DNA of 32,000 nt, from NCBI RefSeq assembly GCF_000400465.1, contig NW_008806274.1, positions 57,319 through 89,318 on the forward strand. The letters run 5' to 3'. The position numbers were made by a program, and so were the translations under genes. A model generated the notes under the pieces. The model had not been told where the DNA came from and did not search any database. It saw only the letters and a list, made by a program, of their open reading frames with translations. Below are positions 1-32,000 of the stretch, in pieces (within the stretch, counting starts at the first letter, position 1; every line of letters begins with the position of its first letter). Source of the DNA: Wallemia ichthyophaga EXF-994. Taxonomy: Eukaryota; Fungi; Basidiomycota.

Positions 1-8
1 CGAAACAA

Positions 9-734
9 CTAAAATCTCTGCTTGAGTCTAGCGCCGACGACTTTGAGGTGATTGTAAACCTTTCCTGGAGGACTACCCAAGATCAGGCTGCATATGGAAT
101 CCTTACAGAGTCTGCAGTTGTTGAAAGCGCCGAGAATGTGAATATGAGTGTCAGCGAGGACGATTCTAGTGCGTGTAGCATTCTCGAGCGCGAACTTGGT
201 TTTGCCATTTTGACCAGCGATTCTGCCAATAGCGCGTGAGAGGTGGTCTCCCTGCAGCGATTTCACATCCTTCACTTCGAAGCTGTCGATGTAGAGGTCA
301 TCGAGTCTAAGCAAGGCAATTGCATCCTCGACAGCAAAACCGAGGGCGTATGCCTTGACGAAATCGGCACCTTTCTGGAGGTGGCCGGAATCATTCGTGT
401 GCTTCGAGGAGCGCAGTTCAACGGCTCTTTTTTGAGGGTTCATGCGCACTTGCAGCTTGAGGAGGTCGACTAAAGGGCCGTAGATGTTCACCCAGTCTTT
501 CTTGAGCGGGGACATTCTGTGACCGGGTATGAGAACGCCTGGGAGAGTGAAATAGTGAGAAAAGATAAAAAGGCGAATAAAAATCCACTCACGCCTCGTC
601 TGGCCTTTCAAATCAACAGAAGTGGATTGCGTCTTCTTGGCTGGAGCGAAGACGGGAACGTCTTGGGTGTCCATGGTTTCGTTGGACGTAGACACCATTG
701 GTGTTTCTGTGTCGATCATAACAGAGTCGCCCAT
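9..734 (-). CDS. PNO1: Pre-rRNA-processing KH-domain protein Pno1/Dim2
   Basis: Motifs HRMSPLKKDW, GDHLSRAIGRIAG and GKTKFALENATRTRIVLAD. A 54-nt in-frame GTGAGT..CAG intron at 592-539 is read through by the ORF track; splicing restores QTRR/VLIPGHRM. Exons 734-593 and 538-9. Confidence 0.95.
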   Translation of the reverse strand: MGDSVMIDTETPMVSTSNETMDTQDVPVFAPAKKTQSTSVDLKGQTRREWIFIRLFIFSHYFTLPGVLIPGHRMSPLKKDWVNIYGPLVDLLKLQVRMNPQKRAVELRSSKHTNDSGHLQKGADFVKAYALGFAVEDAIALLRLDDLYIDSFEVKDVKSLQGDHLSRAIGRIAGQNGKTKFALENATRTRIVLADTHIHILGAFNNCRLCKDSICSLILGSPPGKVYNHLKVVGARLKQRF

Positions 735-833
735 TTGTAAATTTAAATTTTAGTGTGTGGATGGGCGGGAGTGAGTTGATAAGAGGATATTTGGGATAGT
801 TGAAAATATTCCAAGCAGAGCTAACACAACAAA

Positions 834-1712
834 TCATTTGAATTTATGCATGAATTCATCGTACAGGCGTTGGTTGTTCGGTGTGCTTATGCCTTTGATG
901 CGTGCTTGGTTGATGATATAACCGTTGAGAAATTCAACTTCCGTGTGTGTTGCAGGCTTTCTACGCTGATGAATATCAGTGTGAGTGCTGTTATAGTTGA
1001 GTGCTGTTGTGTTTATTATGTTTTTGGTGTAAAGATGGGTTGAGTGGTGGTCTAGGTCTAAAACAGTGCAGCATTCATCGACTATGGAGTGTACGAGCTC
1101 ATTGAAGTGGATCAACTCACCGTTTCTACAATTTTGTAGCGTGGCTAGCGCGTTTATGGCGCAATTGGCTGTGAGTTTGAGGTGTGCGGTGTGTTGGAAG
1201 GTGGGAGTGTCCAGGATGTGTACCTTGATGCCATCTAGCTGCGATAGGGTAGAAAGAAGTGAGTTTGAATTGTTATTGAGCTGTTGATTGGAATTGTACG
1301 CTGTTACATTGAGTGTACCACCGTTGCTGGCTTCTGTGAGTATGCCATCTTGAAACGCAGCAGCCATACTGAGATTAGAAATTAGAATCTGCTGGCTATA
1401 CTTGTTTATAGCCTTAGGCTCTAAAAATCCGAGTCCATTTTGCAAAAATAAGATGCTAGCGTCTGGTGCTAGTAGAGGGTGGATTGTTTCAAGTGAGTTT
1501 AAAGCATCATTAGCTTTTGTAGCCACGACTAGCTTTTTAATAGGGTTATTGTGTGATTTATTAGGTGTAAAAAGCCCCTGTCTGCCATCAAACAAGGAAT
1601 ATCTAATGAAACCCCCAAAAGACTTGAAATTACATGCATAATTTAAGCATTTCAAGTGGAATTTACACGCCAACAAACTACCAATAGCACCCATACCAAT
1701 AATATTTATCAT
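834..1712 (-). CDS. PAN5: 2-dehydropantoate (ketopantoate) reductase, PanE/ApbA family
   Basis: N-terminal Rossmann IIGMGAIGSLLA, VVATKA, LFLQNGLG, catalytic-Lys KLTANCAIN and C-terminal N-x-x-S-x-x-x-D...TEVEFLNGYI. Intronless, 292 aa. Confidence 0.85.
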   Translation of the reverse strand: MINIIGMGAIGSLLACKFHLKCLNYACNFKSFGGFIRYSLFDGRQGLFTPNKSHNNPIKKLVVATKANDALNSLETIHPLLAPDASILFLQNGLGFLEPKAINKYSQQILISNLSMAAAFQDGILTEASNGGTLNVTAYNSNQQLNNNSNSLLSTLSQLDGIKVHILDTPTFQHTAHLKLTANCAINALATLQNCRNGELIHFNELVHSIVDECCTVLDLDHHSTHLYTKNIINTTALNYNSTHTDIHQRRKPATHTEVEFLNGYIINQARIKGISTPNNQRLYDEFMHKFK

Positions 1713-1713
1713 T

Positions 1714-2273
1714 TCAATTTAATTTAATTAATATCGTTGTACGCTGTGGGTGTTGGCTGGTTGGAACTGAGTGTGCGGATACTGTTGCCTTGTAGTTGAA
1801 TCCATCCAACACGCTCTCAACAATTCCAGCTGTGAATGATTCTGTAGACAGATTCTTCAAATCGCTTGGAATACACACGCTGCGTGATAGAAGTGGTGTG
1901 TTATCTGTAATCATAAATTCATTTGAATTTTCCTTGGATCTTTCAAGGCTGTCTGCTGGCTTATTGAAGAGTGATTTCCATATCTTTGGGTTGTTTAGAT
2001 GCGCTTACATCTATCTAAATCGCTACACACCGGCGTATGAACCATCTGCAACACCTCAATCAAACTAGTTGGCTGCTTGGGATTCCTACTTGCGCCTTCC
2101 GCCCTCCATCTCATCAACTCCAACTGCCTCTGCCCAACTCGATATCCCAGCCAATTCAACTTACTCTCCAGCTCACCGATCCCATCCACTCGATTTAAAT
2201 TATAATTTATTATTTCCCCGAATAACAATGCCCAGCTACCTAACGCTACCTCTTGTGATTTCAACCCCTCCAT
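1714..2273 (-). CDS. TRS31: TRAPP complex subunit Trs31/TRAPPC5
   Basis: Motifs ELESKLNWLGYRVGQRQLEL, IWKSLFNKPADSLERS, FTAGIVESVLDG and ATVSAH. A 47-nt GTGTGT..AAG intron at 2030-1984 joins the two ORF-track fragments in frame. The start codon is uncertain and the C-terminus is short (TTILIKLN*). Confidence 0.9.
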
Positions 2274-2359
2274 CGCTTTTCAACAACGTCCATCTCCGCC
2301 ACCAATCTCATTCAATTTTCTACTCATTTTTACCCGAATTTCCTTTTATCCTGTAGATC

Positions 2360-4401
2360 ATGATCCTGCGATCATTTTGCACTAAAAATCTCGTCCTCAA
2401 ACCCACTCGATGCACCGTACCTTTTACCCTATCAAACAATGGCAATCGGATACTCTCGAGACCATTGTCTTTGTCTTCTATCTTACCATTGCGTAGGTCT
2501 CCCAACAACGCCCCAAAAATACGGATGCCCACTGCGAAACTCATCGACGTAATCAAAACTGAGCAATCAACCTTCTCCAAAGGCGTAATTTTCCTCGCCA
2601 TCAGCTCATCAGTGTCGCTCATTATACCCGCCTCTATTGGTTCTCTCATTGACCTCTTTTCCGGTGCTAAACCGGATGCTTTCTTTGGCTACTCCCTTAC
2701 CAGCGTGACGTGCGCTTTAGGAGGTTTATTCGCTGTTGGTGCAGCAGCCAACGCCGGCCGCGCCATGTTATTTCGTTTAGCTGGTCAGCGTATAGTGAAC
2801 CGCTTGCGCGTTGACGCCTACTCAAATGCGCTCAAGCAAGATGTAGAATTCGCCGATAAAGGGAGTGGGGAGACTCTCTCTCGTCTCACCTCCGACTCAA
2901 CAATCCTTACTGACTGCGTAACGCAATCTCTTTCCGACGGTCTGCGCGCGAGCGTGTTCAGTGTGTTTGGGCTGTGCGCCATGTTTTTCATCAGCAGCAA
3001 ACTGACGACGGTAATGTTAACGATAGTGCCCCCAATAGCTATCGGAGCGGTGTTCTACGGTCGCTACCTGAAACGCCTCTCGACAGCCTCGCAGGATGCT
3101 CTCGCAGACGCTAGTAACTTAGCCAACGAGCGTCTAAGCGCCTTCCGCACTATCACAGCATCCAACACACAGGATGGGGAAGCTAAGCGGTTCTCCAGAA
3201 AGATAGATACTGTCCTGCAGCTAGGTAGGAGGGAGGCGATTGCGAGTGGTGTCTTTTTCGGCAGTACGGGGTTCTCGGGTAACCTTTCCATCCTCGCACT
3301 GTTGGCATACGGTGGTCATCTTGTGGGATTGGGTGAGATTACTATAGGCAACCTCTCTTCTCTTCTCCTTTACTCGGCTTATGTGGGCAGCTCCCTCTCT
3401 AGCCTTACCTCGTTCTATAGTTCTATGATGCGCGGATTGGGCGCCGGTGAACGCGTTTTTGCACTGATAGAACGTAAGCCGCAGATCAAACTGGGCGAAG
3501 GATACGATTTGGCTAGTGTGCTCGGAGGCAAATCTAGCGGAACGGTGCGGTTCGAGCGCTGTGCTTTCACGTATCCGACGCGACCAGATGCGACGATACT
3601 GCGTGATGTATCATTTGATGGTGAGTGTTGAGTGTTGAGAGTGGAGGGATAGTGAATCCTACCCAAGCAAGACTAGCACTAAGACTGAGACTGACACACC
3701 ATACAGTCCCTCAAGGCCAGAGTGTAGCGATAGCCGGACCATCTGGTGCGGGCAAGACGTCGATCATAGCGTTATTACTGCGCTACTACGATCCAAACGG
3801 CGGGCGAGTGACATACAACGGTCACGACATACGCGCCTTCACACCTGAGAGCTGGCGAGAGATTATCGGGGTAGTAGACCAACGACCCGTGTTATTCGCG
3901 GGAACGATCGAGGAGAATATAAAATATGGTACAGAAAATGCAAGTAGTTTCGACGTGTACAATGCAGCTATGCAGGCGAATTGCGAATTTGTCAAACAGC
4001 TTCCACAAGGTTTCCACACTACAGTCACGCCGTCGTCGCTGAGCGGTGGACAGGTGCAGCGGATAGCTATTGCGCGCGCTCTCATCAAACGACCCGCTTT
4101 GCTGGTGCTGGATGAGGCGAGCAGCGCGCTGGACGCACAGAGCGAAGCGCAGGTGAATGAGGCTATAAGACGCATCCTCAACCAGTCTCAGACTACCGTT
4201 ATCGTTATCGCTCATCGGCTCTCGTCACTGCGTAGCGCGCAAAAAATAGTATGTCTTGAAGACGGCGTCGTTAGTGAGAGCGGTAGCTTTGAAGAACTAA
4301 CTAAGAGCGGAGGCGGGAGATTCAGACGCCTGATGGCTGAACAGCTGTCGAGTGCGGCAGGCGGGGCTGGTGAGCTGCAGTATAGCCGCAAGGTGGAATA
4401 A
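2360..4401 (+). CDS. MDL1: Mitochondrial half-size ABC transporter, Mdl1/ABCB10 family
   Basis: Basic presequence-like N-terminus and an ABC transmembrane domain, then Walker A GPSGAGKT, signature LSGGQ and Walker B LVLDEASSALD. Intron 3621-3706 (GTGAGT..CAG, 86 nt) gives FDV/PQGQS. Confidence 0.9.
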
Positions 4402-4517
4402 AAAGGGGTAGGATTTGTGAGGCTAGTGCTGTATATAGACATGTATAATGCTTTCAATAGTTTGACGCCAGCATCGAGAAGATCTTGCATCTTGCACAGC
4501 CACGGCGAGGATCGATA

Positions 4518-6449
<1,932 letters not shown>

Positions 6450-6503
6450 TGTAAGTGGAGGGTATGAGGAATAACCAAGACAATAAAATTTTCATTTCTT
6501 CCG

Positions 6504-7167
6504 TCATGTCATCTTAAAGTCGTTGTACGCCGACGTAGTAGCTTGCTGGACGTTGTCGAGGGTACTTTCAGGGAGTGTGTCTATTTGAGTGGCGGGACAC
6601 CCGCTGAAGAGGGCGTACGGGGGGATGACGGTGTTAGGAGGGACAACGGAGCCTGGAGTGAGTCTGGCGCAGTCCTTGATAACGACGAAACGACCCTGGG
6701 GAGAAGGATGTTAGGATAGGTGTATTAGATAAGTGCCACTCCACCCACCACCACACACCCGCGTCCAATGTCGACATAGGAACCTACGGCCGCGGCTTCC
6801 AACACGGAGTGTGCACCGATTGAAGTATAATCACCAATTTTCATCGGGTAGTAGCTGAAAGTGCCTTTGTATGTCTTGTACGCCGGCCGCACAACGCAAG
6901 CCTCATCGAGGATGGTGTATTTACCAATATTCATGGCTATAGAGGGGGAAGGACCGGCGCGTTTAAGATCGCCGCGGATGATGACGTCGGCCTTTATAAT
7001 TACGTTGCCCGAGAGGACTATGTTGACGGGTGCGCAGATGGTCGCCTTGCGGGAGATTCTGTTGCCTGTGTCCTGTGTGCTGGGAGATGAGCAAGGAGAA
7101 TAACAACACGGGAAGCTGCACCCACAGTCTCTATCCATAAAGAATCATTTTTGAATCGCGTCGTCAT
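6504..7167 (-). CDS. DCTN5: Dynactin subunit p25 (left-handed beta-helix)
   Basis: WIET/DTGNRISRKATIC, IIRGDL, YPMKIGDY and GRFVVIKDC match DCTN5. Exons 7167-7126, 7072-6749, 6695-6504; both introns are 53 nt GTGGGT..CAG. Confidence 0.9.
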
Positions 7168-7205
7168 GGATGTTGGCGGGCAAGGTGGGTTGATAACACA
7201 CCGCC

Positions 7206-8363
7206 ATGGCCACACTCGCGGAAAAACGGAAACCATCGCTGAAAGTGGCTAAGCCCGCACAGCGATACAGACCTGGACAGAGACCGGTGCAGGCGGAGGG
7301 GAGCGATGGCAGTGGGAGTGAGAGTGAGGATGAGGAAGAGGAAGACGGCGACGACTATGAGAACGAGAATGGGAATGAGAATATCACTGCTCTTGATACT
7401 ATCGATCAGGATATAAAGCCTGATATCAAGCCTGATACTCGTAACATGGCTATCAGCACAAATATCAAGGATTTGGATATCGGCAGAACTCAAGTCAAGC
7501 AAGAGTCTGAAACGGGCGATAACCAAGAAATTAGCCAAGAAAGCAGCCAAGAAAGCTCAGAAGAAAGCTCAGAAGAAAGCTCAGAAGAAGCCCCAGCACC
7601 CCGTCTTAAACCAACATTCATACCAAAGTGGGTGCATCCATCTACACACACAGGACCATCTAAGTAGCCACTAACTAGACGCGCTCGCGAGACCACCCTA
7701 CAGCAGCAGAAACAGACCCAAGATTCAGAAGAAGCGCAAAGAAAGAGAGAAGAAGCAGATGAAGAGCGGAAACAGGCGTCGATTGATATGGTGGCTGACA
7801 GTATACGCAGGGAGATGGCAGAGAAGGACGCTACACAGCTCATCCCTGATGTAGACGACACAGATGGTCTTGACCCACAGGCTGAATTCGACGCTTGGAG
7901 GCTGCGTGAATTGAAGCGTATAGAGCGACATGAGGTGGCTAAGAAAATTCGCGATGAAGAGATGGAGGAAATAGAGCGTAGACGCGCTATGCCAGAACAC
8001 GAACGCATCAAGCAAGACACTGCCCTCGCTGAACAGAAGCGCGACGAGAAATACAAAACCAGACAGGGCGGTACTTATATGCAGAAATTCTGGCATAAAG
8101 GTGCTTTCCATCAGGATATGGATGTCTTGAAGAGAGATCTTTCTGGACCTACGGAGAATCAAATCGACCTTGGTAAACTCCCGCAAGTGATGCAAGTGAG
8201 AGATTTCGGTAAGATCAAGCAGACAAAGTATAAGACGCTTAAAGACGAGGATACTAGTGTGCAGAATACTACTAAGAAGAAGCGCGATGACGTTGGTGAT
8301 AGTAGATATAGACAGCAGGAGGATATTGATCGGGAGGACAGTAAGCGACAGAAGGTGTCGTAG
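7206..8363 (+). CDS. MFAP1: Spliceosomal B-complex protein MFAP1/Spp381-like
   Basis: RYRPG N-terminal motif, PRLKPTFIPK, DDTDGLDPQAEFDAWRLRELKRI, YMQKFWHKGAFHQD, LPQVMQVRDFGK. Intron 7628-7678 (GTGGGT..CTAACTAG). Confidence 0.88.
7524..7589 (+). repeat. 12-nt coding tandem repeat (S)AAGAAAGCTCA, about 5.5 copies, encoding QEISQESSQESSEESSEESSEE
   Basis: Direct reading at 7524-7589. Confidence 0.85.
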
Positions 8364-8460
8364 TTGTAGTACAGTCGCAATTGCAGTCACATTATGTACT
8401 TGTATTTATATTCATTGTCAGAGTGATGATGCAAAATAATTGAAAACCCCCTAAGCCCCA

Positions 8461-9309
8461 TTAAACACGGCTATTCTCCCCAGCTGGAACATTAAGTAGT
8501 ATACCATTACCACCACCATTTCCAGAAGGAAGGAAAGTAACATTTTGATTTGTGCCGTTGGACAATCTAGTAGCGATATCCTTTGAAGCTTCAATTCTTC
8601 TAAGAGTGAGTATAGCCTCACCATACTTATCCATAGCTTTGGAAACAGTCGACGCAGCTTCAGCTTCACCTTCACTCCTGATAATGTTAGCTTTTCTCTC
8701 CTGATCAGATTTCTCAACAACAAATCTAGCCCTTTCAGCTTCTTGCTGAGCAATTTGCTTCTGTTCGACAGCCTTTGTGAACTCTTTACCGAAAGTCATA
8801 TGAGTGATTGAGACGTCCTCCAATTTGATGTTAAACTCATCGGCTCTTTTGAGAAGATCATCGCGTATACGACTAGAGACAACCTCTCTTTGGGTGATTA
8901 ATTCAGCGGCATCAAACTGAGCAACGATAGCCTTAAGTACTTCGTTACCGATCGAAGGCAGGACTCTTTCTTCATAGTCTAAACCCAAACCCTTATAAAT
9001 TGTAGGCAGTCTTTCAATATCAGGTCTACTAAGGACTCTTAAAGTGAGAGAAACCATTTGTAAATCTTTGGAACCAGTTGTAGTGGCGATGTTGCGAGGC
9101 TTTATACGGCAGTCATAGAGGATTGCTCTTTGTAGCCAGGGGATGAGCAAGTGAGTACCTTCACTAGTCGAAGTATCCTTAACACCAGAGAAACGATCGA
9201 ATAGGACAGCCTTGAAGCCACCGGGGACGTCGTAGATAGAGGATTGTAAGAATGAGACGCCAATAGCAGCGGGTACAAGTAATTTAGATAGTGCGTTTGG
9301 TAAGGCCAT
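8461..9309 (-). CDS. PHB1: Prohibitin 1 (SPFH domain)
   Basis: Motifs AVLFDRFSGVKD, TGSKDLQMVSLTLRVLSRP, ERVLPSIGNEVLKAIVAQFDAAELITQRE and AVEQKQIAQQEAERA. Intronless. Confidence 0.97.
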   Translation of the reverse strand: MALPNALSKLLVPAAIGVSFLQSSIYDVPGGFKAVLFDRFSGVKDTSTSEGTHLLIPWLQRAILYDCRIKPRNIATTTGSKDLQMVSLTLRVLSRPDIERLPTIYKGLGLDYEERVLPSIGNEVLKAIVAQFDAAELITQREVVSSRIRDDLLKRADEFNIKLEDVSITHMTFGKEFTKAVEQKQIAQQEAERARFVVEKSDQERKANIIRSEGEAEAASTVSKAMDKYGEAILTLRRIEASKDIATRLSNGTNQNVTFLPSGNGGGNGILLNVPAGENSRV

Positions 9310-9431
9310 TTTGGTGTTGGGAGTTGTTGATCGTTACTTGTTACTGGTTAACCGCCAACTACCACGTATAAAAGGTTTACTAGTAAATATTTCTAGTCTT
9401 TACATCAAATTAACACTATTAGTTCACAGTC

Positions 9432-9792
9432 ATGTCCGCAAAAATATCAAACCCAGAGTTGAAGAAGGTTGTCCAAGTGATTTGCTTGTAAATTACTAGC
9501 TAACACTCAACAGTACATGGATAAGCGTGTTCTTGTAAATCTACAAGCAAATAGAAAGGTTACCGGGCAATTAAGAGGATTTGACTTGTTCTTGAATCTA
9601 GTGTTGGATGATGCACACGATGAATCTGTTGCGGGTGAAAAGAGCAAGATTGGTCAGACTGTAGGGGGTACAACATATCTATTAATCACTATTCACCAAA
9701 ATCCCCAGGTTATCCGCGGAAACTCAGTAACTTCCATGGAATCACTCGAAGCAATCCCAAAGCAACGGACATGGGGACAAAGGCAGTATTAA
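9432..9792 (+). CDS. SMX2: Small nuclear ribonucleoprotein Sm G
   Basis: PELKK/YMDK, LRGFDLFLNLVLDD and IRGNS Sm2 motif. Exons 9432-9467, 9514-9660, 9709-9792. Confidence 0.9.
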
Positions 9793-9885
9793 TATATTAA
9801 TTAATTTAAATTTTAAAGTATTTTGTACATTTCATCCTTTTTACCTTCCCTTACGTTCAAACTCCCAATAGGTCAAAGAGCTCAA

Positions 9886-11766
9886 ATGAGAAGACCAATT
9901 TCACTCTACTTGCTGCAAGTTTCTTTGTCTATCGCAAGTCCAATAGCCAGTCCTATTACTATTCTCCACAAGGAACATCCCCCAGGCACAACTCTCTTCT
10001 ATGTACAACTCATTATCTCAATTTCCTTGGTTCTGTCTGGTGGCTTATTTGCTGGGTCAGTTAGGTTTCGATAAGCCATTTCCACTCTCACACCACTCCA
10101 GTCTCACTCTCGGTATCCTCTCCCTCGATGACTTGAACTTGAAAGTCCTTGAAACTTCGGGCGAATCTCAAACTGAAAGGGATCACGCAAAGCGTTTAAT
10201 TAACCTTTTGTCTCTCGGTAGACATTGGATTCTCTCCGTTCTCCTCCTCTCCAACTCGGTCGTAAACGAAGCACTTCCAATCTTCCTTGATAGCATCCTT
10301 GGCGGTGGTTATGTGGGTTTTACACTTGTTCGTATCGCTCATTTCTCATTCTCCCTCAGTCTGCCATTTTCATTTCCACAGCTTCTATCTTCATGTTTGG
10401 AGAGTGCGTTTTCTGCTATTCCCCCGTTTTAACCACTCTGACTCTCCCACTCCCACAGAATAATACCTCAGTCTATCTGCGCCAGACACGGCTTAGCCAT
10501 CGGCTCCTTCTTCTCCCCTCTCGTCTTGATCCTCTGTTACCTCACCTCTCCAATCACATACCCCCTCTCAAAACTCCTTGATTTCATTTTAGGCTCTCAG
10601 CACGACACTACTTGTCAGTTTCTCTGTTTTTCTTGCCCTTTTGCATATGTCTCACCCATCCTCCAGACAAAAAGGCTGAACTCAAGTCTTTCTTGAATCT
10701 ACACAGATATGGCGTTGAGCCTTTACAAGACGACGAGATCAATATCATGGAGGCTTGCTTGTCACTTAATGAGAAGAAAGTCATGGACATCATGACCCCC
10801 ATTGAAGATGTCTACAAATTATCAAGTGATCAAGTTGTCGATGGTGTTGTGATTGACAAAATCTTGCATCACGGTTATTCGAGAATCCCGATTCACACCC
10901 CTAACAATCCTACACGCTTCATTGGTATGCTCCTAGTTAAGAAGCTCATCAAATATGATCCTGAAGATAAGTGGCTTGTCAGTGACTTTGCGCTGTGTGA
11001 GTTTGTTAAAAGCACTCAAGCTACCTGCTAATCTCTCCCCTTTAGCCGTCTTGCCAGAAGCTCTACCAAACATCAGCTGCTTCCAGGCCTTAGACTACTT
11101 CCAGACTGGTCGTGCCCACCTTCTCGTGATTACTGAACACCCAGGTGATCTTCAAGGCAGAGGTGTGCTTGGTGTTGCGACTCTCGAGGATGTCCTGGAG
11201 GAGATTCTTGGGGAAGAGATTATCGACGAGTCTGATAGGTTAGTTATGTGTCTGGATAAAGCGTTTCAACTGACTTGGATAATTTGCCCACTCTTAGGAT
11301 TATGGATAATAGATCGAAAAGACGTGTCGTGCGCACCCACCAATACATCAAGGGTATCTATGAACGTCAGAAAGCAGTCAGGAGAGGCAGTTTACCAGAA
11401 TCGAGTACGAAGAGTACAAATTCTAGAGCAGAATCACCAGTCGCCAATTTCAGGAAGAAGCATGGCACGTCTACTCCATCCACCAGCACAATGGAGTATG
11501 CACGTCCATCTGCGACTGTGATGGACAGCAGTCACCCTATTAGTAGCACCAACACTAACACCAACACTAATACTAACAGCACTGTGGCCAATATGTCAAA
11601 CGAGGATCTAGTGGAGAACCTCACTGACGAGAATACAGCACTCATTAAAAGTCCAGCTGCTAGACATCCAACTAACAGTAGCAATAGAGCGAAATTCACA
11701 ACTTCGGTTGTCGGTTCACCTACACACTCTGAAAGAGACAATAACAACTATGGATCCGTTGCTTGA
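9886..11766 (+). CDS. MAM3: CNNM/Mam3-family membrane protein (DUF21 plus CBS pair), divalent-cation homeostasis
   Basis: GLFAG/LTLG, LVRLLLSNSVVNEALPIFLD-type segment (WILSVLLLSNSVVNEALPIFLD), IFMFGE/IIPQSICARHGL, GYSRIPI, GVATLEDVLEEILGEEIIDESD. Introns 10056-10101, 10313-10359, 10404-10458, 10614-10666, 10997-11045, 11239-11297. Confidence 0.88.
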
Positions 11767-11934
11767 TATGCATTCTAACTTTATGATTTACCTTTGATAT
11801 ACTCGCAAACACGTATACACGCGCTTACTAGAAATTACTTTAACATTCAACCATTTTATTGTAAATAATGATGCATATTCATATACAGATTATAAATAAA
11901 ATTATTAATATGGTGAACGCAATCAAGATGGTGG

Positions 11935-14900
11935 CTACTGCTCGTCTTGATCAGGCATGTGGAACGGGAATTGAGCAAATTGGTGCTGATCGTGCTGCTG
12001 CGAAGCAAGTTGTTGAGCAAATTGCTGAGCTTGCTGGGCCTGTTGAGCTTGTTGAGCCTGTATAATTTGCTGAGGCTGTAAGAATTGCGGTGGTAGTTGC
12101 GGTACTGCTGAAGCTTGAGGTGATGATTTGTTACCAACGTTGATCTTTACTTTAGATGCAGACGCAGACGCAGCATTGGTTGGAGTACCAGGCTGTGAAG
12201 TGCCAGGCGTTCCTGCCTGCGATTGCATTTGCGCTTGTCCTTGCCCTTGAGCTTGGGGAGTACCCAACCCACCAACATTATTAGCATCAAGTGTAGATGG
12301 CAGACCACTCGCGAATCCTGGTGTTGCAGCTACTGTAGGTGTTGGTAACTGTGCAGCTGCACTAGGTGATGGCTGAGCATTAGGACCGTGGAATTGAGCC
12401 CACAGTGGACATTTTCTGTTTGTTTTCATGTGTCCTATTTGTCCACAGTTTCCACATTTACGCGTCGTGTCTGATTTAGTCGTTGTCTTCATCTGCAGTG
12501 GCTCTCCACCGGCTGACGTAAGCTGCTGGTTCTTGCGCTGCAGTCTACGCTCTTGGTTGCGACGCATCAGATTGATCTTTTCCTCAATCATCTTGGCGCG
12601 ACGCTTGTCTAACTCTTCATCTCCCGTTGGCTCAATCTTATCGACGTCGAGTGATTGATCTTCGATGATTTGTCTCTTACGTACGTATGCACTTATTACT
12701 GCCGAGTCCTCAACTATTTCTGTCTGCCAGCTGCCGTTGATCTAGAACATTTGTTAATAGTACACGGCGTGCGATGTGAGTTACCCACCAATCTTCTTAC
12801 TTTGAGCACTTTAGAGCCATGCTGCGACTTGGCCTTCTCTTTCTCTTCGTCTGCTTCCTTCTGCGCACGCTGGTGACTGGCGAATGCCTCCTCATCCCTC
12901 CTGTCGAGCTTTGGTGCAACTGGGTTAGAAAGCGCCTTGAATTGAGCTTTCCAAATTCTGGCTATCTCCTCCTTGTAAACTTTCTGCTGCTCAGCGACAG
13001 TATATCTATGTGCGTGTTTCGGCCTGTTCTCAATATCGGCTCTGACCTTCTCGGGATCTTCACCCGCTCTCAAAAAAATATCCTTCATAGACACTCTGAT
13101 AAATGAGAATGCCTCACCCCTCCCACTCGGATCACCCTCTCCATATAGCTTAAGCATAGCTTTCGACTGGGTGGCATTGACGAAGTTCTTGGTAGTAATC
13201 CACGGTGCGAGTTGCTGCTCGATTGATAACTTGGTCTCATCACCTGCCGTCGTGTCCTGATTCTCATCCTCGACATTACCATAACCAGCATCGAGCAAGC
13301 GACGTTGACCGACTTGCATAGCCTCACACAAAGCCACGTACTCTGGACTTACGAGTTTCAAGATCTCTTCATTCTCCGGTATCTTGGCCGTTGGCTTGAG
13401 ACGCCAGAAACCAGCGTGCTCACCCTTACGGTTGTATTCCATGAATTCTTTCAGACGCTGACGCATCTGCATCTCGTTTTGGTCCTGAAAGTATTTCCAC
13501 AATCGGTCGAGAATCAGTCTCTCGCCCTTTGTGCGCTTTAACAGCTTGTATGCAATAGCCTGCAGTCTATACTTGGTGGTGTTGGTGATCATACGCGAGT
13601 GCGGCCCAGGCACTGCAGTAACGGGGTACGTCTGCCCAACGAGAAAGACGTTCTTGATTTCGCGTATAAAGTAGCACGTCTCGTTCTTGGATGTGGACCT
13701 GATCACGAGGAAATCGGTGTGGTTTGGCTGGTGCCTGAAAAGGGGAGCTCTGATTAGGTTATTGTACAGCGTAGGAATTGTCTGACCCGAGTCTACAAAA
13801 CCAAGCTTCATGAATGGAGACTCATCCGCAACGTCGAGCACGAACGGCTCACCAAAGTCAGACTTAGGCACATGGTCGTCGTGCTGGTCTTTTTTGCGGT
13901 AGTAGTTGACGAGCACACTGCCCATACCAAAGTTGGACATGATTGATGGATACTCCTCGGAATACTCCCATAATGCGTAGTTACTACCATCTTTGAGCGT
14001 GAGGTCTTTCGTCGTGTGCAACAACTCAGCTCCACCATCTACCTTGGCTGCGCGTCGCTTCTCTTTGTCCTTCTTCTTTTTGTTGCTACGCACCTTGGAG
14101 AAACGCTGCTCGACGTTGATTGGGAACATGAGAGTAGGACGATGGAAACTGCGTGCTTCATTCTTGCTTAAACGTGTCTTGTAGAATGGCAGTTGCAGCT
14201 TGAGGGCTGGGTATGCATGCTGGACGTCTATCTGAGAGAAAGTCTGTCTGATTCTGTGCTTAGGTGCTGTAACTGACTGCTCGTAAAGATGGTCATTGGA
14301 GAGGTTGAATGGATCAGCTGATGTAGATGTTATTGCATTTGCATTTTGTTGCTCTGTATCTTCATCTAACTCTTCAAACATGAGAGAAGGATCATTCATG
14401 TCGAGTGTGAGCTTTACGAAAGAGTCTTGTGGTTTCATCTTCTCATTGAATATGATAGATTGTGTCCAGTCTTGGTTCATCAGTGATCCGTTTGGTGGTA
14501 GAGTCGCAATCATCGGAATACCATTTTTGATATGTGGGGGAACTGGAGGTCCCGCACTCCACTTAATATTATCCTCCCAGTCAGCAAGATCGACCAAGCT
14601 GAGCTCCTTTGTATCGTTGACATGATCAGGTGTCTCTTTATGCTTGCTCTCAGAGTCGCGGTGGGTATTAGGACTCCAAACTCTACTGACAAGGTGGTCG
14701 AGATGCGTTGGTTTTGGTGCTGTTGGTGGTAAAGCGCGGTTGAAGAGATCTTTAGTAGACGGAGCTTGTTGGAAATGTACGTGTATGCTAGGTGGCTGGA
14801 TAGATTTACGATTTGAGTTCATTTTGCGTCTCTTTTGCCCACGATTGGAGAATAGGTGAGTAAAGTTGAGTACCTTTTCAGCGTCGAATGCAGGGAAGAT

Positions 14901-15454
14901 TTCTTTGACGTCGATCATTTTGGCATCTTGTTGGGTCGTAGGTTGTTGTGCATCGGGATCGACATCGACGTCGATATCGCGATCAACACCGTCATCAACG
15001 TCATCATCGGCGTCGTCATCAGCGTCGACGTCCTCATCTGGATGATATGGCTGTTCATCAATGGCGTCGAAGTCGTCGTCGTAGTCGTCGTCTTCGCCTC
15101 TAGCTTTTAGTTGGCTGGGATGAATGACTTCATCAGGAAGATCCTCATCCATATCATCCTCCAAGTCATCACCGACGTTTGCATCAATTTGTTCATCGTT
15201 ACCTGCATCGTCTGCGTCTTCAGCGTCATCACCGAATAGATCATCATTTTCAATTTGATCCTTTGAAATTTTAGAAGAGCCACCTAAGCCAAAAGCTTTG
15301 AGGTAGCTGGGGTCGTAACCTTCAAGCTCACTTCCGATGAGATCGTTGAGTGCTAGACCACCGAGGGAAGAGATGGCAGAGGATTCATCCTAGGATTTGT
15401 GAGTGGGTGGAGTGCAGGTAGGTATTCACAGCCACTAACTTGATTATTCCCCAT
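11935..15454 (-). CDS. TAF1: TFIID subunit Taf1 (DUF3591 core plus CCHC zinc knuckle, Q/P-rich tail)
   Basis: Motifs FNLSNDHLY, LQLPFYKTRLSK..RSFHRP, EYSEEYP..SNFGMG, LAPWITTKNF, GEGDPSGRGEAFSF and RKCGNCGQIGHMKTNRKCP. Exons 15454-15440, 15389-12789, 12741-11935. Confidence 0.93.
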
Positions 15455-15923
15455 TTCCTTGAATTAATCGATTCAAGGATGATGGACGTTGAGTGGAACG
15501 AGGAGATGGAGAGAGATGGAGGTACAGCTGAATCTGTAGCAGCAGCAGTAGCAACAGTGATACTATTCGAATTAAATTGAATAAAGTATTTCATTTAAAT
15601 TGATCAAATTCTCAATATTCATCTCAACGATATCAAGCTATTTGTGCTGGAAATTGGATAGTAGATATAGTGTTACGAGTAGCTTATCAATGATAGCATA
15701 GCAGCCACACATGCCTAACACATCCAACAAACCCAGCAAACCCAAACAAAGCCATTCGAACGACGTGGAATTTTAGCGAAAAAGGAATTAACAGTATAAT
15801 TATTGAAATAAAGTTAATTTGCACGTAAGTTTAATTAAACTGCATTCAAATGCACGCTCGGGTCGATTAACCGTGGAATCGCAGTGTCCGTAGATACCGC
15901 AGTGGCGTAAAAGTGATGTGAAT

Positions 15924-15949
15924 TGGGTATATATTGAATTCAATACCCA
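15924..15949. promoter_or_regulatory. Imperfect palindrome TGGGTA-TATA-TTGAATTCAA-TACCCA in the TAF1/6PGD divergent spacer
   Basis: The arms TGGGTA/TACCCA and the core TTGAATTCAA are self-complementary. Function is unknown. Confidence 0.3.
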
Positions 15950-16171
15950 CTAAAAACCCATTAGATACAAATCACAGTCTCAACCAATTGATGACGCAAT
16001 ATCAGATTTTAGTGCATCGATTTGGTTTAAAATTGGCTTAAAATGAATCGGAATGATCCGGTTTAATACAGATTCTTGTAGATTGTATTTTGATTAAAAT
16101 TTAAATATAAATGATGTTACAAGTGATTCGGAGTTCGTCCAACTCTCTTCAACACCACCAACAAGTACGAT

Positions 16172-17795
16172 ATGTCACAAGAATCTGTCGCTGAGTGAGT
16201 TTAAATGGTTTATTCAATAATCCCGTCTAACATAAATCCCAGTATCGGTCTGATGTATGTTGAGTGCATGTGCTGTGCTGATCACTTACTCACCCACTCA
16301 CAGCGGCTTAGCCGTTATGGGCCAAAACCTAATCCTCAACATGGCTGATAAGGGCTATCAAGTCGCTGCTTACAATCGTACAACTTCCAAGGTTGACGAT
16401 TTCTTAGCCAACGAGGCACACGGTGTGTCAAACACAGACACGAGAAGCCAGACTAACGGAATCACAGGTAAAGCAATCGTTGGTGCTCACTCTATTGAGG
16501 AATTCTGCAAGCAACTCAAGAGACCACGTAAGATTATTCTTCTCGTCAAGGCTGGTCCTGCTGTTGATTCTTTCATCGATCAACTCAAACCTTTCCTTGA
16601 AAAGGGCGATATCGTCATTGACGCTGGTAACTCTCACTACCCTGACTCTATTCGTCGCACTCAAGAACTCCAAAAGGAAGGCCTTCTCTTCGTTGGCTCT
16701 GGTGTCTCAGGTGGTGAAGAAGGCGCTCGTTGGGGTCCTTCCATCATGCCAGGTGGTAACCCAGACGCCTGGCCACACATCAAAGAAATCCTTCAAAAGA
16801 CTTCTGCTCAAGTAAATGGTAATGAACCTTGTTGCGATTGGGTTGGTGATGAAGGTGCTGGTCACTACGTTAAAATGGTTCACAACGGTATCGAATACGG
16901 TGATATGCAAGTCCTCGGTGAAGCTTATGATATCCTCCTTCGTGGTGTTGGTTTCTCTCACGATCAAGTTGCTGATGCTTTCAAGCAATGGAACTCTGGT
17001 GTTCTTGACTCCTTCTTGACTGACATCACTGCTCAAATTCTTGAACACAAGACTGACGGTGAAGCTACCGTTGATTCCATCCTCGATGCCGCTGGTCAAA
17101 AGGGTACTGGTAAGTGGACCGGTGTCAATGCACTCGACCTCGGTACACCTGTTACCCTCATCGCTGAAGCTGTCTTTGCTCGTTGCGTCTCTTCATTGAA
17201 GGATGAGCGTCAAACTGCTGCTCAAAAACTCAAGGGACCTGCAAAGGAGCAATTCTCAGGTGACAAAGCTGCTTTCGTCAATGACCTCCAACAAGCTCTC
17301 TATGGTGCCAAGATTATCTCATACGCTCAAGGTTTCCTTCTCTTCCGTGAAGCTGCTAAGGAATACGGCTGGAAGCTCAACAACGCAGGTATCGCAAAGA
17401 TGTGGCGTGGTGGATGTATCATCAAGTCAGTTTTCCTTGGTGACATCTCCAAGGCATACGAGCGTAACCCACAACTCGAGTCACTCTTATTCGATGATTT
17501 CTTCGTAAAGGCACTCGAAAACGCTCAAGCTGGATGGAGACGTGTGGTTGCACAAGCTACTCTCTGGGGTATCCCAACACCAGCACTCTCATCATCCCTC
17601 TCTTTCCTCGACTCTTACAGATCTGCTGACCTTCCATCCGCTTCCCTTATTCAAGCTCAACGTGATTTCTTCGGCGCTCACACTTTCCAAGTTAAGGACT
17701 CGGCCAAATCTGACAAATTCATCAAGGGTCAACCAAACCACTTGAACTGGACCGGTAGAGGTGGACGTGTTGCGTCATCTGCTTACGCTGCTTAA
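16172..17795 (+). CDS. GND1: 6-phosphogluconate dehydrogenase, decarboxylating
   Basis: D/IGLI/GLAVMGQNL, GAGHYVKMVHNGIEYGDMQ, GQKGTGKWT, WRGGCII, QAQRDFFGAHTF. Exons 16172-16194, 16243-16254, 16304-16422, 16468-17795. Strongly biased codon usage suggests high expression. Confidence 0.97.
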
Positions 17796-17999
17796 ACAAT
17801 GATATAAAGAGATTTTTACTTTTATAATTAATGCAATGCTTTGCAATCTACATGTGAATAGTGATTAGTAATGCCGGCTGTAAGGATTAATGTGAATGCA
17901 TTTCGAATAAATATCTATCTATCTATAGTGTAAGTGTAGGTGTGAAGGAAAGGCATATCGTAAGACGTTAGACGTAACAAACTAAGTATAGATTACCAC

Positions 18000-19349
18000 C
18001 TAGGCGGGTTGCTTAGCAGCACCAGCATCAACGCCAGCATCTGTTTTAACCGCAGCCTCCTCTTGATCCTCAAGGTACATCTGATCAATCAGTCGATCTA
18101 TGTCTGGGATTGCAGAGTATCTCAAACCGACTTCACCAAAAACAGATATCTGTCGATGGTGATGATCGATAGACACTATATTTTGAAGGAATGAAGGCTG
18201 TGTGGCACGGTTTAAATCGTAAACCTGACCATTTCCGAGATGTATTCTAACTTGACCATCTTCGTACACTAACAACTCCCCAATTTCACCCTCAGCGTCG
18301 TCATCTTGGCTGATTTGGTCGAGTTTTGAAAGGTCAGGTTTGGTGTCAGGTTTTTTGTCTTGATCTTTCTTTGTGTCCTTTTCTTTTTCTTTATCGTCTT
18401 CATCTTGATTTTTTTCTTGATCAGCCCCAGCAAATGACACCCGCTTGTCGGTGTTTGCTTGTTTGGGTGGTGCAGAAAACTTTGGAAAAGTCTTTGGGAA
18501 TTGAAGGAAGAGCATTTTATCCTCATCAGCATCTAAAGCAGCTGTAAAGTCGTAAGCAACGTCCTCAGTCTCATCTTCTTCTTCTGAAGCACTAAGATCG
18601 AGACCACCTTTGGCTATATCTTCAACATCAGCCTGCTCAACGTCATCATCTTCATCTTGTTTCATCTCATCAACGTTTCCATCTGGATCAGGTTTAACTT
18701 TCGGTTTAATGTCTTTGTTCAGATGCTTTTTCTTCTTATCTTTTTTATTATCAAACTTGTAATGCTCTTTAGGTATAGAAGTAGGAGCATTTTGATCGAG
18801 AGATGCAACTTGTTGAATATCGATAATTTCCATACCTTCATCCTCATTTTCAGAGTATTGCTCGGGGTCATCTTTAACAGTAGCACCTCTATCACCTGCT
18901 AAGCGTGAAGGTTTACCAGCGCCGGTGAGTTGAGCAGATTCTTTCTGCATAGCCTGCCTATTACCACCAACGGTGATACCTGAAGCTTGAGCAGAACGAG
19001 CTCTACCCATTCCAGCGTTCTTTGAAGGACCCATAGCGAAAGGACCGGATGCAGTCATTTGAACTTCACCTCTACCACGACCTCTACCTCGTGTAGAATC
19101 GCCTCTTCCTCTACCCCTTCCTCTACCGCTAGAAGGATCCGAAGTGGGTTCTGGCTTGACTTCTGTGGGCTTCTTTCGTGGTTGAATTTTAGGCGCAAAC
19201 TTCATTTTAGCGGTGCCTGCTTTAGTTTGTGAGGAGTATTCATTGGTGCGTGTGGAGGTGGATGGATTTGGATTTGAGGTGTGCAAAGTGCCGATGTTAG
19301 CTGGATTTGGATTTGAATTTGAGTTTTCATTTGGATTTTCATTTGACAT
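18000..19349 (-). CDS. RPC53: RNA polymerase III subunit Rpc4/C53
   Basis: KMKFAPKI, RG-repeat and ASGPFAMGP N-terminal features, LFLQFPKTFP, and C-terminal EGEIGELLVYEDGQVRIHLG...PSFLQNIVSI Rpc4 domain. Confidence 0.8.
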   Translation of the reverse strand: MSNENPNENSNSNPNPANIGTLHTSNPNPSTSTRTNEYSSQTKAGTAKMKFAPKIQPRKKPTEVKPEPTSDPSSGRGRGRGRGDSTRGRGRGRGEVQMTASGPFAMGPSKNAGMGRARSAQASGITVGGNRQAMQKESAQLTGAGKPSRLAGDRGATVKDDPEQYSENEDEGMEIIDIQQVASLDQNAPTSIPKEHYKFDNKKDKKKKHLNKDIKPKVKPDPDGNVDEMKQDEDDDVEQADVEDIAKGGLDLSASEEEDETEDVAYDFTAALDADEDKMLFLQFPKTFPKFSAPPKQANTDKRVSFAGADQEKNQDEDDKEKEKDTKKDQDKKPDTKPDLSKLDQISQDDDAEGEIGELLVYEDGQVRIHLGNGQVYDLNRATQPSFLQNIVSIDHHHRQISVFGEVGLRYSAIPDIDRLIDQMYLEDQEEAAVKTDAGVDAGAAKQPA

Positions 19350-19394
19350 GATGGTTCAATTGATAGCCCCAACGTATGTTATCTGCTTACGACC

Positions 19395-21306
19395 ATGTCA
19401 AGTTAGTTTTAAATTAATTGAAATTGAAAATATTCATAATCCTTATAATCCTTATAGGCCCTGGAAATAATTCAACCAACGACGACGAGGTTAAAGCAGA
19501 TATCCTCAGAAGACACCTCGTTTCAAAGGAGCAAAGGCAGCGATCAAGTGATAATAATATCAATGACAATGACGATGACGACGATAACGATCTCGATAAT
19601 GATCATGACTCTTTCTCTGCTCCTCTACACGTCCCTGGTGCTGATATCACTCATCACCTATACGCATGGGAAAGGCAACATAGAAATTCTACTTCTATTA
19701 GACCACGGAGCATGTCTTTCTCAAATGTTCAATCTGCTTTAGAGTCTCAATCTGAGAATGAAGTTGATCACTCTCTAGGCTATCTCAGGCATCCAGGTGG
19801 TTTTAGAAGGCAATATATTGCAAATAGAGCACGTGAAAGGGGCGTCGAACACCCTGAATTCGCAAATACCTCTTTTGTCGATTACTTAGCTTTATTTGGT
19901 CACTTTGCAGGTGAAGAATTGGAAGAATTGGAAGAATTAGATGAATCTGATGAGTCTCAACACTCTCAACACCCTCAAGAATCCTCCAGACTCCCTAGAA
20001 AACCACGTGATGAACGTGATCCTCTAATTCCTAGACCTATCCCTGTTAGAAGAAGATCCACTTCTGCTGCCCGGCGCGGCACAGCAAGCATCACACAGGC
20101 TGTTTTGATGCTTCTCAAATCTTTCATTGGTACTGGCATTCTCTTCCTAGGTAGAGCCTTTCTCAATGGTGGTCTGTACTTCTCCACCGTTGTCATAATC
20201 ATCCTAGCACTCGTAAACATGTGGGCATACCTCCTCCTCATACACACCAGCTACAAAGTACCTGGCTCGTTTGGTGACATCGGCGGTATCCTTTATGGCA
20301 ATAAGATGCGCTTGGCCATTCTCGCTTCAATTACCGTATCCCAGATGGGTTTCGTGTCTGCATATACCGTCTTCGTTGCTGAAAATCTCCGTGCATTCGT
20401 AATAGCAGTGAGCGAAAGTAACCTCAATCTGCCTACTCTTCTCTTCATTCTTATCCAGATTCCCATTCTCACACCACTCGCACTCTACCGCAACCTTACC
20501 AAACTCTCACTCACAGCGCTCATCGCCGACGTCTTTATCCTTTTCGGAATTATCTATCTCTTTAGTCAGGAGATAGCAGTGATCGCGAGCAACGGAATAG
20601 CCAAAGATGTTGTTCTGTTCAACTCTGAGTCATACCCTCTCTTTATGGGTACTGCCGTATTCGCATTCGAGGGAATAGGGTTGATCATACCTGTAGTGGA
20701 ATCGATGCGTGAGCCACGGAAATTCCCATATGTGTTATCGGGAGTAATGATAGTACTTACTGCGCTATTTGCGAGTAGCGGGTTCCTTAGTTATGCTGCA
20801 TTTGGGAGCAAGATCCAGACAGTAGTAATATCGAACCTGCCACAAGACAACCGCTTCGTGCAGTCAGTTCAATTTCTCTACTCTCTCGCTATTCTCCTCA
20901 GTATACCTCTCCAGCTTTTCCCAGCAGTGCGTATCATGGAGGCTGGTATATTTGTCGAGAGCGGCAAATTCAGTAATAAGGTCAAGTGGAAGAAGAATCT
21001 CTTCAGATTAGCTGTGGTGTTCGTTTGTATTGTCGTTAGTATTTGCGGTGCGAGCGATTTAGATAAGTTTGTCTCGCTTATCGGTTCAGGTGAGTTGGTT
21101 CTTTGAATTGATTGGCTTCTCCTTCTCACACCTCATACCTCACAGTTGCGTGCGTTCCCCTCTGCTTCATTTACCCTCCCCTCCTCCATCTTAAGGCGTG
21201 TGCGCGGACGACTTTCGCTAAAGCCGCTGACATTCTCCTCCTCGTGTGCGGCGTCCAGCTCGTCATCTTCACCGCGTCACTCACTATCGCCTCTATGATG
21301 GACTGA
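19395..21306 (+). CDS. AVT3: Vacuolar amino-acid efflux transporter, Avt3/Avt4 (AAAP) family
   Basis: PGGFRRQYI, LMLLKSFIGTGILFL, FMGTAVFAFEGIGLIIP, ILLSIPLQLFPA, LDKFVSLIGS/VACVPL. Exons 19395-19401, 19458-21089, 21146-21306. The Avt3 versus Avt4 assignment is uncertain. Confidence 0.88.
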
Positions 21307-21529
21307 GACAGTTGTTTTGAGATATACATAGCTTGTTGTCATACTTAGTCATACGTAGTCTGTACCATGTATCTGGAAATTGTTACAATGAGATATAGAA
21401 ATACCAAGTGAGAGTTGAGTGGTGATAAAAACGAGTGTCGATATCGAGTTTAGTTTGTGTACTTAGCCTAGTGTAGATAATCAGTGCGAAGAGCGTGAAT
21501 AGAGATTTTGGAATGTCCAATGAAAGAAA

Positions 21530-23870
21530 TTAACGTCTCTTAGAGAATGACTTTTGAAGTAGCAACAACACCCTATCTACATCCAGCTGAACATATTCCA
21601 AATCAAGCAGGTTGATTCCATCTTTCTGCTTTTCAAGGAGATCATCGATTTTGAGATCCATTTCGAGTATGGCCTTCTCCCTGCCTTTGTAATGAAGAGC
21701 GATGATAAAAGTGCCTGGGGTTGGTGATGTAAAGTTAAAGTAGATGTTTGATCTTCTATTTTCAGGTACATTGCTTTGTTTGATAATATCCTCTTTCTCT
21801 AGTTGGTAGTGAGTGAAGCGGTACGGGCCGAGGATTTGAGACTTGGCAGTTTTCTTCTCCTTACCACCAACGGTAACGACGCCGACACCACCCGTTGAAG
21901 ATTTAGCATCTTTCGACGAGTTAATGCGCACATTCGCCAGGTATGCTTTGTAGCTTTCGAGTTGTGAGCGGAGATAATTATTATGGTCGCAAATGGTCTT
22001 GTATACGCTATCTAAGGATTTAGACTCAATGAGAACTTTTTCGCGTATGTTTCCGAGATGTGCGAGCTCAGCCTGTACCTCTTCCTGCATGAGGTTGTAT
22101 TCATCAGCGCGGTCAATGATGCCGATCTCCTCGAGTTCGCGCAACATTTCTTTCACTTTGATCCCTTTCTTCACCAAGACGGGGTCTTTAGTTGTAGCAG
22201 CGCGCTCGGCTATCGCGGGCAAATCGACTGGTAGTCTGTCGGCACCCGGCATCGAACGGATCAGCTGGACAAAAATGGATTTGGCCTCCATATAGAGAAT
22301 GTCGTTCTGCGTTACGTTGCTCTCGGCCATCAGAGCCGTGGTGAGATCTTGGATTGGCGTCTCCCATCTCGAGAACATGGGCAGATTGATCGTGCGGTTG
22401 TCTTTGCGGGGCACTGGTCCAGGCGATGGCCCTAATTCGTCTAGCAGTATTCTAAGATGTTGTTTGCTTTGTGGTGCCTGGAGTGTTAATTTTGGTGTCA
22501 GTATTGCGCATTCGCCATCCAAACACCCCACTCACAAGTATATCCATATGTTGGACAAGCAGGGAATGGGTATTGTATAATTCATTCAACGTTATATTTA
22601 TCTGCAACTCTTTCTTACTGAGAGCCATGTATTGGTCCATCTCGAGCTGATCGTAGAAATCACCAACCTCGCAGAGATTATTGAGGAATTGATTAATCCT
22701 CGCCTTGTTGTTCTCAACGAAAGGATTTAGCTGCATCATATACGCCTCTTTAGCGTAAGAAGGTTTATTTGCGAGATTCTGAAGCATCTTTGCGATCAGG
22801 GTGAGAGTGCGACGAGGGTGTTTAGCAGGGATGCCGTCAACGAGCATGTAAGCCTGTGGGGTGACAATAGCTGGGTTAATAAAGCGCAGAAAGAAGAAAC
22901 CACCAATCAGAGAGCAAATAGCGTAATCGGTAGCTTGTGGGTATTTTCTTCTAGTGAGAGAACGAATTTGTTTGCAGATCCAACGGATACCATAAGGAAC
23001 GCTGTCGATGGAGTCGATGATAGTGTATAAGAAGGAGTTTGCAATTTCGATGAGCATAGTGATTCTAGGTCTAATGATGGCTTGTACGTCGGGGTTATCG
23101 GAGGCGACTTCGGTGGAGACGCCACGAGACAAACCAGGAGGTAAGATGCCCTTTTCCTCTTCAATGGAGTTGAGCATTTGTTCATAGACTTTCAAGGGGT
23201 TTGTTTCGAGGTTCAAGTCCTTGTGTTCGATGAGGGAGTTGATGCGATCAGCGAGGACGCTCTTGAGGTAGGATTGGCCAGGACCTCTGCGTGTGTAGGT
23301 GGTCATCATTCTTGAGACAGGGGTGTTAGCCCTGAGTAAGCTTCCGAACTCGGTAGCAGTCTCAAACTGAGCGGATAAAACGGATTGGAACATGGTTAAG
23401 AGGAGGTGCTCTTCACGAGACTCATATTGATTACCGTAGAGGGTGAACATGACAGTTTGTAAGAGTGTGTCGATTTCAGCGAGGCTGACGAGTCTACAGA
23501 GCACAGCGATATGACGAGGTTCAGATTGGAGGAGGAAGAAGAGGTTAGCGTATTGCTGTACTTTCTTATCATCAAGCCAACCAGCGTTGTCGTCGTTTTC
23601 CTCTAAAGTTGCAGCGACCTCTTCCTTCTCATCTGCAGCCATTCTGTTTTGGATAAGGAGGGCAATTCTACCGTCTAAATACCTAACATCCCTCTCTAGA
23701 ACGAAATTCTTCTTTGATTGGCTGGATATTTTAGACTTTAAATCTCGTAATTTCTTTTGAGCCCGTGCGAGGTCATCGTCGGCGTCGACGTCCTGCTCAG
23801 CGGCCATGGAATAAAGAGCGGTAAATGACTGCCTTTGAGTATTTCTATTTACTTTAAAATCATTTGACAT
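21530..23870 (-). CDS. gap1: Ras GTPase-activating protein, Gap1/Sar1 type (RasGAP plus RasGAP_C)
   Basis: LKSKISSQSKKNFVLERDVRYLD, SLLRANTPVSRMMTTYTRRGPGQSYL, IGGFFFLRFINPAIVTP, LIAKMLQNLANKP. Intron 22535-22478 (GTGAGT..CAG). ATG at 23870. Confidence 0.9.
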
Positions 23871-24226
23871 GTTGTTGGTGGTTGACGACCAAGAGCAATA
23901 GCAAGAGAACAATGAACACAATCAATAACCCAATGGAAGACAAAAATATGATTATGAAATATTTATGTGCAGGTGGGTTGATAGGGGATTTTGGAATTAT
24001 TCTAATATTGTTTAGACTGCGCTAGTCCAAATGAAATAAAACCCAGGGAACCCATTAGGTGTAGAGAGTGTGGACATAGAATTATGTACAAGCAGCGTAC
24101 AAAGAGGAGTGAGTTGGTTTGTTTGACTAATTTTTACAGAACCAGGCTTATAAACTAATAGTGGTGGGTTCTAGTAATTTTATAACACCCAACACAACAA
24201 CTAAATAAATCCACAGATCCAATTCG

Positions 24227-25344
24227 ATGCTCGTTAATTCATTTAAATTGCCAAACCACGCACAGCAACTACCACCAATCCAAGTATCCTACCCAACTCA
24301 ACTCACAACCTTCTCAATCAACAAAGATAGATATATTTTGTATAATAATTCTCAATTATCTTATTATAATGATGCTAGATTGAGTATTGGCAGTGACTTG
24401 AATTTTGGCGTTGAAGGGATGGTTTTCAATGAAAATATTGAACACCTAGACAACCTATTACTGGCAATTGATCATTATAAATTAGATTGGTGGTCTTATA
24501 ACGTTATCACCTTCAGAGGCATCCTCACTAAGCTAACAACGGCTTTGTACAACTACGATGACAACTGGTGTCTCAATTGTATGCTCATCCACAATTCCAT
24601 ATTTATCAGCGACAATTCACCACCAGCTAAACCATCCTCAGAATGGCACAAAAGGGCCATGTACAATGGCTACGCCTTCGAAGGTCTAGCCACTGGTGCA
24701 CCTCACACTCCGACAAACAATTCGGCTCAATGGGCAACTATCAATAAACTACGCTTTGGTAAACACAAGATTCTAACTGCAGGGGAAGTTGATTGTGCGT
24801 CTACCGATCAATTCCATCAACAACACCTCTACACTCCCCATCAAGATGACTACATTGAACTTAAGACATCCATTCAAATCCAATCCCCCGCCCAACAAGA
24901 CCGATTCGATCAGAAGCTGCTCAAGTTTTACTTTCAGAGTTATCTATTAGGTGTCCCAGTTAGTTTGAGTAAGGGTGAAAATATTCACTAACAACCACTT
25001 AGAAAATAGTTGTCGGATTCAAAAACAAAAGCGGTATTCTAGTCGATGTGAAGGAGTACGATACGCTATCACTCCCTAATCTCGTTCGCGGGAGTAACTA
25101 CGCATGGAACCACAAAACCTGCACTAGTCTTGCCGAAATGCTGATTGAGTTTGTGCGCGAGACCATCACGTCTATTGGGGATGAAAGCAAGATGTACAAA
25201 GTGTTTTACAGCGCAGCTGATCGCACAATCTCAATCCAAGTCACTCATCTCGATGACATCTCTTACCCCACTCCCGACCCTTTCCCGCGGTATGGCTTCA
25301 TGCCTGCTCATTTGCATGCACGTATGCGCGAATGTGTGCGCTAG
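24227..25344 (+). CDS. RAI1: Rai1/DXO decapping exonuclease family
   Basis: VITFRGILTKL, YNGYAFEGLAT, GEVDC, YIELKTS, KLLKFYFQSYLLGVP/KIVVGF. Intron 24959-25002. Confidence 0.88.
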
Positions 25345-25443
25345 TTTGCTAGTTTTCCAATATGCGCATATATATCCGTGTTATCGTCTTGTTCGACTAT
25401 TACATTCCCGTTTCTATCCTTTTTCTAGAGCATTAGCACCCAC

Positions 25444-26385
25444 TCATTGACCTTGCACCTCTTTCACCCCCCACTCCCCATCAAATGACTTGATATCCCA
25501 CTCAGACACGCCAATACCACCGCCAAGCTCAATCCACTTATCCGACATCTTCTTTTTACGCTCATCGACGAAATCCATAAGCTGTGACCAGTATTTATCG
25601 TGATCGTAGACACTCAAATCGACATTCCCGCCAAAACTGTCCTCTAGCTGAGATTTATCTACCACATGCGAGACGTCATTCGAGAAGGACAGTTTCTCTC
25701 TGGTAACGGGGTCGAGGAGGGGCGAGATAATTTTAAACATCCACGTGACGACGGCTGGAAGGTTAATAACGAAAGCAGTTCCCAGTGTTTCTGGGTAATG
25801 ATCGGCTAGGGCATAAAGTACGCCTTTTGACGTGGCGAGCGACGGACCCTTAGCCTTCTTAGCGTAATTGATAAGCAGACTGACGGTTTCCACGCCTCTC
25901 GGAGCGCATATTTTAGCCAATTCGAGCATAAAGAAAGCATGATCAGTTTGCCGGGTGCTCTCCTCTGTGTTCTGTCTATCCGGCTTCATGTACCAGAGGG
26001 GGCGGGCCAAGTTATCGAATCCGCACAGGAGCTGCTTGCCCGTGAGCTGCTCGGGTGCTATATAGTCGCCGCTCATCAATTTGCCTCCCTCGTTGAGTCC
26101 TATAGTGCGACGCCAGATTAGGGTCTTTTGTAATCGCTCGATCGTCGTCACAGTGTTCCATCTCGTCGCTCGCAGATAGCGCAACATGCATTCTCTAGTT
26201 AAGAATCGCTCTTCTACCCCGCTTATTCCCGCAGGAGTATTATCATTCTCGCTCATAGGGAGAGTGTTGAGTTGGCGCATCGCTGTTAGCACCAAATCAT
26301 ACTTTTCCTCTTGCTCACCCGTCAGCGCTGCTGGCTTTTGCGGCGGTTTTGCGCTGCTTGGTGGGTGTATTGGAAGATCGATCAT
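25444..26385 (-). CDS. PDR16: CRAL-TRIO/Sec14-like lipid transfer protein, Pdr16/Pdr17 (Sfh3/4) type
   Basis: LTRECMLRYLRATRW, TGKQLLCGFD..RPLWYMKPDRQNT, HYPETLG, ISPLLDPVTREKL. Intronless. Confidence 0.88.
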   Translation of the reverse strand: MIDLPIHPPSSAKPPQKPAALTGEQEEKYDLVLTAMRQLNTLPMSENDNTPAGISGVEERFLTRECMLRYLRATRWNTVTTIERLQKTLIWRRTIGLNEGGKLMSGDYIAPEQLTGKQLLCGFDNLARPLWYMKPDRQNTEESTRQTDHAFFMLELAKICAPRGVETVSLLINYAKKAKGPSLATSKGVLYALADHYPETLGTAFVINLPAVVTWMFKIISPLLDPVTREKLSFSNDVSHVVDKSQLEDSFGGNVDLSVYDHDKYWSQLMDFVDERKKKMSDKWIELGGGIGVSEWDIKSFDGEWGVKEVQGQ

Positions 26386-26479
26386 GGCAGACGCGGTGAG
26401 AGGTGCGTGTACATATATATAAACATAAATATCATTACAATGCCATCAAATTGAAAAAAAATCAAGCAAATCAAATGAC

Positions 26480-28154
26480 TCACGCTTTCCCGGAATATTC
26501 CCCAGAAGCGTAATTATCATTAGACATTCCCCCGATGCTCCTCTTCCTGGCCTCGATAATCTCCCTATACACTCCATCATGCCCATGGGCGTCTTTCGAG
26601 TCATGTGAATGCTTGATGCGTTTCAACTCGCTAACGAAGCTCGTTCCCCAGAAGGAGCTAGTATATTTACTAACGTATTTGAAAAGTTTAGCGTGCTTCT
26701 CAGCGCGTTCCTCCGCCGACATGGTGACAGCTTCATGGATGGCGGTAGCCATTTCAGCGATATTCCAAGGATTGACGATACGTGCGCCATGGAAAGACTG
26801 TGCAGCGCCTGCGAATTCGCTAAGTATCATAACTCCATGATTAGCGCATTGCGTGGAAATATACTCATAGCTGACCAGATTCATCCCGTCGCGCGTGCTG
26901 CTCACGAGACATGCATCGCTAATCGCGTACAGCGCGCAAAGTTCATCGAAAGTGAGTGACTTGTGCATAAAGTGAATGGGCATGAACTCGACTGTACCGA
27001 ACCGACCGTTTATACGACCTACTAACTCGTTCACACGCGCACGAAGCGTCTGATACTCCTCAACTCCTCCCCGTGAAGGAATCGCGAGTTGCACTAGCAC
27101 TACCTTGCCAATCCACTCGGGGTGCTGCTGGAGGAATACTTCCAAGGCGTGCAGCTTCTGTGGTACACCTTTTATATAGTCGAGTCGATCTACCCCGCAA
27201 ATTATCTTCACACCCTCGAATCGCTTCCGAAGTGCTTCGATACGTCGCACCACCCCAGGCGTCTCAAGCATCTCGATAAACTGACTGGGCTCTATGCCAA
27301 TAGGGAAAGTGCCACAGTGGACGAAACGAGCACCGAATTGAACACCGTTGGGTAGGGCACTAAGACCGAGGATGCGGGTGCATGAGCTGAGAAAGTGCCT
27401 TGCATAGTCATATGTATGGAAACCGACGAGATCGCAGTGAAGAATACCAAGGAGAATTTCCCTTCTGACAGGTAGAATTCTGTAGATTTCCGAGCTGGGA
27501 AAGGGAGTGTGGAGGAACCAGCCAATTTTGACACCGTGTTTCGGGTGAACGTTGTCTACAACGACGCCATCAATACCTCTATGCAAACGATCGAGTTCTT
27601 TATGCGTTTCATGACCAACGTTGTTCTTCTCGATCAAACCACGAAGCATCATAGGCAGGAGCATAAGGTGGTAGTCCTGGACCCAGACAAGGTCACCGGA
27701 GCGGACCTGGCTAGTGACGACCTGAGCAAACATGGCATTGGCTGCGCGATAAGCAAACCAGTTGGTCTCGTCAAAGTTCATTTCACCTGGGTGGTAGTGG
27801 AAGAGTGGCCAAATCATTTCATTAGCGAATCCATTGTAGTACTTGTCAGCGATGTTGTCTGGGAGGAAGACAGGCTGGCACGAGTATTCATCGCGCAGTC
27901 GCTGTGTAACGTGGTCGTGGTCAGCTTCGGGGATTTCGATGCCCAGCCAGCCAATCCAGGTGAAATCCATCTGCTTCTTGCAGCCACTCAATGCGGAAAC
28001 CAAGCCACCGCTGGATAACTTGAATTCATCTGAGTTGTCGTGTGAGCGTGTGTGTGCTACACGTGGTTCACTCACACTCCCCGTCAAATCTACGAGATAC
28101 AGTCACAGGGAGCCTGTTGGAAACAACGATAAGCCTATTGGTAGACGTGGACAT
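26480..28154 (-). CDS. TPS1: Trehalose-6-phosphate synthase catalytic subunit (GT20)
   Basis: RLIVVSNRLPVT, SSGGLVSAL, WVQDYHLMLLP, GWFLHTPFPSSE, GVDRLDYIKGVP, RDGMNLVSYEY, LSEFAGAA. Exons 28154-28076 and 28029-26480. Confidence 0.97.
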
Positions 28155-28180
28155 TAGATGATGGTTGTTGACGATCAACG

Positions 28181-29384
28181 ATGAAAATCAAAGTAATTTA
28201 TTTGATTTTAACTATTTCAGCGGCCAGCGTAGCTGCTATGGCTGCTGTATTAGATCTCACGCCATCGAATTTCACCGACATCGTTGGTAGAGATAGCGGT
28301 GTTCTGGTGGAATTCTATACGCCGTGGTGTGGACATTGCAGTGGGTGGAAGTATCGCTGATTAGAGCCACACGCTTATAATTCAAAAGAGCAGCTAGAGC
28401 CGGTGTACAATCAATTGGCAGATTCATTCGCCCATTCAAACCAAATACACATAGCAAAAATTGACTCAGACGAATATAAAAAGTTTGTTAAGAGATGGTC
28501 TATCAATTCATATCCTAGTATGTCTGTTTTTGCCTTTTATATCTTCTAACTCTCTCACAGCCATTAAATACTTTCCACCAAACAATGGTCTTCCTGTTGA
28601 CTACACAGGAGATAGAGATATGAATGGTTTTATCTCCTTCATTAAACACCACTCTCACATACACCCACAATCATCACTCCCATCTCAATCATCGCGCTCC
28701 CCGGTTATTGACTTAACCGATGATAATTTTCATTCTTTTGTTTACGCAGACGCCTCCCTCAACACACTCATACTCTTCTATGCGCCCTGGTGCTCTCATT
28801 GCAAACGCATACTCCCCGCTTTCGACTCGCTCGGCATCTCTTTTTCCCGTGAAGACAGCTGTCAAGTGGCCAAGATAAACGTCGATGAGAGCTCAAATGC
28901 GGATATTCAGAGGAGTTTTAAGATTGGCTCACTTCCCACTTTAAAGTTAGTCAAAGGGTCTGGTGAGGTACTCCATTACGACAAGTCACGTACCCTTGAT
29001 GCTCTCGTGGACTACGTAAACACCCACTGCAACACCAATAGACAGATTGACGGTAATTTAAATGACAAAGCTGGCCTGGTGGAGGACTTGGACAGCTTAG
29101 TGGAGGTGTTTATGCGGGCAAGCGGTGAAAAGAGGTTGGAGATTGCTGAGACGACTGCTCAGGAGCTTGGTCAAGAGATGCACAGCTCGCCGCACACAAT
29201 TTACCTCCGCATAATGTCTAAAATCATCTCCCACGACGCACACTACATTCCCCGCGAAATTGGCAGACTCGGCAGGCTTCTCGGCTCGCAAATGCTAGAC
29301 ACCAAGAGGGATGAAATTCAAATAAAAATGAATATCCTCAACCACTTTTCTCGCTACCTGCACATTCTCCACACTGAACTATGA
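28181..29384 (+). CDS. Protein disulfide isomerase, TigA/ERp38 type (two thioredoxin domains plus ERp29-like helical domain)
   Basis: Signal peptide [19 protein letters not shown], active sites WCGHC and WCSHC, C-terminal HTEL. Exons 28181-28340, 28389-28517, 28561-29384. Confidence 0.9.
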
Positions 29385-29498
29385 AAAACGTGATCATAAC
29401 AAATTTTACAATTAATTTAAAGTGACGTTCATCGTGCCTATTTTCATCCCGATCATCCGCATTTCGTCTTCTCGCTTCCAACTCCATCACAAACCACG

Positions 29499-32000
29499 AT
29501 GACTGCAGAGGACACAGTCTACGTGAACTCTGAGCAGCAGCCGCTGCTCCATGAACATAGCAGCACCAGCACCTCTATCCGACGCAGCAAGAAATGCTAC
29601 TGTAGCGTCTTGGGTGTGGTAGTTGCCGCATGTCTTTGGATCTGGCTACTCTTCTGGTTCCTGTCCGGCAATGCTCCACCCACTGGCATTCAACTTGGCC
29701 ACATCAAGCCAAATGCCACTTACTACGACGAGAAGGGTGGCCGCACTATTCTCGTCGGTGATATCCACGGAATGCTTACTCCATTTGAGTGAGTTGGCGT
29801 GTTTCTATTGGTTTTACCTTTTTTTTAACTTTTTTTTTTTTAGGAACCTCCTCTACGAATTAGACTACGATCAGGACAAAGACACGCTTATTGCGCTCGG
29901 TGATGTGATCGCCAAAGGTTCAAATTCCCAAGGAGTTTTAAACAAATTAGTTGAATTAGATGCACTCGCCGTGCGCGGCAATCACGACCAATTAGTCGTA
30001 GAATGGCGCGCTTTCCTCGACCAAGTGGAGAGTGTTAAAGGTGGTGAAGAATGGATCGCGATGGGATGCCCTAAGCGTCTCCGCCCAACTGGCGCGATGA
30101 AGCTTCCTAAGCACATGAAGACAAACACCCCTCACTTCCACATCGCACGTAACCTCACCCCGCACACCAAGGAGTTCCTCTACAACACCCCGCTCTACAT
30201 CCACTTGCCTGACTACGACATGTACGCGGTGCACGCGGGTATGTTATCGGAGGACCCTACAAAGCCTCTCTCAACGTCCAACCCACCTTTCTTAAAGACA
30301 GGTCGCGGCGAGATTGACGTCTTCTCCATTCCCCAAAACAACCCAAAGAGTCTCGTTGAAATGCGCAGTATCGACTTGCACGGTAATCCTACACCAGACG
30401 ACGATGCCGGGCCTGCATGGTACAACTACTGGAACTTCGACATGAGCGGTTGTCGCGAAGAGGACGGATGCACTCCTCAACGTGTTTCGTACGGTCACGC
30501 TGCCGGACGCGGGCTCGACCTGAATGCATACACTTTCGGACTCGACACAAGATGCTATGGCGCGGGCAGACTCTCCGCACTCGTTCTCACTGCTGACAGA
30601 AAGGCGCAGACAGACTGTCACCGCAACCCACACCAATGCCACGGTGCATATGAAGACTACCAGGATGGTTATGAGGATGTGGACGTCTGTGGCGACTGCG
30701 AAGATTGCGATGAATACAGCTACAGCGGCGACTGCGACGATTGTGACGATTCGCTTGACTGCGACGACGACTACAACTACGACGACGACGATAACCTCGT
30801 AGCTAGCCGCCGCTGCTGCCACCACTGCTGCTGCTGCCACCACCGCCACTCGCACGGCCACTACAAGCACGGCAAACACGGAAAGAGTGGTAAGAAGGGC
30901 AAGAAGGGCAAGAAAGGCAAGCACGGTAAACACGGCAAGTCTGGCAAACACGGTAAACACGCTGACGATGGTGACGATGGTGACGATGGCCAAGATGGCG
31001 ATGACGGTCAAGACGGCGACGATGGCCACCATGGCTTCCCAGGTCATCCAGGTCGTCCGGGACACGGCGGTCACAGTCACGACGGTTATCCAGGCTACCC
31101 AGGTCGTCCAGGCCACGGTGGTAACGGTGGTCACGGTGGACATGGCCACGATGGTGAAGATGGCGACGATGGCCGTGATGGCTACCCAGGTCGCCCAGGT
31201 CGTCCAGGCCACGGTGGTAACGGTGGTCACGGTGGACATGGCCACGATGGTGAAGATGGCGACGATGGCCGTGATGGCTACCCAGGTCGCCCAGGTCGTC
31301 CAGGCCACGGTGGTAACGGTGGTCACGGTGGACATGGCCACGATGGTGAAGATGGCGACGATGGCCGTGATGGCTACCCAGGTCGCCCAGGTCGTCCAGG
31401 CCACGGTGGTAACGGTGGTCACGGTGGACATGGCCACGATGGTGAAGATGGCGACGATGGCCGTGATGGCTACCCAGGTCGCCCAGGTCGTCCAGGCCAC
31501 GGTGGTAACGGTGGTCACGGTGGACATGGCCACGATGGTGAAGATGGCGACGATGGCCGTGATGGCTACCCAGGTCGCCCAGGTCGTCCAGGCCACGGTG
31601 GTAACGGTGGTCACGGTGGACATGGCCACGATGGTGAAGATGGCGACGATGGCCGTGATGGCTACCCAGGTCGCCCAGGTCGTCCAGGCCACGGTGGTAA
31701 CGGTGGTCACGGTGGACATGGCCACGATGGTGAAGATGGCGACGATGGCCGTGATGGCTACCCAGGTCGCCCAGGTCGTCCAGGCCACGGTGGTAACGGT
31801 GGTCACGGTGGACATGGCCACGATGGTGAAGATGGCGACGATGGCCGTGATGGCTACCCAGGTCGCCCAGGTCGTCCAGGCCACGGTGGTAACGGTGGTC
31901 ACGGTGGACATGGCCACGATGGTGAAGATGGCGACGATGGCCGCGATGGCTACCCAGGCTACCCAGGTTACCCAGGTCGTCCAGGCCACGGTGGCAAGGG
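29499..32000 (+). CDS. PPN2: Type II membrane ApaH/Ppn2-like metallophosphoesterase (putative vacuolar endopolyphosphatase) with long Cys/His- and Gly-X-Y-rich extension; 3' end beyond the window
   Basis: PPP-type motifs GDIHG, GDVIAKG, RGNHD, VHAG, YGHAAGRGL and GLDTRC, preceded by an EQQPLL dileucine motif and one TM helix. Intron 29789-29843; exon 2 has no stop from 29844 to 32000 (at least 815 aa in total). Confidence 0.85.
30871..32000 (+). repeat. Collagen-like Gly-X-Y region (about 117 triplets, periodic 2-residue interruptions)
   Basis: Hand translation: GKH GKS GKK GKK GKK GKH GKH GKS GKH GKH ADD GDD GDD GQD GDD GQD GDD GHH GFP GHP GRP GHG GHS HD GYP GYP GRP, then the 32-aa repeat. 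Confidence 0.9.
31108..31980 (+). repeat. 96-bp coding minisatellite: 8 apparently identical units (31108-31875) plus one 105-bp variant unit
   Basis: Unit starts at 31108, 31204, 31300, 31396, 31492, 31588, 31684, 31780 and 31876. Each encodes PGHGGNGGHGGHGHDGEDGDDGRDGYPGRPGR. Confidence 0.97.

What the first reader, a model, noticed from the sequence alone, without database searches (positions are those of the whole stretch)
29499..32000. Ppn2/ApaH-like polyphosphatase fused to a Cys/His cluster and a long collagen-like His-Gly-Asp repeat
Seen: after splicing intron 29789-29843 one frame runs stop-free to the window end. It comprises a cytosolic EQQPLL motif ([DE]xxxLL), a TM helix (about 29595-29663) and an intact metallophosphoesterase (to about 30600, roughly 350 aa). 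It then adds at least 466 aa: an Asp/Cys segment, CCHHCCCCHHRHSHGH and about 117 Gly-X-Y triplets. The ORF track misses this and shows only the antisense shadow. Established: yeast Ppn2 is a roughly 330-aa Zn-dependent vacuolar endopolyphosphatase with no such tail; vacuoles co-store polyP and Zn; polyP binds His-repeat and Lys-rich tracts. Inference: a lumenal or surface polyP/metal-handling module in which the tail captures polyP and Zn/Cu, oligomerises or scaffolds the enzyme. The tail may be an insertion before the enzyme's final beta-strand. I know of no description of this architecture.
Basis: partly seen in the sequence, partly recalled or inferred. Interest (0 to 1): 0.9.

Follow-up and report, generated by a model that had tools for sequence, protein, structure and literature searches.

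The report
Polyphosphatase-family gene with giant His/Gly/Asp insert
The halophilic fungus Wallemia ichthyophaga has an unannotated gene for a membrane-anchored ApaH-like (yeast Ppn2-type) phosphatase. A surface loop of this enzyme has grown into a roughly 700-residue, strain-variable, histidine/glycine/aspartate-rich repeat tract that is clearly translated, but its function is unproven.

Summary
The window is W. ichthyophaga EXF-994 scaffold KE007224.1. From ATG 29499, with intron 29789-29843 removed, one frame stays open for 815 aa to the window end. That end abuts a 925-N assembly gap.

A gap-free contig of another strain gives a complete 1051-aa protein.

The catalytic part is an ApaH-like phosphatase (ALPH), the family whose only S. 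cerevisiae member is Ppn2. No assembly examined annotates the gene.

Strain SNPs in the unique part of the insert are all synonymous. Indels are multiples of 9 nt, and repeat units give pN/pS of 0.15. The insert is therefore translated and constrained.

A collagen triple helix is unlikely. The Gly-X-Y register slips once per unit, imino content is 10%, both ends are anchored on one domain, and AF2 predicts disorder.

The same loop carries 150-340-aa low-complexity inserts in other basidiomycete yeasts, so the site is permissive.

PolyP or metal binding is plausible (blocky charges that flip sign with His protonation) but untested. This is a new variant of a known kind, of moderate interest.

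The parts
29499..29788 (+). Exon 1 (96 codons + 2 nt): cytosolic N-terminus, TM anchor, start of the catalytic domain including motif 1 GDIHG
   Evidence: Identical in 9 assemblies apart from 4 synonymous SNPs.
29532..29549 (+). EQQPLL, an acidic dileucine-type motif ([DE]xxxLL) in the 32-aa cytosolic N-terminus
   Evidence: The W. mellicola ortholog has ESSSLL in the equivalent N-terminal segment. Among 38 family members only one other has anything similar (EKLSLV in P0011). A sorting role is inferred only.
29595..29669 (+). Predicted TM helix (aa 33-57), preceded by RRSKK, which fits N-in, type II topology
   Evidence: The equivalent helix (aa 10-40) appears in the AF2 model of the W. mellicola ortholog.
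29789..29843 (+). 55-nt intron, GTGAGT...poly-T...AG
   Evidence: In-frame TGA at 29790-29792. Among strains the only indels are of 1-3 nt, and the acceptor is TAG or CAG. The position is not shared with the W. mellicola intron.
29844..32000 (+). Exon 2, open to the window end; it continues beyond a 925-N gap in the scaffold
29739..30576 (+). ALPH catalytic domain (aa 81-341, spanning the intron). Motifs: GDIHG 87, GDVIAKG 116, GNHD 142, HAG 227, VSYGH 311, LDTR 330. Sequons: NAT 72, NLT 200.
30613..30804 (+). Acidic Cys/Asp block (aa 354-417): 25 D+E, 8 Cys, net charge about -24
   Evidence: Four synonymous and no non-synonymous strain SNPs lie here.
30814..30861 (+). CCHHCCCCHHRHSHGH cluster (6 Cys, 7 His)
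   Evidence: Invariant in 9 assemblies.
30862..30960 (+). Basic Lys/His/Gly block, YKHGKHGKSGKKGKKGKKGKHGKHGKSGKHGKH (14 K, 6 H). It is the counterpart of the KKGGKGKGKKGDKKHKG stretch in W. mellicola.
30961..31026 (+). Acidic (D/Q)DG block; the copy number of the 9-nt GACGATGGT unit varies among strains (2-4)
31087..32000 (+). Repeat array of His/Gly/Pro/Asp units (32 aa = 96 bp in this assembly, GYPGRPGRPGHGGNGGHGGHGHDGEDGDDGRD). It is truncated by the assembly gap.
   Evidence: Other strains have heterogeneous 38-44-aa units that differ by multiples of 9 nt.
30292..31989 (-). Antisense 565-aa ORF: a compositional shadow of the repeat, not a gene
   Evidence: The strain SNPs fall on third codon positions of the + frame.

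Best explanation
This is the W. ichthyophaga ortholog of the fungal ApaH-like phosphatase (ALPH), the family whose only S. cerevisiae member is Ppn2, the vacuolar Zn2+-dependent endopolyphosphatase. It is a type II membrane protein: a short cytosolic N-terminus carrying an ExxxLL motif, one TM helix, and a lumenal catalytic domain.

Shown:
- The loop between the last core strand (RLSALVL) and the terminal beta-hairpin (LILEKEV...GQIFSIRC) has expanded from about 55 aa in W. mellicola to about 680 aa.
- The insert consists of alternating charge blocks (acidic Cys/Asp, CCHH cluster, basic Lys/His/Gly, acidic DDG) followed by a minisatellite of 11 or more units of 32-44 aa.
- It is translated, kept in frame, under purifying selection at the amino-acid level, and hypervariable in unit number and length between strains.

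Inferred:
- The insert is an intrinsically disordered, multivalent polyampholyte rather than a collagen rod.
- Its basic halves (Arg/Lys plus protonated His at vacuolar pH) bind the polyP substrate, and its acidic and His/Cys parts bind divalent cations such as Zn2+. This would hold the enzyme on polyP-metal deposits and near its cofactor.
- The array's net charge flips from about -26 to +11 as His protonates, which would make any such binding pH-dependent.
For: Identity of the source and synteny.

Complete gene in another strain: in the gap-free strain contig L007 the frame is open from ATG to stop (1051 aa) and ends in the conserved terminal strand. The same strand follows the gap in the reference.

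ALPH membership:
- Motifs and spacings.
- PDB 2qjc at E = 5e-19, and 2e-45 with the family profile.
- Foldseek TMt of 0.78 for the ortholog model.
- Family members P0034 and P0023 are listed as the single ALPH of their species in the same table as yeast P40152/Ppn2.

Insert position: in the AF2 model of the W. mellicola ortholog, the insert (aa 337-389) is low-confidence (pLDDT below 50 over 353-380) and the two terminal strands have pLDDT of about 90.

Coding constraint:
- 13 synonymous against 1 non-synonymous SNP across 9 assemblies; 5 synonymous and 0 non-synonymous in the insert.
- Exon indels occur only in multiples of 9 nt, while intron indels are 1-3 nt.
- Repeat-unit pN/pS is 0.15, with differences by codon position of 67/33/310.

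Disorder and charge: AF2 mean pLDDT of 36 for the insert; block charges.

Ancestral composition: W. mellicola has HHHHH followed by a K/G/D-rich stretch at the same site.

Literature: polyP binds His tracts non-covalently, and an interrupted His-rich protein (HRG) is suggested as a further case. Ppn2 is Zn2+-dependent and lumenal.
Against: - No expression, localisation, enzymatic or binding data exist for this protein.
- Yeast Ppn2 itself was never aligned here. No Saccharomyces hit appeared in the profile search.
- Motif 5 deviates at one position (VSYGH).
- The frame must be preserved anyway, to keep the terminal hairpin of the enzyme, so in-frame indels alone do not prove that the insert has a function.
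- The same loop carries unrelated Ser/Ala-rich inserts of 150-340 aa in other basidiomycetes, so it may simply tolerate junk.
- Demonstrated His-polyP binding used 5 or more consecutive His; here the longest run is 2.
- Repeat copy number and order come from short-read assemblies.
Confidence: 0.45

Rival explanations
1. Tolerated runaway expansion. The loop before the terminal hairpin is structurally permissive. A coding minisatellite has grown there by replication slippage and unequal exchange, and selection keeps only the reading frame and solubility. The insert has no specific ligand-binding role.
For: - The site carries variable inserts across the family: median C-terminus 47 aa, Microbotryum 151, Sporidiobolales-type 270-340 aa of unrelated Ser/Ala-rich sequence.
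- The array differs in unit length and number between strains of one species.
- The tail has no homologs elsewhere.
- It is predicted to be disordered.
Against: - pN/pS of 0.15 among units and 5 synonymous against 0 non-synonymous SNPs in the unique part of the insert point to amino-acid-level constraint beyond frame keeping.
- The His/Lys/Gly/Asp composition is shared with W. mellicola despite only 50% identity in the enzyme.
- The Cys/His cluster is invariant in 9 assemblies, although these strains are very close.
Confidence: 0.35
2. True collagen-like triple helix. The Gly-X-Y tract trimerises the enzyme and forms a rigid stalk or scaffold in the lumen or at the cell surface.
For: - The Pfam Collagen model is exceeded (73 bits on the whole protein; 34 and 29 bits on sub-segments).
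- Pro sits in the Y position of GYP/GRP triplets, and charged triplets resemble those of bacterial collagens (sequence).
- Collagen domains, and in most such species putative prolyl 4-hydroxylases, are reported in fungi.
Against: - The unit length is 2 mod 3, so the Gly register slips once per unit. The longest uninterrupted run is 14 triplets here and 20 in L007.
- About 4 of 11 triplets per unit have Gly in the Y position, and imino content is 10%.
- Both ends of the insert attach to the same beta-sheet of one domain. A long parallel homotrimeric rod is hard to reconcile with that topology.
- The AF2 monomer shows no structure, which is a weak test.
Confidence: 0.08
3. The insert is absent from the mature enzyme. 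Either it is removed by unannotated splicing, or vacuolar proteases excise it and leave the terminal hairpin non-covalently bound. In that case it would act, at most, as a propeptide or spacer.
For: - No transcript or peptide evidence was available.
- From general knowledge, not tested here: vacuolar hydrolases are often proteolytically matured, and disordered loops are protease-sensitive.
Against: - Synonymous-only SNPs and triplet-preserving indels show that the region is translated.
- Wallemia introns seen here are 43-55 nt, far smaller than the roughly 2-kb insert.
- No data bear on proteolysis.
Confidence: 0.1
4. Assembly artefact. The tail is a misjoin or a collapsed or invented repeat.
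For: - The reference was assembled from short reads with K = 21, and the array of nine identical 96-bp units runs straight into a 925-N gap.
- Six strain contigs and one Logan contig break inside or at the start of the array.
Against: - Nine independent assemblies agree base for base up to the first repeat unit.
- One strain contig spans the whole gene in frame.
- The sequence after the gap encodes the homologous terminal strand.
- Gene order matches W. mellicola.
- Only the copy number and the uniformity of the units in the reference are doubtful.
Confidence: 0.02

Closest known systems
S. cerevisiae Ppn2 (YNL217W, P40152), vacuolar Zn2+-dependent endopolyphosphatase
   Same: - ALPH-type PPP metallophosphatase and the single fungal ALPH per genome.
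- Non-cytoplasmic with a membrane anchor; the catalytic domain is lumenal.
   Different: - Ppn2 is 326 aa with a short C-terminus. Here about 680 aa are inserted before the terminal hairpin.
- Activity, metal dependence and localisation of the Wallemia protein are untested.
- The two sequences were not aligned here.
W. mellicola 'Metallo-dependent phosphatase' (P0001, 411 aa)
   Same: - Syntenic ortholog with 50% identity.
- Same TM anchor and ExxxLL motif.
- A His/Lys/Gly/Asp-rich insert at the same loop, and the terminal GQIFSVGC strand.
   Different: - Its insert is only about 55 aa.
- It has HHHHH but no Cys cluster and no Pro-containing Gly-X-Y repeat array.
- Its intron is at a different position.
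Trypanosoma brucei ApaH-like phosphatase (PDB 2qjc) and bacterial ApaH
   Same: Best solved-structure relatives by sequence and fold.
   Different: They are soluble and about 260-290 aa, with no insert. Their substrates are Ap4A and mRNA caps.
Sporidiobolales-type and Microbotryum ALPHs (P0303, P0309, P0297, P0323, P0324, P0047)
   Same: Long low-complexity insert at the same site, followed by the terminal xVVSVxC strand.
   Different: Their inserts are Ser/Ala/Thr/acidic-rich, 150-340 aa and not tandemly repeated. They have no His/Cys/Lys blocks and no Gly-X-Y periodicity.
Collagen triple-helix repeat proteins (Pfam PF01391; fungal examples cited in bioRxiv 10.1101/2021.10.08.463732)
   Same: Gly at every third residue over runs of 10-20 triplets, with Pro in the Y position of some triplets; passes the Pfam threshold.
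   Different: A register slip in every unit, Gly-rich X/Y positions, low imino content, location inside an enzyme loop, and predicted disorder.
Histidine-tract polyP binding (iH-PPn; bioRxiv 10.1101/2023.04.10.536149). From memory only: His/Gly-rich metal-binding proteins such as the SlyD tail, Hpn, the Nereis jaw protein and mussel preCol flanks.
   Same: High His content next to Lys-rich and acidic stretches; plausible polyP and/or Zn, Ni or Cu binding.
   Different: Demonstrated polyP binding used 5-13 consecutive His, whereas here His is interspersed (HGGHGGHGH). No homology to any of these proteins was found.

Membership tests
ApaH-like phosphatases (ALPH, PPP superfamily; criteria of PMC8220851) | Motifs 1-4: GDxHG; GDxx(neutral)xKG with Arg replaced by Lys; GNH[ED]; H[AG]G | tested here: met
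   GDIHG at 87, GDVIAKG at 116, GNHD at 142, HAG at 227 (matrices quoted).
ApaH-like phosphatases (ALPH, PPP superfamily; criteria of PMC8220851) | Conserved spacings: motif 1 to 2 about 29, motif 2 to 3 about 26, motif 5 to 6 = 19 | tested here: met
   29, 26 and 19, counted start to start. The 5-to-6 spacing is 19 in all 37 scorable relatives.
ApaH-like phosphatases (ALPH, PPP superfamily; criteria of PMC8220851) | C-terminal motifs 5 ([AVILCMT][IVYFLAMT][FY]GH) and 6 ([LVIMT][DE][LATGSV][LMGRASNE]) | tested here: inconclusive
   Motif 6, LDTR at 330, is met. Motif 5 is VSYGH: the YGH core is present, but Ser at position 2 lies outside the published matrix. The W. mellicola ortholog has IIYGH.
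ApaH-like phosphatases (ALPH, PPP superfamily; criteria of PMC8220851) | Closest solved structures are ApaH or ALPH; same family as curated ALPH entries | tested here: met
   2qjc is the best hit by sequence, profile and fold. Relatives P0034 and P0023 are in the paper's ALPH table.
Ppn2-type vacuolar endopolyphosphatase | Orthology to S. cerevisiae YNL217W | not tested
Orthology is inferred from one ALPH per fungal proteome.
Ppn2-type vacuolar endopolyphosphatase | Non-cytoplasmic, membrane-anchored, catalytic domain in the lumen | tested here: met
   Prediction only. A hydrophobic 25-mer at aa 33-57 follows RRSKK, with two N-glycosylation sequons downstream. The ortholog model has the equivalent helix.
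Ppn2-type vacuolar endopolyphosphatase | Zn2+-dependent endopolyphosphatase activity; delivery to the vacuole | not testable with these tools
   Needs enzyme assays and microscopy.
Collagen triple helix (PF01391) | Pfam gathering threshold | tested here: met
   73.3 bits against 27.2; 34.4 and 29.2 bits on sub-segments. Composition bias contributes.
Collagen triple helix (PF01391) | Long uninterrupted (Gly-X-Y)n with high imino-acid content | tested here: not met
   Runs of at most 14 triplets (window) or 20 (L007), with a one-residue slip per unit. Pro is 10%. Many Y positions are Gly.
Collagen triple helix (PF01391) | Trimeric triple-helical fold | not testable with these tools
   The AF2 monomer gives pLDDT 36, which does not test trimers. 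The loop topology argues against a trimeric rod.
Histidine-repeat polyP-binding proteins (iH-PPn) | Tract of 5 or more consecutive His | tested here: not met
   The longest His run is 2 in W. ichthyophaga. W. mellicola has HHHHH.

The most novel reading that the evidence does not exclude
The insert is a functional, pH- and metal-switchable polyampholyte. It tethers a Ppn2-type polyphosphatase to polyP-cation deposits, or buffers Zn/Cu, in the vacuole of the most halophilic fungus known. This would be a natural fusion of an enzyme with a disordered substrate- or cofactor-capturing domain, whose multivalency was amplified by a rapidly evolving coding minisatellite.
Probability: 0.2. Interest if true: 0.7.

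Novelty: new variant of a known kind. Interest (0 to 1): 0.45.

Why it matters
If the insert binds polyP or metals, it would be a natural example of a disordered domain that recruits a polyphosphatase to its polymeric substrate. It would also give an easy handle, full-length against loop-deleted protein, for studying how vacuolar polyP-metal stores are accessed.

It also offers interspersed His/Gly and Lys/Gly motifs for polyP-protein interaction studies, which so far centre on consecutive His or Lys tracts.

There is a practical lesson as well. The only ALPH gene found at this locus is missing from the annotation of the reference and of the seven other annotated strain loci examined, because the repeat breaks short-read assemblies and gene callers. 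Proteome-based surveys would therefore score this species as lacking the enzyme.

If the insert is only tolerated junk, the finding is still a clear case of a hypervariable coding minisatellite inside an enzyme loop.

Tried and rejected
1. Finding yeast Ppn2 among homologs. Neither the single-sequence search nor the profile search listed a Saccharomyces protein. The J Cell Sci 2017 paper is not held. Family assignment therefore rests on the ALPH survey.

2. Looking up the spliced PDI-like neighbour to reach other strains. The single-exon TPS ORF and a cluster member were used instead.

3. Using conservation of intron position to support the splice model. It failed, because the W. mellicola intron lies 23 nt further downstream in CDS coordinates and in a different phase. 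The splice is supported instead by the in-frame stop, the restored motif spacing and the indel pattern.

4. Searching for the tail elsewhere. Only three weak metagenomic collagen-like hits were found.

5. AF2 on the tail alone. There was no confident structure. This is uninformative about trimers.

6. 'Wallemia' does not occur in the stored supplements of the ALPH survey, one of which (file 3) was cut on storage. Whether that survey scored W. ichthyophaga as ALPH-negative is therefore unknown.

7. A tRNA scan of the window found none.

8. Treating the open frame as evidence of coding. Rejected, because other frames of the repeat are nearly stop-free too.
Full report
**Source and observation.** Three exact ORF products of the window are in the protein collection, and clusters 1 and 2 are otherwise made of Wallemia ichthyophaga proteins. 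The window maps to scaffold KE007224.1 of the EXF-994 reference, GCA_000400465.1.

- ATG at 29499.
- A 55-nt GTGAGT...AG intron at 29789-29843.
- 815 stop-free codons to the last base of the window.

The ORF list shows only exon 1 (97 aa, stopped by a TGA inside the intron) and a 565-aa antisense ORF over the repeat. The 96-bp unit occurs 9.0 times at 99% identity at 31098-31958.

The window ends exactly where the scaffold has a run of 925 N. After the gap the sequence reads ...RHGGKGSKGGHGGYGGLILEKEVPINKYSIGQIFSIRCSDWS*.

The reference and the seven other annotated strain loci examined carry no gene model between the PDI/ERp29-like gene and the next downstream gene.

**The complete gene.** A 300-kb contig of another strain (L007, GCA_004918895.1) crosses the locus without N. 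There the same ATG, the same intron and a single open frame give 1051 aa ending in GQIFSIRCSDWS*.

The syntenic W. mellicola ortholog (P0001, 411 aa, 50% identity) has the same neighbours. At the equivalent place it has a short insert, AAHHHHHKKGGKGKGKKGDKKHKGDGNKGGDDDKKHKGDGNDEGNDKDGGKKK, followed by ...GQIFSVGCI.

An AlphaFold2 model of that ortholog (mean pLDDT 82) shows:
- the TM helix;
- the phosphatase core ending in strand 318-324;
- a low-confidence loop, with pLDDT below 50 over residues 353-380;
- two terminal strands, 390-396 and 402-409, at pLDDT of about 90.

So the "tail" is an insertion in the loop before the terminal beta-hairpin.

**Is the insert coding?** An open frame is not enough here, because two other frames of 30600-32000 have at most one stop. 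The comparative evidence is strong.

- Across nine independent assemblies (gene positions 1-1612), the exon differences are 13 synonymous third-position SNPs and one K109R change. Five of the synonymous SNPs, and no non-synonymous one, lie in the insert.
- The only exon indels are 9-nt GACGATGGT units, whereas intron indels are 1-3 nt.
- Further into the array, strains differ by insertions and deletions that are always multiples of 9 nt.
- Among the 11 full units of L007 (38-44 aa), pooled pN/pS is 0.15. Differences by codon position are 67, 33 and 310.

Caveat on copy number. The reference was assembled from Illumina reads with SOAPdenovo at K = 21 (PMC3849046). The other strains come from PE150 reads (PMC6738226). 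Six strain contigs and one Logan contig end in or at the array. Copy numbers, unit order and the striking uniformity of the nine reference units are therefore unverified.

**Catalytic domain.** Pfam Metallophos passes on aa 1-352. On the full sequence it was masked by the repeat.

The best solved relatives are the T. brucei ApaH-like phosphatase 2qjc and bacterial ApaH, by sequence, by profile and by fold.

I applied the motif matrices of the ALPH survey (PMC8220851):
- Motifs 1-4 and 6 are present, with spacings of 29, 26 and 19.
- Motif 5 is VSYGH, one residue outside the published matrix.

Two of the relatives found here, from Amanita muscaria (M378DRAFT_177334) and Hypholoma sublateritium (HYPSUDRAFT_40402), are listed in that survey as the single ALPH of their species. 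The same table lists yeast P40152/YNL217W = Ppn2, 326 aa.

That paper reports that fungal ALPHs have short C-termini (median 26 aa), that 95% have no extra domain, and that 78% have a predicted TM helix or signal peptide. Ppn2 is a lumenal, Zn2+-dependent endopolyphosphatase of the vacuole.

Membership in ALPH is therefore well supported. One-to-one orthology with Ppn2 is inferred and was not aligned, because no Saccharomyces hit appeared.

The predicted topology is N-in: RRSKK lies before the 25-residue hydrophobic segment, and two N-glycosylation sequons lie after it. ExxxLL occurs in both Wallemia orthologs; among the other 37 family members scanned only one has a similar motif, EKLSLV in P0011.

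**Anatomy of the insert**.
- A 64-aa acidic block with 8 Cys (net charge about -24).
- CCHHCCCCHHRHSHGH.
- A 33-aa Lys/His/Gly block (+14, or +20 with His protonated).
- A 22-aa DDG block (-12).
- Then the repeat units, each with a basic half (GYPGRPGRPGHGG(K)GGNGGHGGHG) and an acidic half (HDGEDGDDGRD).

Overall composition is Gly 34-40%, Asp 14-17%, His 12% and Pro 7-8%. The array's net charge is about -26 with neutral His and +11 with protonated His.

**Collagen?** Pfam Collagen is exceeded, and there are about 123 triplet equivalents in the window and about 193 in L007. Several points argue against a triple helix:
- Every unit length is 2 mod 3, so the Gly register slips once per unit. The longest uninterrupted run is 14 triplets in the window and 20 in L007.
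- Many Y positions are Gly, and imino content is 10%.
- Both ends of the insert are anchored on one domain.
- The AF2 monomer is unstructured, with pLDDT 36. This is a weak test.

I rate a true triple-helical stalk as unlikely.

**How unusual is it?** The tail has no relatives among 5.8 billion proteins beyond three weak collagen-like hits. None of the 159 profile hits carries a Collagen domain.

In 37 scorable relatives the C-terminus after the catalytic domain has a median of 47 aa and a maximum of 151 aa. Here it is 710 aa.

However, an exhaustive search of 1.84 billion representatives found ALPHs of 1040-1150 aa. One relative of that size, found earlier, is named Rhodosporidiobolus ruineniae. 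These proteins carry 270-340 aa of Ser/Ala/acidic low-complexity sequence at exactly this site, before the terminal WVVSVDC.

The loop is therefore a permissive hot spot. What is new is the size, the tandem minisatellite nature and the His/Cys/Lys/Gly-X-Y composition of the insert.

**Mechanism.**

Shown: a real, translated, constrained and strain-variable insertion in a Ppn2-family enzyme.

Inferred: a disordered, multivalent polyampholyte that binds polyP through Lys, Arg and protonated His, and binds divalent metals through Asp, His and Cys, in a pH-dependent way.

The literature supports non-covalent polyP binding to tracts of 5 or more consecutive His and suggests it for interrupted His-rich proteins. 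This protein has no run longer than 2, whereas W. mellicola has five.

The main rival is a tolerated expansion with no specific role.

**Verdict.** The functional interpretation is plausible but untested. This is a new variant of a known kind, with interest of 0.45.

Noticed in passing
window 32000 / L002 3461-4385: The window's last base is immediately followed by a 925-N scaffold gap in KE007224.1. The gene is split by the gap, which probably explains why it was never annotated.
   Followed up: yes
window 25444-27970 (- strand): The reference annotates a trehalose-phosphate-synthase-like gene (496 aa) and a CRAL-TRIO gene (313 aa) separately. At least ten other strain assemblies annotate a single fused 844-aa product. 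One of the two sets of gene models is probably wrong.
   Followed up: no
window 24227-25344 (+ strand): The RAI1-domain gene is modelled as 340 aa in the reference, but as 413 aa with an added Zn_ribbon_RPAB4 domain in other strains and as 417 aa in W. mellicola. The reference model is likely truncated or mis-spliced.
   Followed up: no
window 29789-29843 vs L001 6314-6365: The single intron of the ALPH gene sits after CDS nt 290 in W. ichthyophaga but after nt 313 in W. mellicola (different phase and position). This implies intron sliding or independent loss and gain. The acceptor is TAG in EXF-994 and CAG in the eight other assemblies.
   Followed up: partly
P0303, P0309, P0297, P0323, P0324: ALPH homologs of 1040-1150 aa, probably Sporidiobolales, have long Ser/Ala-rich inserts both inside the catalytic domain and before the terminal strand. 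They also share a conserved KPWWRPW...APPQGRPGVAPW element within the C-terminal insert.
   Followed up: no
window 30292-31989 (-) and L004 1-816: The antisense frame of the repeat is open for 565 aa, and a prokaryote-style gene caller called it as a 271-aa product on a Logan contig. This is an example of a shadow ORF entering protein databases.
   Followed up: partly
P0084 (889 aa, Psilocybe cf. subviscida): This was the top profile hit, with twice the usual score, which suggests a tandem duplication of the ALPH domain in one protein. It is similar to the double-ALPH protein noted for Rhizopogon in PMC8220851.
   Followed up: no
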